64,000 nucleotides of DNA from Halpernia frigidisoli. Lineage in GTDB: Bacteria > Bacteroidota > Bacteroidia > Flavobacteriales > Weeksellaceae. The first letter of the stretch is position 1. The number at the start of each line of letters is the position of its first letter. Positions 1 to 64,000 of this stretch are shown here, one piece after another. The stretch lies in the NCBI RefSeq assembly GCF_900113805.1, contig NZ_FOQT01000001.1, positions 722,411-786,410 on the forward strand. The letters are read 5' to 3'. A program made the translations under genes and the position numbers. A model generated the notes under the pieces. That model saw only the letters and a program-made list of their open reading frames with translations, searched no databases and had not been told where the DNA came from.

Positions 1-238
1 AAAAAGTCCCTCCTAATTTATTTTTTAGGAGAATATTTTATTAAAATTTTTTATTTTCCTAATTCAAATTTCAAGAAGACATTTATTTGAATTGTTGCCT
101 GTTAAAATTTATACAAGATTATAAGATTTTGTTTAAAAAAAATTTTTGATACCGGGAAACTTTATAACTTTACTAATAAAGAAAGATTATACAGATCTTC
201 TCCACAATTTTTACTCTCAACCAAATTACTTTTATTTT

Positions 239-2536
239 ATGAACAACATTGAAAACCCAGAAGATCTGGCAAAATGTCCTTTTCGTGGAACACGCGTCGG
301 TGGTGCAATAGGCACTTCACCACAAATTGATGATTGGTGGCCGAACCGTCTTCAGGTAGAACTACTCCATCAGGAACAGCCTGTCGCAAATCCTTTAAGT
401 GGTGAAAATTATAAGGAAGCATTTAATAAAATTGATTATGAAAATTTAAAAAAAGATATTAAAGAGCTTTTAGTAAATTCCCAGGAATGGTGGCCGGCTG
501 ATTACAACAATTACGGTCCGCAAATGATTCGTATGGCCTGGCATTCTGCGGGAACTTACCGTATTGCTGACGGGCGCGGCGGCGCTTCGCAAGGAATGCA
601 GCGTTTTGCGCCAATAAATTCCTGGTGGGATAATGGAAATACCGATAAATCAAGAAGGTTGATTTGGCCTATCAAGAAAAAGTATGGAGCTGCGCTTTCC
701 TGGGCAGATCTTATTATTTTAACAGGAAATTGTTCTCTTGAAATAATGGGTTTTCCGACTTTTGGCTATGCTGGCGGTCGCAGAGATGCGTGGGAACCAG
801 ATCGAAGTACCTACTGGGGACCGGAATTCTGGGAAGGAAAACCTTATGATCAATCTTTGGCTGGACAAGAACGAAAAGGGCATCCCGATGAAATGGTGAA
901 AGCCAATCTCCGATGGATAGGCGGACCGAAAGAAAAATACCACGATTTGGAAAATCCTCTAGCGGCAACTCATCAAGCTTTAATTTATGTAAATCCGGAA
1001 GGACCTGAAGGAAATGGAGATCCTCAGGATTCCGCAAGAAATATTAGGGAATCGTTCAAAAGAATGGCGATGGACGATGAAGAAACTGTGGCTTTAATTG
1101 CTGGCGGTCATGCTTTTGGAAAAAGTCACGGAATGGTTTCTGCCGATAAAATTGGAGCGGCGCCTGAAGCTGCACCAATTCATGCACAAGGTTTGGGATG
1201 GAATAATCCTGTTGGTTCTGGAAATGGAATTAATACTATGACAAATGGTATTGAAGGCTCCTGGATTCCAAATCCTACAAAATGGGACAATGATTATTTA
1301 ACCAATTTGCTAAAATTTGAATGGAAGAAAATTGAAAGCCCGGTTGGTGCAATTCAATGGACTCCAACAGATCCAAATGCGCCAAAAACACCAGATGCTC
1401 ATTTAGATGGTCTATTGAATAACCTAATGATGATGACATCTGATATTGCATTAAAAGTAGATCCAGATTACAAAGTGATTTGCGAAAGATTTTTGAATGA
1501 TTTTGATTATTTTACGGAAACTTTTTCAAAAGCCTGGTATAAACTGAAGCACCGTGACATGGGTCCGAAAGACCGTTATTTAGGACCGGAAGTTGCGAAG
1601 GAAGACCTTATCTGGCAAGATCCGATTCCAAAATTAAATCATGATCTTATAGATAGTAATGATATAGTTAGGTTAAAAAGTGACATTCTAAATAGTGGTT
1701 TAAGTATTTCTGCATTAGTTTCTGCCGCGTGGTCTGCAGCTTCAATTTATCGTGACACTGATAAAAGAGGTGGTGCAAATGGGGCGCGTCTGGCATTGGA
1801 TCCACAAAATAACTGGGAAATTAACAGACCTGAAGAACTTAACAATGTTTTAGAAACTTTAAAAAACATTCAAAATGATTTTCAAAACGGTGAGAATAGT
1901 AATAAAAAGGTTTCTCTAGCAGATCTAATTGTACTTGGTGGTTGCGCAGCTGTTGAAAAAGCAGCAAATAATGCAGGAGTTGAAATCGAAGTGCCTTTTA
2001 CATCGGGAAGAATGGATACAACCCAAGAACTAACCGACGCGGAAAGTTTTGATTGGTTGAAACCAGTTTCTGATGGTTTTAAAAATTACCATAATGATAA
2101 AGTAGGTTACCGTGTTCCGCCAGAAAGAATATTTCTTGACCGTGCTCAACTTTTAACTTTAACGGCGCCGGAATGGACGGTTTTAGTTGGCGGACTTAGA
2201 GTTTTGGATCAAAATTACGACCATTCAAAACATGGCATGTTCACAGAAAATACAGAACATCTTTCAAATGACTTTTTCAAAGTGCTGACAAGTATGGATT
2301 ACGTATGGGTTCCACAAAGTTCGGATGAAATACTTTTTAATTTAAATGATAGAAAAAGCGGAGCTACAAAATATACTGCTACCCGATGCGATCTGATTTT
2401 TGGATCTAATGCGCAGCTTCGAAATATTGCGGAAGTTTACGCAGCAGATGATGGACAAAAAAGATTTGTAAAAGATTTTGTATCAGTTTGGGATAAAGTG
2501 ATGATGCTTGACCGCTATGACGTAAAAGACGAATAA
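239..2536 (+). CDS. katG: catalase-peroxidase KatG
   Basis: The translation matches the KatG family closely, with the distal His/Trp region ([11 protein letters not shown]), the proximal His region and a duplicated peroxidase fold of about 765 aa. The ORF track starts at 146, but similarity to E. coli KatG begins at MNNIEN...KCPF, so the ATG at 239 is preferred. Confidence 0.93.
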
Positions 2537-2560
2537 TTTCTCGTTTAAAAAATGATAAAA

Positions 2561-2598
2561 ATTGCCCGATAAAATAATTTATCGGGCAATTTTATTTT
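2561..2598 (+). terminator. Rho-independent terminator after katG
   Basis: A perfect inverted repeat ATTGCCCGATAAA...TTTATCGGGCAAT is followed by TTTTATTTT, 25 nt after the katG stop. Confidence 0.7.
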
Positions 2599-2674
2599 AA
2601 ATGTGTTCTATTAAATATTAAAATCATTGATTATTTTAAATAATTTTTTAATTTAAAAACATAAAAAAATTCAT

Positions 2675-5200
2675 TTAATACATAAAAGTTAAACCTGCGC
2701 CAAAACCATATTCACTATCATAATTAGTGGAGACAGCCAGCCACTTTTGCAAAATATATTTTAAGCCAAAATCATATTCCTTATCAGAACTAACGGAAAA
2801 ATTTCCCCGGAGTCTTGGTGAAAGTGGAATTCCTTCGCGGCTTAATTCTAAAACAACTTTACCATTTTGATCTACGTTTGCGTCCGCAATCACCAATAGG
2901 GGAAGAATATATTTCATACCTACGATCGCTACATTTTGATCTTTTGGTTTAACATTTTGACCAAACCAGGTTTGCGCCATATCATGTGTTTTGTAAGTTC
3001 TAAAACCGACGTAAGGCAACGCCCATTGGTACTTGCCTAAAAACCTTCCTACTTTTATGCTCCCTTCATAATGCATAAAACTGTAATTAGAGTGCAGTTC
3101 ATTTACATTCATCCAGCGTGGACCGATCATAGTCATATTTTCTAAATGAAGTTTATTTGATGAAACATCAAGCATCGCCGTTGTGTTTACCATGTTGTTC
3201 ATTTTTTTAAACATTTTGTAAGACATTTCTTTATGAGGTAATTGCGGATTAGGCGCAGAATTTTCATAACTGAATACCCTGCCCATTCCAGTCATCATGT
3301 GGTATAAAATATGACAGTGAAAAAACCAGTCGCCGTCCTGGTTTGCAGCGAATTCAATAGTGTCGGTTTCCATCGGACCAATATCGACCACAGTTTTCAT
3401 AGGCGAATATTCACCTTTTGAATTCACCAATCTAAAATCGTGACCATGAAGGTGCATTGGATGCCGCATCATGGAGTTATTATAAATTACCATCCTGATC
3501 ACTTCTCCTTTTTTTATCAAAATTTTATCAGTTTCTGCAACCGTTTTATTATCTAAAGTCCAAAGATAATTGCGCATATTTCCCTGCAGCGTAAAATTGA
3601 GTGTTCTCACATTGTCTTCCGGTAGAATCGTTTTTTCTGTGGATTTCAGCATATTATAAGTAAGACGTTTTATTGATTTTTGATCACTAGAATTCATGGT
3701 TATTCCGTCCATTTTCATATCAGATTTCATATCCATCTTACTGTGATCCATTTTCATATTTTGAGAATTTTCACTCATTCCCATCATTTCATTCATGTGA
3801 TCCATAGTTGCCATTTTTTGACTTTCAGGCAATTCAGGATACATTACTTCATTCATATCCATCGTCTGATTGCCCATCTGCATACTCATTGGCTTCATAT
3901 CACCGCTCATTTTCATCATCCCGTTCATCATTTTCATTCCTTTGAAAAGTTCTAATCTTGGGAGAATCGGCGCATTTATTTTTTCACCAGAGCCTAAAAA
4001 AAGTGATGCAAAACCTTGTCTGTCTTCGGAAGTCGCACGAAATTCAAAACTTTTATTTTCCGGTAATGTAACTTCAATATCATAGGTTTCTGAAACTCCG
4101 ACAATTAATCGATCAACATCAATTGGCACAACTTCATTTCCATCGTTTGCAATAACTTTAATTTTTCCCCCGCCAAAATTTAACCAAAAATAAGTAGATG
4201 AACCACCATTTACGATACGCAAATGAACTTTGTCTCCAGCTTTTAAATTGGAATAATCTGATGAATTTTCTCCGTTTATTAAAAATTTATTATAGTAAAC
4301 ATCGCTTACATCCATTGCTTCCATTCTCTTCCACTCATTTAAAAGTTTCGTTCCCACATTACCGGTTTTTAAAGCTTCAAAATAACTTTGCGTCGTTTTT
4401 TTCTTAATTCCCCACCAATCAGTTTGATCCATGTGAAGTCTTCTCATTATTTGATTGGGGTTTTCATCCGTCCATTCTCCTAAAAGCACAGGAATATCTG
4501 CCGCGAATTTTTGTTCTGCCATATTTTCCCTTTCTTTAAAAACCAAAACGCCGTTCATTCCGATCTGTTCCTGCGTTCCTTCATGAGAATGATACCAATA
4601 AGTTCCGTTTTGAGAAATTTTAAATTTGTAAAGTTGAGTTTCGCCAGGTTTTACGGGTTTGGAAGTTAGAAAGGGAACCCCATCCATTTCATTTGGCAAA
4701 ATAACGCCATGCCAGTGCAAACCCGTGTTTTCTTTTAGCATATTATGCAGATAAATTTCTGCCGTGTCTCCTTCAGTAAAATATAAAGTTGGCGCTTGCA
4801 ATTTTCCATTTGTTGCTATTGCTCTTGCTGGTTTTCCGCTAAAATTAACCAAAGTGTCTTTTACATATAGATCATATCGAACGGTTTTTCCACCAAAAGA
4901 AATCTTTCCGTTTTCGTCTGATTTTGTTTTTTTATTGACGTCCATTTTCATTCCGGTCATTCCATTCATTTGCATCTTTTCCTTTCCATTCATCTTCATT
5001 TTGATCTTACCAACTGGTTTGTTGTCCAACTTCCCAGTCATTTTCATCTTCTTCTTTGTATCGGTCTTACTCTCTTTTTTGACCTCCATTTTCATCCCTT
5101 TCATACCATTCATATCCATGTCCTTCATTTGGGAAAACCCTTGTAAAGAAAAGAAAAGCATTAAAGCAATTATGTATTTAGATGTATTTCTATTTTTCAT
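2675..5200 (-). CDS. multicopper oxidase (CopA/PcoA-like) with Met-rich segments and a C-terminal CopB-like extension
   Basis: A signal peptide is followed by cupredoxin copper-ligand motifs (HWHG, HSH, HPMHLHGH, HCHILYHMMTGM). Two Met-rich regions of MxxM/MKMD type are present. About 200 extra C-terminal residues end in an aromatic residue. Confidence 0.8.
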   Translation of the reverse strand: MKNRNTSKYIIALMLFFSLQGFSQMKDMDMNGMKGMKMEVKKESKTDTKKKMKMTGKLDNKPVGKIKMKMNGKEKMQMNGMTGMKMDVNKKTKSDENGKISFGGKTVRYDLYVKDTLVNFSGKPARAIATNGKLQAPTLYFTEGDTAEIYLHNMLKENTGLHWHGVILPNEMDGVPFLTSKPVKPGETQLYKFKISQNGTYWYHSHEGTQEQIGMNGVLVFKERENMAEQKFAADIPVLLGEWTDENPNQIMRRLHMDQTDWWGIKKKTTQSYFEALKTGNVGTKLLNEWKRMEAMDVSDVYYNKFLINGENSSDYSNLKAGDKVHLRIVNGGSSTYFWLNFGGGKIKVIANDGNEVVPIDVDRLIVGVSETYDIEVTLPENKSFEFRATSEDRQGFASLFLGSGEKINAPILPRLELFKGMKMMNGMMKMSGDMKPMSMQMGNQTMDMNEVMYPELPESQKMATMDHMNEMMGMSENSQNMKMDHSKMDMKSDMKMDGITMNSSDQKSIKRLTYNMLKSTEKTILPEDNVRTLNFTLQGNMRNYLWTLDNKTVAETDKILIKKGEVIRMVIYNNSMMRHPMHLHGHDFRLVNSKGEYSPMKTVVDIGPMETDTIEFAANQDGDWFFHCHILYHMMTGMGRVFSYENSAPNPQLPHKEMSYKMFKKMNNMVNTTAMLDVSSNKLHLENMTMIGPRWMNVNELHSNYSFMHYEGSIKVGRFLGKYQWALPYVGFRTYKTHDMAQTWFGQNVKPKDQNVAIVGMKYILPLLVIADANVDQNGKVVLELSREGIPLSPRLRGNFSVSSDKEYDFGLKYILQKWLAVSTNYDSEYGFGAGLTFMY

Positions 5201-5678
5201 TTTCTAATCTTTTTATAATCGCTTTCATCTCAAGGATTTCTTTTTTCTGAGCCGAAATGATACTGTTTGCTAATTTTTTTACTTCAGGATCTTTAATATC
5301 TGCTCTCTCACTTGTTAAAATTGCAATTGAGTGGTGGGGAATCATACCTTTCATCCAAAGAATATCACCAATTACTGGACTTTGAGTTCTTACTAGAAAT
5401 AGAGATCCAAAAAATAAAATTAAACTTCCAACGATAATCGAAACATTATGTTTTTTATTTTGATACATTTTGAGCATAAAAGCGAGCATCACGAGAGCCA
5501 TACAAGCGATCATTAAACAAGTCATATAAAATCTTGTTAAACTAAAATAAACGTGATCCAATTCATAAGTGTTTAAATACATCACAATGTACATGACTAT
5601 AAATGACACTGTCAGCATTAGAAAAAATTTCGGATACGGATTTTTTGCTTCTTTTATATTTTGAGGTGAAGTTTGCAT
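5190..5678 (-). CDS. DUF305 domain membrane protein (copper-resistance associated)
   Basis: A transmembrane N-terminus is followed by a conserved MIPHHxxAI motif typical of DUF305. It lies directly downstream of the multicopper oxidase. Confidence 0.6.
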   Translation of the reverse strand: MQTSPQNIKEAKNPYPKFFLMLTVSFIVMYIVMYLNTYELDHVYFSLTRFYMTCLMIACMALVMLAFMLKMYQNKKHNVSIIVGSLILFFGSLFLVRTQSPVIGDILWMKGMIPHHSIAILTSERADIKDPEVKKLANSIISAQKKEILEMKAIIKRLENEK

Positions 5679-5779
5679 TTTTTACTTTTTAATTATTACA
5701 TTTTTGAAATTGTAAAATTGAGAATCTTTACGATAAAAAATATCGCAACCAAAAACTAATTATTCTCGTTAGTTTAATT

Positions 5780-6250
5780 TTATTTAATCTCAGATTTCAC
5801 GCTGCCACAAGACAACATCGAACTTCCGTAAAATGGGTTTTTTACTTCTTTTTCTGAGCTTAACCAACTTGAATCAGCCATTGGACAATATTGAACAAAA
5901 ACCGATTTATCAGCCAGTTTAAAATTCTTCGTTAAAGAAATCATATTTTGTGATAAATGACCAAAAATTTCACGCTGAGAATCAATGCTTCTGCTGTCTG
6001 AGATTTGCGAAGCATCTTTTTTAAGAACATTTATATTACCTTCAGATAGTACTTTAAAGTCAATCATAGAAGCAGATTTTATAAATTCATTGGCAGCCTT
6101 TGAGGCATTGTCTGAATTATCAGAAACCAAAGCATTTTTAATACTTAGATAATTTTGAAAGAGTTTAGAAATTGAAGCGTCGTTTTGTTGCGCTGAAAAT
6201 GTTATTACAGAAAAAACTGTTAATACTGCGGTGAAAATGAATTTTTTCAT
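5780..6250 (-). CDS. DUF3347 domain secreted protein (heavy-metal associated)
   Basis: A signal peptide is followed by a YCPMA motif near the C-terminus characteristic of DUF3347. It sits in a copper context. Confidence 0.55.
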   Translation of the reverse strand: MKKFIFTAVLTVFSVITFSAQQNDASISKLFQNYLSIKNALVSDNSDNASKAANEFIKSASMIDFKVLSEGNINVLKKDASQISDSRSIDSQREIFGHLSQNMISLTKNFKLADKSVFVQYCPMADSSWLSSEKEVKNPFYGSSMLSCGSVKSEIK

Positions 6251-6350
6251 TTTGTTAAATTTTAGATTTTAGTAAATAATTATTAGCCGGAAATTTAATT
6301 TCCAGACACGATTTTTTATCCTTTAAATAATAAAAAGGATATTAACTATT

Positions 6351-6728
6351 CTAAATTCTAAAATTACAATCTCTAATGAAAAGCGCCAATGTCCTTTTTT
6401 CAGGTGGCGCATTGATACGAACAAAAGATCTGTTCGTGGAAGAAATTTTAAAAACTGGATTTAAATAAACTGATTTTGGAAGTAAAGCAAGGTGCTTTAA
6501 TAAATCAATTTTAAGAAAATCGGCTTTATTTGCCGGACTTGTTTTTACGATCTTAAACTGCGTTTTGCAGCAGTCATTTTTCTTTTCAGTTTTACAAAGT
6601 TTGCAGGTCTGATCAGAATTTACAGCAAAAATTGAAAAACTTTCCAAACATTGGTGCAACTTGTAAACCATCCCGGAAGAAGTTCCGAAATAGAAAAAAG
6701 TAAGCATTATGATTAAAAACTTTTTCAC
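6351..6728 (-). CDS. small secreted Cys-rich protein, HYC_CC_PP-like
   Basis: A signal peptide is followed by H-Q-C, CKLC, CC and PP motifs in the order typical of the HYC_CC_PP family found next to metal-resistance genes in Flavobacteria. Confidence 0.4.
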   Translation of the reverse strand: MKKFLIIMLTFFYFGTSSGMVYKLHQCLESFSIFAVNSDQTCKLCKTEKKNDCCKTQFKIVKTSPANKADFLKIDLLKHLALLPKSVYLNPVFKISSTNRSFVRINAPPEKRTLALFIRDCNFRI

Positions 6729-6784
6729 TAAAATATTTTTACAAAGGTATTTAAAATATCTACGTGATTTTTATGATAAAAGTT

Positions 6785-7360
6785 TTATTTATTGCCTAAA
6801 TTCTTCCGAACCCTGCTTAAACTCTCAGGCGTAATACCAAGATAAGAAGCGACCATCCATTGTGGAACACGCTGAAAAACATTAGGATAGGTTTTAAGAA
6901 AATCCAAATACCGCTCTTCTGCCGTTGCGCCTAGTAGTTGATTTATCCTTTTTTGCAGTGCACGAATGTGATTATTCATCACCCGAAAATTATTATCCGA
7001 AACTTCAGAATTACTTTTAAAAATATTTGAAAAAAAATCGGATGGCAAAACTGCTATTTCACTATTTTCAACCGCTTCAATATAATAACTGGATTCCTCT
7101 TTGAAGATCTGACTTGTTCTGTCGCCGATGATCCAATTTTCAGGTGCGAATTGTATGATGTGTTCTTTGCCGTTTTTATCAATAGAAAACATTCTGAGCA
7201 AGCCTTTTTCTACAAAAAAAGTGTCATTGCAAGTCTCTCCTGCTTCCAGCAAAAAAGAACCTTTTTCAATTTTTTTTTCTTTGTAAAACTGCTGGCAAAT
7301 CGGAGAGTTTCCTGTGGGAACAGCCAGAACATTGACCAGATAATTTTGAAAATTCTCCAA
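6785..7360 (-). CDS. Crp/Fnr family transcriptional regulator
   Basis: An N-terminal cNMP-binding beta-roll (GETCNDTFFVEKGLLR) is followed by a C-terminal HTH (ASYLGITPESLSRVRK). Confidence 0.8.
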   Translation of the reverse strand: MENFQNYLVNVLAVPTGNSPICQQFYKEKKIEKGSFLLEAGETCNDTFFVEKGLLRMFSIDKNGKEHIIQFAPENWIIGDRTSQIFKEESSYYIEAVENSEIAVLPSDFFSNIFKSNSEVSDNNFRVMNNHIRALQKRINQLLGATAEERYLDFLKTYPNVFQRVPQWMVASYLGITPESLSRVRKNLGNK

Positions 7361-7361
7361 A

Positions 7362-7757
7362 TTACTTTAAAGCTTGTAGAACCTGGTCAAAATCAATATT
7401 GTCGTGCGATGCATCGTATTTCAAATGTCCGTTTACAACTAAAATAGCTTGCGGACTTTGATGCGTTACGTTCAAATCATTAGCCATCAAATTTGAAATT
7501 GGTCTGAAATGTAAAAGATCCAAATAATAAAGATCAACTTTATCTTTATCATCAGAATGACTGATTTGTTTTTCTAAATTTTTCTTTACAGACTTACTTA
7601 TAAAGCAAGTGGTCGAGTGTTTAAAAAATAAAATTGGCTTTTCGAAAGATTTGCTAAGCGCATCTCTGTATTCTTCTACATTTTCTAATTCCTGCCAAGA
7701 TGTTTGAACATCTTCAGAAACATCACTTTTTCCGAAAAACTGATCTAAGAAACCCAT
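7362..7757 (-). CDS. ytxJ: bacillithiol system redox-active protein YtxJ (thioredoxin-like, DUF2847)
   Basis: The length of about 130 aa and a single-Cys TCxxS-type motif (HSTTCFISKS) fit YtxJ. Its start lies 2 bp from the Crp gene stop. Confidence 0.6.
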   Translation of the reverse strand: MGFLDQFFGKSDVSEDVQTSWQELENVEEYRDALSKSFEKPILFFKHSTTCFISKSVKKNLEKQISHSDDKDKVDLYYLDLLHFRPISNLMANDLNVTHQSPQAILVVNGHLKYDASHDNIDFDQVLQALK

Positions 7758-7890
7758 TTTTTTAATAATTTTATTTAATTGACTAAATTAAGAAATTTGC
7801 TGTTGATTTAAAAACAAATTTTCATTTTTATTATTGTTTAAAATTTTAAATAAAAACTTTAAAAGTAAAAACTGTTATTTTTTTCTAATT

Positions 7891-8430
7891 TTAAATCCAT
7901 TTTTTTTCGAGCATTAAATTTTTGATATGTGCAAAATGATGATTGCAATGCCACGAATACTGCGTCAAACTTTCTTTTAAAGTGAAAACTCTGTTCTGTT
8001 GCGGATGGAAAAAAGTATGCTCAAATTCTTTATTAGTAAGACATTTCATTTCATAAACCCATCTTTTATGCACACCGTCCAATATTTTCAAAGAAGAATC
8101 AATTCCCATACTAAAACTGTCCTGCAATTCTGCCCACTGCGCTTCGTCATAAGCTTTTATCACAGGATTATCTTCCGTTAAAGCCAGTTTAAAACGTATA
8201 AAAGCATTCATATGACTGTCTGCCAAATGATTAATAACCTGCCTGATCTTCCAGCCATCTTTTCTGTAAGGTTCGTCAAGTTGATCATCACTCAGATCCT
8301 CAACTAAATGTTTTATTTTTTTTGGGAAATTTTTAATGACCTTTATATGATGGTCGATATCCTGATCTGTTATCTCAAAAGGTATTTCAAATCTACCGAT
8401 CGGATATTTTTTTTGTTCTAAACTGTCCAT
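7891..8430 (-). CDS. DinB/YfiT-family putative metal-dependent hydrolase or thiol transferase
   Basis: His-rich motifs (HLADSHMNAF, WHCNHHFAHI) match the DinB_2/YfiT fold. Confidence 0.6.
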   Translation of the reverse strand: MDSLEQKKYPIGRFEIPFEITDQDIDHHIKVIKNFPKKIKHLVEDLSDDQLDEPYRKDGWKIRQVINHLADSHMNAFIRFKLALTEDNPVIKAYDEAQWAELQDSFSMGIDSSLKILDGVHKRWVYEMKCLTNKEFEHTFFHPQQNRVFTLKESLTQYSWHCNHHFAHIKNLMLEKKWI

Positions 8431-8541
8431 TCTGATTTTTAAAATTTGTCGATTTGGCTGATTCTTTTATTTGGCTAAAATTTTGAGATTTTTCTTTTGT
8501 AAATTTAAAGAAATTTACTCAAAATGTAATAAAATTTTAAA

Positions 8542-9147
8542 ATGAAAAAAGCCCTTATAATAGTTGACGTTCAAAATGATTTTTGCGAAGGTGGCGCGTT
8601 GGCCGTACCGGAAGCTAATTCCGTTATTCCATATATCAACCTTTTGATGAAAGACAATGAATATGATCAGATAATTTTAACCCAAGATTGGCATCCTTCC
8701 AATCATAAAAGTTTTGCCAGCAACAACGGACAAAAAGTGGGCGACACTATTATTTTGAATGGAATTCCGCAATTTATGTGGCCGGATCATTGCGTGCAAG
8801 GTTCTTTTGGCGCAGAATTTCACAAAGATCTTAATCGGGAAAAAGTAACGCATATTGTTCAAAAAGGTATGAAAGCAGATTTTGACAGTTATAGCGGTTT
8901 TCAGGATAATAACCATTTTTTAAAAACTGATCTCGCTGATTTTTTAAAATTCCATGATATTAAATTAGTTGAAATTGTCGGTTTAGCTTTGGATTATTGT
9001 GTGAAATTCACCTGCCTTGATGCAGTGAAAGAAGGTTTTATTACCTGTTTACATTTCAACGGAACAAAGGCTGTCAATGTGAAACCCGACAGTGGAAAAA
9101 ATACAATTTATGAAATGCTGGAAAAAAGTGTAACGATTTTGGGATAA
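8542..9147 (+). CDS. pncA: nicotinamidase/pyrazinamidase (isochorismatase family)
   Basis: The N-terminus ALIIVDVQNDFCEGGALAV and a catalytic Cys (LDYCVKFT) match PncA. Confidence 0.8.
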   Translation: MKKALIIVDVQNDFCEGGALAVPEANSVIPYINLLMKDNEYDQIILTQDWHPSNHKSFASNNGQKVGDTIILNGIPQFMWPDHCVQGSFGAEFHKDLNREKVTHIVQKGMKADFDSYSGFQDNNHFLKTDLADFLKFHDIKLVEIVGLALDYCVKFTCLDAVKEGFITCLHFNGTKAVNVKPDSGKNTIYEMLEKSVTILG

Positions 9148-9187
9148 AAAAAAGAGAATAAATTAAATTTTATTCTCTTTTGTGTTT

Positions 9188-10345
9188 TTACATCATTTTC
9201 AAGGTGTTCACCTCTAATTCTGTCAAGATTCTCCAGTGTCCACGCTTGATATTTTTCTTTGTTAAGCCGGCAAACATTACACGGTCTAAAATATCAACTT
9301 CATACCCTAGTTTTCTAAAAATTCTTCGCACAACGCGATTCCAACCTATGTGAAGTTCGATTCCTACTTCATTTTTTGGTTTTCCTTCAATGAAAGAAAC
9401 GCTGTCAACTTCTGCAACTCCTTCTTCCAGTCTTACGCCGTCTTTTATTTGCTGCAAATCTGCGTTTGTCAATTTCCGATCTAAAGTGACGTGGTATATT
9501 TTCTTTAAATTAAAAGATGGATGCGTCAATTTTTTAGTAATGTGACCATCATTCGTCAATAGAATAACGCCAGTTGTCTGACGATCAAGTCTTCCTACAG
9601 GAAATGTTCTGTATGGTGAAGCATTTGCAACAAGATCCATCACAGTTTTTCTAGCTTTTTCGTCCTTCGTTGTAGAAATATAGCCTTTTGGTTTATTTAA
9701 AAGAACATAAACAGGTTTTTCTGGTGTAATATTATTTCCGTCAAAAACAACTCTATCGGTTTTCTCCACCTGATAACCCATTTCTGTGGTTACTTTTCCG
9801 TTTACTTCCACCAAACCTTGCGTGATTAAAGTATCCGCTTCTCTCCTGCTGCAAATCCCGGAATTTGCGATATATTTATTTAAACGAATAGTATCTTTTG
9901 GCGTTTCGTTGGCGATCTTATCAAATCTTCTTTTTAAAACAAAAGATTTCGTTTTTTCGGCAGTCATATCTTTTCCAAAATTCTTATCAAAGTTTTTGAA
10001 GACTTTTTTTGGTCCGGCTTTATAATCGCCTTTTTCAAATTTTGCGCTGCTGTCGAAAGATTTTCCTACTCTTTTGCCAACGGCAGATCTGCTTGGTTTA
10101 GCGGTGAAGGATTTTTCGAAAGAATTTACTTCAGAATTATTTAAAATTCGTGGTTCTCTTTTTTCAATTTTTTTCTCAAACTTAGGTTTTGCAGAACGTG
10201 CCGAAGGTTTCGGTTTTGAAGTTGATGCTGGTTTTCTATTATTTGATCCTGTTTTACGTTCTCTGCTCATTTCTGAATATTTTTGCAAATATACGGATTT
10301 CGCCACGATCTTTTTTATTACTAAATTTACATTTTTTAACCCCAA
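9188..10345 (-). CDS. rluB: rRNA pseudouridine synthase RluB-like (S4 + PseudoU_synth_2) with a Lys-rich N-terminal extension
   Basis: An S4 domain (IRLNKYIANSGICSRREAD) is followed by RluB-type catalytic motifs (PVGRLDRQTTGVILLTND). The start is uncertain, with alternative ATG codons at 10270 and 9967. Confidence 0.75.
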   Translation of the reverse strand: MGLKNVNLVIKKIVAKSVYLQKYSEMSRERKTGSNNRKPASTSKPKPSARSAKPKFEKKIEKREPRILNNSEVNSFEKSFTAKPSRSAVGKRVGKSFDSSAKFEKGDYKAGPKKVFKNFDKNFGKDMTAEKTKSFVLKRRFDKIANETPKDTIRLNKYIANSGICSRREADTLITQGLVEVNGKVTTEMGYQVEKTDRVVFDGNNITPEKPVYVLLNKPKGYISTTKDEKARKTVMDLVANASPYRTFPVGRLDRQTTGVILLTNDGHITKKLTHPSFNLKKIYHVTLDRKLTNADLQQIKDGVRLEEGVAEVDSVSFIEGKPKNEVGIELHIGWNRVVRRIFRKLGYEVDILDRVMFAGLTKKNIKRGHWRILTELEVNTLKMM

Positions 10346-10351
10346 AAAAGA

Positions 10352-10675
10352 ATGGATTTAAGAGATCAACTAAAAAATTTATTCCCTGAGCATGAAGAAA
10401 AGGAATTTGAAATGCCGGAGGAAAAATTTGTTCAAAAAGAACCGCTTATCTGTAAATTTGAAAAAAAAGGACGACACGGCAAACCCGTCACTTTAATAGA
10501 AGGTTTTGAAGGAAGCGCGGAAGAATTAAAGAAAATTTCAAAAAAAATTAAAATAAACCTGGGAATCGGTGGTTCAGAAAAAGACGGAATTATAATAATT
10601 CAAGGCGATAACCGTGATAAAATAATGGTAATTTTAAAAGAAATGGGTTACAAAACAAAACGTGTTGGAGGTTAA
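10352..10675 (+). CDS. SUI1/YciH family translation initiation factor
   Basis: KPVTLIEGFEG...IIIIQGDNRDKIMVILKEMGY matches the SUI1 fold. Confidence 0.75.
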   Translation: MDLRDQLKNLFPEHEEKEFEMPEEKFVQKEPLICKFEKKGRHGKPVTLIEGFEGSAEELKKISKKIKINLGIGGSEKDGIIIIQGDNRDKIMVILKEMGYKTKRVGG

Positions 10676-10753
10676 AAATAAGTAATCAGTAATTTTTAAA
10701 TAAATTTTCAACCCTGTCAACCTTTCTCTTTTCAAAACATTAAATAAAAAACT

Positions 10754-11608
10754 ATGATAAATAAATTAGCAGCCTCCGAATTGGTTTTAAATCCAGACGG
10801 AAGTGTCTATCACCTGAATATTTTACCAGAAGATCTTGCAGATAAGATCATTTTGGTTGGTGATCCGGATCGTGTTCCTAAAGTCTCAAAATATTTCGAT
10901 ACTGTTGAAGTCAAAAAAAATAAAAGAGAATTTTACACTGAAACCGGAACATTACGTGGTGAAAGAATCACAGTAATGTCAACCGGAATCAGCACCGGGA
11001 ATATCGATATCGTGATGAACGAACTCGATGCTCTGGTGAATATTGATTTAAAGAAAAAAGAATTTAAAAGCGAACATAAAAGTTTAAATTTATTTCGTTT
11101 AGGAACTTGCGGCAGTGTAAATCCAGAAATTGAAGTTGATAATTTAATGATATCTGAAAATGTAGTTGGTTTAGATGGACTTTTACATTTTTATCCTGAT
11201 TACCATTTCGAGAATGAATTTTCTAAAAACTTTTTAGCAGGATTTCCTTATCAAAAAATTAAAGAAATGCTATATTTTGGCGAATGGTCGAAGAAAAATG
11301 CTGAGCTTTTTAGTGATGCAAAATATATCGGAAATACAGCAACTTTTCCCGGTTTTTATGCACCACAAGGACGACAACTTCGTTTAAGATCGCTTGATGA
11401 CCAATTCTTAGAAACATTAAATGATCTTGGAATTTCTAATTTTGAAATGGAAACTTCTGCGATTTATGGTTTGTCCAAATTATTGGGTCATGAAGCCACA
11501 ACGATTGCTTGTGTCATTGCAAACAGACGTCGCGGCGAATTCTCGGCAGATCATCAAAAAGCTGAAAAAATGATGATCGAATGGGTTTTGGAAAGAATTA
11601 TTAAATAA
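10754..11608 (+). CDS. nucleoside phosphorylase (PNP/UDP family)
   Basis: The VYHLNI...LVGDPDRV...STGISTGN motifs are shared with uridine and purine nucleoside phosphorylases. Confidence 0.6.
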   Translation: MINKLAASELVLNPDGSVYHLNILPEDLADKIILVGDPDRVPKVSKYFDTVEVKKNKREFYTETGTLRGERITVMSTGISTGNIDIVMNELDALVNIDLKKKEFKSEHKSLNLFRLGTCGSVNPEIEVDNLMISENVVGLDGLLHFYPDYHFENEFSKNFLAGFPYQKIKEMLYFGEWSKKNAELFSDAKYIGNTATFPGFYAPQGRQLRLRSLDDQFLETLNDLGISNFEMETSAIYGLSKLLGHEATTIACVIANRRRGEFSADHQKAEKMMIEWVLERIIK

Positions 11609-11610
11609 AA

Positions 11611-12141
11611 TTGGAGAGTAATTTCAATCTTAAAGTTTTTTCTGATACAATAATTGTATCAATAAGCGTAAAACCTCAATTTTACGCTTATTTATTGTTA
11701 ATTCTAGTTACATCTTTACTTATATTACCTTTCTTTTTAATAAATCTAAATAATGAAAGTTTCACTTTTGAATTATTTTTAGAATTATTCATTTATTTAA
11801 TTTTGATTGAATTATTCCCTTTAAAATATTGTTTTTGGAATGTTTTCGGAAAAGAAACGCTTCTTTTTACTAAAAAATCATTAAGTTATAAGCATGTATA
11901 TGGTTTGATTTCTAGTAATATGAAGGTAGTTCCGCATAAAAATATTTCTGTTATCTTTTATAATATATTGATTGAAAAAAATAAGAAGTTTGGAAAGATT
12001 AATTTTTTGGAAGAAAATGATGAAACAGGTTTAATAGAGTTAATTCATAAAACTTCTATTTTAATATCAGAAGAAAATTATGAATGTTTTATTCTTGAAT
12101 TTGACAAACTATTTTTGCTTGAAACATTCTCTCTAAATTAA
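11611..12141 (+). CDS. hypothetical membrane protein
   Basis: Hydrophobic N-terminal helices are present with no recognisable domain. It begins 3 bp after the upstream gene stop. Confidence 0.35.
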   Translation: MESNFNLKVFSDTIIVSISVKPQFYAYLLLILVTSLLILPFFLINLNNESFTFELFLELFIYLILIELFPLKYCFWNVFGKETLLFTKKSLSYKHVYGLISSNMKVVPHKNISVIFYNILIEKNKKFGKINFLEENDETGLIELIHKTSILISEENYECFILEFDKLFLLETFSLN

Positions 12142-12145
12142 TTCT

Positions 12146-12700
12146 TTATTTACAAATACAATCAATTAGATGATCATCAACCAAACCTGTCGCCTGCATA
12201 AAAGCATAAACAACGGTTGAACCCAAAAATTTAAAACCTCTTTTCTTTAAATCTTTCGAAATTTGATTCGAAATTTCAGTAGTGGCAGGAACTTCTTTTA
12301 AAGTTTTTGGATGATTTATAATTGGTTTTCCATCAACAAAATCCCAAATATAATTTGAAAAAGTTCCAAATTCTTTTTGTATTTCCTGAAATTTTTGAGC
12401 ATTAGTAATTGTTGCGGATACTTTTAATTTATTTCTGATAATTCCTTCATTTAAAAGTAATTCATTAATTTTCGTCTGATCGTATTTTGCAATCTTTATA
12501 TAGTTGTAATTATCGAAAGCAAGTTTAAAATTTTCTCGTTTTTTTAAAATTGTGTACCAACTTAAACCTGCCTGAAAACTTTCTAAAAGTAAAAATTCAA
12601 AAAAAATGTTGTCATCATAAACTGGTTTCCCCCATTCGTCGTCGTGGTAATTCCTGTATAGATCATCTTTCTCACACCATCCACATCTTATTATATCCAT
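12146..12700 (-). CDS. tag: DNA-3-methyladenine glycosylase I
   Basis: The zinc-binding RCGWC start and a conserved FQAGLSW helix-hairpin-helix region match Tag. Confidence 0.85.
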   Translation of the reverse strand: MDIIRCGWCEKDDLYRNYHDDEWGKPVYDDNIFFEFLLLESFQAGLSWYTILKKRENFKLAFDNYNYIKIAKYDQTKINELLLNEGIIRNKLKVSATITNAQKFQEIQKEFGTFSNYIWDFVDGKPIINHPKTLKEVPATTEISNQISKDLKKRGFKFLGSTVVYAFMQATGLVDDHLIDCICK

Positions 12701-12827
12701 TTTAAAATTTTAAATTAAACAAAAATAAATCTTTTTTAACTTTAACAATCATTAACCTTTTTTGGAATAACATTTGAATTTTAAATAGTAACTAAATCAT
12801 TAAATTTTTAACAAAAAATAATTTATT

Positions 12828-13127
12828 ATGGACAATCAAGATTACAACAAAGCAGAAAACACAGTAGATAATGCAAAAGACGGCGTGCAAAATGCAGCTG
12901 AAAATGCGAAGTGGAAAGCTGAAGATTATGCGCAAAAAGCGAAAGATTATATCAACGAAGAGAGAAGCAACGATAGAGAAGCAACTCATGAAGGTTGGCT
13001 AGAGCGTGCAAAAAACAACGTGTCAGATGCGTGGGAATCCACGAAAGATGCAGCAAGCGACGCTTGGGAAAGCACAAAAGACGCTGCCGTAGATGCTGAA
13101 GCATCTGTGAAAAAAGCGACTAACTAA
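12828..13127 (+). CDS. small hydrophilic stress-type protein with an 11-aa tandem repeat
   Basis: It is KAE-rich and carries SDAWESTKDAA twice. No signal peptide is present. Confidence 0.4.
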   Translation: MDNQDYNKAENTVDNAKDGVQNAAENAKWKAEDYAQKAKDYINEERSNDREATHEGWLERAKNNVSDAWESTKDAASDAWESTKDAAVDAEASVKKATN

Positions 13128-13223
13128 AATTTTAGATAGTTTTTAAAAGGAATCAAAGAAATTTGGTTCCTTTTTTTATGTTTAAGTGATAAAATAAATT
13201 AAATTTGTAAAAAACAAAGAAAC

Positions 13224-14027
13224 ATGTCCAACGGATTACTAAAAGGAAAAAAGGGAATTATTTTCGGCGCGCTTAATAACCAGTCAATTGCCTGGAAAGT
13301 TGCAGAAAGATGCCACGAAGAAGGAGCAGAATTTATATTGTCTAACGCACCAATCGCAATGAGAATGGGTGAAATGGACGCTTTAGCAAAAAGTACAGGT
13401 TCTGATGTTATGGGAGCTGATGCCACTTCTCTGGAAGATCTTGAAAAGTTATTTGACGCAGCCATCGCCAAATTTGGCAAAATTGACTTCATATTACATT
13501 CCATCGGTATGTCCGTAAATGTGCGAAAAGGTAAACATTATACCGATATTAATTACGACTGGCTTCAAAAAGGTTGGGATGTTTCCGCCGTTTCTTTCCA
13601 TAAAGTGATGAGAATTGCTTACGAAAAAGACTGTATGAACGAATGGGGTTCTATTTTAGCCTTAACTTACATTGCAGCGCAAAGAACTTTCCCGGATTAC
13701 AATGATATGGCCGATAACAAATCTTACCTTGAGAGTATTGCGAGAAGTTTCGGTTACTACTTTGGAGAGAAAAAAGTTCGTGTTAATACAATTTCTCAAT
13801 CTCCAACTGTTACTACCGCAGGAAGTGGCGTAAAAGGATTTGGCGGATTTATGGGTTATGCAGAAGCAATGTCACCTTTAGGAAATGCTGATGCAAATGA
13901 CTGTGCTAATTATTGCGTAGCTATGTTTTCTGACCTTACTAAAAAAGTGACAATGCAAAATTTATTTCATGACGGCGGATTCAGTTCGAGCGGTGTTACG
14001 CATAAAGTTATTGAAAAGTTTGATTAA
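13224..14027 (+). CDS. fabI: enoyl-ACP reductase FabI (NADH)
   Basis: KGKKGIIFGALNNQSIAW, a Tyr/Lys catalytic pair region and a length of about 267 aa match FabI. Confidence 0.9.
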   Translation: MSNGLLKGKKGIIFGALNNQSIAWKVAERCHEEGAEFILSNAPIAMRMGEMDALAKSTGSDVMGADATSLEDLEKLFDAAIAKFGKIDFILHSIGMSVNVRKGKHYTDINYDWLQKGWDVSAVSFHKVMRIAYEKDCMNEWGSILALTYIAAQRTFPDYNDMADNKSYLESIARSFGYYFGEKKVRVNTISQSPTVTTAGSGVKGFGGFMGYAEAMSPLGNADANDCANYCVAMFSDLTKKVTMQNLFHDGGFSSSGVTHKVIEKFD

Positions 14028-14045
14028 ATTTTATTTAAATTATAT

Positions 14046-14078
14046 AAAACTCTCCTAAAATGGAGGGTTTTTTTTTGA
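14046..14078 (+). terminator. Rho-independent terminator after fabI
   Basis: AAACTCTCCTAAAATGGAGGGTTT is followed by T9. Confidence 0.6.
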
Positions 14079-14183
14079 ATTGATTTTAATAAAAGTTAAA
14101 AATTTCCAAAAATTTTGACATTAGCACTATTTTTGGCTTTAAAGTAAATGACTATTAAATGTGTCGATCACTAAAAAAATATT

Positions 14184-14615
14184 ATGAAATTTGAAACTAT
14201 ATTGGCAAGCGTTCTTTTAGCAGGATTAACTTCAACTGGTACATCAACTGGAAAACATGACCTGGAAATTGACATTGCTAATATTAAAAATACCAAAGGA
14301 ACCGTTGCAGTTGGAATTTATAATTCTGAACACGGATTTTTAACAAAAGGAAAAGAATTTAAAACCAAAACCATTAAAGTTAGTGGATCAACTGTTCATT
14401 GTGAATTTACAGATCTTCCCGATGGAAAATACGCGGTCGCAGTTTTCCACGATGAAAATTCTGATAAAAAGTTTAATACAAATATGTTGGGACTTCCGAA
14501 AGAAGCTTATGGTTTTTCCAATAATTTTAAACCCGTTATTTCTAAACCAAAATTTAGCGACACGGAATTCACTTTAAATTCTGATAAAAAAATTACAATA
14601 AAACTGATTCATTAA
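14184..14615 (+). CDS. DUF2141 domain secreted protein
   Basis: A signal peptide is followed by GTVAVGIYN...GKYAVAVFHDEN...GFSNN, typical of DUF2141. Confidence 0.65.
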   Translation: MKFETILASVLLAGLTSTGTSTGKHDLEIDIANIKNTKGTVAVGIYNSEHGFLTKGKEFKTKTIKVSGSTVHCEFTDLPDGKYAVAVFHDENSDKKFNTNMLGLPKEAYGFSNNFKPVISKPKFSDTEFTLNSDKKITIKLIH

Positions 14616-15956
14616 TTACCTTCCAACCATTGGAACAACGGGAATACTCTCATTTCCATTCTCCGAAACACTTTGTACGGCAAAAAAGTAATTATCTTTT
14701 GAATAAGGCAATTTGTAGGGATTTTGTCTGGTGAAGATTTTCTTTTGCCACATTGACTGGTCTGTTTCTCTTAGCAAAATGTAAAATCCGCTGACTTTCC
14801 CTGACGCAGGTTTCTCCCAGCTTAAATTTGTAAAGTTCGTCAGATCTTTCACATCCATTTTTACATTTTCAGGTTTTGAAGGTGCTTTCGATAAATTGGC
14901 CAAAACCGCCATATTAACTGCGGTATTTTTTCGAAGATATTCGAAATCCATAAACTTAACTAAGTCACCGTACTCGATTTTATTTTCTATTCGTAAATCC
15001 TGATGCTGGTGGTTAAAATTTTCGTTCATATCTGTAAGGCGAACTGCCGGAAATCCTGCTTCTACAAATGGAGTATGATCACCACCACGCAAAAATCGGT
15101 CATTTCTGTAAATTAATTTTACTTCTAAATTATCAACATATCTTTCTCCAATTTCTTTGGTATATCTGGCAAGTTGTCTAGGCTCTCCGTCGTTTTCTAA
15201 ACCGTAAGCACGGATAAATTTTGCTTTTTTATCTAAATCTAAAAATGGCAAACCTTCACTAAAAACACGCAACTGCATATTTGAAATATTTCGTATGTCA
15301 ACTGCCTCATTATTTCCGATCATATCATTGTTCAGCATCGCGACAACATTCCATTTTTCATTTAGTGCACGTTTTGCAAGCATCGCAGAACCATATAAAC
15401 CTTGTTCTTCACCTGAAAACGCAACAAAAACTATTGTTGCAGGGAAATTCGACTTTGATAAAATTCTGGCACACTCTAATACAGCAGCTACTCCACTTGC
15501 ATCATCATTTGCTCCGGGAGCATCGTCTTTAATATTTAAAACATCTGAAACCCTGGAATCAAGATGGCCGGAAATAATAAAAACTCTATTATCGCTCGGA
15601 TCTGTTCCTTTTAATATTGCTGTGGGATTTCCGAGATTTATAGCTTTAGTGATTCTTTTTCCATCTGGTTGAAGATCTTCGGTCTGAAGTTCAACTGTCA
15701 TTCTTCCACCAGAATTTTTAGCATCATTTTTAAACTGACTTAAAACCCAGTTTCTCGCCGCACCAATTCCCCGCTTTTTGTCTGTCGTTGAACCTGTTGT
15801 CTGGCGTGTTCCAAAACTTACTAATTTTTCTACATGCGCTTTTAAGGAATCTGAACTGATTAAATTTACATATTCAGAAATTTCTGGATCTCTGTTAATA
15901 GTTGTTTGTGCAGATAAGGAACCTGTAATTAGTAGAAAAATTATATATTTTTTCAT
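14616..15956 (-). CDS. M28 family metallopeptidase with a C-terminal Fn3-like domain
   Basis: A signal peptide is followed by M28 zinc ligands (HLDS, DDASG, EE) and a C-terminal beta-sandwich. Confidence 0.75.
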   Translation of the reverse strand: MKKYIIFLLITGSLSAQTTINRDPEISEYVNLISSDSLKAHVEKLVSFGTRQTTGSTTDKKRGIGAARNWVLSQFKNDAKNSGGRMTVELQTEDLQPDGKRITKAINLGNPTAILKGTDPSDNRVFIISGHLDSRVSDVLNIKDDAPGANDDASGVAAVLECARILSKSNFPATIVFVAFSGEEQGLYGSAMLAKRALNEKWNVVAMLNNDMIGNNEAVDIRNISNMQLRVFSEGLPFLDLDKKAKFIRAYGLENDGEPRQLARYTKEIGERYVDNLEVKLIYRNDRFLRGGDHTPFVEAGFPAVRLTDMNENFNHQHQDLRIENKIEYGDLVKFMDFEYLRKNTAVNMAVLANLSKAPSKPENVKMDVKDLTNFTNLSWEKPASGKVSGFYILLRETDQSMWQKKIFTRQNPYKLPYSKDNYFFAVQSVSENGNESIPVVPMVGR

Positions 15957-16041
15957 TTTGTAGAGAATTTTTTAGTTTTATTTAAATTTGATCTTCTGTT
16001 TGTATGAAACAAAACAATCTATATAGTTGCTTATGAAATTT

Positions 16042-17076
16042 TTATTTTTTTAAACCACTAATTGCTTCGCAAAACTGGTCTGTTACATTTTCCGGGGTTG
16101 CCCAGGAAGTGATAAGTCTTATTGCAGAAAATTCTTCGTCTATTTTTTTCCAGACATAAAAATCAAAACTTTCCGAAAGCTGATCGATCTGATTTTGATT
16201 TAAAACAGGAAAAATCTGATTGGTAAACGTTTCTGATAAAAATTCAAATCCGTTATCAGAAAATACTTTCTTAATTTTCATCGCCTCAAAATTAGCATGT
16301 TTTGCCAAATCAAAATATAAATTATTTTCCATTAAAACATCAAACTGAATTCCCAAAAGTCTACCTTTAGCCAGCATTCCACCCTTTTGTTTAATATGAA
16401 AACCAAACTCATCCTGTAAATCCTGATTATTTATAATAATTGCTTCCCCGATCAGCGCACCATTTTTTGTACCTCCTAAATAAAAAGCATCTGTGTATTT
16501 TGCAATATCGGCTAAAGTCAAGTCATTATTTTCCGCCGTTAAAGCATGTCCTAACCTAGCGCCGTCAAGCATTAAATAAAGTTTTTTTTCTTTGCAAAAA
16601 TTTGATAAACTTATAAGTTCATCTTTAGAATAATTAGTTCCAATTTCCGTAGAATTCGAAATGTAAACGAGTTTTTGTTTAAGCTGATGCGGTTTATTTT
16701 GGTGCAAATCCAATACACTCTGAATATGAGACTGTTTTAATTTACCATCATCCGTTTCAACACTATGAATTTTATGACCAGTTGCTTCAATTGCACCGGT
16801 TTCGTTGGTGAAAATATGACCAGTTGTTGCGGAAATAACACTTTCGTGTGGACGTAAAAAAGCAGAAATTAAAATTAAATTAGCCTGTGTTCCACCCGAT
16901 ACAAAATGAACGGTAGAAATGGAAGAATTACATAGTTTTAAGATTTTATCTGTCGCACTTATACAGTATTCATCTAAACCATAACCAATTTGCTGATCTA
17001 AATTTGTCTGAGAAAGTGCTTCCAGAATTTTTGGGTGACAACCTTCGGAATAATCATTTTTAAAGGAATACTTCAT
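16042..17076 (-). CDS. threonine aldolase-family PLP-dependent enzyme (beta-eliminating lyase fold)
   Basis: An N-terminus of DYSEGCHPKIL-type and a PLP-lysine region (GGTKNGALIGE) match low-specificity threonine aldolase. Confidence 0.65.
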   Translation of the reverse strand: MKYSFKNDYSEGCHPKILEALSQTNLDQQIGYGLDEYCISATDKILKLCNSSISTVHFVSGGTQANLILISAFLRPHESVISATTGHIFTNETGAIEATGHKIHSVETDDGKLKQSHIQSVLDLHQNKPHQLKQKLVYISNSTEIGTNYSKDELISLSNFCKEKKLYLMLDGARLGHALTAENNDLTLADIAKYTDAFYLGGTKNGALIGEAIIINNQDLQDEFGFHIKQKGGMLAKGRLLGIQFDVLMENNLYFDLAKHANFEAMKIKKVFSDNGFEFLSETFTNQIFPVLNQNQIDQLSESFDFYVWKKIDEEFSAIRLITSWATPENVTDQFCEAISGLKK

Positions 17077-17256
17077 TATCCAAAAATAATATTTTAAAAA
17101 TTAAATAAGTGATTTTAAACACATTTAATCCTAATATTTTAAATTATAAATTGTTAGATTTACAAAAAATTATATCTAACATTTATTTTAAATCTTCACG
17201 AATTCTAAAAAATTTTTAGATGTTAAAATAAATCATTTCATCAAAACCAAATTTCT

Positions 17257-17907
17257 ATGAAAACTTTAACGGAAGAAAATTATCTAAAAGCCATATTTCA
17301 TCTCTTAAAGCCTGACAATACAGTTACGGTGACTGATCTTAGTAAATTTTTAAATATAAAATTACCAAGTGTAAACAGCATGATGAAAAAATTTGCCGAT
17401 AAAGACTGGGTTCGTTATGAAACTTACAAACCGTTGGAAGTAACGGAAAATGGTAAAAAAGAAGCAGCATTAATCGTGAGAAAACACAGATTAACTGAAA
17501 TGTTTTTAGTTAAAAAAATGAATATTGGTTGGGAAAACGTGCATGATATCGCAGAACAACTGGAGCATATACATTCGGAAGAATTTTTTGAAAAAATGGA
17601 TGAACTTTTAGATCATCCTAAAGTTGATCCGCATGGCGAGCCGATTCCCGATAGAGATGGGCACATCATCAAACAGGATCTAAAAAAATTGAGTGCCTGC
17701 AAACTAAATGAAAATTTGATATTAATGGCCGTAACTTTAGACACCGAAGATTTTTTAAGCTATTTAAATGAGCGAAAATTAATTTTAGGAACAGAAATAA
17801 AAATCGTAAAAATTGAAAATGTCGACGCCACAATGACAATAAATTTTAAAGGAAAAAAGGAAATTTTAAGTAAAATAATCTGCGATAAACTTCTGGTAAA
17901 AGCATAA
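17257..17907 (+). CDS. DtxR/MntR family metal-dependent transcriptional regulator with a C-terminal FeoA/SH3-like domain
   Basis: A winged HTH (ENYLKAIF...VTVTDLSKFL), a metal-binding/dimerisation region and a FeoA-like C-terminus are present. Confidence 0.8.
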   Translation: MKTLTEENYLKAIFHLLKPDNTVTVTDLSKFLNIKLPSVNSMMKKFADKDWVRYETYKPLEVTENGKKEAALIVRKHRLTEMFLVKKMNIGWENVHDIAEQLEHIHSEEFFEKMDELLDHPKVDPHGEPIPDRDGHIIKQDLKKLSACKLNENLILMAVTLDTEDFLSYLNERKLILGTEIKIVKIENVDATMTINFKGKKEILSKIICDKLLVKA

Positions 17908-17936
17908 AAAAAACAGAGCCGAAACTCTGTTTTTAA
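17908..17936. terminator. bidirectional terminator hairpin
   Basis: ACAGAGCCGAAACTCTGT is flanked by an A-run on one side and a T-run on the other. It lies between the convergent genes at 17257 and 17955. Confidence 0.6.
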
Positions 17937-17954
17937 ATAATATTTTTAATATTT

Positions 17955-19337
17955 CTATTTCGCTTTCATTGCTTTTTCTTTGGCCTGAAATTCAGTTGTT
18001 TTAGCATCGTTTTTAGCTGTGATGTATAAATTTTTAAGTAAAGTGACAACTTCAGCATTTTCAGGATCAACAACATACCATTTTTCTGCGTAAGGTAATG
18101 CGCTCAAAAGTCTGTTTTTTCGTGCATCCAGTAATTTATTGGCTTGCTCAGTTTTTCCCGCTTTTCTAGCTGCTTCATAATCTGTACGGAAATTGGTATC
18201 ATCCCCAATTTTCATGTAAGTAAGATTTTGAAGTGCCGCAACATAATTTGGCTTAATTTCCAATGCTTTATTATAAGCAGTTTCAGCATCCGCCATTGTA
18301 GCTGGATCTTTACTTTCCATCAAACCTAAATTAAACCAATTATCTGCATCTTTAGGATTTGCTGCCACCTGCTTTTTAAGAATTTCTATAAATTGAGCAG
18401 ATTTTCCACTTTTATAATAGGCTAAACCTTTGATATTTATCAAAGCAGCATCATCCGGAAATTTAGCTAAACCTTTATCTGTTAAGGCAATAGTCTCATC
18501 GTACTTTTCAGCTGCAAGCAGATTTCTCGCATTTTCTGTATAAAGATTATTTTCTATACTTTTAGAAGTTTCAGTTTTAAAATCAGTATAATCTCCTGTC
18601 GCACCCATTTTTTTATACAGATCCCAAGAAGTTTTGTCCAATTTGTCAACAACGCCTGACTTTTTGTTTTTTGCCGTATAGGTTGTCTCAACTCCTGTAT
18701 AGCCGGAATTTATCAACTCATTATAAATCTCACTTGATTTATCTAAATTTTTTGCAGTCGCGTAAGAAACAGCTGAGTTCATCAAAAGTGATTTATCATC
18801 TGTACCTGCAGCTTTCAAAAGATAGTAAGTTTCCTTAAACTTATCTCCCGCAACTTCGTAATTTTTAGAATTATAGGCATCTACAGCCTCCTGATTTACA
18901 GTTTTTAAAACAGGATTTATCTTTTCGCCTAATTTTGAAGAAGTACTTGGAGTATAAGATTCTTCCTTCAAACCTGAAATTCCTGATTTATCAGCCGCCT
19001 CTTTTCCAACATAATATACTTTTTCTTTGCTGTCATTTTTTCCGGAATAAATTTTCATTTTTCCCAGATCATTGATTTTTGCCAAGTAAGACGCGCCTTC
19101 CTGAGTTTTACCGGCGTTCATCATCATTAGACCTTTTGTATAATAATACTGCTCTAAAGTTGCGGGTTCTAAAAGGTATGTTTTGTCACCTATTACTGCA
19201 TCTGCTGCGGAAATTTGCGCGGTAGCAGTTGCGTTATCTCCACTTTCAATAGCTTTAAATGCCGTTGAAATCTCCTTTTTCTGAGCTATAGCGAATGTTA
19301 CTGAAAGCATTGCTACACTTAAAATTATTCTTTTCAT
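17955..19337 (-). CDS. TPR-repeat secreted protein
   Basis: A signal peptide is followed by multiple TPR-like Ala/Tyr-rich repeats. Confidence 0.6.
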   Translation of the reverse strand: MKRIILSVAMLSVTFAIAQKKEISTAFKAIESGDNATATAQISAADAVIGDKTYLLEPATLEQYYYTKGLMMMNAGKTQEGASYLAKINDLGKMKIYSGKNDSKEKVYYVGKEAADKSGISGLKEESYTPSTSSKLGEKINPVLKTVNQEAVDAYNSKNYEVAGDKFKETYYLLKAAGTDDKSLLMNSAVSYATAKNLDKSSEIYNELINSGYTGVETTYTAKNKKSGVVDKLDKTSWDLYKKMGATGDYTDFKTETSKSIENNLYTENARNLLAAEKYDETIALTDKGLAKFPDDAALINIKGLAYYKSGKSAQFIEILKKQVAANPKDADNWFNLGLMESKDPATMADAETAYNKALEIKPNYVAALQNLTYMKIGDDTNFRTDYEAARKAGKTEQANKLLDARKNRLLSALPYAEKWYVVDPENAEVVTLLKNLYITAKNDAKTTEFQAKEKAMKAK

Positions 19338-19450
19338 AAGTAATTTATTATTGATTTTATTTCTATTCTGTTAACGATAATTATTAAAAAAGCTTTTTTT
19401 TAAAATATAATTTGTGTCGATTAAACTATATTTAATACTAATTATTTGAA

Positions 19451-22096
19451 TTAATTATTATCTTCTTCCTCACTTTCATCCTCCAGATCTGCATTTTTCT
19501 GAGCTTCTTCCTCTTCAATTTGCTTTAAAACTTCTGGATCACCAATATTTAAAACATTATCTCCGGTTTCCGGAATATTTGAGGTTTCAGGATTATTACT
19601 ATCAATCACAATTTCCGCATCTTCATCGATTTCTTCAGCAACTTCCTTATCCATTTCTACTTTCGCGATCGCCGCGATTTCATCATCTTTACGAAGATTT
19701 ATCATTCTAACGCCTTGCGTATTTCTACCCATCACGCGCATGTTATCCATATTCATACGGATCGCAACGCCGGATTTATTAATTATCATTAAACCATCTT
19801 CATCGGTAACAGACTGAATTGCAATAAGATTTCCGGTTTTTTCTGTTATGTTTAATGTGATAACACCTTTTCCACCACGGTTTGTAATTCTGTAATCTTC
19901 AACCGCCGTTCTTTTACCGTAACCTTTCTCGGAAACTACTAAAACTGTATCATTTTCTAAATCATTTACAGCAATCATACCAATTACTTCATCGCCGTCA
20001 GTCAAACTAATTCCACGAACTCCGATCGATCCTCTTCCAACTGCTCTTGCTTTTTCTTCCGGAAAACGGATACATTTACCATTTTTAGTAGCAATCATGA
20101 TCTGGGAATTTCCATCTGTTAATTTTGCACCTAAAAGAACATCATCTTCGCGAATTTCAATAGCATTAATTCCATTTACTCGAGGTCTGGAATAGGCTTC
20201 CAAAGACGTTTTCTTAATAGTTCCGTTTTTGGTGATCATCACAACATTCATTTTCTGAATGTATTCTTTATCCTTTAAATCATTGGTTCTTATGTAAGCC
20301 TTGATTTTATCATCAGGTTCAATATTAATTAAATTTTGAACGGCTCTACCTTTTGAAGTTTTAGAACCTTCCGGAATTTCAAAAACACGCAACCAGTAAC
20401 ATTTTCCTTTTTCGGTAAAAAACATTAAATATTGGTGATTGGTTGCCGTCACAATATATTCCAGAAAATCTGCGTCTCTTGTAGTTGCAGCGCGGTTTCC
20501 AACACCACCTCTACTTTGCACTTTATATTCAGAAAGTAAAGTTCTTTTAACATATCCTGCATGAGAAATCGTTAAAACAACACTTTCGTTTGGAATGATA
20601 TCTTCGATGGACATTTCGCCACCGCTGTAATCTATTTCCGTTCTTCTTTCGTCACCGTATTTTTCTTTTACTTCTAAAAGTTCTTCTTTAATAATTTCAA
20701 AACGTCTTGGTTCATTATCCAAAATATCTTGTAAATCATTAATTAAAGCCATTATTTCGTCATATTCCGCACGGATCTTATCCAATTCCATTCCCGTCAA
20801 ACGAGCCAGACGCATATCTAAGATCGCCTGTGCCTGAATGTCAGAAAGTTCAAATTCATCAATCAAACCTTGTTTTGCATCGGCTGGATTTGAACTGTTT
20901 CGAATGATTCTAATTGCTGTATCTAAAGAATCCTGCGTTCCAATCACCTTCATGAAACCTTCTAAGATGTGCGCTCTTTCTTTCGCTTTTTTAATTTCAA
21001 AAGTCGTTCTTCTAACCACCACTTCATGTCTGTGATCAACGAAATGACGAATCAGATCTTTTACATTTAATTGAACCGGACGACCACCAACTAAAGCAAT
21101 ATTATTACAACTAAAAGATGTCTGAAGTGCGGTATATTTATAAAGTAAATTTAAAACTACATTTGGAATTGCATCATTTTTAAGTTCATAAACGACACGC
21201 AAACCATTTCTATCAGACTCATCACGGATTTCATAAATTCCGGGAATTTTATCATCTTTTACTAAATCCGCAGTTCTTGCTATCATATCCGCTTTGTTCA
21301 CCTGATAAGGAACTTCAGTTACGATAATTGCATTTCTGTTGTGTACTTCTTCAAAATTAATCTTCGCGCGAAGAACAATTCTACCTCTTCCTGTGTGCAA
21401 AGCTTCGCGAACGCCATCGTAACCATAAATAATTCCACCTGTCGGGAAATCTGGTGCGATGATATGCTGCATTAATTCATCAATGGTGATTTCGTTATTA
21501 TCAATATAAGCACAAATTCCGTTGATACTTTCCGTAAGATTATGAGGCGCCATATTCGTCGCCATACCAACTGCAATACCGGAAGTTCCATTAACCAAAA
21601 GATTTGGAATTCTACTTGGCATCACTTTCGGTTCAGTTAAACTATCGTCAAAATTAAATTGAAAATCAACCGTATCTTTATCTAAATCTGAAAGAATATC
21701 ATCTGAAATTTTCTTTAATCTTGCTTCGGTATAACGCATTGCTGCAGGCGGATCGCCGTCCATGGAACCAAAATTTCCCTGTCCATCAACTTGCGGATAA
21801 CGCAAACTCCACGGTTGCGCCATTCTCACCATCGCATCATAAACGGAAGAGTCTCCGTGTGGATGGTATTTACCTAAAACATCACCAACAATTCTGGCAG
21901 ATTTTAAATGTTTCCTGTTAGAAAAAACGTTCAAGCCATACATTCCGTATAAAACTCTTCTATGAACGGGTTTCAAGCCATCTCTCACATCTGGCAATGC
22001 TCTGGAAACAATTACCGACATTGAATAATCAATGTAAGACGACTTCATTTCATCAACAATGTTGATAGGAATTAACCTTTCTCCTTCTTTATGCAT
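19451..22096 (-). CDS. gyrA: DNA gyrase subunit A
   Basis: It has the topoisomerase II A-subunit catalytic region ([10 protein letters not shown], active-site Tyr), beta-pinwheel repeats and an acidic C-terminal tail. Confidence 0.85.
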
Positions 22097-22243
22097 AAAT
22101 ATTTTTTAATAATATGATAATCAAAACTTTATAAGCCTGATCATTAGTTTTTTGTTTTCAGTTTTATATAACGCGCTAAATTACGAAAAAATACCGATTT
22201 TTGCAGTCAATAATTTAGTTAAAATCATAAAAAAAATATAAAA

Positions 22244-22558
22244 ATGAGCCTCTTAAGCATCACATTTCACACGCCGGAACATCTTTTTGAGCAGTGGGAA
22301 AATTTTCAAAATAATTCTTTAGAAAATCTTATTGATAATTTAATTCAGGTGGAAAAATTTATTTTGTCTGAGGTTGAAAGCGACATGCTTCAGGAAGGAA
22401 AAAACACCAACCTTCTTTTAATTTTTGAAGATGAAACATTACGGGAAGAATTTGTGAAAAGCGAATTTGAAAATATAACACATCATATACATAAAGAATT
22501 TGGCGAAGAAATAATGGTTTTTATGACCTATTTAAATCCGAAAAAAACCCGAATGTAG
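22244..22558 (+). CDS. hypothetical protein
   Basis: It is an ORF with no recognisable motif. Confidence 0.3.
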   Translation: MSLLSITFHTPEHLFEQWENFQNNSLENLIDNLIQVEKFILSEVESDMLQEGKNTNLLLIFEDETLREEFVKSEFENITHHIHKEFGEEIMVFMTYLNPKKTRM

Positions 22559-22594
22559 ATTCAGGTTTTTAAATATTTTAGTTAAAAGTTAGTT

Positions 22595-23278
22595 CTATTT
22601 TCTTGACATCAAAATTCTCAAAACGTACCAGAACAGTAACATTATTGATGAAAATAAAAGCAAGGATGCGCCAACATATTGGTCTGTAGAATAAGTGTCT
22701 TTCAATTTACTCGTTTGGTATAAAATGGCGCCACTCGCTAAAATAACCATTCCCACAGAAAACCAAAGTCCAAGATTAAAACCGAAAATTGCGCCTGCAA
22801 CAATCAAACCTAAAGCGACAAAACCGCCAACCGTAATTGCTGTTCTTAAAAAAGAAAAATCGGTGTTCGTCATAAAAACAACTGCCGTTAATCCTGCAAA
22901 AAGTGCAACAGTAATTAAACCTGCCTGTTGAATAATTTCCAAACCTGCGTAACGAGTGGCGATGAAAATTAATGGTAAAAATATAACGGATTCTAAGATT
23001 ACATAAAATCCTAAACCCGCATATTGCACATTTTTATCCTGAGACAAAGTCCATTTTTCTGAAACATAAGAACCGAGCCAGAAAAGCCCCAAAATACCAA
23101 GCCAGATAAATCTTCCGCCAAGCATTTTCATAATTAATTCATCCGGAATATATTTTAACAAAAGGCTTTCAACTACCATAAATGCTAAGATTGCCAACGC
23201 AACGTGCATGTAAGTTTTTTTGTAAAATTCTGCTCTTTCAGATTCCTGAGCGCGGGAAAGTTGTATGGAATTATTCAT
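22595..23278 (-). CDS. Bax inhibitor-1/YccA family membrane protein
   Basis: Seven predicted TM helices, a length of about 227 aa and typical BI-1 N-terminal region are present. Confidence 0.7.
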   Translation of the reverse strand: MNNSIQLSRAQESERAEFYKKTYMHVALAILAFMVVESLLLKYIPDELIMKMLGGRFIWLGILGLFWLGSYVSEKWTLSQDKNVQYAGLGFYVILESVIFLPLIFIATRYAGLEIIQQAGLITVALFAGLTAVVFMTNTDFSFLRTAITVGGFVALGLIVAGAIFGFNLGLWFSVGMVILASGAILYQTSKLKDTYSTDQYVGASLLLFSSIMLLFWYVLRILMSRK

Positions 23279-23345
23279 ATTTTTTATTATTTTAAAGGAC
23301 GAAATTAAGCAATTTTTTAAATATTTGTATTATAAAATAATGCAT

Positions 23346-24194
23346 TTAAAAGACTTCGATACTGAAACTTTTTTCAACTTCAGCATTTCCTTCTAATTTT
23401 CGAATGCCTTCTTTTTCGGTTAAATTTCCGGTTGAAGTTTGAGAATCAGCAATTCCCAACCAAGGTTCGATGCATAAAAAGGGCACGCCTTTTTTCGTCC
23501 AGATTCCGAGATAAGGAAAGTCTTTAAAATGAACTGAGATTTGCGGTTTTTTATCTTTAAACAAAGTTAAATTTGATGTGCTTGAGTTTTTAAAAACCAA
23601 AGCATCGTTTTCAAAAAGTTCATATTTTAAAGGTAAAAGGTTTGTTTTTAAATTTATATCAACAGTTTTTCCCGATAATAATTCATTATCTAATTGATGT
23701 GAAATCAAAGAATTATTATTATCAAATTCTAATTCGTACTCTTCAAAATTGCCGTCAATAGCAAATGCGGGATGTGCGCCAAGTGAAAAATACATTTTAT
23801 CGTTATCTAAATTTAGAATTTTATAAATGATATATAGTTGGCTTTCAAATAGTTCATTAGTAATTTGCAATTCAAATTTAAAAGGATAAATCTTCAAAGT
23901 TTCTTCGGAATATTTTAAGGAAAATACCGCAGAATCATCGGTTTTTGATATTAATTCAAAATCATGATCTCTTGCGAAACCGTGTCGTGAAAGCGAATAA
24001 CTTTCATCTAAATAATTATATTTTCCATCTTTTAAACCACCAACTATTGGGAAAAGAATGGGCGAAGTTTTGTTCCAAAAACTTTTATCAATCGTCCAGA
24101 TTACATTTTTGCCATCTTTTATTAAAGTCTCCAATTCTGCGCCTTTATGAAGAATTGTCGCCGTTAAAAAAGAATTTTTAATTGTTGTTTTCAT
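23346..24194 (-). CDS. aldose 1-epimerase family protein
   Basis: The beta-sandwich mutarotase-like pattern (HPAF, GLKDG) is present, but with only moderate certainty. Confidence 0.5.
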   Translation of the reverse strand: MKTTIKNSFLTATILHKGAELETLIKDGKNVIWTIDKSFWNKTSPILFPIVGGLKDGKYNYLDESYSLSRHGFARDHDFELISKTDDSAVFSLKYSEETLKIYPFKFELQITNELFESQLYIIYKILNLDNDKMYFSLGAHPAFAIDGNFEEYELEFDNNNSLISHQLDNELLSGKTVDINLKTNLLPLKYELFENDALVFKNSSTSNLTLFKDKKPQISVHFKDFPYLGIWTKKGVPFLCIEPWLGIADSQTSTGNLTEKEGIRKLEGNAEVEKSFSIEVF

Positions 24195-24216
24195 CTCTAA
24201 TTTTATTTAAATCAAT

Positions 24217-25242
24217 TTAAATTAAACTCAAAAATTTTAAAGTATTGACGTTGTCTGCATATGAATTTAAATCGGGTTGTTGCGCTTTACCAAAAGCTTC
24301 CGTTTTAAAATTATAATTTTCTTTTCCAACAATGCACTGAATATCTTGCTCATTTTCTTTGACAAAATTTTCCACTTCTTCTATGTTTTCATACCTCGAA
24401 AAATTAACTACAGATAATGGCGAAAATAAAGCGTCATCTTCTTTCAACATGACGAAATTATTATCCCAGAATAAATCCTGATTTAATAAATAAATGGCTT
24501 TATTGTAATCGTAATTATTGGCGTATTTATGGTGATTTATAATATCTTTAAATTCCAGAAAATTTAAAAATAATTTCTCTAAATTAAAATCCTTTGGAAT
24601 GAAAATCCGCGTTACATTTCTACAACCCAAGCCGAAATAAGTGAAAATATCCTGCGCTAAAAGTTGAAGTTGTTCTTCGCTTTCACTTCCGTTTAAAACC
24701 GAAATTGAAGTTCTGTTTTTACGAATAATTCGGTCATAATCTTTAAAATAGTATTCTAAATATCTTGCCGTATTATTACTTCCTGTTGCGATAACGGCAT
24801 CAAAATTTTCCAGTTTTTCGACAAATTCAAAATTTATTTGATCGTCAAAATTTTTCCATAATTTTAATAAAAACGGTATCATTCTTTTATCTTTTGACGA
24901 TAATTTGATCAAAGGAATATTTTGGCTTAAAATCACGCAAATAATGTCATGAAATCCGACCAAAGGAATATTTCCTGCTAAAATTAATCCTACTTTTTTC
25001 GGTTGATTTGAAAATTTATAATCCGAAAGCCAGTTTTCCAGGTTTTCTTCTTTCAAAAGATCCGACCAATCTTTTAAGGCTAATTTTTGATAATCTTTTG
25101 TAAACCAAGGGTTTTCATATTCTGAAATTCTGATTACATCAGTTAATTCAATATCTAAATCACCAAAATTTTCTTCACTTTTCGCTAAAAAATCTTTTAA
25201 ATAGGATCCCAATTTTGCAAGTCCTGAAATGCTTTTAATCAC
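24217..25242 (-). CDS. acyl-CoA reductase (LuxC-like) family protein
   Basis: Its length and motifs fit the LuxC family. It is transcribed divergently from a ferredoxin gene. Confidence 0.5.
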   Translation of the reverse strand: MIKSISGLAKLGSYLKDFLAKSEENFGDLDIELTDVIRISEYENPWFTKDYQKLALKDWSDLLKEENLENWLSDYKFSNQPKKVGLILAGNIPLVGFHDIICVILSQNIPLIKLSSKDKRMIPFLLKLWKNFDDQINFEFVEKLENFDAVIATGSNNTARYLEYYFKDYDRIIRKNRTSISVLNGSESEEQLQLLAQDIFTYFGLGCRNVTRIFIPKDFNLEKLFLNFLEFKDIINHHKYANNYDYNKAIYLLNQDLFWDNNFVMLKEDDALFSPLSVVNFSRYENIEEVENFVKENEQDIQCIVGKENYNFKTEAFGKAQQPDLNSYADNVNTLKFLSLI

Positions 25243-25305
25243 TGCTTTATTCTTTTTAATGTGGTAAAAAATCGTTAAATTTGTGCAAATTTAAAACAAT
25301 TAGAA

Positions 25306-25656
25306 ATGGCAATCAGAATAACTGATGAATGTATAAATTGTGGCGCCTGTGAACCGGAATGTCCAAATAACGCAATATATGAAGGCGCTGTCGATTGGAA
25401 AGCCTCTGATGGAACGGCTCTAAAAGGAAAAGTTACTTTAACTTCGGGATTAACCTTAGACGCAGATTCTCCGCAGGAACCTGTGAGCGATGATGTTTAC
25501 TTTATCGTCACAGATAAATGCACGGAATGTATGGGATTTCATGAAGAACCGCAATGCGCGGCAGTTTGCCCGGTAGATTGCTGTATTCCAGACGAAGATC
25601 ACGTAGAATCTGAGGAAAGTCTTTTGGCGAAAAAAGATTTTTTACATCAGGATTAA
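25306..25656 (+). CDS. 4Fe-4S ferredoxin
   Basis: Two CxxCxxC...CP cluster motifs (CINCGACEPECP and CTECMG...CAAVCP) are present. Confidence 0.85.
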   Translation: MAIRITDECINCGACEPECPNNAIYEGAVDWKASDGTALKGKVTLTSGLTLDADSPQEPVSDDVYFIVTDKCTECMGFHEEPQCAAVCPVDCCIPDEDHVESEESLLAKKDFLHQD

Positions 25657-25704
25657 AATAAATTCGTTTTTACTAAAACATTACAATTCATTTAAATATT
25701 TAAA

Positions 25705-26769
25705 ATGACTAAAATTCATAATTTCAGTGCTGGTCCGTGTATTTTACCTCAGGAAGTATTTCAAAAGTCGGCAGAAGCAATTCTTGATTTTAATGGAAGC
25801 GGACTTTCTTTATTGGAAATTTCTCACAGAAGCAAAGATTTTGTAGCCGTGATGGACGAAGCCAGAGCAATCATCAAAAGATTGATGAATCTGGGCGATG
25901 ATTACGAAGTTCTTTATCTTCAGGGCGGCGCAAGTTTGCAGTTTGCAATGGTTCCTTTTAATTTAATGAAATTAGAAAGCGGAAAAGCGGCTTACACAGA
26001 CACCGGAACCTGGGCTGCTGGTGCAATAAAAGAAGCAAAAAAATTAGGAAAAGTGGATGTTGTAGGTTCTTCAAAAGAGGAAAATTATTCTTTTATTCCG
26101 AAAGATTTTAAAATCGGTTCAGAATATGATTATTTTCATTGCACGTCAAACAATACGATTTACGGCACAGAAATGAAGACTTTTCCGAAAGTTGATACTT
26201 TGCTGGTTTGCGATATGAGTTCGGATATTTTTAGCCGAGTTATAGATTTTTCTCAATTTGATTTAATTTATGCTGGTGCTCAAAAAAATATGGGACCTGC
26301 AGGAACTACTTTGGTCGTCGTAAAAAAAGAAATTTTAGGAAAATCCGGTAGAGATATTCCTTCGATGCTGGATTATTCTTTACATATCGCAAAAGAATCA
26401 ATGTATAATACGCCGCCAGTTTTCGCGGTTTATGCATCACTTTTAACTTTGCAGCATTTAGAAAATAATGGCGGAATTGCTGCAGCAGAAAAAAATAATA
26501 TCGCAAAAGCAGAATTAATTTATAACGAAATCGATAGAAATCCTTTATTTGCAACTTACTGTAAAGTTGAAGACCGTTCGTTGATGAATGCATGTTTTAA
26601 ATTGACTGACGAATCAAAAAAAGAAGAATTTGATGCCGCCTGGAAAGCCGCTGGAATTAACGGATTAAATGGACACCGAAGTTTAGGCGGTTACCGAGCA
26701 AGTATGTACAATGCTTTACCTCTAGAAAGTGTTCAGGTTTTGGTTGATGTTATAAAAAATCTAAAATAA
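25705..26769 (+). CDS. serC: 3-phosphoserine/phosphohydroxythreonine aminotransferase
   Basis: The FSAGPC N-terminus and a PLP-lysine region (GAQKNMGPAG) match SerC. Confidence 0.9.
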   Translation: MTKIHNFSAGPCILPQEVFQKSAEAILDFNGSGLSLLEISHRSKDFVAVMDEARAIIKRLMNLGDDYEVLYLQGGASLQFAMVPFNLMKLESGKAAYTDTGTWAAGAIKEAKKLGKVDVVGSSKEENYSFIPKDFKIGSEYDYFHCTSNNTIYGTEMKTFPKVDTLLVCDMSSDIFSRVIDFSQFDLIYAGAQKNMGPAGTTLVVVKKEILGKSGRDIPSMLDYSLHIAKESMYNTPPVFAVYASLLTLQHLENNGGIAAAEKNNIAKAELIYNEIDRNPLFATYCKVEDRSLMNACFKLTDESKKEEFDAAWKAAGINGLNGHRSLGGYRASMYNALPLESVQVLVDVIKNLK

Positions 26770-26774
26770 TCTCA

Positions 26775-27734
26775 ATGAAAGTTTTAGCAAACGACGGCAT
26801 TTCTGAAAGTGCAATAAAACTTATCGAAGAAGCCGGAATTGAATTTTTAAATCAACGCGTTTCGGCTGAACATTTGGCAAATTTTATTAATGAAAATCAA
26901 GTAGATGTTCTTTTGGTGAGAAGTGCGACAAAGGTTCGAAAAGAATTAATTGAAAATTGCCCAAGTTTAAAAATTATTGGTCGCGGTGGAATCGGGATGG
27001 ATAATATCGATGTTGATTTTGCCAAAGAAAAAGGAATTAAAGTAATTAATACGCCAACTGCTTCTTCAAAATCTGTTGCAGAATTGGTTTTCGGCCACTT
27101 TTTCACAATGGCGCGTTTTCTTCATGAGTCAAATCGTTTGATGCCTTTGGAAGGTGATAGCCGTTTTAACGATCTGAAAAAAGATTTTAAAAATGCCTAC
27201 GAACTTTCAGGTAAAACTTTAGGTGTAATTGGCTTTGGTTCTATCGGTCAGGAGGTTATAAAAATAGGAATTGGTTTGGGAATGATGATTAAAGTCTGCA
27301 CAAGGCAACCAAAAACTGAAACTCTGAAACTGGATTTTTTTGATGGACAATCTGTAGATTTTAAAATTACTTCCACCAATAATATGGAAGAATTTTTAGA
27401 AGATTGTGATTTTATTTCCATCAACACACCAAAAACTACTGAATATATTTTATCCAGTGCCGAATTTGAAAAAATGAAAAATGGTGTATTTATTGTAAAT
27501 ACTTCACGGGGCGGAGTTTTAGATGAAGTTGCGATGATAAATTTCATTGAAAATAAAAAAATTGCAGGCGTTGCTCTTGATGTTTTTGAAAGTGAACCAA
27601 CTCCCGAGCTTGCTTTACTAATGAATCCAGCGCTATCTTTGTCGCCACATGTTGGCGGTAACACTGTAGATGCTCAAAATAAGATTGGATTAGAACTCGC
27701 AAAACAAATTATTGCACTAAATAAAGATTTATAA
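26775..27734 (+). CDS. serA: D-3-phosphoglycerate dehydrogenase (D-2-hydroxyacid dehydrogenase family)
   Basis: A Rossmann GxGxxG motif (GVIGFGSIG) and a catalytic His region are present. It lies 5 bp downstream of serC. Confidence 0.8.
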   Translation: MKVLANDGISESAIKLIEEAGIEFLNQRVSAEHLANFINENQVDVLLVRSATKVRKELIENCPSLKIIGRGGIGMDNIDVDFAKEKGIKVINTPTASSKSVAELVFGHFFTMARFLHESNRLMPLEGDSRFNDLKKDFKNAYELSGKTLGVIGFGSIGQEVIKIGIGLGMMIKVCTRQPKTETLKLDFFDGQSVDFKITSTNNMEEFLEDCDFISINTPKTTEYILSSAEFEKMKNGVFIVNTSRGGVLDEVAMINFIENKKIAGVALDVFESEPTPELALLMNPALSLSPHVGGNTVDAQNKIGLELAKQIIALNKDL

Positions 27735-27737
27735 GAA

Positions 27738-28976
27738 ATGCCAAATTTTAGACCTTTCCGCGGTATAAGACCTGCAAAAGATTTTATAGAAATTTTTCCA
27801 ACACATCCTTTGGATAATTTTACACAAGCGGAAATTAACGAAAAATCTTCCGTAGATTCTTCCTATATCCAAATGGTAAAACCCTACGTAGTGAGCAAAT
27901 CCAAAGATATTGATAGAAATTTACGAAAAATAAGAACCAATTATGAAGAACTTTTAGGCGATCACAAATTAGTGCAGGATTCGTCTGCCTATTATTTATA
28001 TTCTCAAATTTATCCAAATAAAAATGTATTTCGCGGTTTGCTTGGTCTTGTAAGTGTAGAAGATTTTTTTGAAGGAAAAATTAAAAAGCACGAATCGACA
28101 ATTACCACAAAAAAGGAAAAACTTGCTTTTTATTTAGAAAAGGTTAATATTCAGGCAGAGCCGGTTTTATTGACTTATAATTCAAATTCTAAGGTAGAAT
28201 TGTTGATGAATTACGAAGAAAAGAATATTCCAATTTTAAATTACGTAGATGATGCAGGCACACGTCATAAAATCTGGAAAATAGACAACCGTCTAAAAAT
28301 GAAGGAATTAAAAGATGTTATTGAGCAAATTGATGCTTTTTACATCGCTGATGGACATCACAGAATGGGCGCCGCTGCACTTAACGCAAAACAGCAAAAG
28401 GCAAAAAATAAAAAACACAATGGTACAGAGGCTTACAACTATATTTTTAGCTATATCGTATCAAATCAGTCTATAAAAATTAACGATTATAACAGATTAT
28501 TAAAAGACCTCAATGGACTTTCTGCCGAAGAATTTTTAAAAAAATTGGAAACAAACTTTTTAATCCACGAAAAGGGAGAAAACCCTTATTTTCCTTCCAA
28601 AAAATTTCACTTCAGTATGTATCTGGAAGGTAAATTTTATAGTTTACACGTAAAACATGAAATTAGGGAAACCGCAGAAATTGATGATATCGATCAATTG
28701 TTGATTAGTAATTATATTTTTAAAGATATTTTAGACATCAAAGATCCAAAAATTTCTGATGATATTACTTATATCAAAGGAGATTCCAGTATAAATGGTA
28801 TTTTAAAATTAAAAGAAGAAGTAGATTCCGGCAACTTTAAAGTTGGTTTCGGTTTGTATCCCGTTAGTTTTTCTGATATTATAAAAATTTCCGATGAGAA
28901 ACTCGTTATGCCGCCAAAATGCACATTCGTGGAACCAAAATTGATCACGGCTTTAGTAATGTATGATATGAAATAG
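27738..28976 (+). CDS. DUF1015 domain protein
   Basis: The N-terminus FRPFRGIRP and a length of about 412 aa match DUF1015. Confidence 0.65.
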   Translation: MPNFRPFRGIRPAKDFIEIFPTHPLDNFTQAEINEKSSVDSSYIQMVKPYVVSKSKDIDRNLRKIRTNYEELLGDHKLVQDSSAYYLYSQIYPNKNVFRGLLGLVSVEDFFEGKIKKHESTITTKKEKLAFYLEKVNIQAEPVLLTYNSNSKVELLMNYEEKNIPILNYVDDAGTRHKIWKIDNRLKMKELKDVIEQIDAFYIADGHHRMGAAALNAKQQKAKNKKHNGTEAYNYIFSYIVSNQSIKINDYNRLLKDLNGLSAEEFLKKLETNFLIHEKGENPYFPSKKFHFSMYLEGKFYSLHVKHEIRETAEIDDIDQLLISNYIFKDILDIKDPKISDDITYIKGDSSINGILKLKEEVDSGNFKVGFGLYPVSFSDIIKISDEKLVMPPKCTFVEPKLITALVMYDMK

Positions 28977-28987
28977 GATAATTTTCT

Positions 28988-29146
28988 GGGCGCCTTGATC
29001 CGTCTTCCGTTCCCAAAACAAAGTATGAGTTTCGACAATTTAAATAAAAAAAATAAAATTTTAGTCAATCTTTTTGCAATTAAATTTATTTTTTAAAAAC
29101 AAAAACTTCACCGGCAAAAAGGATTTCCACTCAAGCCGGGGCGCAG
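28988..29146 (-). repeat. structured intergenic repeat, copy 1 (inverted orientation, long AT-rich middle)
   Basis: The reverse complement reads CTGCGCCCCGGCTTGAGTGGAAATCCTTTT...GGGAACGGAAGACGGATCAAGGCGCC. It shares both end modules with copies at 36078 and 55780. Confidence 0.6.
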
Positions 29147-29220
29147 GTTTTAGCCAATTTTCAAGAGTTCTTATAACTTAGAAAAAATTATTTATGTCAT
29201 TAATTAAATAAACTTTAATT

Positions 29221-30600
29221 TTGAAAAACATTCAAAAAACTATGAAAAAATTCACAATATTATTTCCGCTCTTTTTGGGCGGATTATTTTTTGCCCAATC
29301 TAAAACAGATTCATTACAATTTAAACAAATCTCTGATCAGATTTTAACACAAGGTCTGGCTTATAATGATTTGCGAGAACTTACCAAAAATATCGGCCAT
29401 CGTTTAAGCGGTTCCAAAGCCTACGAAAACGCAACAAAATGGGCTTACGATAAATTGAAAGAAGCCGGCGCAGACAAAGTTTGGTATCAGGATGTGATGG
29501 TCCCGGTTTGGGTAAGAGGAAAAGAATCACTTCAAATTAAAACTCAAAACGGCAGTTATAAAACTCTAAATATGCTTTCCATCGGAAATACCGAAGGAAC
29601 TTCTGGTAAAGACTTAATAGGGGAAATTATTTTAGTGAAAAGTCTGGAAGATTTAGATAAAATGAATGAAGCCGACGTAAAAGGAAAAATTGTCTTTTTT
29701 AATTATCCTTTTGATCAAACATTTATTTCGACTGGAAGCGCTTATGGCGATGCTGGAAAATACAGACAAAGATCTGCCTCAGTCGTTGCTAAAAAAGGTG
29801 GAAAAGCCATGATCATCAGATCGCTTTCCTCGGCTTTTGATGATGTTCCGCATACTGGAACGCAAACTTATGACTTAAAATTTCCAAAAATTCCAGCGGT
29901 TGCAATCGGTGTTAAAAGCGCAGATGAACTCGAAAGAACTTTAAAAACACAGAAAGTTTATACAAAGCTAAATTCAAATGCAACAATGAAAGCGGACAAA
30001 TTAAGCCATTCCGTGATCGGCGAATTAACCGGACAAAAAGACCAATCAGTAGTTGTAGTTGGTGGACATCTTGATTCATGGGATGTGGGCGAAGGCGCAA
30101 GCGATGATGGTTCGGGCATTGTGCAAAGTATCGAAGTTTTACGAACATTTAAAAAATTAAATATTTCAAATCAACACACAATTCGTGTGGTGTGCTTTGC
30201 AAATGAAGAAAATGGTGCAAATGGCGGAAAGAAATATGCTGAAGAGGCCAAAAGAAAAGATGAAAAACATCTTTTTGCCATAGAAAGTGATTCCGGCGGT
30301 TTTACGCCACGTGGTTTTGGTCTGGTTATGAGCGAAGAGAAAAGAGATCAAATAAAATCCTGGGCGCCATTATTTTTTCCTTTTGGTATTTATGATTTCA
30401 CAAAAAAATATGCAGGAACCGATGTTGAACCTTTAGAAGCGTTGGGAACACCGACCGGTGAATTAGTTCCAGATTCTGCCAGATATTTTGATATTCACCA
30501 CACAGCGGAAGATACTTTTGAAAAAGTAAACCGCAGGGAATTGTTACAAGGTGCAAGTGCGATGACGCAGTTGATTTATATGATCGATAAAAACTGGTAA
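29221..30600 (+). CDS. M28 family metallopeptidase with a PA domain
   Basis: A signal peptide is followed by M28 zinc ligands (HLDSWD, DDGSG, NEENG). The likely start is MKKFTILF at 29242. Confidence 0.75.
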   Translation: MKNIQKTMKKFTILFPLFLGGLFFAQSKTDSLQFKQISDQILTQGLAYNDLRELTKNIGHRLSGSKAYENATKWAYDKLKEAGADKVWYQDVMVPVWVRGKESLQIKTQNGSYKTLNMLSIGNTEGTSGKDLIGEIILVKSLEDLDKMNEADVKGKIVFFNYPFDQTFISTGSAYGDAGKYRQRSASVVAKKGGKAMIIRSLSSAFDDVPHTGTQTYDLKFPKIPAVAIGVKSADELERTLKTQKVYTKLNSNATMKADKLSHSVIGELTGQKDQSVVVVGGHLDSWDVGEGASDDGSGIVQSIEVLRTFKKLNISNQHTIRVVCFANEENGANGGKKYAEEAKRKDEKHLFAIESDSGGFTPRGFGLVMSEEKRDQIKSWAPLFFPFGIYDFTKKYAGTDVEPLEALGTPTGELVPDSARYFDIHHTAEDTFEKVNRRELLQGASAMTQLIYMIDKNW

Positions 30601-30953
30601 TGAAAAAACCGGTATTTTATAAAAGTTTAGGTTTTGCATTCAAAGGATTAATTTGGATGTTCAAAAACGAACGTAATTTCCAACTGGAAGTTATTGCTCT
30701 TTTTGTCAATATAATTTTAATTTTTGCTTTAAAATTAAATCATTTAGATTCTATCCTAATACTTTTAATCTGCGGATTTGTTTTGGTATCCGAAATTCTC
30801 AACACAGCTATTGAAAAACTTTGTGATTTTGTTGAACCAAAATTTCATACTAAAATTGGCATTATAAAGGATATTGCTGCGGGTGCAGTTTTATTAGCAA
30901 CTATTTTTGCGGTAATTGTCGGGATCTCAATTTATTGGAATTATATATTTTAA
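30600..30953 (+). CDS. dgkA: diacylglycerol kinase
   Basis: Three TM helices, a length of about 117 aa and a conserved EIALF/NTAIE region match DgkA. Confidence 0.75.
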   Translation: MKKPVFYKSLGFAFKGLIWMFKNERNFQLEVIALFVNIILIFALKLNHLDSILILLICGFVLVSEILNTAIEKLCDFVEPKFHTKIGIIKDIAAGAVLLATIFAVIVGISIYWNYIF

Positions 30954-30974
30954 AATTTCAATGCTTATCAAAAA

Positions 30975-31014
30975 TAAAAACCCTTTCTAAATTAACTAGA
31001 AAGGGTTTATTTTA
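30975..31014. terminator. bidirectional terminator between dgkA and the flotillin gene
   Basis: AAACCCTTTCTAAATTAACTAGAAAGGGTTT has T-rich flanks on both sides. Confidence 0.65.
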
Positions 31015-31028
31015 AAAATTAAACTTAA

Positions 31029-32972
31029 TTAAATTGGTTTTTCGTCAGTATCAGTTCCCGTTATAATCACAGGTTTTTCCACATTTTTCTTTTGAATCTG
31101 CTCTAAAAGTTGCAATCCCAAAAGTCCGCTGATGCCGCCGTTTGTAGAATCTCCGCCTCCACTGATCAAAATATCCGGCATAATTTTCACGTTTTGGTTG
31201 GCTATATTTTCCATAATTTTTAATTGTGTGAAATTATTTCCGCCCATTGCGCTTACAGAAAGTTTGTAAGATTCCGCATTAGATTTACCAATTGCCAGGA
31301 TTTTTTCAGCTTCTGCATTTCCTGTCAAACTAATTTGCTCAGCATTTGCTTTGGCTAAAAGTTCTATTTTCTCTGCTTCTGCCCTTGCTAAAAGTCTCGT
31401 TTTTTCTGCTTCACCAGTTGCCAAAAGTTTCAATCTGTCACCTTCCGCATTGGCTTGTAATCTCACAGAATTGGCGTCTCCCGTTGCTTTTTTCACACTT
31501 GCATCAGCCACTCTTTCCGCGATCCAAACACCTTGATCTGCTTTTACGATTTCTTTTTGCATATCTGCGATCGCCGTTTCTTTTTCCAGACTTTGTTTGG
31601 TTTCCTGCGCAAGCATTTCAGTTTCGTAAGTAATTTTTTGCTCTTCGGCTAATTTCCTGTCCGTCAAAGTTTTCATTAAACTTTCTGGTGGAACAATGTC
31701 ACCAATCAAAGTATCGACTGCATTCACATTATATTGATCCAAAACTGCGCTAATATGTTCTTTTGCAGATTGTTGTCTTTCTTTTCTTGTTCCTAAAAAC
31801 GCAATTACATCACTGTCTTGGGCAGAATTTCTAAAATAATTTCCAATCGTTGGTTCTAAAACCTGACTTACCAGATTGATCATATTTCCAAAACGTGCAA
31901 TCACTTTTGGCGCTTCATAAGTTGGAATATGAATAATTTGCGATACATCAAGATTAAACGGGAAACCATCTTTACTTCTTACCGTAATTGTCGAAAGATT
32001 TTTATCCAATTGATGACTTTCACTTCTTTCATAAGCCCAGTTTAAAACCAAATTCGTTGTAGGAACGAGTTCCACTTTCATAATGTAAGGATTGATCGGA
32101 TATTTTCCCGGACCAATTGGTTCGCTCCAAACACCTTTTTGACCTTTCGTCACAATATTTCCATGTTTGAAATCTACGCCACTTAAATCCTGTCCTTCAT
32201 CGCCTACATAACTGATTATTACACCAACATGTCCAATTGGAATTTCTGTCATTTTTACCATTTCGACTTTCGTAAACCATGGATTTAAAAAGTAAGATCC
32301 AGATAAAATTACCTGTTCCTGCAAACCTTTATAACCACCATTATTTAAAAAAGTATCGACATCCTGAAATTTATTGTGCGCAAAAATAATTTTTCCTGCA
32401 ATTTGTCCATCGTCTAACGGATTTCCTTCCATTGTTGTAATAATTCCAACTGCGTTGTCCGGAATTGTAGTCATTTCTGTTAACTCTAGTTCAAATAATA
32501 AGGTATTAATTCTGTATGAACCCGGCGCAATAATGGCAGTTTGTCTTCCTTTTCTTCCACCATTTTGTAAGAAAGCATTGGCGTCCTGAAAAGAGTCGCA
32601 ATCTACTTTTCTTGCTAAAATTCTTCCAGTTTCTAATTCAGTTCCATCCTTTGCTAAAATTAAACCGAGTTTTCCTGTTGGAATTACGGTGAAAGACTGA
32701 AATTGAATTGCATATTGCCAGATCCATTTGCCGAAATAAATTCCCGGTGCTAAAGTTTGCGCTTGAAATCCTGCTTCGCCATTGGTGGCGATAATTCTTC
32801 CTTCGGGTAGACTTTGTTTACCAAAAAGAACAAATTTTTTGGTTACCAAACCTATTTTATCTTCCGGGACAATCACTAATCCGAAGAAAATTCTTAAAAT
32901 AAATTTGTAAAAAATTAGGCATGCTAGAATGCCAATCACTGGAATCATCCAGTTTTGAAATGAAAATTGCAT
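31029..32972 (-). CDS. flotillin/SPFH (band 7) family protein
   Basis: An N-terminal TM segment, an SPFH domain and a long EA-rich coiled coil with AEAEK repeats are present. Confidence 0.8.
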   Translation of the reverse strand: MQFSFQNWMIPVIGILACLIFYKFILRIFFGLVIVPEDKIGLVTKKFVLFGKQSLPEGRIIATNGEAGFQAQTLAPGIYFGKWIWQYAIQFQSFTVIPTGKLGLILAKDGTELETGRILARKVDCDSFQDANAFLQNGGRKGRQTAIIAPGSYRINTLLFELELTEMTTIPDNAVGIITTMEGNPLDDGQIAGKIIFAHNKFQDVDTFLNNGGYKGLQEQVILSGSYFLNPWFTKVEMVKMTEIPIGHVGVIISYVGDEGQDLSGVDFKHGNIVTKGQKGVWSEPIGPGKYPINPYIMKVELVPTTNLVLNWAYERSESHQLDKNLSTITVRSKDGFPFNLDVSQIIHIPTYEAPKVIARFGNMINLVSQVLEPTIGNYFRNSAQDSDVIAFLGTRKERQQSAKEHISAVLDQYNVNAVDTLIGDIVPPESLMKTLTDRKLAEEQKITYETEMLAQETKQSLEKETAIADMQKEIVKADQGVWIAERVADASVKKATGDANSVRLQANAEGDRLKLLATGEAEKTRLLARAEAEKIELLAKANAEQISLTGNAEAEKILAIGKSNAESYKLSVSAMGGNNFTQLKIMENIANQNVKIMPDILISGGGDSTNGGISGLLGLQLLEQIQKKNVEKPVIITGTDTDEKPI

Positions 32973-33352
32973 AGTTTATTGTTTTAAATTGTTTTTTTAA
33001 ATAGAAAATACATCATTATATATCAATGATTTGCAACGAAGCAAACTCATTATTATTAAACATTTTAAAGGTGAATATCTTCGTTTTGTTTAATTTAAAA
33101 TTTAGACGTAAAAATGTAGATAATTCTTTTGAAGAATTAAAAAAATAACGCAGGTGGCGAAGTATTGAAAATTGTGAACACAATTTCAGAAACTTTTAAC
33201 ATGAATGTTTGAAAATTTAATAATTTCATTTTGATTTGCAAAGAGAATATTCTTTACAACCATTATACGTTGCAATAAATATGAAAGTGACAAAATTTAA
33301 CACTATTTTATAAAAAATTTGACAATACATTGATTATCAGATTAATTATTTT

Positions 33353-34141
33353 TTAAAATAAATCTTCCACACTTTCAAAACTATCTTTTGCTGCTTGATA
33401 ACCAATGTCAAAAATTTCTTCTAAGCGGTGTGCTTTTCTTTCAAAAGTGCCGTAAGCCGCTAATTTTTTTGAGGAAATAAACCAATCACAATACGCAAAT
33501 TTGTGAATTTCTGTTCGGTGAGAAAGTAATTCGTAGGCTCTTGTGGTAACAGATTTAATGGTTGAAAGGTTTGCCATTGTAACATCTTCCGGCATTGACA
33601 CGTAAACACCGATCATTTTATCACATTCATTTTTAATAATATCGGCGGGGAAATTATTTAAAACGCCACCATCGCTGAACATTTCATTTCCCACAATGTA
33701 AGGCGTTGTAATACCAGGGATTGAGCATGATGCAATTACTGCATCAACTATTTTAAAATCCTTGTTAAATATCTTTTGATCGCCAGAAATTAATTCTGTG
33801 GCTACAATTCTTAGATCTTTGTCTAAATCTCCTAAAGTTTTATCTTTGAAAACAGGCTCTAAATAATGTCTGAATATTTCCGAAGAAACTAAACCTGGTT
33901 TATTAATGGCAAAATGACGCCAATTAAAAAAATAAACTGATTTAAAAAAATCTAAAATTTCTTCCGCAGATTTTCCTGTGGCGTATAGACTTCCGACAAT
34001 TGCGCCGGCGCTACAACACGCTAAAATCTCTGGTTTAATGTTTTTCTCCTGTAAAAATTTGAGAACACCCGCGTGCGCAAGACCTTTCGTTCCGCCGCCG
34101 GATAAAACCAAGCCTAACTTTTCTACCTTTTTATCCAACAT
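33353..34141 (-). CDS. patatin-like phospholipase
   Basis: The GGGxKG oxyanion motif (LSGGGTKG) and a GxSxG serine motif (CCSAGA) are present. Confidence 0.75.
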   Translation of the reverse strand: MLDKKVEKLGLVLSGGGTKGLAHAGVLKFLQEKNIKPEILACCSAGAIVGSLYATGKSAEEILDFFKSVYFFNWRHFAINKPGLVSSEIFRHYLEPVFKDKTLGDLDKDLRIVATELISGDQKIFNKDFKIVDAVIASCSIPGITTPYIVGNEMFSDGGVLNNFPADIIKNECDKMIGVYVSMPEDVTMANLSTIKSVTTRAYELLSHRTEIHKFAYCDWFISSKKLAAYGTFERKAHRLEEIFDIGYQAAKDSFESVEDLF

Positions 34142-34832
34142 TTACACCAAATATATAACCTGCTACCGCTGAAGCAATCATTGCCAAAGTTCCCCAGATT
34201 ACAATTCTCACAATTGCATTTAGAATATGAGAACCGCCGCCCCGCGCAGATAGATAACCTAAAATACTGAGAAAAATTAAAGCAAAAACATATTGATAGT
34301 ACATCATATTATGCAGTGGAAGGAAAATACAAACTAAAAGCGGTAAAATTCCGCCAGTGGTGAAAGATGCGCCACTTGCAAATGCGGCTTGAAAAGGTTG
34401 CGCTTTCATGATTTCATTGATGCCTAATTCATCTCTTGCGTGCGCGCCCAAAGCATCATGATCATGTAACTGTTGCGCAACTTGATGTGATAATTCTGCG
34501 GTCAAACCTCGTTTTTGATAGATTTTTGCCAATTCACGCATTTCTAATTCTGGCATTTCTTCCAGTTCTTTGGCTTCACGTTTTAGATCTGCTTCTTCAA
34601 TATCCCCCTGTGAACTTACAGAAACATATTCTCCAGCAGCCATCGCAAAAATACCTGCAACTAAACCCGCCAAAGATGCTAACACTAAAACTTCCCGGCT
34701 TGAACCTGCTGCTGCAACGCCAACTGCCATACTGGCAACAGATAAAATACCATCATTTGCACCTAAAACTGACGCACGGATCCAGTTGCTTCGGTTAATA
34801 AAATGATCTTCAAATTGTATTTCTTCTTTCAT
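34131..34832 (-). CDS. VIT1/CCC1 family iron/manganese transporter
   Basis: VLGANDGILSVASMAVGVA and five TM helices match the VIT family. Confidence 0.75.
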   Translation of the reverse strand: MKEEIQFEDHFINRSNWIRASVLGANDGILSVASMAVGVAAAGSSREVLVLASLAGLVAGIFAMAAGEYVSVSSQGDIEEADLKREAKELEEMPELEMRELAKIYQKRGLTAELSHQVAQQLHDHDALGAHARDELGINEIMKAQPFQAAFASGASFTTGGILPLLVCIFLPLHNMMYYQYVFALIFLSILGYLSARGGGSHILNAIVRIVIWGTLAMIASAVAGYIFGVNVG

Positions 34833-34891
34833 TATGTAAAAATAAAAAAAAGACGGTGAAAAACCGCCTTTAATTTTTAAACAAGAAATAT

Positions 34892-35770
34892 TTATTCTAA
34901 AAGTTCATTGACATTCGGATATTGTGAAATCTTTTTAAATTGAAATCTTCGGCTATTTTGAAGTTTTTGTATAAATAATTTTAGTTCATTTACAGAATTA
35001 TCATCTTTTAAGTATTGATCATGAGTGAGTAAAACTAAATGTCTTGAAGTTTTTTCTAAATCATTATAAAAAATACTATCTACCATTTTAATCATTTCTT
35101 CATTCGTATTTTTGAGTTTCATATCTTTTGTAGGAAGCCATTCTAAATCCCAACCAATCAATTTGTAATGTTTATTTGCTAAATCATCTGCTGAGTTCTT
35201 AGATTTTTTTACATCAGTAATATTAAAAGAATCCGTGCGCCAAATATTTCTTCCCGGCGTTCTAGCGATGTTATTTTTTAATTTTAAACTGTCTTTCGCT
35301 CTGTCAAAATCGGCTACAACTTCTTCTGAATTTTCATAAAATTTTTCATATTTATTGGAAGCATGCGTGTAACTGTGATTTGCAAGTTCAAAATAAGAAT
35401 CATTTTTTAAAATTTCAAAATCGGCTTTTTGTTTTTTACTACCGAAAACATGTTGGCCAACTATAAAAGCAGTTGCAGGAACTTTTCTTTCATTAATGAT
35501 TTTTACTAAATTTTCTGTTCCGCGATTTGGTCCATCATCAAATGTGAGATAAATAGTTCGTCTGTTGTCAACGGATTCTTCTGGTTTTGCTAAAGACCTT
35601 AATTTATTTTCCTCATCTATATTTCTATTATTTTTCTTGACGACAGATTTTTGGTTTATGGACTCTTTTTTACAAGAATGTAAAAATAGAATTGAAATAC
35701 CTGCAAGCGCGATCGTTGCTAAACCTAAAAAAGCCAAACTATTTGACTTTTTATTAAAATTTGTTGTCAT
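34892..35770 (-). CDS. polysaccharide deacetylase family protein
   Basis: The NodB motifs TFDDGP and a His-His region are present, with a signal/TM N-terminus. Confidence 0.75.
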   Translation of the reverse strand: MTTNFNKKSNSLAFLGLATIALAGISILFLHSCKKESINQKSVVKKNNRNIDEENKLRSLAKPEESVDNRRTIYLTFDDGPNRGTENLVKIINERKVPATAFIVGQHVFGSKKQKADFEILKNDSYFELANHSYTHASNKYEKFYENSEEVVADFDRAKDSLKLKNNIARTPGRNIWRTDSFNITDVKKSKNSADDLANKHYKLIGWDLEWLPTKDMKLKNTNEEMIKMVDSIFYNDLEKTSRHLVLLTHDQYLKDDNSVNELKLFIQKLQNSRRFQFKKISQYPNVNELLE

Positions 35771-36077
35771 GAAAATTTAAGGAATTAAGTTGTTAAAATA
35801 TGTTAATAAACGTTAATTTATATTAACAAAATAAATGCCGCATTTATATTTAATTTAAAAAATTCAGTAGTTGTTAATAACTTATTTTCAGTTGTTTACA
35901 AAAGCGAAAAATTAGAATTTTAAAATCTTAGTAAAATCTATAATTTTATAAATTTATGATTTTGTTAACAATATAATTGTAGAAAAGTATTGTCTTTTTA
36001 TTGATAAATTTGAGAATGATATTATTTCAACGAGAAAATTATCTTTTTAAAAACAACTGTTTTTTTTTTGCGATAAG

Positions 36078-36160
36078 TTGCAGCCCGACTTGAGTGGAGT
36101 TCCTTTTGTGAGGAGGAACGACGAATAAAAGAACGGGAACGGAAGGCGGAAATGTCTGCC
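36078..36160 (+). repeat. structured intergenic repeat, copy 2
   Basis: TTGCAGCCCGACTTGAGTGGAGTTCCTTTT...GGGAACGGAAGGCGGAAATGTCTGCC matches copies 1 and 3. Confidence 0.6.
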
Positions 36161-36280
36161 ATAAAAAATTGAAAAATAGACATTCGACGCAGTCAAATGC
36201 TGCCCAAATAAAATAACAAATAAGCATTCTGCAAAGTCATTTGTCTGCCCAAAATAAATAACTACTCGTTAGAATACGTG
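36147..36280 (+). repeat. three tandem ~45-bp units, the first two of which form hairpins
   Basis: Units begin at 36149, 36194 and 36239 and share the motif AAATG(T)CTGCC(C)AAA(A)TAAAA. Unit 1 pairs AATGTCT/AGACATT and unit 2 pairs AATGCT/AGCATT, a compensatory change. Confidence 0.5.
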
Positions 36281-36289
36281 AAAATTTTA

Positions 36290-36322
36290 CCAAAAAAAAA
36301 AAAAACTTCACCCTGAAGTTTC
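36290..36322 (-). terminator. Rho-independent terminator for the lpdA-lipoprotein transcription unit
   Basis: On the minus strand, AACTTCAGGGTGAAGTT is followed by T14. Confidence 0.7.
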
Positions 36323-36428
36323 TGGATGAACTTTTAGAGACATATCAGTGTGTTCTTAAATGTGAGTTAATTCAATATAGATTATGGATTGTTTTTAAAA
36401 AGATTATTAACTACATTAAATCCGAAAA

Positions 36429-37070
36429 TTATTGAGGCAAATTTATGACATAATTTATTTTCTCCATATTCAGTAAGTTGAAGATATATTCACTGCCTGA
36501 CTCGTATAACACTTCTGCTCTTTTTACTATAAATTTATTTGGCAGAAGTTGATCATTAAGATTTTGGAAAATGATTTGGACTATATTTGGATTTAGATCC
36601 AGAGGCAAATATGAAATCAAATTATCGTCTGATTTTTCTAAAAAAACTTTTAAAATCATGGGTTTTTTATCTTTCTTAGTTTTATAAACAATAATCTTGT
36701 AAACAAAATCTGAAATTTTAATTAATTCGGTTCTGTCAACTTTAAATTCATTCTCGACAATAAAAGGTTTTGTATTTACTAATTTTAATTGATTTTCATC
36801 TTTTACGATTTCATTTTTAAATGTAAAAGTTTTGTCAGTTAGGTAATCATTTACATTAAGACTATCTCCCCGAATAAATAGCGAAATATCATGCCGCAAT
36901 GAACTCACAGAATGAGAACTGGTATATTCCGTTTTATCTTGATTGTTAAATACTCTATAAGTAAGTTTATAATCAATTGTAAGTTGCTGTGCGTGGGATA
37001 AACCTATAATAAAAAAGAAGAAAAAAAGTATTTTATGCATTTTACTAATTATTACTAAAAAACCCCGCAA
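36429..37070 (-). CDS. hypothetical secreted protein
   Basis: Its signal peptide is MHKILFFFFFIIGLSHAQ. The likely start is at 37040. Confidence 0.45.
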   Translation of the reverse strand: MRGFLVIISKMHKILFFFFFIIGLSHAQQLTIDYKLTYRVFNNQDKTEYTSSHSVSSLRHDISLFIRGDSLNVNDYLTDKTFTFKNEIVKDENQLKLVNTKPFIVENEFKVDRTELIKISDFVYKIIVYKTKKDKKPMILKVFLEKSDDNLISYLPLDLNPNIVQIIFQNLNDQLLPNKFIVKRAEVLYESGSEYIFNLLNMEKINYVINLPQ

Positions 37071-37105
37071 AATTAGTTGCGAGGTTTTTAAATTTTGATA
37101 AGTTT

Positions 37106-38494
37106 TTAAATATGAATCACTTCACCGTAAGCAGCGGCAACTGCTTCTGTCATTGCTTCAGACAAAGTTGGATGCGGGTGAATTGCTTTTAAAAGTGCGT
37201 GACCGGTAGTTTCTAATTTACGGGCAACAACTGCTTCTGCGATCATTTCTGTAACGCCAGTTCCAATCATGTGGCAACCTAAAAATTCGCCATATTTTGC
37301 ATCAAAAATCACTTTGATAAATCCATCAGTATCGCCGTTTGCAGTGGCTTTTCCATTGGCGGAGAAAGGAAATTTACCGATTTTTAATTCGTAGCCTTTT
37401 TCTCTTGCCTGTTTTTCAGTCATACCGACGCTCGCTACTTCTGGGTGACAATACGTACAACCTGGAATGTTTCCGTAATCTATGGTTTCAACGTGAAGAC
37501 CTTTAATTTTTTCAATACAAGTGATGCCTTCTGCACTCGCAACGTGCGCCAAAGCCTGTGTAGGAAGCAAATCACCGATTGCGTAATAGCCAGGAACGGA
37601 AGTTTCATACCATTCATTGACCAAAACTTTTCCTTTTTCAGTTTTAATACCGACTTCTTCGAAACCCTGACCTTCGAGATTGGAAGCAATTCCAACCGCG
37701 GAAAGTAAAATATCTGCTTCTAAAGTAATATTTCCTTTTGCAGTTTTTACATTGGCTTTTACACCTTCGCCAGACGTATCGATTGATTCTACGGAAGCAT
37801 TCAGCATAATGTCAATGCCGGATTTTTTCAAAGATTTTTCCAGCTGTTTTGAGATATCTTCGTCTTCTACAGGAACTACGTTTGGCATAAATTCTACGAT
37901 GGTCACTTTCGTTCCCATCGTGTTATAAAAATCTGCGAACTCAACTCCAATCGCACCTGAACCAACAACGATCATAGATTTTGGTTGTTTGTCCAGCGTC
38001 ATCGCTTTCCTGTAACCAATTACTTTTACACCATCTTGTGGAATATTTGGCAATTCACGGGAACGCGCGCCTTGTGCAAGAATAATATTTGTGGCAGAAT
38101 ATTCAGAAGTTTTTCCTTCTTTGTCTGTTACATTTACTTTTTTACCTTTTGCAATTTTTGCAGTTCCAAAAATCACATCGATTTTATTTTTTTTCATTAA
38201 AAACTCGATGCCTTTGCTCATTTTATTGGCAACGCCTCTACTTCTTTTAACAACATTTGAAAATTCAAAAGTAGATTCAGATTTATTTAAACCAAATTCT
38301 TCTGCGTGATTGATATAATGGAAAACCTGTGCAGATTTTAAAAGTGCTTTTGTAGGAATACAACCCCAGTTTAGGCAAATTCCGCCCAATTCTTCTCTCT
38401 CAATAATTGCAGTTTTGAAACCCAATTGTGCTGCTCTGATCGCTGCAACGTATCCGCCAGGACCGCTTCCTATAACAATAATATCGTAATTCAT
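37106..38494 (-). CDS. lpdA: dihydrolipoyl dehydrogenase
   Basis: An FAD-binding GxGxxG motif, the redox disulfide GGICLNWGCIPTK and a C-terminal His-Pro-Glu dimerisation region are present. Confidence 0.9.
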   Translation of the reverse strand: MNYDIIVIGSGPGGYVAAIRAAQLGFKTAIIEREELGGICLNWGCIPTKALLKSAQVFHYINHAEEFGLNKSESTFEFSNVVKRSRGVANKMSKGIEFLMKKNKIDVIFGTAKIAKGKKVNVTDKEGKTSEYSATNIILAQGARSRELPNIPQDGVKVIGYRKAMTLDKQPKSMIVVGSGAIGVEFADFYNTMGTKVTIVEFMPNVVPVEDEDISKQLEKSLKKSGIDIMLNASVESIDTSGEGVKANVKTAKGNITLEADILLSAVGIASNLEGQGFEEVGIKTEKGKVLVNEWYETSVPGYYAIGDLLPTQALAHVASAEGITCIEKIKGLHVETIDYGNIPGCTYCHPEVASVGMTEKQAREKGYELKIGKFPFSANGKATANGDTDGFIKVIFDAKYGEFLGCHMIGTGVTEMIAEAVVARKLETTGHALLKAIHPHPTLSEAMTEAVAAAYGEVIHI

Positions 38495-38538
38495 GTTTCT
38501 TAAAAATTTTTACGCAAATTTAGTGAAAAATTATGGTT

Positions 38539-39432
38539 TTAAATTAAGGTATCCAGGGCTTTTTCAAACGTAGGGTAATGAAAATTAAAATCAGAATCAA
38601 TTAATTTTTGTGGAAATACATTTCTACTTTTTAACATTAATTCTGTTTCCGTTTTGATGAATAATGCAGCAATTTCTAAAAGCCAAACTGGTGACGGAAT
38701 TCCAAATGGTATTTTTAATTTTTTTCTAAGTAATTCCATCATTTTACCGTTGGACAAAGGATTTGGTGCGGTTGTATTTAAAACGCCTTTTAAATTTTCA
38801 TTAGAGATTATAAATTCTATAATTCTGCAAAAATCTTCTATGTGAATCCAACTCATCATCTGCGTTCCTCTTCCCTGTTTTCCACCCAAACCAAGTTTAG
38901 AAATCTGCACAAATTTTGGAAAAGCACCGCCATTTTTTCCTAAAACTATCGAAGTTCTTAATGACACTTTTCTAATGTTTATATTAGAAACTTTAAAAAA
39001 TTTTCTTTCCCATTGTTTGCAAATATTCATGGAAAAATCATCTCCAATTATTCCGTTTTGTTCTGTGTTTAAATTGGTTTCGGAATGAATGTAAATCGTT
39101 GCCGAACTTGCATTGAGCCATATTTTTGGTGGATTTTCGCAAAGATCAACGGCATTTTGCAATGCTTTTGTACTTTCAATTCTTGAAGATAAAATTTCAT
39201 TTCGGTTTTTTTCGGTGTATCTGCAATCAACTGATTTACCAGCGAGATTGATTAAAACATCAGCATTTTCAAGTTTAGATTTCCAATCACCGAGGGTTTT
39301 TCCATCCCAAAAAACATCATTTTTATTTTTTGGATTTCTCGTTAGAATTTTAACTTCATTGTTTAGAGAAAGAAAATAAGTTTCTAATTCTTTACCTAAA
39401 AATCCTGCGCCACCTGCAATTATAATTTTCAT
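38539..39432 (-). CDS. TIGR01777/YfcH-type NAD-dependent epimerase-like protein (DUF1731)
   Basis: A Rossmann N-terminus (IIAGGAGFLG) and a length of about 297 aa fit this family. Confidence 0.6.
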   Translation of the reverse strand: MKIIIAGGAGFLGKELETYFLSLNNEVKILTRNPKNKNDVFWDGKTLGDWKSKLENADVLINLAGKSVDCRYTEKNRNEILSSRIESTKALQNAVDLCENPPKIWLNASSATIYIHSETNLNTEQNGIIGDDFSMNICKQWERKFFKVSNINIRKVSLRTSIVLGKNGGAFPKFVQISKLGLGGKQGRGTQMMSWIHIEDFCRIIEFIISNENLKGVLNTTAPNPLSNGKMMELLRKKLKIPFGIPSPVWLLEIAALFIKTETELMLKSRNVFPQKLIDSDFNFHYPTFEKALDTLI

Positions 39433-39483
39433 TTTGAATGAGTTTTAAGTTTAATAAATTTAATTAACATTCATTTGAGATTT

Positions 39484-39837
39484 TTATTTTAAATCTTTAA
39501 TTAAATAAAAGCCTGATAGGGTGTAATACAAACTAATTAGCAAACTGATTATAATTAAATACAACATAAAAAATTCATCGTTTAAATTGAGGAATGATCC
39601 AAAAATATATAAACTTAAAAAAAAGATCAAAACAATGAAAAAGTAATACATCATAAACTTACTTTTAATAGTAAATATCCGAACTAAAAATCCAATAAAA
39701 TTAGAGACGGCAAGAATTGGTAAAATTGTAAATATTATAAAAAAGCCATCCTTAACATTGAAAAAATAGTAGACTAAACTTGCAAGAATTATCAGTAGTT
39801 GAATTGCTAATTCTATTTTTAAAATTTTAGTTTTCAT
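39484..39837 (-). CDS. hypothetical membrane protein
   Basis: Four hydrophobic helices are predicted and no domain is recognised. Confidence 0.35.
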   Translation of the reverse strand: MKTKILKIELAIQLLIILASLVYYFFNVKDGFFIIFTILPILAVSNFIGFLVRIFTIKSKFMMYYFFIVLIFFLSLYIFGSFLNLNDEFFMLYLIIISLLISLYYTLSGFYLIKDLK

Positions 39838-39903
39838 AATTATAAATTTAAAAATTGGGATCGATCTCTATTTTTGTTTTTAAAGAAAAACAGCATAATT
39901 AAA

Positions 39904-40314
39904 TTAAACATTAGATTTTTCATAATTTTTGTAAACTTTTTTAATATCTAAGATGTAAAAAATTGATAAGATTGGGCTGTAAAAAAAAGCGGCATAAAGC
40001 AAAAGAAAAAATAAACCTGCTATTTTATTAAATTCTCCCAAATCAATATTTTTACCTTGTAAAAGAATCATTGAAAAAAGTATAGTCCAAACTGGCACTA
40101 TCAAATAGCCATAAACTTTAAAAAAAGTAGATTTTTTATATTTTAAAAATAATCGAATAAGAAAACTTACCAACTGGAATCCACCAACGAAATAATAAAA
40201 ATAAAATATTTTTTCTAAATGTTTGATAATGAAATAATTGAAAATTAAATAAGCAATAAAGATTAAAAACACAGATTGCTGAACGATTGAATCAATTTTA
40301 AAAAATGTTTTCAT
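39904..40314 (-). CDS. hypothetical membrane protein
   Basis: It is a polytopic hydrophobic ORF. Confidence 0.35.
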   Translation of the reverse strand: MKTFFKIDSIVQQSVFLIFIAYLIFNYFIIKHLEKIFYFYYFVGGFQLVSFLIRLFLKYKKSTFFKVYGYLIVPVWTILFSMILLQGKNIDLGEFNKIAGLFFLLLYAAFFYSPILSIFYILDIKKVYKNYEKSNV

Positions 40315-40387
40315 GATATTTTATATTTTTGTAGTTTCAGTAAATATTGAAAGTATATTTGAAATAAAAAAGGAATTTCTTCCTTTC

Positions 40388-40894
40388 TTATTTCTTTAAT
40401 AGATTGGTAATTTTCCCAACCAACCAATGATCGTCGCTTTTTATGGCCAAATCCATTATGTTATTGATTTTATTGGTGACGTTGGAAAAATCTTCCATCA
40501 GTTTTATAAATTCTTTTGCTTCTTCAGAATCATTGTCTTCTATTTCTTTTAAATCTTCCAGAAATTTTATAATCGGTTCAATTTCTCTTTTCCGGCGTTC
40601 TTTGGTAATTTGTTTAAATAAAAACCAAACATCTTTATCGGCAGAAAAAAATTCTTTGCGCTCCCCTTTTATGATTTCTTTTTTCACAATTCCCCAATCC
40701 ATCAAAGCACGAATATTCATGTTGGCATTGCCTCGGGAAATCTGCAAATGTGCCATGATTTCGTCAGTAGACAAAGCATTTGAGGAAGATAAAAGTAGTG
40801 CATGAACTTGCGCCATAGTTCTGTTAATTCCCCAATTCGTGGCAAAAGTTCCCCAGGTTTGGATGTATTTTTCTTTGGCGTCAGATAATTTCAT
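40388..40894 (-). CDS. GbsR/MarR family transcriptional regulator
   Basis: A winged HTH (LSTDEIMAHLQISRGNANMNIRALMDWGIV) is followed by a coiled-coil C-terminus. Confidence 0.65.
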   Translation of the reverse strand: MKLSDAKEKYIQTWGTFATNWGINRTMAQVHALLLSSSNALSTDEIMAHLQISRGNANMNIRALMDWGIVKKEIIKGERKEFFSADKDVWFLFKQITKERRKREIEPIIKFLEDLKEIEDNDSEEAKEFIKLMEDFSNVTNKINNIMDLAIKSDDHWLVGKITNLLKK

Positions 40895-41149
40895 TTTGTT
40901 TTAATTTCTTCTACAAAGATAATTAAAATTTCTAAACTTTCAATAATAATTGAAAGTCAATTTTAAAAATTACATTAAAAGTTTTTTTTAATTTATTATA
41001 AGAAATTTTCTTTCCCCAACTCTAAAGGGTGGAAAATTTTTCGAAAAGTTTACAAAGAATCTCCTTTTAGGGTCTGGTGAAAATATTTTTTATGAAATTT
41101 TGACAAATGCTTTGTATCTAAAGTTTTGCCTAAAGCCTTGTTATGATTA

Positions 41150-41178
41150 AATAAAAAAGCGGACTAAAGTCCGCTCCT
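41150..41178 (-). terminator. terminator after the vWA gene
   Basis: On the minus strand, AGCGGACTTTAGTCCGCT is followed by T6. Confidence 0.6.
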
Positions 41179-41216
41179 ATTAATTTTCTGATGTTTGAAT
41201 TTATTTTATAATAGTT

Positions 41217-43712
41217 TTATTTAATTGTTTTATAACTCTCAACCAATCTTATAAATTCTGAACGATAACCATCTTCATCTTTTGACAAACCTTCTTTTGC
41301 TAAATCTTCAATTTCATTTAAATTTTTGTCTTTAATAAATTTTGAATCCCGAAGCACCAAACCAAACCAACTTACCGCACTTGCGAATTTAAAATCCGGC
41401 GAAGTTTGATTAAAATTTTCAGATTTATTTTTTACAATTTGCTGGATTTCCACACTTTTATCTTCGTCCGGTTTTTTATAACGCAATTTTATGGTTGCCA
41501 ATTCATCACCAAAATTTTGAGTATTTTCATTGGTTTTGGAGTATTTTAAAGGAATTTCTTTCACGTCAAAATCAGAATCAACACCAACAGGAATGATCTC
41601 ATATAAAGCCGTCACAGTGTGTCCACTTCCCAATTCACCCGCGTCTTTTTTGTCATTTGTGAAATCTTCGTTTTGCAATTTTCTATTTTCATAACCAATT
41701 AAGCGGTAAGATTTCACATATTTTGGGTTAAATTCAATCTGGATTTTGACATCTTTGGCAATTGCGTAAAGATTTCCGGCAAATTCTTTTCCTAAAAATT
41801 TATTGGCTTCCTGCATATTATCGATGTAGGCATAATTTCCGTTTCCTTTGTCAGCAAGAGTTTCCAAAGTATTGTCTTTATAATTTCCCATTCCAAAACC
41901 AAGGCAAGTGAGGAAAACGCCCGATTTTCTTTTTTCTTCGATTAAAGTTCCAAGATCTGTAGTTGAAGAACTTCCGACATTAAAATCACCGTCTGTTGCG
42001 ATTATCACACGATTATTTCCATTTTTAATGAAATGTTCCTGTGCTAATTTATACGCCAATTCAATCCCAGCGCCACCTGCAGTACTTCCGCCGGCTTGTA
42101 AATTATCCAAAGAAGCAATAATTTTTTCTTTATTTTTTACCAAAGTCGGCTCTAAAACCATTCCTGCATTTCCCGCGTAAACTACAATTCCAACTTTATC
42201 TTCAGGTTTTAATTTGTCTAACAACACTTTAAAAGAAGATTTTAAAAGTGGTAATTTATTTGGCTCACTCATCGATCCGGAAACATCAATTAAAAAAACG
42301 ATATTAGAATTTGGTAATTTTTCCAACGGAATATTTTTTCCCTGTAATCCAATTTTTAATAATTTATGTTTTGTGTTCCACGCCGCATCGCTGTATTCCG
42401 AATTTACGCTAAACGGTTTATTATCGGTCGGTTGCAGATAAGAATATTTAAAATAATTTAGCATTTCTTCAATTCTCACGGCGTTTTTATCCACTTTTTC
42501 ACCGTTATTTATCATCCTTCTGATGTTGGAATAAGCGGCATTATCAACATCAATCGAAAATGTGGATAGCGGTTCGTTTTTCGCAGATTCAAAAGGATTT
42601 TCAATAAATGCGTCGTAACCTTCATTGTCAGTTTCAGCATTTCCTCTTATGTTAATTGAATCTTTTTTGTCCAATTCATCTGACATCTTTTGTAGTTCTT
42701 TCTTTTCTTTTTTGCTTAAATTTTTAGTTTTTATTAGAATTACACCTTCTCTACCTCTATTTCCATACATTGAGGTTGCGGAAGCATCTTTTAAAACTGT
42801 CAATTCTTTTATATTATTTGGATTTAAAATATCTAAACTTTTTGAATTATAAACAACGCCATCAACAACTATTAAAGGTGAATTTGCAGGATTGTAATTT
42901 GGATTTCCAATGATAATACCCTTAGTTTTAATCGTATTATTTTGAATTTGAGGATTTTTATTTTTTTCTTTTCTTGATTTTGTACTAGTTCTATATCCTG
43001 TAACCACGACTTCATCAATAGATTTCTGTGAATTATTTAAAGTTGACATTCCTCTGATTACAATTGTCGGGCTGTTGCCAGGATTTCCACTTGATGGTGA
43101 AATTTGTACACCTGCAACTTTTCCCTGTAAAGTATTTTCTGTGTAAACCAAATAATTTTTAATTTCCGGTGAAACACTTTGTATGGAACCTGCTAAATAT
43201 TCTCTTTTTTGAGTTCCATAACCGAGAAGAACAACATCTTCAATATTTTTTTCTTTTAACGAATCTCTTTTATTTTTTATTAGAGGAATTAGATTATCAA
43301 TATTTTTCACGATTACCAGACTTTTCTTACCAGTCGGAATTTGTAAAGCAATTACTTTTGTTTTTTCTACAGCTTTTTCCTTCGCAATATTAGATTTTAT
43401 AGTTTCATCTATTTTCCGGATTTCAGGATTTGAAATTGGTATTTGAGTCGGTAAATCTTTGTTAATTGCAATTTGTGGTTTTACAATTTCAGTGGAATTT
43501 TTCGAATTAAAATAAAAAATTCCCGATCCAATTAATAAACTTGCCGCAATTCCATACGGAAACCAAACAGGAAGAATTCGTTTTTCATCTTTTTTGTCTA
43601 ATTTTTCTTCTACCCGATTCCAGATATTTTCAAATTCCGGCATTTTCATTTTTTCATCGGAAGAATCGCTTGCTTCCTTGAATTTTTCGTCTATATTTTG
43701 ATTATTTTCCAT
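41217..43712 (-). CDS. anti-sigma-like membrane protein combining two plug/carboxypeptidase-regulatory-like modules, a vWA domain and DUF3520
   Basis: An N-terminal cytoplasmic segment and one TM helix (VWFPYGIAASLLIGSGIFYF) are followed by two GYGTQ/VVTGY plug-like stretches, a vWA MIDAS motif (DVSGSMS...TDGD) and a C-terminal DUF3520-like region. It lies immediately downstream of the ECF sigma gene. Confidence 0.65.
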   Translation of the reverse strand: MENNQNIDEKFKEASDSSDEKMKMPEFENIWNRVEEKLDKKDEKRILPVWFPYGIAASLLIGSGIFYFNSKNSTEIVKPQIAINKDLPTQIPISNPEIRKIDETIKSNIAKEKAVEKTKVIALQIPTGKKSLVIVKNIDNLIPLIKNKRDSLKEKNIEDVVLLGYGTQKREYLAGSIQSVSPEIKNYLVYTENTLQGKVAGVQISPSSGNPGNSPTIVIRGMSTLNNSQKSIDEVVVTGYRTSTKSRKEKNKNPQIQNNTIKTKGIIIGNPNYNPANSPLIVVDGVVYNSKSLDILNPNNIKELTVLKDASATSMYGNRGREGVILIKTKNLSKKEKKELQKMSDELDKKDSINIRGNAETDNEGYDAFIENPFESAKNEPLSTFSIDVDNAAYSNIRRMINNGEKVDKNAVRIEEMLNYFKYSYLQPTDNKPFSVNSEYSDAAWNTKHKLLKIGLQGKNIPLEKLPNSNIVFLIDVSGSMSEPNKLPLLKSSFKVLLDKLKPEDKVGIVVYAGNAGMVLEPTLVKNKEKIIASLDNLQAGGSTAGGAGIELAYKLAQEHFIKNGNNRVIIATDGDFNVGSSSTTDLGTLIEEKRKSGVFLTCLGFGMGNYKDNTLETLADKGNGNYAYIDNMQEANKFLGKEFAGNLYAIAKDVKIQIEFNPKYVKSYRLIGYENRKLQNEDFTNDKKDAGELGSGHTVTALYEIIPVGVDSDFDVKEIPLKYSKTNENTQNFGDELATIKLRYKKPDEDKSVEIQQIVKNKSENFNQTSPDFKFASAVSWFGLVLRDSKFIKDKNLNEIEDLAKEGLSKDEDGYRSEFIRLVESYKTIK

Positions 43713-43723
43713 TTTTTCTTTTT

Positions 43724-44245
43724 TTAAAAATTTTGTTGATGAAGCATTAACTGCAATTTTTTACGGGCAAAATTAACCTGAGATTTAGACGTTCCTTCAG
43801 TTATAGAAAGCATCTGTGCAATTTCTTTGTGTGGATAACCTTCAATCGCGAAAAGATTGAAAATGGTTTTGCAGCCTTCTGGTAAGAAATTCAGAAGTTT
43901 GAGAATGTCTTTTTCCAAAGAAAAAATTGGACTTTCAACTGAAGAAATTTCCGCTGCGTTTTCATCATCTAAAGAATAATGGAACTGCTCTTTCTTGCGT
44001 AATTTTTGCAGACATTCATTAACAGTGATCTTTCTCGCCCAGGCTTCAAAAGTTTCCGGATCATTTACCTGATCGATTTTTGTGAAGATCTTGTAAAAAG
44101 TATCCGTCAAAACTTCTTCAATATCTTCCTGATTTTTCAGATACCGTTTACAAACCGAATTCAGTTGGTGCGCCATTGCTTCGTAAATCTGCCGTTGCGC
44201 ATTTCGGCTTTTACGTTTGCAGTCAATTATTAATTGATGATCCAT
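43724..44245 (-). CDS. RNA polymerase ECF-type sigma-70 factor
   Basis: Region 2 (FYKIFTKI, ETFEAWARKITVNECL) and region 4 HTH (IAQMLSITEGTSKSQVNFARKKL) are present. Confidence 0.8.
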   Translation of the reverse strand: MDHQLIIDCKRKSRNAQRQIYEAMAHQLNSVCKRYLKNQEDIEEVLTDTFYKIFTKIDQVNDPETFEAWARKITVNECLQKLRKKEQFHYSLDDENAAEISSVESPIFSLEKDILKLLNFLPEGCKTIFNLFAIEGYPHKEIAQMLSITEGTSKSQVNFARKKLQLMLHQQNF

Positions 44246-44582
44246 AAGAATTGCTCTTTAATAATATAGATGCAGAAGTTTATAAAAAGGTTGGAAAGTA
44301 TTTTTAAAAAAATAAATTTAAGGAAAATTGTATTATAATTTTTTGGAAAGCATTATCAGCCTTTCACTCTCAAAACCAAAAAATGAGTTTGGATAATTCA
44401 AATGAAAATAAGTAAAATATAGAATCAATTTTTTAAATACACAAAAAAAAGGAATTCCGTTAAAGCCAGGCTGCAAAATATTCTTCTAGTAAAAGATTTT
44501 AAAAAACTATTAAAATTTAGTAAACAAACAAAAAATCCTTTTAACGCTTAAAGGTTGAAAGGATTTTAGATATAATTTAAAA

Positions 44583-44661
44583 AATTGCAACGGCTTCAGA
44601 TACTATTCAGATTTTCATTTGTGTTTTTTCGGACCAAGAAATTCTCTGAAGCCTTGCAATT
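44583..44661. repeat. long inverted repeat (17/18-bp arms with about a 44-nt loop)
   Basis: AATTGCAACGGCTTCAGA pairs with TCTGAAGCCTTGCAATT. It lies in a 530-bp intergenic region. Confidence 0.5.
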
Positions 44662-44702
44662 AGAATTTTACCAATTGATCAAATTATTTCCCCAAATATA
44701 TA

Positions 44703-44740
44703 ATACAAAAACAAAACTTCCTTACGGGAAACCGTAAAGA
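44703..44740 (-). terminator. terminator after the response-regulator gene
   Basis: CTTACGG-GAAA-CCGTAAG (a GNRA loop) is followed on the minus strand by GAAGTTTTGTTTTTG. Confidence 0.6.
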
Positions 44741-44777
44741 AGCATTATTTTTTAAAATAATTTGAAAAATTTTGGCA

Positions 44778-45449
44778 TCAAATGAAACCAACATCCTTAC
44801 AGATTGCGATCAGATGCTCGTTACTTTTAGCCTCAAACGTTTCTTTAAGCTGACTAAAAGCCTTTTCTACAGAACTTAAACTGTTGGGTTTCAAATTTTT
44901 TTCTTTTAATAAATCCGGAATATTTTTTTGTAAAACACCTTCAGAAAGTAATCTCAAAAGTGTGTATTCTAAAATGGTAAGTTCTACCGCATCTTTTCTC
45001 CGAAGGTTTAGAACATTATCATGTGAGAGATGATTTATGTCTTTATAGATAGATGAAATTGCTTTTTTAAGTTCCTTTACATCCATTCTACCTTTGCTCA
45101 CAAAACCATTTATTTTCAACTCATCGAATAGAACTTTGATGTGAGCAGGTCTTTTTTCCGACGAAAAAACAAGAATTTTCAGATCCGGTAAGATTTTTCT
45201 GACTTCCGAAATTAATTCCGCTCCAGATTTTATTTTTTGTTCTTTATGATCAGGCTCAAATGAAAGATCAGTTATAAGCAAATCATAAACAACATTATCG
45301 TCAATACTTTTATTTAAAAGGTTAATGGCATCATCGCAATAATTGACAAAGATTGTGTTTTCTTCTTTTATTTTAAGATCTTTCAACACTTTTTGCACAG
45401 AAATACTGGCACTTTCAAAATCTTCAACAGACAATATTTTCTTAAACAT
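44778..45449 (-). CDS. response regulator, REC + LuxR-type HTH
   Basis: A receiver domain with the acceptor Asp (LLITDLSF) is followed by a C-terminal HTH. Its stop abuts the upstream kinase start. Confidence 0.7.
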   Translation of the reverse strand: MFKKILSVEDFESASISVQKVLKDLKIKEENTIFVNYCDDAINLLNKSIDDNVVYDLLITDLSFEPDHKEQKIKSGAELISEVRKILPDLKILVFSSEKRPAHIKVLFDELKINGFVSKGRMDVKELKKAISSIYKDINHLSHDNVLNLRRKDAVELTILEYTLLRLLSEGVLQKNIPDLLKEKNLKPNSLSSVEKAFSQLKETFEAKSNEHLIAICKDVGFI

Positions 45450-47207
45450 TTAGTCACTTTTAATAGGAAAGGAAATATTTATTTTGGTTCCCTTTCCCGT
45501 TGTTTCGTCAAAAGTAAGTTTTCCTTCGCAGGAAAAAATACGGGTTTCCGTATTTTGTAAACCATTTTTTTTCTGAATGATTTCGCCCAAACCTTTACCA
45601 TCGTCAAAATAAGCGATTTCAAGTCTTTCCTTGTTGATTTCAAATTTTAAAATTAATTTTTTTGCTTCGCTGTGTTTTTTCATATTCACCAAAAGTTCCT
45701 GCAAAATAATTAAAAATTCAGTTTTTATTTTAGACGAAATTTTGTCCCATAAATCTTCTTCATTGCCGATTATTATTGGCTTTATCAAATCCGAAGAAAA
45801 AGATTTTACCAAATTTGAAATTTGTATTTTGTAAGTATTCACAGTATTTTCCAAAAGGTTTTCGTAAGAAATATCTCTCGATTTTTCATAAATTTTTTCC
45901 AATTTATTTAAAACTTCCGGCTTATCTATGTTGGGGTTATTTTCAATTTCAGACATCACTTGATAAACACCGTTAGAAACTACATCATGTATTTTTTTAG
46001 AATATTTAAGTTCTGTATTTTTTATTTTTAATTGATTTTCCTGATGAACAAGTTCTTTTTCCTGCTTTACTCTTTCTTGTCTTTTTTTCAACCATATAAT
46101 ACCGATAATTGTTGCCAGGAAAGCCAATCCCAAAGCAACATTTCTCACAAGTAATTGATAATTTTTTTCTGTATTTTCTGCTTGAGATTTCAATAAATCT
46201 GCACGGTTTTTTTCTGATTCATATCGCACCAAAGCAAATTGATTTTTTGCTTTATTTCTTGCCGTTTGGAGGCTGTCCTTCAGTTTTAGATAGATATTGA
46301 AATATTTTTTAGAATCTGCCGTATTTTCTAAATTCACTAATTTTTGCAAAGCTTCTATCTCGTCATCTGGACTTTTCAACTGGCTTGCAATGTTGTACAT
46401 TTTATGTGCGTGAAAAAGCGATTTTACGGGATTTTTATATGCAAAATAATCTGATAAATGGGCTTGACTTGCATTTTGTCCCCATAAATCTTTTTCTGCT
46501 TCACGAATTTCTAATGCTTTATTGAGTTGTGGTTCTGCATTATAATTTTTGTTTTGAAGAAATTTCGTGAAAGCGAGATTGTCTAATATTTTGAATTTAA
46601 ATCTTTGATTTTGATTAACGATTTTATCAATAAACAATTCATCAAAAACTTTAATAGATTTTTTATAATCGCCTAATTTTGAATAAGCTACAGCAATATT
46701 GTTAGATCGTTTTGTTTTTTCTAATGAATCTGCAGAAAATTTAATTGCCTTATCGTAAAAATAAATGGCTTTTTTATAATTTTTTAGATTTTGAGTGGCA
46801 ATACCTAGGCAATTATAGTTTGCAGAAATAGTTTCAAAGTTCTCTTCATTATTTTCATTGAAATATTTAATTGATGAAAGAGAAGTTTCCTGACTGCCAA
46901 AATAATCCCCTTTATCGGCAAGAATGATTGCCATATTAATTAAACACTTTCCTACCTTTAGAGAATCTTTCTGATTTATAAATATATCTTTAGCAGCATT
47001 AAAGTAAACAAAAGCACTATCCTGTTGTTTCTTTTCCAAAAAAATAAATGCTTTATCATAGTTTTTGTTGATATTAGTTTTTGGTAAGTTTTGGCTCGTC
47101 TTTTCACAAGAAAATAAAATTATAAGAAACAGGAAAATGTAATATTTTTTCAAATTAAGAGATTGTATTCCAAATATATTAAAAAAATGCGGAAGTGACT
47201 TCCGCAT
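45450..47207 (-). CDS. TPR-repeat sensor histidine kinase (HisKA_3 + HATPase_c)
   Basis: A lipoprotein-type signal peptide (LFLIILFSC) is followed by extracytoplasmic TPR repeats, a TM helix (VALGLAFLATIIGIIWL), the H-box and an ATPase domain with G-box motifs. The start is doubtful, and a TTG at 47153 is a possible alternative. Confidence 0.75.
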   Translation of the reverse strand: MRKSLPHFFNIFGIQSLNLKKYYIFLFLIILFSCEKTSQNLPKTNINKNYDKAFIFLEKKQQDSAFVYFNAAKDIFINQKDSLKVGKCLINMAIILADKGDYFGSQETSLSSIKYFNENNEENFETISANYNCLGIATQNLKNYKKAIYFYDKAIKFSADSLEKTKRSNNIAVAYSKLGDYKKSIKVFDELFIDKIVNQNQRFKFKILDNLAFTKFLQNKNYNAEPQLNKALEIREAEKDLWGQNASQAHLSDYFAYKNPVKSLFHAHKMYNIASQLKSPDDEIEALQKLVNLENTADSKKYFNIYLKLKDSLQTARNKAKNQFALVRYESEKNRADLLKSQAENTEKNYQLLVRNVALGLAFLATIIGIIWLKKRQERVKQEKELVHQENQLKIKNTELKYSKKIHDVVSNGVYQVMSEIENNPNIDKPEVLNKLEKIYEKSRDISYENLLENTVNTYKIQISNLVKSFSSDLIKPIIIGNEEDLWDKISSKIKTEFLIILQELLVNMKKHSEAKKLILKFEINKERLEIAYFDDGKGLGEIIQKKNGLQNTETRIFSCEGKLTFDETTGKGTKINISFPIKSD

Positions 47208-47209
47208 TT
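47185..47209. promoter_or_regulatory. perfect 12-bp-arm palindrome overlapping the annotated kinase start codon
   Basis: AAATGCGGAAGT-G-ACTTCCGCATTT is followed on the minus strand by T7. Confidence 0.5.
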
Positions 47210-47370
47210 AATAAAACTATTTTTTTGGTGGAGTTTGTTCTGTTTCTCCACCGGTGTCAGATTAGTTAGCGTGATTACTTTCAGTCTACAAAAGCATAAT
47301 ATATTTTCCCCGTTCTACAAATAAAACTTCACCAGAAAAAATATCTTTTGAAAAAAAAGAAAAAGAATGC

Positions 47371-47631
47371 ATGTATTGGGATGGAGAAAAATACATTCCT
47401 TTTATTTGTGGTGAAAATAAAGCAGGATTTCACATCGAACAGCTAGATGAAGATAAATTAAAGTTAATAAAAATTACGCGACCAGATACTTTAAATGCGG
47501 AAAATGCATCAGGTAAAGTCTGGTATGACAAAACAAATAACAAGGTAGAATTTTTCACACATTATGGCGTAAATCCAGAGAACGGTAAAGCTCTAAAAGC
47601 TGCAACTAAATATATTTTAGATAAATATTAA
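47371..47631 (+). CDS. hypothetical small protein
   Basis: It is an 86-aa ORF with no motif, followed by a strong terminator. Confidence 0.35.
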   Translation: MYWDGEKYIPFICGENKAGFHIEQLDEDKLKLIKITRPDTLNAENASGKVWYDKTNNKVEFFTHYGVNPENGKALKAATKYILDKY

Positions 47632-47634
47632 AAA

Positions 47635-47671
47635 CAAAAAAACCTTCAAAAATTAATTTTGAAGGTTTTTT
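47635..47671. terminator. bidirectional terminator
   Basis: AAAAAACCTTCAAAAATTAATTTTGAAGGTTTTTT lies between convergent genes. Confidence 0.7.
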
Positions 47672-47685
47672 ATAATATTTAAAGA

Positions 47686-50124
47686 TTAGTAAATCTTCGG
47701 AAATTTATCGGGATTTGCTTCGTTAAAAACGTTATAAACAGTTTCAACCATATCATCAACGGAAGGTTTACTGAAATAATCGCCATCTGTGCCATAAGCC
47801 GGACGATGGTTTTTTGCGGTTAAAGTAACCGGTTCAGAATCCAGATATTTAAAGGCTTTTTGCACTTCCAAAACCTGCTGTAAAATAAAAGCGGATGCTC
47901 CACCTTCAACATCTTCATCAATTATTACTAAACGATTTGTTTTTTGCAAACTTTTTTTAATATTATGTTCCAAATCAAAAGGAATTAACGATTGAACATC
48001 AATAACTTCCGCGGAAATCTCTAATTTTTCTAATTGTTCTGCAGCGTCCATAACTAACCTCCACGTTGATCCGTAAGAAATAAGCGTGACGTCTTTTCCT
48101 TCTTTGGTTATTTCAATTTTACCGACTGGGACCATAAATTCCCCAATATTATCTGGTTGTTTTTCTTTTAATCTGTAACCGTTTAAAGGTTCGATGATTA
48201 TACAAGGCTCATCACTTTGCAACATCGTGTTGTAAAAACCAGCAGCTTTTGTTAGATTTCTCGGTGTCAAAACCAAAATTCCTTTACAAAGATTTAAAAT
48301 TCCTGCCATTGGAGAACCGGAATGCCAAATTCCTTCTAATCGATGTCCACGAGTCCTTATAATTACCGGCGCTTTTTGTCCGCCTCTTGTTCTGTACTGA
48401 ACTGTTGCCAAATCATCGCTCATTCCCTGCAAACAATATAAAACGTAATCTAAATATTGGATCTCTGCAATTGGTCTTAAACCTCGCATTGCCAAACCAA
48501 TTCCTTGTCCTAAAATTGTTGCTTCGCGAATACCCGTATCTGCAATTCTTAAACTGCCATATTTTTCCTGTAAACCTTCTAAACCTTGATTTACATCACC
48601 GATATTTCCTGCATCTTCACCAAAAACCAAAGCTTCAGGATATTTTTCGAAGATTTTGTCAAAATTATTTCGCACAACAACTCTACCGTCAACGATTTCT
48701 GAATTTTCGGAAAAAGAGGGAGATATTTCTTCAATATTAGTTGCTTTCCATTGCGATTGTGAATACAAATGTGATGAATAATTTTCTTTCTCTTGTTTAA
48801 AGATCTGCGAATATTTTTCTAAAAGAATATTTCTGTTTTCACTTTTTGAGTTTCTTGTCAAAAGTAAAGATTGGCGCAAAAGATGAAAAATATCTTTTTT
48901 TGATTTTCCCACTTTCTTATCAAAAATATCAAGAATTTGGGCAACTTCATTCTCACTTTCATTCAATTTTTTAACCAAAGGAAGAATCTCATTTTGCAAA
49001 TCGCTTATAGATTTTTGATAATTTTCCCAGGCTATTTTTTGACCTGCTTTTACATATTTTTTTGCTTCATCTTCAATTGCATTTAATTCTTCAGCATTTG
49101 CTAAAAAAACTTCCTTTTCATCTATTTCAATAGAATAATTGAGGATCCATTCTTTAAATTTATTTAAACAGTCAAACTCCTGTTCCCAACTTAATCGTTG
49201 TTCATTTTTATATCGTTCATGTGATCCTGAAGTTGAATGACCTTGAGGTTGAGTCACTTCAATAACATGCACTAAAACCGGAACTGATTCTGTACGAGCA
49301 AAATGTTCAGCTTTTGCATAAGCTTCTAAAAGTTGCGGATAGTCCCAAGCATTGACCTGAATAATTTCACAGCCTTGTTGTTCACCCTCTTTTCTTTGAT
49401 AGCCGGAAAGCATTTCAGAAATATCTGCTTTACCTCTTTGTTCTGACGTTGGGACAGAAATTCCGTAACCGTCGTCCCAGATTGAAATTATCATTGGGAC
49501 CTGTAATGCACAGGCTGCATTTAAAGTTTCAAAAAAAAGTCCTTCCGCTGTGGAAGCATCTCCGATTGTTCCAAAAGCAACCTCTTGTCCGTTGTTGGAA
49601 AATTTTTCAGAACCATCAAATCTTACTTCTTTATATACTTTCGAAGCCAAAGCTAAACCTAAAAGTCGTGGCATTTGTCCGGCAGTCGGTGAAATATCAG
49701 CAGAACTGTTTTTTTGCTCCATTAAATTTTTCCAGCTTCCGTCTTCGTTCAGACTTCTCGTTCCATAATGACCGTTCATCTGTCTTCCCGCAGACGCTGG
49801 CTCTCTTAAAATACTGGTATCTGCGTAAAGCTGTGCAAAAAAACTTTCAATAGAAACTGCATCAATTGCTAAGGAAAAAGTTTGATCACGGTAATATCCT
49901 GAGCGGAAATCTCCATTTTTGAAAACTTTCGACATTGCTAACTGTGGTAATTCTTTTCCGTCACCAAAAATGCCAAACTTAGCTTTACCTGTAAGAACTT
50001 CTCTTCTACCTAAATAAGACATTTCGCGGGAAATCCTACCTAACTTATAATCATCTAAAATGTTTTTTTTAAATTCCTGAAAAGATAATTGCTGAGTTTC
50101 TATAAAGGTGTTTTGCATAAACAA
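47686..50124 (-). CDS. fused alpha/beta E1 component of a 2-oxoacid dehydrogenase (TPP-dependent)
   Basis: The N-terminal half has the E1-alpha TPP-binding motif (GDASTAEGLFFETLN). The C-terminal half is a transketolase-like E1-beta. A single 812-aa ORF of this kind is typical of Bacteroidetes. Confidence 0.8.
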   Translation of the reverse strand: MFMQNTFIETQQLSFQEFKKNILDDYKLGRISREMSYLGRREVLTGKAKFGIFGDGKELPQLAMSKVFKNGDFRSGYYRDQTFSLAIDAVSIESFFAQLYADTSILREPASAGRQMNGHYGTRSLNEDGSWKNLMEQKNSSADISPTAGQMPRLLGLALASKVYKEVRFDGSEKFSNNGQEVAFGTIGDASTAEGLFFETLNAACALQVPMIISIWDDGYGISVPTSEQRGKADISEMLSGYQRKEGEQQGCEIIQVNAWDYPQLLEAYAKAEHFARTESVPVLVHVIEVTQPQGHSTSGSHERYKNEQRLSWEQEFDCLNKFKEWILNYSIEIDEKEVFLANAEELNAIEDEAKKYVKAGQKIAWENYQKSISDLQNEILPLVKKLNESENEVAQILDIFDKKVGKSKKDIFHLLRQSLLLTRNSKSENRNILLEKYSQIFKQEKENYSSHLYSQSQWKATNIEEISPSFSENSEIVDGRVVVRNNFDKIFEKYPEALVFGEDAGNIGDVNQGLEGLQEKYGSLRIADTGIREATILGQGIGLAMRGLRPIAEIQYLDYVLYCLQGMSDDLATVQYRTRGGQKAPVIIRTRGHRLEGIWHSGSPMAGILNLCKGILVLTPRNLTKAAGFYNTMLQSDEPCIIIEPLNGYRLKEKQPDNIGEFMVPVGKIEITKEGKDVTLISYGSTWRLVMDAAEQLEKLEISAEVIDVQSLIPFDLEHNIKKSLQKTNRLVIIDEDVEGGASAFILQQVLEVQKAFKYLDSEPVTLTAKNHRPAYGTDGDYFSKPSVDDMVETVYNVFNEANPDKFPKIY

Positions 50125-50247
50125 GTGATTTTTACAAATATAATTAATTAGGAAATAATACTAAAATATAAATTTTAATAGATATTTATATTTTGAAATT
50201 TTTATAAACGCTCAAAAACCCGGTAATTTGTAGTAATATTTTTAAAA

Positions 50248-50544
50248 ATGAAAGAAAAATCTCCACATATATTGAATGCATCTTCTAATCTATTAGGATT
50301 TTGCTTATTGATAATTACTTCTTTGAAAATAACTAATTCTGATAAAGCAACTTTTTTGGACGAATTTGCAGGAGTTGCAGGGATTTTTTTCACAATAAGC
50401 TGTATTTTTTCTTTTCTGGCAATACGAACGAATAATCACAAACAAATACTGGTATTTGAATCTATTGCGGATTATCTGTTTTTGGGCGCTTTGGTTTGTA
50501 TTTTTTTTGCCGTCGGAATGTTATTTTTAAAACTTTTTCCTTAA
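50248..50544 (+). CDS. hypothetical membrane protein
   Basis: It has three hydrophobic helices. It converges on the small-peptide gene array. Confidence 0.4.
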   Translation: MKEKSPHILNASSNLLGFCLLIITSLKITNSDKATFLDEFAGVAGIFFTISCIFSFLAIRTNNHKQILVFESIADYLFLGALVCIFFAVGMLFLKLFP

Positions 50545-50550
50545 AAAAAA

Positions 50551-50608
50551 CCTCCTTTGCGTTCAGCAAAGGAGATCAACACAAATGATGAAAAAAAATT
50601 TATTGTTT
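50551..50608 (+). repeat. composite repeat, copy A (variant hairpin + conserved core)
   Basis: Hairpin CTCCTTTGC-GTTCA-GCAAAGGAG is followed by ATCAACACAAATGATGAAAAAAAATTTATTGTTT. Confidence 0.7.
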
Positions 50609-50650
50609 AGGGGGTTAATGTATTATATAAAATCATTACTTGTGATAAAA

Positions 50651-50714
50651 AACCTCTCCAGTAATTGTTGACTGGAGAGATCAACACAAATGATGAAAAA
50701 AAATTTATTGTTTG
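50651..50714 (+). repeat. composite repeat, copy B
   Basis: Hairpin CCTCTCCAGTAATTGTTGACTGGAGAG is followed by ATCAACACAAATGATGAAAAAAAATTTATTGTTT. Confidence 0.75.
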
Positions 50715-50757
50715 AGATATTACTTCAATTTACTCTTTTCAAAATTTGTGAAAAAAA

Positions 50758-50818
50758 ATCTCTCCAGTGATTTGTTGACTGGAGAGATCAACACAAATGA
50801 TGAAAAAAAATATTGTTA
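50758..50818 (+). repeat. composite repeat, copy C (abuts the stop of peptide gene 1)
   Basis: Hairpin TCTCTCCAGTGATTTGTTGACTGGAGAG is followed by ATCAACACAAATGATGAAAAAAAATATTGTTAAT. On the minus strand it forms a hairpin plus T-run, that is, an intrinsic terminator. Confidence 0.75.
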
Positions 50819-51010
50819 ATCCCGCGGAGGTGTTATTGCATCTCCTAAAGAGTTGTCTGTATGATCAAATTTTACATAATTAGAATCTTTACTAATTTGT
50901 TTTTTCTCTAATTTATTTTTTGCAGCTTTTAAACTATTTCCCTGCTCTTCACGAAAAGAAACTAATGTTAATGATGCTACTGCTATACTTAGGTAAATAA
51001 ACTTTTTCAT
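50816..51010 (-). CDS. small secreted peptide, paralog 1 (signal peptide + conserved C-terminal ...YVKFDHTDNSLGDAITPPRD)
   Basis: The 64-aa product starts MKKFIYLSIAVASLTLVS. The track ORF is trimmed to this Met at 51010. There are three paralogs in tandem. Confidence 0.6.
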   Translation of the reverse strand: MKKFIYLSIAVASLTLVSFREEQGNSLKAAKNKLEKKQISKDSNYVKFDHTDNSLGDAITPPRD

Positions 51011-51073
51011 AATAATTTTTATAAAGGTTTCTAAAATATAATTCTGAGTATTTTTCACATTCGCTTTAAAAAA

Positions 51074-51133
51074 CCTCTCCAGCTATTGTTGACTGGAGAG
51101 ATCAACACAAATGATGAAAAAAAATATTATTAA
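51074..51133 (+). repeat. composite repeat, copy D (abuts the stop of peptide gene 2)
   Basis: Hairpin CCTCTCCAGCTATTGTTGACTGGAGAG is followed by ATCAACACAAATGATGAAAAAAAATATTATTAAT. Confidence 0.75.
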
Positions 51134-51324
51134 TCTCTCGGCGGCGTTGTTGGATTGCCTAAAGAGTTATCTGTATGATCGAATTTAACGTAATTTGTAA
51201 TCGTGCTTGTTTTGTTCTCTTGCGGACTAATAGTTACAGGTTTCAAACTATTTCCTTCCTGCTCACGAAATGATACTAAACTTAGAGATGCTATGCCGAT
51301 ACTTAGGTAAATAAACTTTTTCAT
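51130..51324 (-). CDS. small secreted peptide, paralog 2 (...NYVKFDHTDNSLGNPTTPPRD)
   Basis: The 64-aa product starts MKKFIYLSIGIASLSLVS, and the C-terminal 20 aa are nearly identical to paralog 1. Confidence 0.6.
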   Translation of the reverse strand: MKKFIYLSIGIASLSLVSFREQEGNSLKPVTISPQENKTSTITNYVKFDHTDNSLGNPTTPPRD

Positions 51325-51390
51325 AATAATGATTTTATAATGATTTTTAAACTTAAAATTTTTAGTATTTTCTTTTGTGTTTTAAAAAAA

Positions 51391-51451
51391 CCTCTCCAGT
51401 AATTGTTGACTGGAGAGATCAACACAAATGATGAAAAAAATTTTATTGTTT
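51391..51451 (+). repeat. composite repeat, copy E
   Basis: Hairpin CCTCTCCAGTAATTGTTGACTGGAGAG is followed by ATCAACACAAATGATGAAAAAAATTTTATTGTTT. The following GGGGTTAAT spacer resembles the one after copy A. Confidence 0.75.
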
Positions 51452-51496
51452 AAGGGGTTAATTTTATTTTGTAAATGTCATAATTTGTTAAAAAAA

Positions 51497-51553
51497 TCTC
51501 TCCAGTGATTTGTTGACTGGAGAGATCAACACAAATGATGAAAAAAAATGCTT
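51497..51553 (+). repeat. composite repeat, copy F (abuts the stop of peptide gene 3)
   Basis: Hairpin TCTCTCCAGTGATTTGTTGACTGGAGAG is followed by ATCAACACAAATGATGAAAAAAAATG. Confidence 0.75.
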
Positions 51554-51565
51554 TATTACTGCGAA

Positions 51566-51784
51566 TTAATCTTGTGGTGGTCTTGCAGGATCACCATCTC
51601 TTGCAGTTGAATTGAAATTACTATATTCAGTGGAATTATTTATTGAATTTGAACCATCATTAAATAATTTTTTTTCTGTTCCAGGATTTTGACCGTTAAT
51701 TGCTTGTGTTAATTCATCTTGTTCTCTACAAGATACTAATGATAAAGAAAAAAGTGCGATGCTTAGGTAGATAATTTTTTTCAT
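51566..51784 (-). CDS. small secreted peptide, paralog 3 (lipoprotein-type signal LSLVSC; C-terminus ...DGDPARPPQD)
   Basis: The 72-aa product starts MKKIIYLSIALFSLSLVSC. The track ORF's Asn-rich upstream extension is rejected. Confidence 0.55.
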   Translation of the reverse strand: MKKIIYLSIALFSLSLVSCREQDELTQAINGQNPGTEKKLFNDGSNSINNSTEYSNFNSTARDGDPARPPQD

Positions 51785-51798
51785 AATTTTTGGATTTA

Positions 51799-51900
51799 AA
51801 TTTGTGTTGTTAAAAGATAATGTTGTGTTGTTGTTGTTAACTGAATTTGTGTTGTTGTTAAAATTTTTTTCTTCCATCATAAAAATGTTTGTGTTATTTG
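51799..51900. promoter_or_regulatory. divergent promoter region with direct repeats of the GTGTTG (CAACAC) motif
   Basis: ATTTGTGTTGTT at 51799, TGTTGTGTTGTTGTTGTT at 51821, ATTTGTGTTGTTGTT at 51846 and TGTTTGTGTTATT at 51887 all carry the motif, and AAAACACAAATGTT at 52053 sits just upstream of the regulator start. Confidence 0.45.
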
Positions 51901-52089
51901 ATGAGCCAAAACTATAAACTTTTACTGCTACCACCAAATATTTAAAATGCTATAGGTCTATTATCATAAATTCTGACTCTTAAAACATAAAAAATTAATA
52001 GTAATTTCAAAAAAAAAACGTTAATTTTGCAAATGAAGATCGTAAAAACATGAAAACACAAATGTTAACAAATTGATTATTAGCATTTT

Positions 52090-53817
52090 ATGATAAAGAC
52101 TAAAATATTATTTTTTGTATTAATATTTTTTAACATTTTTTTAAGTATTTCTGCTCAAAAAAGCAAACCAACTGATTTAACTTATAAGCAAATTGAAGAA
52201 AAAATAGATTTACTACATAAAGATTCCACAAAAATGTGGAAGATGATTAATCTATACATTCAAAAATCAAAGCAAGAGAGAAATTTTGAAACTTTAATTT
52301 ACGCTTATAGATATTCTACCTTATATTCTACGTTTCCTAGAAATATTGCTTTCGCAGATAGCGCTCTTTCAATTGCAAAGAAAAGTAATAATCCTGAATT
52401 CCTAAGCAGTGCTTATGTCAACAGAGGAAAAACCTGGCTAGATGAAAAAAAATACCAAAAATCTTTGGATGATTTTCTTTCCGCTATTACATACTCAAAT
52501 AAAACAGGTGATGACTATACTACTTACAAGACTAAATATTACATTGCGCAAAATAAAATTTATTTAGGATTATACGATGAAGCTCAGGAAGAGCTTAGAC
52601 AATGTATTGAATATTTTAAAAAAAATATCAAAACAACTGGTCTTGGAAAAGACAATGAGATGTATTATTTGTACTCATTAATGAGTTCTATAGATACTAA
52701 TTCAAAATTATTAAAACAGAAAGAAAATAAACCACTTTTAGATGAAGCGTTTGATTACATAACTGTAAATAATCTTTCCGAGTATCTTCCCTATTTTATT
52801 ACATCTCAAGGCGTTGATTCTTATAATAATAAAAACTATAATTTAGCCATATTAAAATTGAAACAGGCTCTATCTTTATTTAAGGATAACAGTTTTCATT
52901 ATACAGCTAATTTCTATCTTGGAATGTCTTATTGGCAAGAAGGAAGAAAGGACGAAGCAGTTCTATACTTTAAATTGATTGACGCTGATTATTCAAAAAG
53001 CGGAAAACTTGATCCTCATTTTAGACCAACGTACGAATATCTCATTAAATATTTTCAAAATTCTGGCAATAAAACCTTGCAACTTCAATATGTGAAAAAA
53101 CTAATGGAGCTTGACAGAAATTACGAGAAAAACTTTAAATATCTTTACACAACCATTAATAAAGAATATGATACTAAAAAGCTGCAACAGGAAAAAGATC
53201 GATTAGAAAGTTCTCTTCAAAGACAGCGAGTATTCTATTTCATTCTTATAATGCTCATTATTAGTGCAGCGGGATTTTTAATTTACAGATTTCTTAAGCT
53301 CCAAAGAAAATATCGGGAACAGTTTGAGAATATAATTCATGCGGATGAAACTAAGGATAGCATTACCTATCAGTTACAAACAGTCCAAAGTCCTAAAAAT
53401 TCTGAAACAGAAGAAATTTATTATGATAATATTCCAGGTATTAATCCGCAAATTGTTGAACAAATTGTAAAAGAGCTGGAAAAATTTGAAAGAGAAAAGC
53501 GTTATTTAGATCCTCAGATTTCCCAGAAATCATTAAGTGAAGATTTTGGTACAAATTCCAGTTATCTTTCCAAAATTATCAATACTTATAAAGATAAAAA
53601 TTTCAATCATTATGTAAATGATCTGCGAATTGATCACACCTTAAATCTTCTTAAAACAAAAAGGAAGTATTTAAATAAAGACGTTAAAGAACTCGCAACG
53701 ATTTCCGGATTTAACAGCACAGACAGTTTTAGTAAGAATTTCCAGAGAAAATTTGATATGAAACCAAGTCAGTTTATCAAAATGATGAAAGAAGAAGCTA
53801 GAATTTCCGCTCAATAA
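52090..53817 (+). CDS. membrane-anchored one-component regulator with a signal peptide, a predicted extracytoplasmic TPR domain, one TM helix and an AraC-type HTH
   Basis: It has a cleavable signal peptide (FLSISAQ) and TPR-like repeats over about aa 30-360. A TM helix (VFYFILIMLIISAAGFLIY) follows. The C-terminus is an HTH_AraC domain (GFNSTDSFSKNFQRKFDMKPSQF). Confidence 0.7.
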   Translation: MIKTKILFFVLIFFNIFLSISAQKSKPTDLTYKQIEEKIDLLHKDSTKMWKMINLYIQKSKQERNFETLIYAYRYSTLYSTFPRNIAFADSALSIAKKSNNPEFLSSAYVNRGKTWLDEKKYQKSLDDFLSAITYSNKTGDDYTTYKTKYYIAQNKIYLGLYDEAQEELRQCIEYFKKNIKTTGLGKDNEMYYLYSLMSSIDTNSKLLKQKENKPLLDEAFDYITVNNLSEYLPYFITSQGVDSYNNKNYNLAILKLKQALSLFKDNSFHYTANFYLGMSYWQEGRKDEAVLYFKLIDADYSKSGKLDPHFRPTYEYLIKYFQNSGNKTLQLQYVKKLMELDRNYEKNFKYLYTTINKEYDTKKLQQEKDRLESSLQRQRVFYFILIMLIISAAGFLIYRFLKLQRKYREQFENIIHADETKDSITYQLQTVQSPKNSETEEIYYDNIPGINPQIVEQIVKELEKFEREKRYLDPQISQKSLSEDFGTNSSYLSKIINTYKDKNFNHYVNDLRIDHTLNLLKTKRKYLNKDVKELATISGFNSTDSFSKNFQRKFDMKPSQFIKMMKEEARISAQ

Positions 53818-54775
53818 CGTAATCAAGCATTAAATGCAAAGATGTTTTTGCTTCAGAATCTGGAAAATCAGTTAAAATTAACTTTGCTTCTTCGTAATAA
53901 TTATTCATCACCGAAAGTGCATAGTCTAATCCACCTGTAAACTTAACAAAATCAATAAGTTCTTTTACTCTTTTTTTATTGTCTTTGTATTTTTTTACGG
54001 TTTCAAAGTGGTATTTTCTGTCTTTCGCATTAGCATTTTTGAGACTGTAAATTAAAGGCAGAGTCATTTTTTGTTCCTGAATGTCAATTCCAACTGGTTT
54101 TCCGATCGCATTTGCACTAAGATAATCAAAAAGATCATCCTTTATTTGAAAAGCCATTCCTGTTTTCGTTCCAAAAATTTGCATTTTTTTTGCTAAATCT
54201 TCATCAGCATTATTAGAAAGAACGCCGATTTCACAACAAGCGGCAATTAGCGTTGCAGTTTTTTGGCGAATAATTTCGTAATACACATCTTCCGTAATAT
54301 CTAAAGTTCTGGCTTTTTCCAATTGTAAAAGCTCACCTTCAGACATTTCTCTGATTGTACGGGCGATAACGTGCAGTAAATCATAATCTTTATTATCTGT
54401 AGAAAGTAAAACTGATTTGGAAAGAAGAAAATCACCAACTAAAACCGCAATTTTGTTTTTCCAAAGTGCGTTAATTGAGAAAAAATTTCTTCTTTTAAAA
54501 CTTTCATCAACAACATCATCGTGAACCAAAGTTGCTGTATGAATCAATTCAATCATAGACGCACCGCGAAAAGTTTTTTCATTCACTTCGCCAACTAATT
54601 TTGCACATAAAAAAACAAACATTGGTCGCATTTGCTTTCCTTTTGTGGTCACAATAAAACGTGTCACTTTATCTAAAAGTGGCACTTTCGTATGCATAGA
54701 TTCATAAAACTTTTGTTCGAAAAGTTTCATCTCTTCTAAAATTGGTTTTTTGATCTCGTTAACGGTTGTTGACAC
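53798..54775 (-). CDS. polyprenyl diphosphate synthase (IspB-like)
   Basis: First (VHDDVVD) and second (KDDLFD) Asp-rich motifs are present. Confidence 0.8.
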   Translation of the reverse strand: MSTTVNEIKKPILEEMKLFEQKFYESMHTKVPLLDKVTRFIVTTKGKQMRPMFVFLCAKLVGEVNEKTFRGASMIELIHTATLVHDDVVDESFKRRNFFSINALWKNKIAVLVGDFLLSKSVLLSTDNKDYDLLHVIARTIREMSEGELLQLEKARTLDITEDVYYEIIRQKTATLIAACCEIGVLSNNADEDLAKKMQIFGTKTGMAFQIKDDLFDYLSANAIGKPVGIDIQEQKMTLPLIYSLKNANAKDRKYHFETVKKYKDNKKRVKELIDFVKFTGGLDYALSVMNNYYEEAKLILTDFPDSEAKTSLHLMLDYVIERKF

Positions 54776-54855
54776 TAATTTGTAAAATTATGTTTAATTC
54801 TGCGCAAATATAAAGCTTTTTTTAAATAATTAAATTTTGACCACTATTATAAAAC

Positions 54856-55728
54856 CTAATTAAAGTCAGAAAAAGGAATGAAAAATAATTGTCCTTTTTT
54901 TGTTCCTAATGGTGAATGAAAATATTCACCGGAAAGATAAATGCCGTTTTGATTGACGGAAATTCCTTCAATTTGACCAAGAGAAAAAGCGCTTCCCAAA
55001 TAATATTTTTTTGGAATTTCTGTGAAAAAAGTGTCATTTTCAGATTTACTGAAAACTTCTAAATAAATCTTCCCTAATTTTGTGTATCCTACTGAATAAA
55101 GTTTTTTATTAAAATAAGAGGCATCTGTGACTACAAAATCCGTTTTGTAGTTTTCAATTTTTTTAGCGGCCTGATTTTCAAAATTTGCGGGATCGATTGT
55201 GTAATGAGAAGTTGATTTTGAAAGCCATTCTTTTGTAAAAACGTGAATTTTTCCATTTAAATAAATCATTGCTTCATCATCAAAATTATTATTTAAATTT
55301 TTTGGTGTAAAATCATTTTGCTCCGGATAATAAAATGAAATGATTTTTGTAGAATCTAATTTTAAAGAATCGCGGAAAGGGACTTTATAAATTTTTAAGT
55401 CTTTTCTTGTGCCTAAATTATTACCAAAATCGCCGATGTAAAAGTTTTCGCCATCGTTTGTCAAAGATTCCCAATCAATATTTTGAAGTTTTGTTTGAAG
55501 TTTCTTTTGTATTTTTCCAGTTTTTGGATCGATTTGAAAAAGTTCAGAAGTGTTTCCGCTGTCATTGAAAGTGTAAAGTTTTCCATTAAAGAAATTTAGT
55601 CCGGAACTTTCCTTTAAACTGTCATCTAAAACGGCGACTGAATACTTTTTGATCTTAAAAGTTTCTGTTTTTTGTGAAAAACCAGTTTGAAAGATCAATA
55701 AGAGAAATATTAAAAGCGAATTTTTCAT
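54856..55728 (-). CDS. SdiA-regulated/phytase-like beta-propeller domain protein
   Basis: A signal peptide is followed by ESSGL...NDSGN motifs typical of the SdiA-regulated family. Confidence 0.5.
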   Translation of the reverse strand: MKNSLLIFLLLIFQTGFSQKTETFKIKKYSVAVLDDSLKESSGLNFFNGKLYTFNDSGNTSELFQIDPKTGKIQKKLQTKLQNIDWESLTNDGENFYIGDFGNNLGTRKDLKIYKVPFRDSLKLDSTKIISFYYPEQNDFTPKNLNNNFDDEAMIYLNGKIHVFTKEWLSKSTSHYTIDPANFENQAAKKIENYKTDFVVTDASYFNKKLYSVGYTKLGKIYLEVFSKSENDTFFTEIPKKYYLGSAFSLGQIEGISVNQNGIYLSGEYFHSPLGTKKGQLFFIPFSDFN

Positions 55729-55779
55729 TTAAAATTGATGATGAACTTATTATAAAATAAATTTGAAACTACGAAAACT

Positions 55780-55866
55780 TTGCAGCCCGACTTGAGTGGA
55801 AATCCTTTTATTTTTTTGTTTAAAAAAAATAAAAGATTGGGAACGAAAGGCGGAAGTTGCTGCCCA
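55780..55866 (+). repeat. structured intergenic repeat, copy 3
   Basis: TTGCAGCCCGACTTGAGTGGAAATCCTTTT...GGGAACGAAAGGCGGAAGTTGCTGCCCAAAT matches copies 1 and 2. Confidence 0.6.
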
Positions 55867-55879
55867 AATCAATCTATAA

Positions 55880-56806
55880 TTATATACTCTGATTTTTCTC
55901 TTTAAATAATTTTTTTGCTAAATATTCTTTTTGATACTGTCGCACCGTTTTGCCCGTTCCGTCGTGTTTCCAGCCAGGTGAATTGAAAATATAATTGAAT
56001 TTATCTGTTAATTTTAAATCGGGTTGCTTAATATCTTTCCAAATATTTCGCCATTCATACGCGAAAATTGTCAATGGTTTATCGTCCGGCATTTTTGGGT
56101 AAATACCGTATTTTACGGGAACTAAATCATCTTCTTTTTCAAAAGTGCCAAACATTTTATCCCAAAAAACGAAGACCATTCCCATATTTCTGTCGAGATA
56201 TTTGATGTTGCAGGCGTGATGAACGCGGTGATGCGATGGCGTGATCAAAATATGTTCTAAAAACCCCATTTTTTTAACGGTTTGCGTGTGAACCCAGGTT
56301 CCATAAACCTGTCCCACAGCGTAAACTACCAAAATATGCCAAGGATTAAAACCCAAAAAAGCAAGCGGTGCAAAATATAAATAACGGTATAGTGGTTCTA
56401 AAACGGAACTGCGAAAACCAGTCGTTAAATTGAAATATTCTGAATTGTGATGTGTGATATGAACTGCCCAAAAAGCGCGGGAATGATGATCCATATAATG
56501 CAAAACCCAATACGCCAAATCCGTTACCACAAAGCAAATGATCCAATAATACCAGGTAAATTCCCAGTTAAATATTCGGTAAGAATAGAAGAAAAACATG
56601 ACGGCCATCGTAACCACTTTCATGGCGAGATCTATGCTAAAATTCCCTAAAGCCAAAAAGATATTTTGAACAATATCTTTATTATTATATAATTTGGATT
56701 CTGAAACGTGGCTGTAAATCATTTCGCCCAAAATGACAGTTGCGTGAAAGGGAATTGCCCAAGTGTAAACGTTTTGAAGACCATCTTCTCCAAGAAAAAA
56801 ACTCAT
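55880..56806 (-). CDS. sterol desaturase/fatty acid hydroxylase superfamily protein
   Basis: Three His boxes (HYMDHH, HITHHNSEY, HHRVHHACN) lie in a polytopic membrane protein. Confidence 0.75.
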   Translation of the reverse strand: MSFFLGEDGLQNVYTWAIPFHATVILGEMIYSHVSESKLYNNKDIVQNIFLALGNFSIDLAMKVVTMAVMFFFYSYRIFNWEFTWYYWIICFVVTDLAYWVLHYMDHHSRAFWAVHITHHNSEYFNLTTGFRSSVLEPLYRYLYFAPLAFLGFNPWHILVVYAVGQVYGTWVHTQTVKKMGFLEHILITPSHHRVHHACNIKYLDRNMGMVFVFWDKMFGTFEKEDDLVPVKYGIYPKMPDDKPLTIFAYEWRNIWKDIKQPDLKLTDKFNYIFNSPGWKHDGTGKTVRQYQKEYLAKKLFKEKNQSI

Positions 56807-56836
56807 GAAAAACTAATTTTTTACAAAGTTAAGATT

Positions 56837-57553
56837 TTAAATTTTGCGTTTCAACAATAAAATCTTGATATTGATAAAATCATAAATTAAACCGCTAATT
56901 AAAATCAAAGTTCCCAATAAGAGTGATTTTATTCCGAAATGATCAAACAAAATTCCACCAACCAAGCCTCCACTAAAAAACATGGAAATTATAGTGAGGC
57001 GCAAATTAATAGAATTATGTAATTTATTTTTTTGAAGTCTATCTTTGTAAAAGAATAACTGAGAAAGTTCAATTCCTAAATCTGTGAAAAGACCCGTTAA
57101 ATGAGTTGTTCGAACGACCGATTTTGATATGCTTGTGACCAAAGAATTTTGCATTCCCATGGCGAAAAGCAAACTGCAAACAATGGTATCTGCATTATTT
57201 TTTATTAAATAATTTCCTACTAACGCAATCATAAACAGAATTGTAGCCTCAAAAATGACTGGTATTAACAAAGTCTGATTTTTATTATTTTTGGAAGAAT
57301 ATTCTACCATGAAGTTTGCTGCAAAAGATCCGAAAAGAAAGGAAATTAAGTAAAATGCAATATGAATAGCATTTTCAAAATGTAATTTAAAAACTTCATC
57401 AATTAAAAAAGCAAAATGTCCCGTAACATTTGTAGTTAATTTCTGCACGGAAAAAAAGCCGACAACATTTACCAATCCTGCCACAAATGAAAGTAAAGAC
57501 GCAATCTGAAGATTGTGTTTTGGCGTTCTGGTTTTCCCTTTGTGTGAAAACAC
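56837..57553 (-). CDS. YoaK/DUF1275 family membrane protein
   Basis: SLLSFVAGLVNVVGFF and six TM helices match DUF1275. Confidence 0.65.
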   Translation of the reverse strand: MFSHKGKTRTPKHNLQIASLLSFVAGLVNVVGFFSVQKLTTNVTGHFAFLIDEVFKLHFENAIHIAFYLISFLFGSFAANFMVEYSSKNNKNQTLLIPVIFEATILFMIALVGNYLIKNNADTIVCSLLFAMGMQNSLVTSISKSVVRTTHLTGLFTDLGIELSQLFFYKDRLQKNKLHNSINLRLTIISMFFSGGLVGGILFDHFGIKSLLLGTLILISGLIYDFINIKILLLKRKI

Positions 57554-58587
57554 TATTCTGCTGCTTTATTGGCAAGTTGTCCGCACGCGGCGTCGATGTC
57601 TCCGCCTCTACTTCTTCGGATCATAACTGTAATTCCGTTTTTTTCAAGTTGACGAACGTAATTATCTTCCGCGGCTTTATTGCATTGATCGTACTTTCCG
57701 TCACCAATTGGATTATATTGAATTAAATTTACTTTGCTTGGAATTTGCTTGCAAAATTTAATTAATGCTTTGATGTCTTCATCGCCGTCATTAATATTTT
57801 TCCAGACGCAATATTCAAAAGTGACGATATTTCCGGTTTTTTCATACCAATATTTCAGCGAATCCATTATATCCGTTAAAGGAAATTTGTCTGAAAAAGG
57901 CATGATTTCATTTCGCTTTTTCTCTATGGCAGAATGTAATGAAAGTGCTAATTTTACTTTGATATTTTCGTCAGCCAGCATTTTTATCATCTTTGGAATT
58001 CCCGAAGTTGAAACTGTGATTCTACGTGGTGACATTCCCAAACCTTCCGACTCGGTGATTTTTTTAATGGATTCAACGACATTTTTGTAATTCATCATTG
58101 GCTCTCCCATTCCCATGAATACAATGTTTGTCAGCGGTCTGTCAAAATACATTCTACTTTGCTGGTCAATTAACGCGACTTGATCAACAATTTCTGCAAC
58201 ATCTAAATTCCGCATTCTTTTTAATCTTGCCGTTGCGCAAAATTCACAATTTAAGGAACATCCAACTTGTGAAGAAACGCACGCGGTTGTTCTCGTTAAC
58301 GTTGGAATTAAAACGGATTCTACTAAAAGTCCGTCGTGTAATTTCACGCCATTTTTAATCGTTCCGTCTGAACTTCTTTGCAATTGATCAACAGAAATTG
58401 GTTTTATCTCAAAATCTTTGGAAATTTTATCTCTCAAATCTTTGGAAAGATTTGTCATTTCATCAATTGAATGCAGATTTTTCGACCACAACCAATTATA
58501 AACCTGTTTTGCTCGAAAAGGTTTTTCATCAAGATTTAAAAAATAATCTTGAAGTTCGGATAGTGATAAAGTTCGTAAATCTTTCAT
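57553..58587 (-). CDS. rlmN: 23S rRNA (adenine2503-C2)-methyltransferase, radical SAM
   Basis: The CxxxCxxC cluster (GCSLNCEFCATA), the conserved methyl-transfer Cys region and a length of about 344 aa match RlmN. Confidence 0.9.
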   Translation of the reverse strand: MKDLRTLSLSELQDYFLNLDEKPFRAKQVYNWLWSKNLHSIDEMTNLSKDLRDKISKDFEIKPISVDQLQRSSDGTIKNGVKLHDGLLVESVLIPTLTRTTACVSSQVGCSLNCEFCATARLKRMRNLDVAEIVDQVALIDQQSRMYFDRPLTNIVFMGMGEPMMNYKNVVESIKKITESEGLGMSPRRITVSTSGIPKMIKMLADENIKVKLALSLHSAIEKKRNEIMPFSDKFPLTDIMDSLKYWYEKTGNIVTFEYCVWKNINDGDEDIKALIKFCKQIPSKVNLIQYNPIGDGKYDQCNKAAEDNYVRQLEKNGITVMIRRSRGGDIDAACGQLANKAAE

Positions 58588-58697
58588 TTAAAAGAGAAAT
58601 TTAAAATAAAAGTCCAGTTTTAAAAAACCAGACTTTTCATTTTTTAGATTTTAAATTGAATAATTTTCAATGTTACTTATTGCCAATTATTTATTAC

Positions 58698-59756
58698 TTA
58701 TAAAATTAACATCGCATCTCCATAAGAGAAGAATTTATAGTCCATCTTTACGGCTTCTTCATACGCTTCCATTAAGAAATCTTTTCCTGCAAATGCAGCG
58801 ATCATCATCATTAAGGTAGATTTTGGCATATGAAAATTGGTGATCATTGCAGTTGCAACACCAAAATCATGCGGTGGAAAAATAAATTTATTTGTCCAGC
58901 CATTGTAAGGTCCTAATTTTTTATTTGAAGAAACTGAAGTTTCAATTGCACGCATTGTTGTAGTTCCAACAGCGCAAATTTGACGGCCTTCTTCAACTGC
59001 TTTATTGATAATATCAGCATTTTTTTGGTCAATAATGGCTTCCTCAGATTCCATTTTATGTTTTGAAAGATCTTCAACTTCGATTGGGTTAAAAGTTCCC
59101 AAACCAATGTGTAAAGTTACTTCAGCGAAATCAACACCTTTGATTTCTAATCTTTTCATTAAATGTTTAGAAAAGTGCATTCCTGCTGTTGGTGCTGCAA
59201 CAGCGCCTTCATTTTTAGCATAAATCGTTTGGTAACGTTCTGCATCTTCAGGTTCAACTTCTCTTTTAATGTATTTTGGAAGCGGTGTTTCACCTAATTC
59301 TTTCAATTTTGCACGAAATTCTTCGTATGAACCATCGTATAAAAATCTTAAAGTTCTTCCACGTGACGTGGTATTGTCAATTACTTCCGCAACTAAACTT
59401 TCGTCCTCGTTAAAAAATAACTTATTTCCAATTCTGATTTTTCTTGCCGGATCAACTAAAACATCCCAAACTCTCGTTTCTTTATCTAATTCTCTCAATA
59501 AAAAAACTTCAATTTTCGCACCTGTTTTTTCTTTATTTCCGTAAAGTCTTGCAGGGAAAACTTTTGTATTGTTAAAAATAAACAGATCTTTTTCGTCGAA
59601 ATAGTCGATAACATCCTTAAACATTTTGTGTTCTATCTTTCCAGTTTTACGGTGAAGCACCATTAATTTGGATTCGTCGCGGTTTGGTGAAGGATGTTCT
59701 GCCAAAAGATGTTCCGGCAAATCAAAATAAAAATCTGAAGTTTTTAATTTCGACAT
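58698..59756 (-). CDS. queA: S-adenosylmethionine:tRNA ribosyltransferase-isomerase
   Basis: The N-terminus [12 protein letters not shown] and a C-terminal region conserved across QueA are present. Confidence 0.9.
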
Positions 59757-59880
59757 AGTTTAATTTAAAATATTTGAGCGAAACAGTAACTCTGTTTCGG
59801 GGTGCAAATATACGATATTGAAAAGGCCTTTGTCAAGTGTTTTGGCAAATAAGATTTTTAAATCTTTAAAATCAACTATT

Positions 59881-60525
59881 TTACTCTGGTAATTTCACTT
59901 CTAAACTTTCTTTTTTAGGATCGGAAAATATTGTTTGAGACTTTTGTCCATTCTTGTTATCACTTAAACAACTTTTTAAAATAAAATTTTGATTGCCATA
60001 AAGTTTAGTAATTTCATTCTGAATATTTTCATTTATCAATTCTCGCTCATTTTTCGGACGAACCATCGTTAATAAATTTAAATAATTGACTTCAAAAGGT
60101 TCAATTTCAATTGTTAAATACAAATAAGATTTTTTAGAATTTTCCTCAGAAAATATTTTTACCAATAGTTTATATTTACTTAGTTCGGCTACTTTTATTC
60201 TTGTAATATTACTCTCCTTAATTTCTGTTGGAAGTATTAATGAGTCTTTATATTTTAATATTTTATTTCCAAAAACATCTGTTGATGTTGAGAATCGATA
60301 AGTATTAAAATTTTTATAATTTATAAAGTAGGCGAACTTAGCATTATCTTGAGACATTAATTTTATTTTATAATCTGCTGAACTTATGTGTAAATCCTCT
60401 TCAGTTATCTTTTCATTATTCTTAATATTTCTTTCCAAGACATGGACTTTGTAATCAAAATTATAAGTTTGCGCAGAAAACTGATTTGCGATCATTAATA
60501 TTAAAAAGAGTAAAATCTTGATCAT
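59881..60525 (-). CDS. hypothetical secreted protein
   Basis: Its signal peptide is LMIANQFSAQ. It has a weak N-terminal resemblance to the ORF at 36429. Confidence 0.4.
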   Translation of the reverse strand: MIKILLFLILMIANQFSAQTYNFDYKVHVLERNIKNNEKITEEDLHISSADYKIKLMSQDNAKFAYFINYKNFNTYRFSTSTDVFGNKILKYKDSLILPTEIKESNITRIKVAELSKYKLLVKIFSEENSKKSYLYLTIEIEPFEVNYLNLLTMVRPKNERELINENIQNEITKLYGNQNFILKSCLSDNKNGQKSQTIFSDPKKESLEVKLPE

Positions 60526-60547
60526 AAATTTTTATTTTATTTAAGAA

Positions 60548-60925
60548 TTATTTTGATGGCTCCCAAAGTTCAATTTTATTTTCTTCACAATCTAAAATAT
60601 GGATAAATTTTCCATAATCTGAATCTTCAATGTCATCTAAAATAATGACATCGGATTTTTTTAATTCTTCCACTAATTTTACTAAATCTTCTACAATATA
60701 ATTGATCATAAATTCTATATTGGAAGGTTCAAAATATTTAGTATCGTCTTCAAACGGGCTCCACTGTGTTGCTCCATTATTTGAAGATTCAGCGCATTTT
60801 TTCCAGTCGAAAGTTGCGCCGTAATCATTTGTATCTAAACCCAGATGTGTTTTGTACCACTCTCTTAATTTTGCTGGATCCTTTGTTTTAAAAAAGATGC
60901 CTCCAATTCCGAGTACTTTTTTCAT
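60548..60925 (-). CDS. VOC (glyoxalase/bleomycin-resistance fold) family protein
   Basis: Its size of about 125 aa and a GIGGIFFKTKDP N-terminus are typical of small VOC proteins. Confidence 0.55.
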   Translation of the reverse strand: MKKVLGIGGIFFKTKDPAKLREWYKTHLGLDTNDYGATFDWKKCAESSNNGATQWSPFEDDTKYFEPSNIEFMINYIVEDLVKLVEELKKSDVIILDDIEDSDYGKFIHILDCEENKIELWEPSK

Positions 60926-61055
60926 AGTTTTATGTTTTGAATTAATAATTAAAATTAGCGAATAAATTTGAATTTTGTAATTCTATTTTTTTACTTTTCT
61001 TTAAACAAAAAACAACGATTTCTTTTTTAGCCGCGGGTGAAGCGGCATCCTTTTT

Positions 61056-61092
61056 CATAAAATAGGCGCCTTTTCGGCGCCTATTTTATGAA
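61056..61092. terminator. strong bidirectional terminator palindrome
   Basis: TCATAAAATAGGCGCC-TTTTC-GGCGCCTATTTTATGA has 16-bp arms and lies about 110 bp downstream of the S9 peptidase gene. Confidence 0.7.
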
Positions 61093-61201
61093 AAAGATAT
61101 AGCGGAACACGGGATTGCTTTTCGGAAAAAGCGAAACCGTCTTGCTTCTAATTTAACGCTCCTAAATTCTTACTTTTACTGAACGCGCCAAAGGCAAATT
61201 C

Positions 61202-63199
61202 CTACAATGTTTCTTTCAGCCAACTGAAAAATTCGCGCTGCCAAACTAAACCGTTTTGTGGATGCAAAACCCAGTGATTTTCGTTCGGGAAATAGAGAAA
61301 TTTAGTTTTCAAACCGCGCAATTTTGCGGATTGAAAGGCTTCCTGACCTTGCTCGTAAGGAACGCGGTAATCAATTCCACCTTGAACGATCATGATTGGT
61401 TTATTCCAGTTTTGCACGAAATTACTTGGGTTAAAATCGGTGTAAGATTTTGGCTGTGGTTTGTCCCAAGGCGAGCCGCCCATTTCCCATTTCGCAAACC
61501 ACAATTCTTCGGTGGTGCCGTACCAGGATTTCATGTCATAAAGTCCGTCGTGTGCGATGAAAGTTTTGAATCTATTTTCGTGAATTCCTGCAAGCATAAA
61601 GACGCTGTAACCGCCGTAACTTGCGCCAACAGCAGCAATTCTATCCGCATCAACGTAAGGCAGAGTTTTTGCGAAATCTGTTGCTGAAAGGTAATCTTTC
61701 ATTGGTTGACCGCCCCAATCCTGAGAAATTGAAGCGTTCCAATCTACACCCCAACCTGGCATTCCACGGCGATTTGGCGCAACAATGATGTAACCGTTTG
61801 CAGCCATCAAAGCGAAATTCCAACGTGTGCTGAAAAATTGCGTTAAAGCAGATTGTGGTCCACCTTGACAATATAATAAGGTTGGATATTTTTTGGAAGG
61901 ATCAAAATTTGGTGGATAAATAAGCCAGACGCCCATTTCTTTGCCGTCTGTGGTTTTTACCATTTTTAGTTCGGATTTTGAAGTAGCGATTTTGGAATAA
62001 TTATCTTTATTTATTTCCGTAATCTGCGTCATATTTCCAGAATTTTGATCGACTGAAAATAAATCTGCATTATGGTTAAAATCTGTTCTTGTGACAATTA
62101 ATTTGTTATTATTTTGAGCAATTAAATCATCTACATCAAAATTACCAGTTGTGATTTGTGTTGCTTTTGGAAGTTTTATATTAACCGAAAAAAGTTGCTG
62201 CGTTCCTCTGAAAGCCGCACTAAATAAAATTGAATTCGAATCCTTTTTCCAGTCATAACTTCCACTTACACTTTCATCCCAGTTTTGCGTAAGATTTATG
62301 GTCACATTTGAAGCCAGTTCCAATACTTTTAAATCCTGTTTGTCGGACTCAAAACCATCGGTTTTCATATTTTGCCACGATAAATATTTTCCATCTGGTG
62401 AAAATTTTGGATTAACATCATAGCCTTTATTATCTTCTGTTAAATTCGTTGTTTTTCCTGATTTTAAATCATAAGAATACAAATCTGTATTGGTTGAAAG
62501 CGCGTATTCTGCGCCCGATTTTTTCTTCGACACGTAAACTATACTTGAAGAATCCGGATTCCAAATAAAATCTTCCGCTCCACCGAAAGGCATTTGTGGC
62601 GAATAAAATTTTTCGCCTTTCAATAAATCTTTCGCGTCGGCAGATTTTTCTGAAATATTTGCCACAAAAACATGGTTATATCCACCTTCATTCCAAGAAT
62701 CCCAATGTCGCGCGTCTAAATCGGTATAAACCTGAGCCGTGGATTTTGGTGTGTCTTTGTATTTATCTTTTCTTAAAATATTTTCAAGTTGCACTTTTTT
62801 ACTGAAAGCCACTTTTTTTCCATCCGGTGAAATTCTGATATTGTCTGCTTCGCCAACTCTGTAAAATTCTTTCCAGGTTTTTCCAATGTCTTTTGAGAGA
62901 TAAATTATTTCACCTTCTTGTGCATAAATTCCGTTTTTATCCCACTGAATAATTGATTTTTTACCTAAATCTAAATTTGTCGCTGCCGAATTATTTAAAT
63001 TTAAAAAGTAAAATTTTGAATTGGTTTTTTCGGTTTTTAGATCAACTTTTCCGACTTTGTAAATTAGTGAAGATTGATCCGGCGAAACGGCAGAAACTGA
63101 CATTTTATTGAGTGTCCAAAGTGTTTCCGCGGTCATTACATTTTGTGCATTCATAAGAAAAGGTGCTGCAACTGCGAGCAAAGTATGTTTTATTTTCAT
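61202..63199 (-). CDS. S9 family peptidase (prolyl oligopeptidase/dipeptidyl peptidase fold)
   Basis: A signal peptide, a beta-propeller N-terminal half and a C-terminal alpha/beta-hydrolase fold with the GxSxGG serine motif (GASYGGY) are present. Confidence 0.8.
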   Translation of the reverse strand: MKIKHTLLAVAAPFLMNAQNVMTAETLWTLNKMSVSAVSPDQSSLIYKVGKVDLKTEKTNSKFYFLNLNNSAATNLDLGKKSIIQWDKNGIYAQEGEIIYLSKDIGKTWKEFYRVGEADNIRISPDGKKVAFSKKVQLENILRKDKYKDTPKSTAQVYTDLDARHWDSWNEGGYNHVFVANISEKSADAKDLLKGEKFYSPQMPFGGAEDFIWNPDSSSIVYVSKKKSGAEYALSTNTDLYSYDLKSGKTTNLTEDNKGYDVNPKFSPDGKYLSWQNMKTDGFESDKQDLKVLELASNVTINLTQNWDESVSGSYDWKKDSNSILFSAAFRGTQQLFSVNIKLPKATQITTGNFDVDDLIAQNNNKLIVTRTDFNHNADLFSVDQNSGNMTQITEINKDNYSKIATSKSELKMVKTTDGKEMGVWLIYPPNFDPSKKYPTLLYCQGGPQSALTQFFSTRWNFALMAANGYIIVAPNRRGMPGWGVDWNASISQDWGGQPMKDYLSATDFAKTLPYVDADRIAAVGASYGGYSVFMLAGIHENRFKTFIAHDGLYDMKSWYGTTEELWFAKWEMGGSPWDKPQPKSYTDFNPSNFVQNWNKPIMIVQGGIDYRVPYEQGQEAFQSAKLRGLKTKFLYFPNENHWVLHPQNGLVWQREFFSWLKETL

Positions 63200-63218
63200 A
63201 TTTTTTTAATTATTTTTT

Positions 63219-64000
63219 TTAAAGATTTAAAGCATTGTCTTTCGGTTTATAGTCCATATAAATTCCGTTATCAATTGTTACAGATTTAATTTTTTTTGCA
63301 GTTGGAATATTAGTTTTAAAATCTTTTTCATTGGCTTTCCAAACTTCCGGCGTGAAATGTTTTGTTGATTTTGTACCATCAGAATATTCTGTAATCACAT
63401 CAAAAGGAATTGCAAAACCACCTAAATTTTCAATATTTAAAATTAAATTTTTGCCGTTCATTTTTGCGGAACTTAATTTTAAATCAATGTAATTATTTGT
63501 GTAAAACCAGTTTTGAAAAAACCACGTTAAATCTTTTCTACTTCCAGTTTCCATCGCATAAAAATAATCCCACGGAATCGGATGTTTTCCGTTCCATTTT
63601 GACATATAATAATGAAGTGCTTTTTTAAACAGATCGTCGCCCAAATAATCTTTCAAAGCCAGATAAGATAAACTTGCTTTTACATAAGAATTGTTACCAT
63701 ATCCCGCGCCAGAAACCTGAGTACTTTCTGAAATTATGGGTTGATCTTCATCTGAAGAAGGATCAAAAATCCAGCGTTTTACACGAAAATCTTTATAAAA
63801 TTTATCAGCGTATTCTTTTCCATGTTCGGCAGTTCCGATTAAGTATTCAAAAGTTGTTGCCCAACCTTCGTCCATATAAGCGTATCTTTTTTCATTAATT
63901 CCCATGTAAAATGGAAAATAAGTATGTGCAATTTCGTGATCTACAGTTAATCTGGAATCATTTAAATCATTAGGAATCGTCGAATCATTCACCATCATTG
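63219..64000 (-). CDS. zinc metallopeptidase (HExxH, M1-like), truncated at the window edge
   Basis: An HEIAHTY motif plus a downstream Glu are present. The ORF runs off the end of the window, so the N-terminus is missing. Confidence 0.55.
   Translation of the reverse strand, partial: MMVNDSTIPNDLNDSRLTVDHEIAHTYFPFYMGINEKRYAYMDEGWATTFEYLIGTAEHGKEYADKFYKDFRVKRWIFDPSSDEDQPIISESTQVSGAGYGNNSYVKASLSYLALKDYLGDDLFKKALHYYMSKWNGKHPIPWDYFYAMETGSRKDLTWFFQNWFYTNNYIDLKLSSAKMNGKNLILNIENLGGFAIPFDVITEYSDGTKSTKHFTPEVWKANEKDFKTNIPTAKKIKSVTIDNGIYMDYKPKDNALNL

Follow-up and report, generated by a model that had tools for sequence, protein, structure and literature searches.

A group of small secreted-peptide genes lying back to back with the gene for a TPR/AraC regulator raises the question of whether the peptides are free signals received by that regulator, as the first-pass annotation of this Halpernia frigidisoli DNA had supposed, or parts of a different kind of module. 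We examined the locus within the window, the whole 64 kb stretch of DNA analysed, and in related genomes. Three minus-strand small-peptide genes (pep1 to pep3) and a divergent regulator gene had been claimed, and an ORF check found all four as described (Table 1). ORF inspection likewise agreed that no modification enzymes or transporters adjoin the peptide-regulator locus, and we found no protease or exporter linked to it.

Table 1. Positions of the peptide-regulator locus, its repeated element and related features in the window
Feature	Position	Strand	Description
pep1	50816-51010	-	64 aa from MKKFIYLS; F-type paralogue, LVSF, tail ..SLGDAITPPRD
pep2	51130-51324	-	64 aa; F-type paralogue, LVSF (Phe for lipobox Cys), tail NYVKFDHTDNSLGNPTTPPRD
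pep3	51566-51784	-	72 aa; C-type small lipoprotein, lipobox LVS-C
Regulator	52090-53817	+	575 aa; membrane-bound one-component TPR/AraC protein
Element copy T5	51490-51549	-	3' end of pep3; CM 78.8 bits
Element copy T4	51384-51442	-	ORF-less
Element copy T3	51067-51125	-	3' end of pep2
Element copy T2	50752-50811	-	3' end of pep1
Element copy T1	50646-50704	-	ORF-less
Element copy T0	50544-50599	-	ORF-less, last of array
pep3 promoter, canonical Bacteroidetes	51907-51938	-	-33 TTTG (51935-51938), 20-nt spacer, -7 TAGTTTTG (51907-51914)
Conserved intergenic boxes, regulator/pep3	51961-52034	-	candidate operator sites (putative assignment)
TPR-HK, separate sensor	45450-47207		periplasmic TPR with histidine kinase output

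The peptides and their regulator

Alignment of pep1 to pep3 recovered the pattern previously noted, of near-identical signal peptides, a variable middle and conserved C-termini (..PPRD or ..PPQD), with LVSC at the lipobox of pep3 and LVSF at the same position of pep1 and pep2. Past the lipobox, pep3 continues as C-R-E-Q-D-E, followed by a disordered body and the tail GDPARPPQD. The C-terminal tails include ..RDGDPARPPQD and ..NSLGDAITPPRD in the window, an orthologous example being ..VDGEIVPPPRK. Values of dN/dS lay between 0.12 and 0.52 in 13 of 14 orthologue or paralogue peptide pairs (0.28-0.32 for pep3 and 0.12 for pep2 against pep1; synonymous sites were saturated in the fourteenth pair), indicating that the small ORFs are coding and under purifying selection, as the first-pass annotation had assumed.

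The regulator had been described as a protein with a signal peptide, TPR repeats, a single transmembrane helix and an AraC HTH, and each of these parts was recovered. Pfam matches above cut-off were obtained to HTH_18 (E 8e-12) and TPR_2, and there are only two hydrophobic segments (residues 1-25 and 379-404), the second followed by positive charges. Past the first segment lies Gln23, which is invariant among orthologues and fits the 'Q-rule' for signal peptidase I of Bacteroidetes (PMC5837995). An AF2 model (pLDDT 83) contains a TPR superhelix (32-341), a long helix (350-415) and the HTH (453-574), giving a layout of SPI signal peptide (1-22), superhelix of about eight repeats, TM helix (around 380-404), disordered linker (415-444) and C-terminal AraC-type HTH. 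Because of the invariant Gln23, the Q-rule, the two hydrophobic segments and the AF2 model, the TPR superhelix is predicted to be periplasmic and the HTH cytoplasmic, the topology originally proposed.

The likeness drawn to the RNPP receptors (Rap/NprR/PlcR/PrgX, with Phr/NprX/PapR) held for architecture, i.e. a TPR superhelix and an adjoining small exported peptide gene whose C-terminus is a possible ligand, but not for homology. We found no sequence homology between the regulator TPR domain and the RNPP receptors, and the Foldseek matches were of a generic TPR kind, LGN/Pins ranking first and NprR 25th (E 3.5e-5, 14% identity, which is generic TPR similarity). RNPP receptors are moreover cytoplasmic proteins of Firmicutes that depend on Opp import and have either an XRE-type HTH at the N-terminus or a phosphatase output, whereas the Halpernia module has a periplasmic TPR domain, a C-terminal AraC HTH and a lipid-anchored partner. 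Peptide-in-groove TPRs such as LGN/Pins were the closest likeness of the domain in Foldseek. There was no sequence relationship between the TPR domains of the regulator and of the TPR-HK in the same window.

Conservation across genera

Orthologues of the regulator, at about 50% identity, were identified in Cloacibacterium, Chryseobacterium, Kaistella and Epilithonimonas. All 18 distinct orthologous loci with upstream DNA (the window, L002, L003, L005, L009, L013, L015-L017, L018-L022, L024, L026, L028 and L029; L004, L006-L008 and L027 are duplicates and were left out) carry a divergent gene for a homologous small lipoprotein, in at least four genera (Halpernia, Kaistella, Chryseobacterium and Cloacibacterium) and in metagenomes. 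The peptides and the TPR-AraC protein are therefore a conserved unit, and the pairing is lineage-wide, not special to Halpernia. One outer flank differs between genera, with a polyprenyl synthase in some and DUF2007/aminotransferase genes in others. An E1 dehydrogenase neighbour is common to all loci, and some of the linkage could therefore reflect synteny inherited within a single family.

That a lipoprotein is the general partner had been overlooked. The products of the divergent genes are 60-90 aa long and share a plan of lipobox Cys, R-Q-x-(D/E)-(D/E), disordered body and tail GDPxPPP(K/R)K; the mature proteins (about 45-70 aa) are conserved at their two ends only, and an AF2 model is disordered beyond the signal peptide. 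A family search gave 194 clusters at E<1e-3, with only 87 representatives among 1.84 billion proteins, and no Pfam or NCBIfam family matched. Among the 120 members listed, all have the lipobox Cys (114 by regex, 6 by eye) and at least 115 a PP-containing tail. Cys-less F-type paralogues occur in Halpernia and Cloacibacterium; pep3 is the ancestral C-type, and pep1 and pep2 are Cys-to-Phe derivatives of it. The conserved ancestral partner is a lipid-anchored lipoprotein and not the free exported peptide first envisaged, and there are simpler readings than a diffusible quorum signal. Conservation just past the Cys equals that of the tail, again favouring a tethered protein.

We additionally identified a change in the TPR domain that coincides with a change in the peptides. 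The pair E/D295 and E296 is present in 106 of 106 other orthologues, while all nine Halpernia-group proteins have K295 followed by L, F or S, a charge swap that coincides with a shift of the peptide C-terminus from basic to acidic. This co-variation hints at direct contact between tail and TPR domain; the swap happened only once in evolution, and residue 295, on a TPR B-helix, does not obviously line the groove.

The repeated element and the intergenic DNA

A second component missing from the first-pass annotation is an element of about 60 nt, present in six minus-strand copies between 50544 and 51549. Its 16-mer core occurs six times against a chance expectation of 0.17, and is absent from the rest of the 64 kb. 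At the 3' end of each peptide gene it consists of a single-stranded stretch of 22 invariant nucleotides (U8-CAUCAUUUGUGUU) and a covarying terminator hairpin, in T5 GAUCUCUCCAGU/ACUGGAGAGAU followed by a U-run. Half of the copies (3/6) are without an ORF. These are copies of the ancestral 3' end, in which the old stop codon is still present ahead of CCCCUUAAAC..AAUAA; the 5' spacer of T4 (51443-51489) retains AUUAACCCCUUAAACAAUAAAA, a relic of that gene end. T0, preceded by AUUAACCCCCUAAACAAUAAA, has a different yet compensated stem (CUCCUUUGC/GCAAAGGAG), of a type common to the last unit of other Halpernia loci and to a stand-alone copy in Chryseobacterium sp. MP_3.2. This stand-alone copy has a perfect TTTG-N17-TACATTTG promoter and a 5' hairpin, but no ORF (z = -5.15). 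ORF-less copies arose in both Halpernia and Cloacibacterium.

The element was found at all 18 loci, degenerate in L019 only (CM E~1e-3). Its 5' 22 nt are invariant and its stems wholly different between lineages, with 93% of cells paired, double changes in 9 of 12 pairs and 43 compensatory cells against 13.2 +/- 3.6 in shuffles, slid controls reaching at most 59% pairing. The folding energies of all copies lie between -12 and -23 kcal/mol. The reading frame past the stop codon is not conserved, and the peptide coding sequence is only about 25-35% identical across genera. The element is the most conserved part of the locus and small-RNA-like, with no match among Rfam families. No conserved target site for it was found inside the locus, duplex energies with the regulator, peptide and E1 initiation regions lying within about 2 SD of background and not being conserved.

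Upstream of the C-type gene, TTTG-N~20-TAnnTTTG was present in 13 of the 14 loci inspected, L015 having TACATTTT; the Bacteroidetes consensus is as cited in PMC7366714. The intergenic boxes of the window (..TTTGCAAAATTAACG-T10.. and ..TTTATGATAA..) have equivalents at about -50/-60 and -100 in all genera. No canonical promoters precede the F-type genes or the ORF-less units, indicating that their expression relies on read-through or weak promoters.

Readings of the locus

Our best reading, with a probability of roughly 0.4, is that the tethered disordered lipoprotein, the periplasmic TPR-AraC regulator and a 3'-end-derived sRNA form an envelope-signalling module. The lipoprotein would be a tethered linear-motif ligand or co-sensor whose C-terminal tail may be held in the TPR domain, so that the regulator would read its amount, location or processing in the envelope, by analogy with the logic of CpxP/CpxA, NlpE and RcsF. 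The regulator would control the shared divergent promoter region, and the lipoprotein transcript would release, or be terminated as, a small RNA. As its seed U8-CAUCAUUUGUGUU is complementary to an A-rich translation-initiation region (AACACAAAUGAUGAAAAAAAA), this RNA would act in trans, as CpxQ from cpxP does. Halpernia has amplified the unit, which there comprises one lipoprotein gene, at least one Cys-to-Phe non-lipidated paralogue and extra ORF-less 3'-end copies that may raise RNA dosage. In favour of this reading are the co-occurrence at all 18 loci, the lipoprotein family with its two conserved ends, the predicted topology, the charge co-variation, the invariant and covarying RNA element and the promoter of the C-type gene. 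Against it, the acidic patch past the Cys resembles a surface-export signal; with such a signal the lipoprotein would lie beyond the outer membrane, separated from the periplasmic TPR domain unless sensing took place in transit. The shared E1 neighbour, the single origin of the charge swap and the position of residue 295, the lack of a conserved target site in the locus and the missing canonical promoters of the F-type genes and ORF-less units also count against it.

Known systems share single features of such a module. With the sentinel outer-membrane lipoproteins RcsF and NlpE, a signalling protein of the inner membrane reads where a small lipoprotein is or how it is trafficked, but both contain folded domains, and their signals go to IgaA/Rcs or CpxA. 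Multicopy sRNA families such as Qrr1-5 and LhrC1-5 consist of near-identical copies with one shared seed and a terminator each. UTR-derived sRNAs have been documented in Bacteroidota, in Bacteroides (PMC7366714); in contrast to both groups, the Halpernia copies stand head-to-tail behind peptide genes, mostly without recognisable promoters, and lack an Rfam match. The enterobacterial cpxP-CpxQ/CpxRA system also has a small extracytoplasmic partner encoded divergently from an envelope-stress regulator, and from the cpxP mRNA comes a 3'-end-derived sRNA in which a conserved seed is joined to the terminator of that mRNA (PMC4817254; reviewed in PMC9438474). However, Cpx is a two-component system, not a one-component transmembrane AraC protein, CpxP is folded and soluble where the Halpernia partner is a disordered lipoprotein, and CpxQ depends on Hfq, which Bacteroidota lack, and on RNase E; the two systems share no sequence similarity, and Cpx has no counterpart of the tandem ORF-less copies. 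The co-component regulators ToxR-ToxS, VtrA-VtrC and CadC (bioRxiv 10.1101/2022.04.08.487670) similarly combine an inner-membrane-tethered transcription factor and periplasmic sensor with a small adjoining envelope partner. They have an N-terminal cytoplasmic winged helix, a C-terminal periplasmic domain and lipocalin-like partners in the same operon, whereas the Halpernia regulator has the opposite order (signal peptide, TPR, TM, AraC), and its disordered partner is encoded divergently. Finally, FimS of P. gingivalis (PMC11053733) and the TPR-HK of the window share the succession of signal/TM segment, periplasmic TPR array, TM helix and cytoplasmic output, but they signal through a histidine kinase and have no described ligand or partner lipoprotein.

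A rather unlikely alternative is that the TPR domain of the regulator senses a different periplasmic cue, the lipoprotein and 3' RNA being the main members of the regulon and the tail remaining unbound. They would then resemble spy or cpxP, the most induced Cpx targets, consistent with the divergent arrangement, the conserved upstream boxes and the strong canonical promoter of the C-type gene; periplasmic TPR sensors lacking an identified ligand occur elsewhere in Bacteroidota (e.g. FimS, PMC11053733), and the TPR-HK lies in the same window. This leaves unexplained why a disordered lipoprotein should be conserved at two ends only, including the terminal PPP(K/R)K motif, and why the TPR charge swap should coincide.

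Diffusible quorum or stress signalling, in which the C-terminal part would be proteolysed free, pass back into the periplasm via porins and be bound by the TPR domain as an inside-out RNPP-like system, is less likely than the envelope module and, in our view, improbable. The conserved signal peptide and C-terminus around a variable middle do recall Phr/PapR/NprX-type precursors, the anchoring Cys is lost in the F-type paralogues of Halpernia and Cloacibacterium, and NprR is among the structural matches. That match is generic, however, and the universal partner is a lipoprotein with its post-Cys residues conserved. The tails hardly vary between genera (PPPRK/PPPKK), which leaves little pherotype-like specificity, and a linked protease or exporter is missing. 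Very improbable is a lipoprotein and regulator that are functionally unrelated, with the element an efficient terminator duplicated along with the peptide genes. All loci do belong to one family with a common E1 neighbour, and a hairpin with a U-run is a textbook intrinsic terminator; but a terminator has no need of the upstream 22-mer, which is invariant across genera where coding sequence has diverged and stems are fully replaced. There are also copies without an ORF and one that stands alone behind its own promoter, and the lipoprotein-regulator pair stays together despite the rearranged other flank.

The locus thus represents a module not described before, which is conserved across the Chryseobacterium group (the Chryseobacterium clade, Weeksellaceae) and in which the TPR-AraC regulator would either read the small lipoprotein encoded beside it or control it.

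Lipoprotein family and TPR-AraC regulator

The window is from Halpernia frigidisoli, to judge by the species names attached to identical proteins. The first-pass annotation had placed three small secreted-peptide genes (pep1, pep2 and pep3) divergent from a membrane-spanning TPR/AraC regulator, and all three ORFs were present where it had put them. Alignment upheld the pattern it described, in which the signal peptides hardly differ and the C-termini are conserved around a variable central stretch, and likewise the lipobox Cys of pep3 (LVSC), which is Phe in pep1 and pep2 (LVSF). Homologues were found in other genomes and metagenomes, and dN/dS lay between 0.12 and 0.52 for 13 of the 14 pairs of orthologues or paralogues compared (Nei-Gojobori; synonymous sites were saturated in the remaining pair), indicating that pep1 to pep3 are real genes under purifying selection.

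Coordinates of the features discussed, window-relative unless a related locus is named
Feature	Coordinates	Strand	Remarks
ECF-type sigma factor gene, then 831-aa protein gene	41217-44245	-	sigma factor of 173 aa; 831-aa protein with N-terminal TM segment and large extracytoplasmic region; further envelope-signalling pair near the locus
11-nt match AACACAAAUGA to seed complement	44615-44635	-	intergenic, between response-regulator gene and ECF-sigma-like gene
TPR-histidine kinase gene, then response-regulator-like gene	44778-47207	-	kinase of 585 aa with N-terminal hydrophobic segment, TPR array and TM helix, as in the regulator, and histidine-kinase output; response-regulator-like protein of 223 aa
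E1 (fused E1 alpha/beta 2-oxoacid dehydrogenase)	47686-50124	-	~810 aa
Hydrophobic protein gene	50248-50544	+	98 aa; convergent with the element array at its end
pep1	50816-51010	-	F-type (Cys-to-Phe paralogue)
pep2	51130-51324	-	F-type
pep3	51566-51784	-	C-type (lipobox-Cys lipoprotein)
pep3 leader insertion	51785-51937	-	(AACAAC)n-like, Asn-coding, low complexity
pep3 promoter, -7	51907-51914
pep3 promoter, -33	51935-51938
Regulator 5'UTR site AAACACAAATG	52055
Regulator	52090-53817	+	575 aa
LSF-type paralogue, Cloacibacterium	L015 4081-4302
LSF-type paralogue, Cloacibacterium	L021 2418-2639
Three tandem TPR-AraC paralogues, Cloacibacterium sp. TD35	L015 5001-10802	+	595, 550 and 565 aa
Stand-alone element, Chryseobacterium sp. 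MP_3.2	L010 5765-5880	-	between XRE-like gene and LytTR regulator

A profile search with the lipoproteins returned 194 clusters, and in a set of 1.84 billion proteins the family has only 87 representatives at 50% identity; family members are all 50-140 aa long and all annotated as 'hypothetical'. No Pfam or NCBIfam family matched the peptides above cut-off, and a match to PG1828-lipoprotein was rejected as it spans the signal peptide only. A lipobox Cys, [x][x][S/G/A]-C, is present in 120 of 120 family members listed. We therefore take pep3, whose signal peptide ends in the LVS-C of an SPII substrate, to be the ancestral partner, and pep1 and pep2, with Phe at this position, to be lineage-specific Cys-to-Phe derivatives. 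The substitution is a single G-to-T change, found in secondary paralogues both of Halpernia and of Cloacibacterium (LSF). For pep3, the 104-aa form annotated by NCBI carries an Asn-rich N-terminal extension that is unlikely to be real, being absent from three related loci (L003, L009, L013) and placed ahead of the signal peptide; a start at MKKIIYLS is more likely, since the relatives lack the extension.

Conservation within the family is concentrated at the two ends of the protein. The Cys is directly followed by the motif C-R-Q-x-(D/E)-(D/E)-hydrophobic, often with S-P-E-E/D-x-x-x-L-x-V-Q, then by a low-complexity, variable middle and a C-terminal (V)DGE/DP-x-PPP-(K/R)-K. Halpernia forms a divergent branch, in which the tails end acidic (..PPQD, ..PPRD, ..PPKE); tail peptides include RDGDPARPPQD, NSLGDAITPPRD and, from an orthologue, VDGEIVPPPRK. 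AF2 predicted no structure after the signal peptide. The surface-export signal (LES) of Bacteroidota lipoproteins reads C-X-K-(D/E)2-X or Q-A-(D/E)2 at +2 to +5/+6, and its position is reported to be critical (PMC5080379). The family motif has a polar or basic residue and two acidic residues, shifted by one position from the optimum established by experiment (e.g. CRQADDV in Kaistella), and the lipoprotein may possibly be located at the cell surface.

The regulator has the C-terminal double HTH of AraC/XylS proteins, matching HTH_18 (E 8.4e-12, 45.7 bits, cut-off 33.6) and HTH_AraC (30.2 bits, cut-off 26.6) over residues 482-564; its TPR matches above cut-off are to generic TPR families only. 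Hydrophobic segments number exactly two, residues 1-25 and residues 379-404, with QRKYR after the second. The Gln directly after the first (Gln23) is invariant in 13 orthologues and fits the 'Q-rule' of Bacteroidetes signal peptidase I (PMC5837995, PMC10653852), indicating that the signal peptide is cleavable; the F-type paralogues fall outside this rule, as the residue after their putative cleavage site is not Gln, and they may be either cut by signal peptidase I or kept as uncleaved anchors. The AF2 model (pLDDT 83) contains an all-helical TPR superhelix (32-341), a single long trans-membrane helix (350-415), a disordered linker and a helical AraC domain (453-574). Lying between a cleavable signal peptide and a single TM helix, the TPR domain is predicted to be periplasmic, in agreement with the topology first proposed (TPR outside, HTH inside). 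The nearby TPR-histidine kinase, which has weak NCBIfam similarity to Porphyromonas gingivalis FimS and is followed by a gene for a 223-aa response-regulator-like protein, showed no detectable homology to the regulator in its TPR region (BLASTP, E 0.55).

Conservation and promoters of the locus

The predicted co-occurrence of such peptides with TPR-AraC genes held in other genomes, with a lipoprotein gene next to the regulator in every locus examined. Other Halpernia genomes and related metagenome contigs contain the regulator, a divergent C-type peptide gene, an F-type peptide gene and then three to six copies of a ~60-nt RNA element. Full-length regulator orthologues at ~50% identity were identified in Cloacibacterium, Chryseobacterium, Kaistella and Epilithonimonas. 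Each of the loci then examined (three complete genomes, eight metagenome loci retaining upstream DNA and two further Chryseobacterium genomes) has a gene for a 62-85-aa lipoprotein divergently upstream of the regulator, followed by the element and then by E1. The opposite flank differs between genera, with polyprenyl synthase in some and DUF2007/aminotransferase in others, indicating that the regulator-lipoprotein pair survived rearrangement. The three tandem regulator paralogues of Cloacibacterium sp. TD35 lie next to two small genes, one of C-type and the other of 'LSF'-type. Here the regulator has been expanded instead of the peptide or the RNA.

As the first-pass annotation had noted, the neighbouring genes (polyprenyl synthase, E1 dehydrogenase and the 98-aa membrane protein) include neither the modification enzymes nor the dedicated exporter of a RiPP precursor cluster. 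E1 follows the lipoprotein gene and element in the same orientation in all related loci, and has its own TAnnTTTG promoter where inspected (L016-L019, L029). The 98-aa protein is conserved in Halpernia loci and in one further locus (L020), and has no family assignment. The earlier view that this is not a described system also stood: literature searches on TPR plus AraC in Chryseobacterium or Bacteroidetes gave no description of it, and neither a paper nor a Pfam, NCBIfam or Rfam entry was found for the RNA element, the family of lipoproteins or this subfamily of regulators.

Of the 14 loci inspected, 13 have TTTG-N~20-TAnnTTTG, a canonical sigma-ABfr promoter (consensus cited from PMC7366714), upstream of the C-type gene; the Cloacibacterium sp. 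TD35 locus reads TACATTTT. Conservation across genera also extends to a pair of T-rich boxes, near -55 and -100, which we infer to be candidate AraC sites. Canonical promoters are absent from the F-type genes and from element copies without an ORF, and these are thus probably expressed by read-through or from weak promoters.

The RNA element

We additionally identified, after each peptide gene, the ~60-nt element, which the first-pass annotation had missed and which is present in three further copies without any ORF. On the minus strand it consists of U8-CAUCAUUUGUGUUGAU, a 12-bp GC-rich hairpin and a U-run. Six occurrences of its 16-mer core lie at the locus and none in the rest of the 64 kb (0.17 expected), and a covariance model recovered the same six copies and no others in the window. 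The loci examined carry one to six copies, with a single copy in, for instance, Kaistella faecalis and Chryseobacterium sp. 6424. An Rfam 15 cmscan of positions 49000-54000 (E<=1) gave only chance miRNA and U7 matches, far below gathering scores.

The 22 nucleotides 5' of the hairpin are invariant or near-invariant in 39 of the 40 copies that model R1 matched across the loci searched, the exception being a metagenome locus (L019) in which this stretch is degenerate; Cloacibacterium has CAUCGUUUG in place of CAUCAUUUG. The stems are wholly different between lineages (CUCUCCAGU, CUCUCCUGU, CUCCUUUAC, CUCUUCCGU, GGUUCUUCCGCG, UCUCCUUUCGCUGC), and all copies have folding energies of -12 to -23 kcal/mol. 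In an 18-sequence alignment, 93% of cells were paired (slid controls, at most 59%), 9 of 12 pairs had changed on both sides, and compensatory cells numbered 43 against 13.2 +/- 3.6 in shuffles. The frame of the element relative to the stop codons differs between copies, indicating that it is non-coding.

Immediately upstream of the U-run, the ORF-less units of Halpernia keep AUUAACCCC(C/U)(U/A)AAAC(A/C)AAUAAA. This string corresponds, in Kaistella and Chryseobacterium, to the stop codon and 3'UTR start of the single lipoprotein gene (AAG UAA CCCCUUAAACUAAAUAA U8 CAUCAU..), indicating that these units are copies of the 3' end of the gene alone. ORF-less copies have arisen in Cloacibacterium as well (L021, L026). 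Chryseobacterium sp. MP_3.2 has, besides a normal module (L028), a stand-alone, ORF-less copy elsewhere in its genome, which has a 5' hairpin and a perfect promoter, TTTG-N17-TACATTTG, and folds with z = -5.15.

Several other identities for the element were rejected. A dispersed MITE- or REP-like repeat does not agree with the confinement of 16-mer and covariance-model copies to the locus, nor with a 21-mer scan of 185,579 species' genomes, which returned nothing beyond Halpernia, a single copy in Chryseobacterium and three matches due to chance (in Vibrio, Spirochaetota and the coding region of a Bacteroidota MAG). Antisense plus-strand ORFs (MMKKN.. in each element), considered as coding sequences or type-I toxins, are not conserved beyond five residues, shift frame with A-run length and reach just 8-12 aa in three related loci (L016, L015, L003). 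Extension of, or read-through from, the peptide ORFs is contradicted by the occurrence of the element in all three frames relative to their stop codons, a bidirectional terminator by the lack of a U-run after the hairpin on the opposite strand, and a Fur box or palindrome (ATCA..TGAT) by the lack of TGAT conservation outside Halpernia.

As in CpxQ, a conserved single-stranded stretch, the putative seed, lies directly 5' of the intrinsic terminator of the parent mRNA and is more conserved than the neighbouring sequence. The invariant 22-mer, the free-to-vary terminator, the ORF-less amplification and the independent promoter-driven copy together form, at the sequence level, the signature of a 3'-end-derived base-pairing sRNA (a type described in PMC9438474) and not of a mere terminator. 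The ORF-less copies, and the stand-alone copy with a promoter of its own, also lend indirect support to a putative stable short RNA that would accumulate through processing or from an internal promoter. The complement of the putative seed, AACACAAAUGAUGAAAAAAAA, looks like the A-rich translation-initiation region of a Bacteroidota 'MKK..' exported protein. A scan of the 64-kb window, including the starts of the regulator, peptide and E1 genes, gave no target that was conserved or clearly above background. Candidate in-locus targets in the regulator 5'UTR, in the pep3 leader and at the peptide and E1 starts were rejected: their energies lie ~2 SD from background, and the sites are not conserved in related loci (L009, L013, L017, L028). 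The pep3 leader has two copies of CAACACAAAT (CAACACAAAU), complementary to 10 nt of the seed and not conserved in other species. The intergenic 11-nt match to the seed complement is probably due to chance, with no obvious start codon there.

A proposed envelope-signalling module

The best-supported interpretation is of a conserved envelope-signalling module, comprising a membrane-bound TPR-AraC one-component regulator, a tethered disordered lipoprotein and an sRNA on the same mRNA. The lipoprotein would serve the regulator as a ligand or co-sensor or, failing these, be its main target. The module is amplified in Halpernia. Our fuller reading, to which we give a probability of roughly one in four, is of an undescribed circuit in which the disordered 'sentinel' lipoprotein would offer the polyproline tail at its C-terminus to the TPR domain, in the periplasm, of a membrane-bound AraC regulator. 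The same mRNA would carry a trans-acting sRNA with an anti-initiation-region seed, complementary to ..AAAUGAUGAAAAAAAA, that would damp translation of exported 'MKK..' proteins, and this RNA module would evolve through tandem 3'-end amplification, independently of the ORF.

Binding of the tail by the TPR domain is itself putative. A disordered lipoprotein conserved only at its ends is typical of linear motifs, and the TPR domain forms an extended superhelix of high conservation, with many invariant residues, whose closest solved relatives (LGN/Pins) hold extended peptides in a groove. At regulator positions 295-296, E/D then E/T/Q/N occur in 106 of 106 non-Halpernia orthologues, and K then L/F/S in all nine Halpernia-group proteins; in the same lineage the tail changes from ..PPP(K/R)K to ..PP(Q/R/K)(D/E). 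This natural charge-swap suggests that the TPR domain may contact the tail directly, although the two changes make up one event only, the B-helix is where residue 295 lies, and the acidic patch after the Cys resembles a Bacteroidota lipoprotein export signal. Positive charges specific to Halpernia in the periplasmic TPR domain (K114, K295, K336) coincide with the basic-to-acidic switch of the tail.

The first-pass annotation had instead proposed a quorum circuit analogous to the RNPP regulators. A signal peptide and a conserved C-terminus are present, and an RNPP-type signal would need the C-terminal part of such a secreted pro-peptide to be set free as an oligopeptide; the ancestral type, however, is a lipoprotein. 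The TPR domain is predicted to be periplasmic, whereas RNPP receptors bind a re-imported peptide in the cytoplasm, and no Opp genes are adjacent here. Homology to Rap, NprR, PlcR and PrgX is also not apparent: these receptors have an N-terminal XRE-type HTH or phosphatase domain, in contrast to the C-terminal AraC output of the regulator, and in Foldseek searches with the TPR domain LGN/Pins, designed CTPR and OGT outranked NprR (rank 25, 14% identity). The universal lipid anchor, the conserved anchor-proximal motif and the near-uniformity of the tails across genera disfavour the quorum model, which is least unlikely for the Cys-less paralogues.

The closest analogy in logic to the envelope-signalling module is cpxP/CpxQ with CpxRA (PMC4817254), although the parts here are not homologous to it. 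The sentinel lipoproteins RcsF and NlpE and the ToxR-type co-component regulators (bioRxiv 10.1101/2022.04.08.487670) are likewise comparable and not homologous. ToxR-like factors have an N-terminal cytoplasmic winged helix, a TM segment and a C-terminal periplasmic domain, with the partner downstream in the operon; our regulator has these domains in reverse order, binds DNA through an AraC domain and has a divergent partner gene. We see the locus as a variant on the membrane one-component regulator with a partner and on the 3'-derived sRNA.

To our knowledge, signal transduction and post-transcriptional control are poorly charted in Flavobacteriia; periplasmic-TPR sensors abound in Bacteroidota but have no known ligand, and very few sRNAs are known outside Bacteroides. 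This compact locus, conserved across at least four genera, genetically pairs such a sensor with a candidate ligand, namely a disordered lipoprotein of 50 aa that ends in a defined motif. It also provides a candidate sRNA whose seed is unusually clear, whose copy number varies naturally and of which a stand-alone version exists. If confirmed, it would represent the cpxP/CpxQ logic in Bacteroidota, assembled from parts that are unrelated.

Follow-up and report, generated by a model that had tools for sequence, protein, structure and literature searches.

Nearly all knowledge of riboregulation in the Bacteroidota, a phylum not known to have Hfq or ProQ, comes from gut Bacteroides. Within it, the FopS/GibS small RNAs of Bacteroides thetaiotaomicron are a multicopy family whose seed pairs near the start codons of envelope-protein mRNAs, and one FopS member is 3'UTR-derived (PMC11697453). 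Here we describe a repeated element from a 64,000-nucleotide stretch of the Halpernia frigidisoli genome (hereafter the window), where the same 21-base motif precedes every predicted transcription terminator of a small secreted-peptide cluster. In the literature, we found no mention of the motif, no RNA work on Halpernia and no description of a conserved small-RNA family in Flavobacteriia or Weeksellaceae, while an Rfam search of positions 49500-52500 (cmscan, E up to 5) returned no family, only spurious miRNA and snoRNA matches. The element is locus-specific and strongly selected at the RNA level rather than a generic repeat, and most probably represents a putative regulatory RNA not described before.

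Anatomy of the units and their locus

Six units span positions 50536-51552 on the minus strand of the peptide cluster (Table 1). Each runs on that strand from U8-9 CAUCAUUUGUGUU into a hairpin and then a U-run, and the unpaired 21-nt motif (U8-9 CAUC[A/G][U/A]UUGUGUU) is followed by the stem within 0-4 nt. The 23-mer ATCAACACAAATGATGAAAAAAA occurred six times in the window at three or fewer mismatches, always between 50575 and 51547, compared with zero occurrences expected from shuffles. A covariance model of the unit scored these copies at 80-84 bits and the next best window match at 22 bits, and nothing unit-like was found elsewhere in the window. Folding yielded hairpins of -16 to -18 kcal/mol in all six copies (stem 11-12 bp, loop 5-9 nt, T6-8 tract on the minus strand) with the core predicted to be unpaired. 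The units thus show the sequence and structure of intrinsic (Rho-independent) terminators and are predicted to terminate transcription, with three of the six (A, B and E) also detected by a consensus terminator scan.

These results agree with a first-pass annotation of the sequence, which had located the same six copies and the same hairpin types, to which we add a loop variant particular to copy D (CAGCTATTG). They also bear out its reading of the units as minus-strand terminators placed after the stop codons of the peptide genes, as units C, D and F follow g1, g2 and g3 at gaps of 5, 5 and 17 nt. Its account of the extra copies as two stacked doublets needs revision: the minus-strand order is g3-F-E-g2-D-g1-C-B-A, so that F-E is indeed a doublet but the supposed A-B doublet is part of a triplet, C-B-A. 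The shared GGGGTTAAT spacer is present and, read along the RNA strand, comes ahead of units A and E. The T-run of unit A adjoins the stop codon of a convergent 98-aa gene.

Table 1 Features of the peptide locus (positions within the window)
Feature	Position	Strand	Details and evidence
Unit A, stand-alone, terminal	50536-50602	-	CM 80.3 bits, terminator scan, fold; core 50575-50598, hairpin 50549-50577 (CTCCTTTGC..GCAAAGGAG type), T-run 50543-50550
Segment before unit A core, RNA sense AUUAACCCCCUAAACAAUAAA	50599-50619	-	Comparison with Kaistella
Unit B, stand-alone	50638-50707	-	CM 83.6 bits, terminator scan; core 50680-50703, hairpin 50651-50682
Unit C, 3'UTR and predicted terminator of g1	50744-50814	-	CM 82.8 bits, palindrome, fold; core 50787-50810, hairpin 50758-50788
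Peptide gene g1	50816-51010	-	64 aa, signal peptide, C-terminus ..PPRD
Unit D, 3'UTR and predicted terminator of g2	51059-51128	-	CM 81.2 bits, fold; core 51101-51124, hairpin ~51072-51103
Peptide gene g2	51130-51324	-	64 aa
Unit E, stand-alone	51376-51445	-	CM 83.5 bits, terminator scan; core 51418-51440 (U-run of 7), hairpin 51389-51420
Matching segment before unit E	51441-51462	-	
Unit F, 3'UTR and predicted terminator of g3	51482-51552	-	CM 82.2 bits, palindrome, fold; core 51525-51548, hairpin 51496-51526
Peptide gene g3, first in operon	51566-51784	-	72 aa, lipoprotein-type signal (..LVSC)
Peptide operon leader and predicted promoter	51785-51938	-	-7 box TAGTTTTG 51914-51907; -33 TTTG 51938-51935
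Predicted regulator promoter and 5'UTR motif	52022-52064	+	-7 box TAATTTTG 52022-52029; AACACAAATG 52055-52064
Divergent regulator	52090-53817	+	575 aa; Pfam HTH_18, TPR_2; hydropathy profile

The peptides are 35-58% identical and belong to a family of only 39 members, all annotated as hypothetical, with no Pfam match; the N-terminus of g3 gave a weak, below-cutoff match to a lipoprotein signal in NCBIfam. The divergent regulator has an N-terminal signal or anchor and ends in an AraC-type HTH; it also contains a TPR domain and a membrane-spanning segment (residues 381-400). All unit-bearing loci show synteny between its gene and the peptide genes, and this membrane-anchored TPR/AraC protein presumably controls the peptide operon. 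The published Bacteroidota promoter consensus is TAnnTTTG preceded by TTTG, and on this basis we infer the peptide operon promoter, whose boxes are kept in an alignment of eight loci. No TAnnTTTG box was recognizable before the stand-alone units when their sequences were read directly, including those of H. humi, and a scan for sigma-70-type promoters, the consensus for which is not applicable to Bacteroidota, showed no enrichment.

Conservation of the core, the stem and units lacking an ORF

We searched for the element beyond the window by exact matching. A 20-mer compared with 185,579 representative genomes matched the syntenic locus of Halpernia sp. ET15-04 and three unrelated single sites, the H. 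frigidisoli genome itself being absent from the returned matches. Exact-pattern scans of genomes and metagenome contigs recovered one true relative, with L001, L002, L005 and probably L003 representing chance matches. Both scan patterns began with (G)ATC, which falls outside the part conserved across genera, and they were therefore unable to detect targets or distant copies. Dispersal to unrelated sites, which the first-pass annotation had named as the mark of a generic repeat, was seen neither in the window nor in the exact 20-mer scan of genomes, consistent with an element confined to this locus.

In eight further Halpernia lineages, the same locus contains 2-8 units. The core is nearly invariant in these orthologous loci and did not vary across 22 non-identical Halpernia units, even though fourfold-degenerate sites of the adjacent E1 dehydrogenase gene are only 38-47% identical between lineages and hence saturated. 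The hairpin is 96.7-97.6% paired in Halpernia units, compared with ~50% in slid controls, and compensatory changes affect 7 of 11 stem pairs in a MAFFT alignment and 10 of 11 in a model-fitted one. An invariant core beside saturated neutral sites and covarying stems supports the earlier proposal that the core itself is under selection. Many contigs break within the unit array. Unit counts differ (3 versus 5) between contigs more than 99% identical, and tandem copy number may reflect neutral variation or mis-assembly.

A covariance model built from Halpernia alone matched an element after the homologous peptide gene of Kaistella (64 bits, E ~1e-10) and elements after those of Cloacibacterium (49 and 45 bits), with one copy per intact peptide gene in both genera. 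Conservation across genera ends before the stem. The core lies 0-4 nt from the stem and 5-40 nt from the stop codon, which ties it to the terminator rather than to the terminating ribosome. The first-pass annotation had suggested that the units arose by duplication of segments combining a gene start with a terminator. This origin is not supported, as in Kaistella and Cloacibacterium the motif occurs once per gene, in the 3'UTR of an intact peptide gene, which indicates that a 3'UTR element was the ancestral state.

Units of the A-type and of the CTCT(C/T)CC-type, both of which are old, share the same core. Orthologues of the A-type stem are present in all Halpernia loci and the A-type unit lacks an ORF in every lineage, with core and stem both kept, which argues for a function independent of any upstream coding sequence. 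The AUUAACCCCCUAAACAAUAAA segment preceding the core of unit A has counterparts before the A-type units of four other loci (L006, L008, L012 and L017). It resembles the stretch directly following the peptide stop codon in Kaistella, TAACCCCTAAAACTAAATA(T9)CATC, and is therefore likely to be a relic of the stop codon and 3'UTR of a lost peptide gene, assuming homology of the two stretches. This TAACCCC..AAAC post-stop relic, by way of the Kaistella comparison, is the single line of evidence that supports a putative decay of peptide ORFs. When the stand-alone spacers were compared with the 5' parts of peptide genes, of which they might be remnants, local alignments scored no higher than those of shuffled sequence, with one exception (P = 0.025).

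Candidate functions of the units

We tentatively favor a reading in which the units form a seed-plus-terminator module, that is, a 3'UTR-derived or sibling small RNA. The units would be the 3' ends of transcripts from the peptide operon, and the motif would be a base-pairing seed, antisense to the translation-start-like sequence AACACAAAUG-AUG-AAAAAAAA, which resembles the translation-initiation region that a Bacteroidota protein starting Met-Lys-Lys would have; at gene starts, the expected target-side sequence is AACACAAWYGATGAAAAAAA. Peptide mRNA 3' ends would then act as small RNAs masking the start region of at least one target mRNA, and stand-alone units would yield RNA through terminator read-through or be released by processing. 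In Halpernia, peptide ORFs would have decayed while their seed-plus-terminator ends were retained and amplified to 2-8 copies, giving a higher dose. Because the stand-alone units have no visible promoter, this dosage argument is weakened, especially for the six stand-alone copies of H. humi. As expected of 3'UTR-derived or sibling small RNAs, the candidate seed is more conserved than both the coding sequence and the flanks. The likeness between plus-strand core and peptide gene starts, reported in the first-pass annotation as mimicry, is more plausibly explained by a motif that is antisense to a translation-initiation region.

Candidate pairing partners lie within the locus itself. The leader of the peptide operon contains two exact copies of CAACACAAAT (51800-51809 and 51845-51854) complementary to the core, as is AACACAAATG in the regulator 5'UTR. 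In H. frigidisoli, the predicted duplex between core and g3 leader reached -18.8 kcal/mol, a value matched by none of 300 shuffles; for the first-peptide leader of other lineages, pairing was nominally significant in L004 (P = 0.013) and not significant in the three others tested (P = 0.09-0.14). When 80 real start regions were compared, the strongest predicted duplexes came from those of the regulator and the first peptide in Halpernia (-15.6, -15.4 and several near -12.5, compared with a typical value of about -8), and a 10-nt perfect complement of the core is kept in the regulator 5'UTR of five of eight Halpernia lineages. Conservation of this complement does not extend to Kaistella or Cloacibacterium, whose regulator start regions pair poorly with the core (-6.5 and -8.6). 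A duplex scan of the window revealed no convincing target elsewhere. Together, these predictions are suggestive of the regulator and first-peptide leaders as pairing partners within Halpernia. The predicted core pairing consists mostly of A/U pairs.

The main rival, in our judgment somewhat less likely, is that the motif works in cis as a 3'UTR site for a protein (for example of RRM or Csp type) or a trans-encoded small RNA, the binding of which would tune termination, read-through or 3'-end stability of the peptide transcripts, with all terminators of the operon responding together. Such a role would account for the presence of the motif at every operon terminator, always 0-4 nt away, and for the lack of an obvious promoter before stand-alone units; it also fits the need of downstream genes for read-through, as in H. 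humi, where the second peptide gene lies 19 nt past the preceding T-run, and the failure to find a conserved trans target in the window duplex scan or at the Kaistella and Cloacibacterium regulator starts. However, cross-genus conservation stops short of the stem, meaning that binding would not compete directly with hairpin formation, and an alternative AUCA/UGAU hairpin is broken by an uncompensated G-to-A variant in units of L014, L006 and L012. The module contains no gene for an RNA-binding protein, although a binder may be encoded elsewhere, and units without an ORF are conserved (A-type) and amplified with nothing immediately upstream to regulate. We separately disfavor a protein-dependent antiterminator site (such as RAT/LicT-type, PyrR or TRAP), given that cross-genus conservation lies off the stem, that the alternative hairpin of 4 bp is not maintained and that no cognate RNA-binding protein gene lies in the module.

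It is improbable that the motif acts in DNA. It would then serve the TPR/AraC regulator, or some other DNA-binding protein, as a repeated operator, and the divergent promoter region would contain related half-sites, AACACAAAT. This half-site does cluster, with 9 of its 11 occurrences in the window inside the 1.5-kb locus, one of them falling within the regulator leader and two within that of the peptide operon. RNA is nevertheless indicated by the compensatory changes in the stem and by a core, stem and T-run that always follow one another in the same order on a single strand, and the leaders carry the motif transcribed and in sense orientation whereas the units carry it antisense, an arrangement predicted by base pairing and not by an operator. 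Moreover, the sites lie downstream of genes, and the two promoters flank a conserved block, TTATCATAAAnAATGA, that is unlike the core.

Very improbable is the idea that the units are mere terminators, alike through recent duplication or gene conversion and arrayed by unequal crossing-over. Units within a genome are near-identical, particularly in H. humi, and the copy-number differences and contig breaks described above would be expected of such arrays, but concerted evolution cannot make cores identical in species and genera with saturated neutral sites when the stems and flanks around those cores have diverged. Two unit types, both old, carry one core; diverged stems and peptide sequences likewise argue against recent horizontal transfer. 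Least credible of all are a generic REP- or MITE-like repeat, which would suit the repetitive, palindromic and AT-rich units but was rejected because they are not dispersed (one locus in the window, the syntenic locus alone in Halpernia sp. ET15-04 by exact 20-mer matching, and a syntenic position in all loci), and plus-strand small ORFs or type-I-toxin-like genes starting at ATGATGAAAAAAAA, which in the window would encode hydrophobic products of 25-28 aa but conserve neither frame nor length (7-57 aa), the A-run of 7-9 shifting the frame between copies and species.

Returning to the seed-plus-terminator reading, a broader and distinctly unlikely extension is that the peptide genes, the transmembrane TPR/AraC regulator and the units form an unrecognized Weeksellaceae peptide-signaling circuit with an RNAIII-like riboregulatory output. 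The extracytoplasmic TPR domain would sense secreted pro-peptides, the peptide transcripts would provide the output through their 3' anti-start-codon seed, and the seed-plus-terminator modules that Halpernia retained when peptide genes decayed would have multiplied this output. The element is short, sharply defined, conserved in at least three genera and tied to a single orphan module comprising secreted-peptide genes and a transmembrane TPR/AraC regulator, which makes it a testable entry point to post-transcriptional control in the class and to a possible peptide-sensing system. The units would also exemplify 3' ends outlasting their coding sequences, one proposed origin of small-RNA genes.

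Comparison with known small RNAs

Ordinary intrinsic terminators resemble the units in their GC-rich stem, loop, U-tract and place after stop codons, but are not preceded by a 21-nt sequence invariant across genera. The Bacteroidota precedent for a multicopy RNA joining a single-stranded seed to a terminator is FopS/GibS, to which the units are alike in design and not by homology (no Rfam sequence or structure match at E up to 5). Unlike FopS copies, which are dispersed and transcribed from promoters of their own, the units are tandem at one locus, lack a visible promoter and are either joined to peptide genes or left over from them. Enterobacterial 3'UTR small RNAs such as CpxQ, SroC and GlnZ share the terminator of their parent mRNA, as the units would, and similarly have a seed just before the terminator that is more conserved than neighboring sequence. 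They are single-copy and require Hfq and RNase E, with Hfq not known in Bacteroidota, and unlike the units they are neither repeated after each paralogous gene nor persistent without an ORF.

Tandem, near-identical seed-plus-terminator RNAs at one locus are found in LhrC1-4 of Listeria and PrrF1/2 of Pseudomonas, although each of these siblings has its own promoter, unlike the units. The dual-function RNAIII of Staphylococcus has a small-peptide coding region and base-pairs through its 3' part; it lies divergent to its regulator genes and belongs to a peptide-signaling circuit. LhrC, PrrF and RNAIII are not homologous to the units, and RNAIII pairs through C-rich hairpin loops, whereas the units present a linear U/G-rich stretch.

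A terminator-linked repeat at one locus

The window contains six copies (A to F) of one repeat unit, confirming the six-copy repeat described in the first-pass annotation. Read on the plus strand, each unit consists of A6-8, a hairpin and GATCAACACAAATGATGA7-8 and, on the minus strand, of a U-run, CAUCAUUUGUGUUGAUC, an 11-12-bp hairpin and U6-8, as expected of an intrinsic terminator. The 23-mer core occurred six times in the 64-kb window with up to three mismatches allowed (shuffle expectation, zero), and a covariance model (R1) built on the unit gave these copies scores of 80-84 bits, against 22 bits or less for the rest of the window. A consensus terminator scan called three of the six units, while predicted folds gave hairpins of -16 to -18 kcal/mol with an unpaired core in all six. 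Only 0-4 nt separate the motif from the stem, whereas its distance to the stop codon ranges over 5-40 nt; it is thus linked with the terminator rather than with a terminating ribosome.

Features of the peptide, unit and regulator locus (window positions unless another locus is named)
Feature	Coordinates	Description
Module	50816-53817	
Module, non-Halpernia locus L021	3081-9788	
Module, non-Halpernia locus L022	3586-5725	
Units A-F	50536-51552	minus-strand order g3-F-E-g2-D-g1-C-B-A
Gene-attached units F, D, C		17, 5 and 5 nt past stop codons
Stand-alone units E, B, A		no attached gene
Peptide genes g1-g3		64, 64 and 72 aa; signal peptides; ends PPRD or PPQD
98-aa ORF		adjoins the array; 100% identical to an H. 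frigidisoli protein
Regulator		575 aa, right of peptide genes, divergent; N-terminal hydrophobic segment, TPR repeats, TM 381-400, C-terminal AraC-type HTH
Boxes, first peptide gene	51914-51907	TAGTTTTG
Boxes, regulator	52022-52029	TAATTTTG
Inter-promoter block	~51961-51976	TTATCATAAAnAATGA
First-peptide leader	51785-51900, minus strand	CAA-rich repeat AACAACAACACAA..
L004, Halpernia sp. ET15-04		3 units
L006, metagenomic		at least 2 units; contig end inside array
L008, metagenomic Halpernia-like		3 units
L010, H. humi		8 units: 2 gene-attached, 6 stand-alone
L014	2326-2649	3 units; same lineage as L020, contigs >99% identical
L020	1912-2427	5 units
L017, Halpernia sp. GG3		4 units
L018, metagenomic		2 units
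Extra hairpin, L014	2617-2650	
Extra hairpin, L010	5977-6020	
Extra hairpin, L004	6795-6838	
Core complement, L003	2187-2231	AATCAACACAAATGATGAAAAAA

We also scanned one genome per species from 185,579 species with an exact 20-mer, revealing three tandem copies at the syntenic locus in Halpernia sp. ET15-04 and, beyond these, only three unrelated single matches. Together with the R1 scores, this favors a locus-specific element over the generic repeat that the annotation had weighed, as the exact-match scan did not return many copies at unrelated genes. The H. frigidisoli record was missing from the output although the window holds six matches, presumably because this stretch was masked or the genome was not in the collection; that H. 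frigidisoli has no copies elsewhere is therefore not firmly established. In an unrelated Bacteroidetes MAG (L003), an exact core complement immediately precedes the terminator hairpin of a gene for a 147-aa lipoprotein, within its 3'UTR; the context is oddly similar to that of the units, and the match is probably a chance 20-mer hit. A dispersed repeat is contradicted by the locus-restricted R1 and 20-mer matches, and plus-strand ORFs as the function are contradicted by the data.

Conservation and ancestry of the units

Retrieval of the orthologous locus via flanking genes from eight further Halpernia lineages revealed units at the same place and in the same orientation in all eight; a ninth contig (L019) ends within its first unit and gave no count. 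Two metagenomic contigs of a single lineage (L014 and L020) differ in unit number despite flanks that are more than 99% identical, and contigs L006, L007, L011-L013 and L019 end inside the array. Either the copy number truly varies or the tandem repeat collapsed during assembly.

Identity among lineages at four-fold degenerate sites of the neighbouring E1 dehydrogenase gene was 38-47%, and thus saturated. Across these lineages, a MAFFT alignment of 22 non-identical units showed T8 CATCA[T/A]TTGTGTT[G/A]A[T/C]CTC to be invariant or nearly so, with the hairpin sequence varying. The designated helix was 96.7% paired in the same alignment (~50% for a slid-partner control), with compensatory double changes at 7 of 11 pairs, and RNAalifold recovered this helix with the core unpaired. 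The terminal unit has a distinct stem type (CTCCTTTGC.. in H. frigidisoli), which closes the array in most other Halpernia loci, with variants of their own in H. humi and L018. This separate stem type implies that at least two old unit lineages kept one core, so the conservation cannot be due to recent duplication or gene conversion, and neutral concerted evolution is contradicted. The selected core proposed in the first-pass annotation is upheld and extends to three genera. In several species, an extra small hairpin and T-run (for example, AGTGATT..AATCACT TTTT) lies between the stop codon of the last peptide gene and the unit; this is a second terminator-like element, outside the unit family.

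Full-length regulator homologues occur in other Weeksellaceae at ~50% identity, and synteny held in both of the non-Halpernia loci inspected. Kaistella faecalis has one peptide gene followed by TAACCCCTAAAACTAAATA-T9-CATCATTTGTGTT-TGG, a new hairpin and a T-run (64 bits with a Halpernia-only model), and Cloacibacterium sp. TD35 has T8-CATCGTTTGTGTT-TT, a new hairpin and a T-run after each of two peptide genes (49 and 45 bits). These sequences reduce the invariant part to U8-9 CAUC[A/G][U/A]UUGUGUU. With both genera added, compensatory changes affected 10 of 11 pairs and 97.6% of cells were paired, in a model-fitted alignment that leans towards structure. The segment ahead of the core in units A and E, ATTAACCCC(C/T)TAAACAATAAA, which includes the previously noted spacer GGGGTTAAT, matches the sequence directly after the Kaistella stop codon and suggests that A and E are 3' ends left over from peptide genes that were lost. 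A statistical search of the spacers for remnants of 5' gene ends came out negative. An earlier proposal, that a duplicated gene start gave rise to the units, finds no support: on sequence comparison, the ancestral arrangement is a single 3'UTR copy per peptide gene, with stand-alone tandem copies a Halpernia elaboration.

Peptide genes, regulator and promoters

The peptide family comprises 39 clusters, all annotated as hypothetical, and neither Pfam nor NCBIfam gave an assignment that passed the curated cut-off. In these secreted pro-peptides the middle varies and the C-terminus is conserved, as GDPxKPP[RK]D in Halpernia and as IVPPPR[K] in Kaistella and Cloacibacterium. The predicted topology of the regulator (signal or anchor, TM 381-400) places the TPR domain outside the cytoplasm and the AraC HTH inside it. 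The module adjoins the E1 dehydrogenase gene in three genera, with tandem regulator paralogues in Cloacibacterium (n = 3), and is wholly missing at the corresponding position in Chryseobacterium joostei, indicating that peptides, units and regulator travel together.

Bacteroidota promoters follow the consensus -33 TTTG, -7 TAnnTTTG. Both the first peptide gene and the regulator have conserved upstream boxes of this type, and none was seen ahead of the stand-alone units; because, in addition, 19 nt separate the preceding T-run from the start of the second peptide gene in H. humi, terminator read-through must occur. All eight Halpernia loci of the promoter alignment (A3) conserve the block between the two promoters, a candidate operator of the TPR/AraC regulator. 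The first-peptide leader of H. frigidisoli contains an expanded repeat and an in-frame upstream ATGATG, which makes the start codon ambiguous (one annotation gives a 104-aa product, P0134); that of other species is only ~40 nt.

Base-pairing and rival readings

From these sequence patterns we infer the function of the element, a terminator-linked RNA element that probably acts by base-pairing; we found no Rfam match and no mention of it in the searchable literature. The chief rival reading is a cis-acting site at which a protein or another RNA would bind and set read-through or 3'-end stability at every operon terminator. Such a site agrees with the fusion of motif and terminator and with the need for read-through, but cross-genus conservation ends before the stem, the module has no RNA-binding protein gene, and units lacking an ORF have been both conserved and amplified. 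Stem covariation makes a DNA operator unlikely, as do the strand logic (motif sense in both leaders but antisense in the units) and a conserved inter-promoter block unrelated to the core.

For base-pairing, the motif complement, AACACAAAUG-AUG-AAAAAAAA, looks like the start region of a protein beginning Met-Lys-Lys, and the positions varying between genera are -3 and -2 relative to this AUG. The H. frigidisoli first-peptide leader holds two exact 10-mers complementary to the core, and eight of nine copies of CAACACAAAT in the window fall at the peptide/unit locus. The leader's predicted duplex with the core (-18.8 kcal/mol) was the fifth best of 8,528 windows, excluding the units' own antisense. 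Leader pairing was nominally significant in Halpernia sp. ET15-04 (p = 0.013) and not significant in the other three lineages tested. A perfect 10-nt core complement (AACACAAATG) occurs in the regulator 5'UTR in five of eight Halpernia lineages, and regulator and first-peptide starts held most top duplex ranks against 80 real start regions; the regulator start paired poorly in Kaistella and Cloacibacterium (-6.5 and -8.6 kcal/mol). Given these mixed results, we treat feedback on regulator or peptide mRNAs as a possibility at the level of Halpernia, and not as a conserved function; a conserved target, if there is one, must be elsewhere in the genome.

Small RNAs derived from 3'UTRs generally have a similar seed-before-terminator design. 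The units also share their design with FopS and GibS of Bacteroides, multicopy small RNAs with a conserved unpaired stretch directly before the terminator that is antisense to a start region (PMC11697453). This common design leads us to prefer a model in which the units would form a seed-plus-terminator small-RNA module, the motif pairing with a start region. The peptides and regulator, in turn, look like a peptide-sensing system similar in layout to RRNPP peptide/TPR pairs but, unlike those pairs, with a sensor that faces outside.
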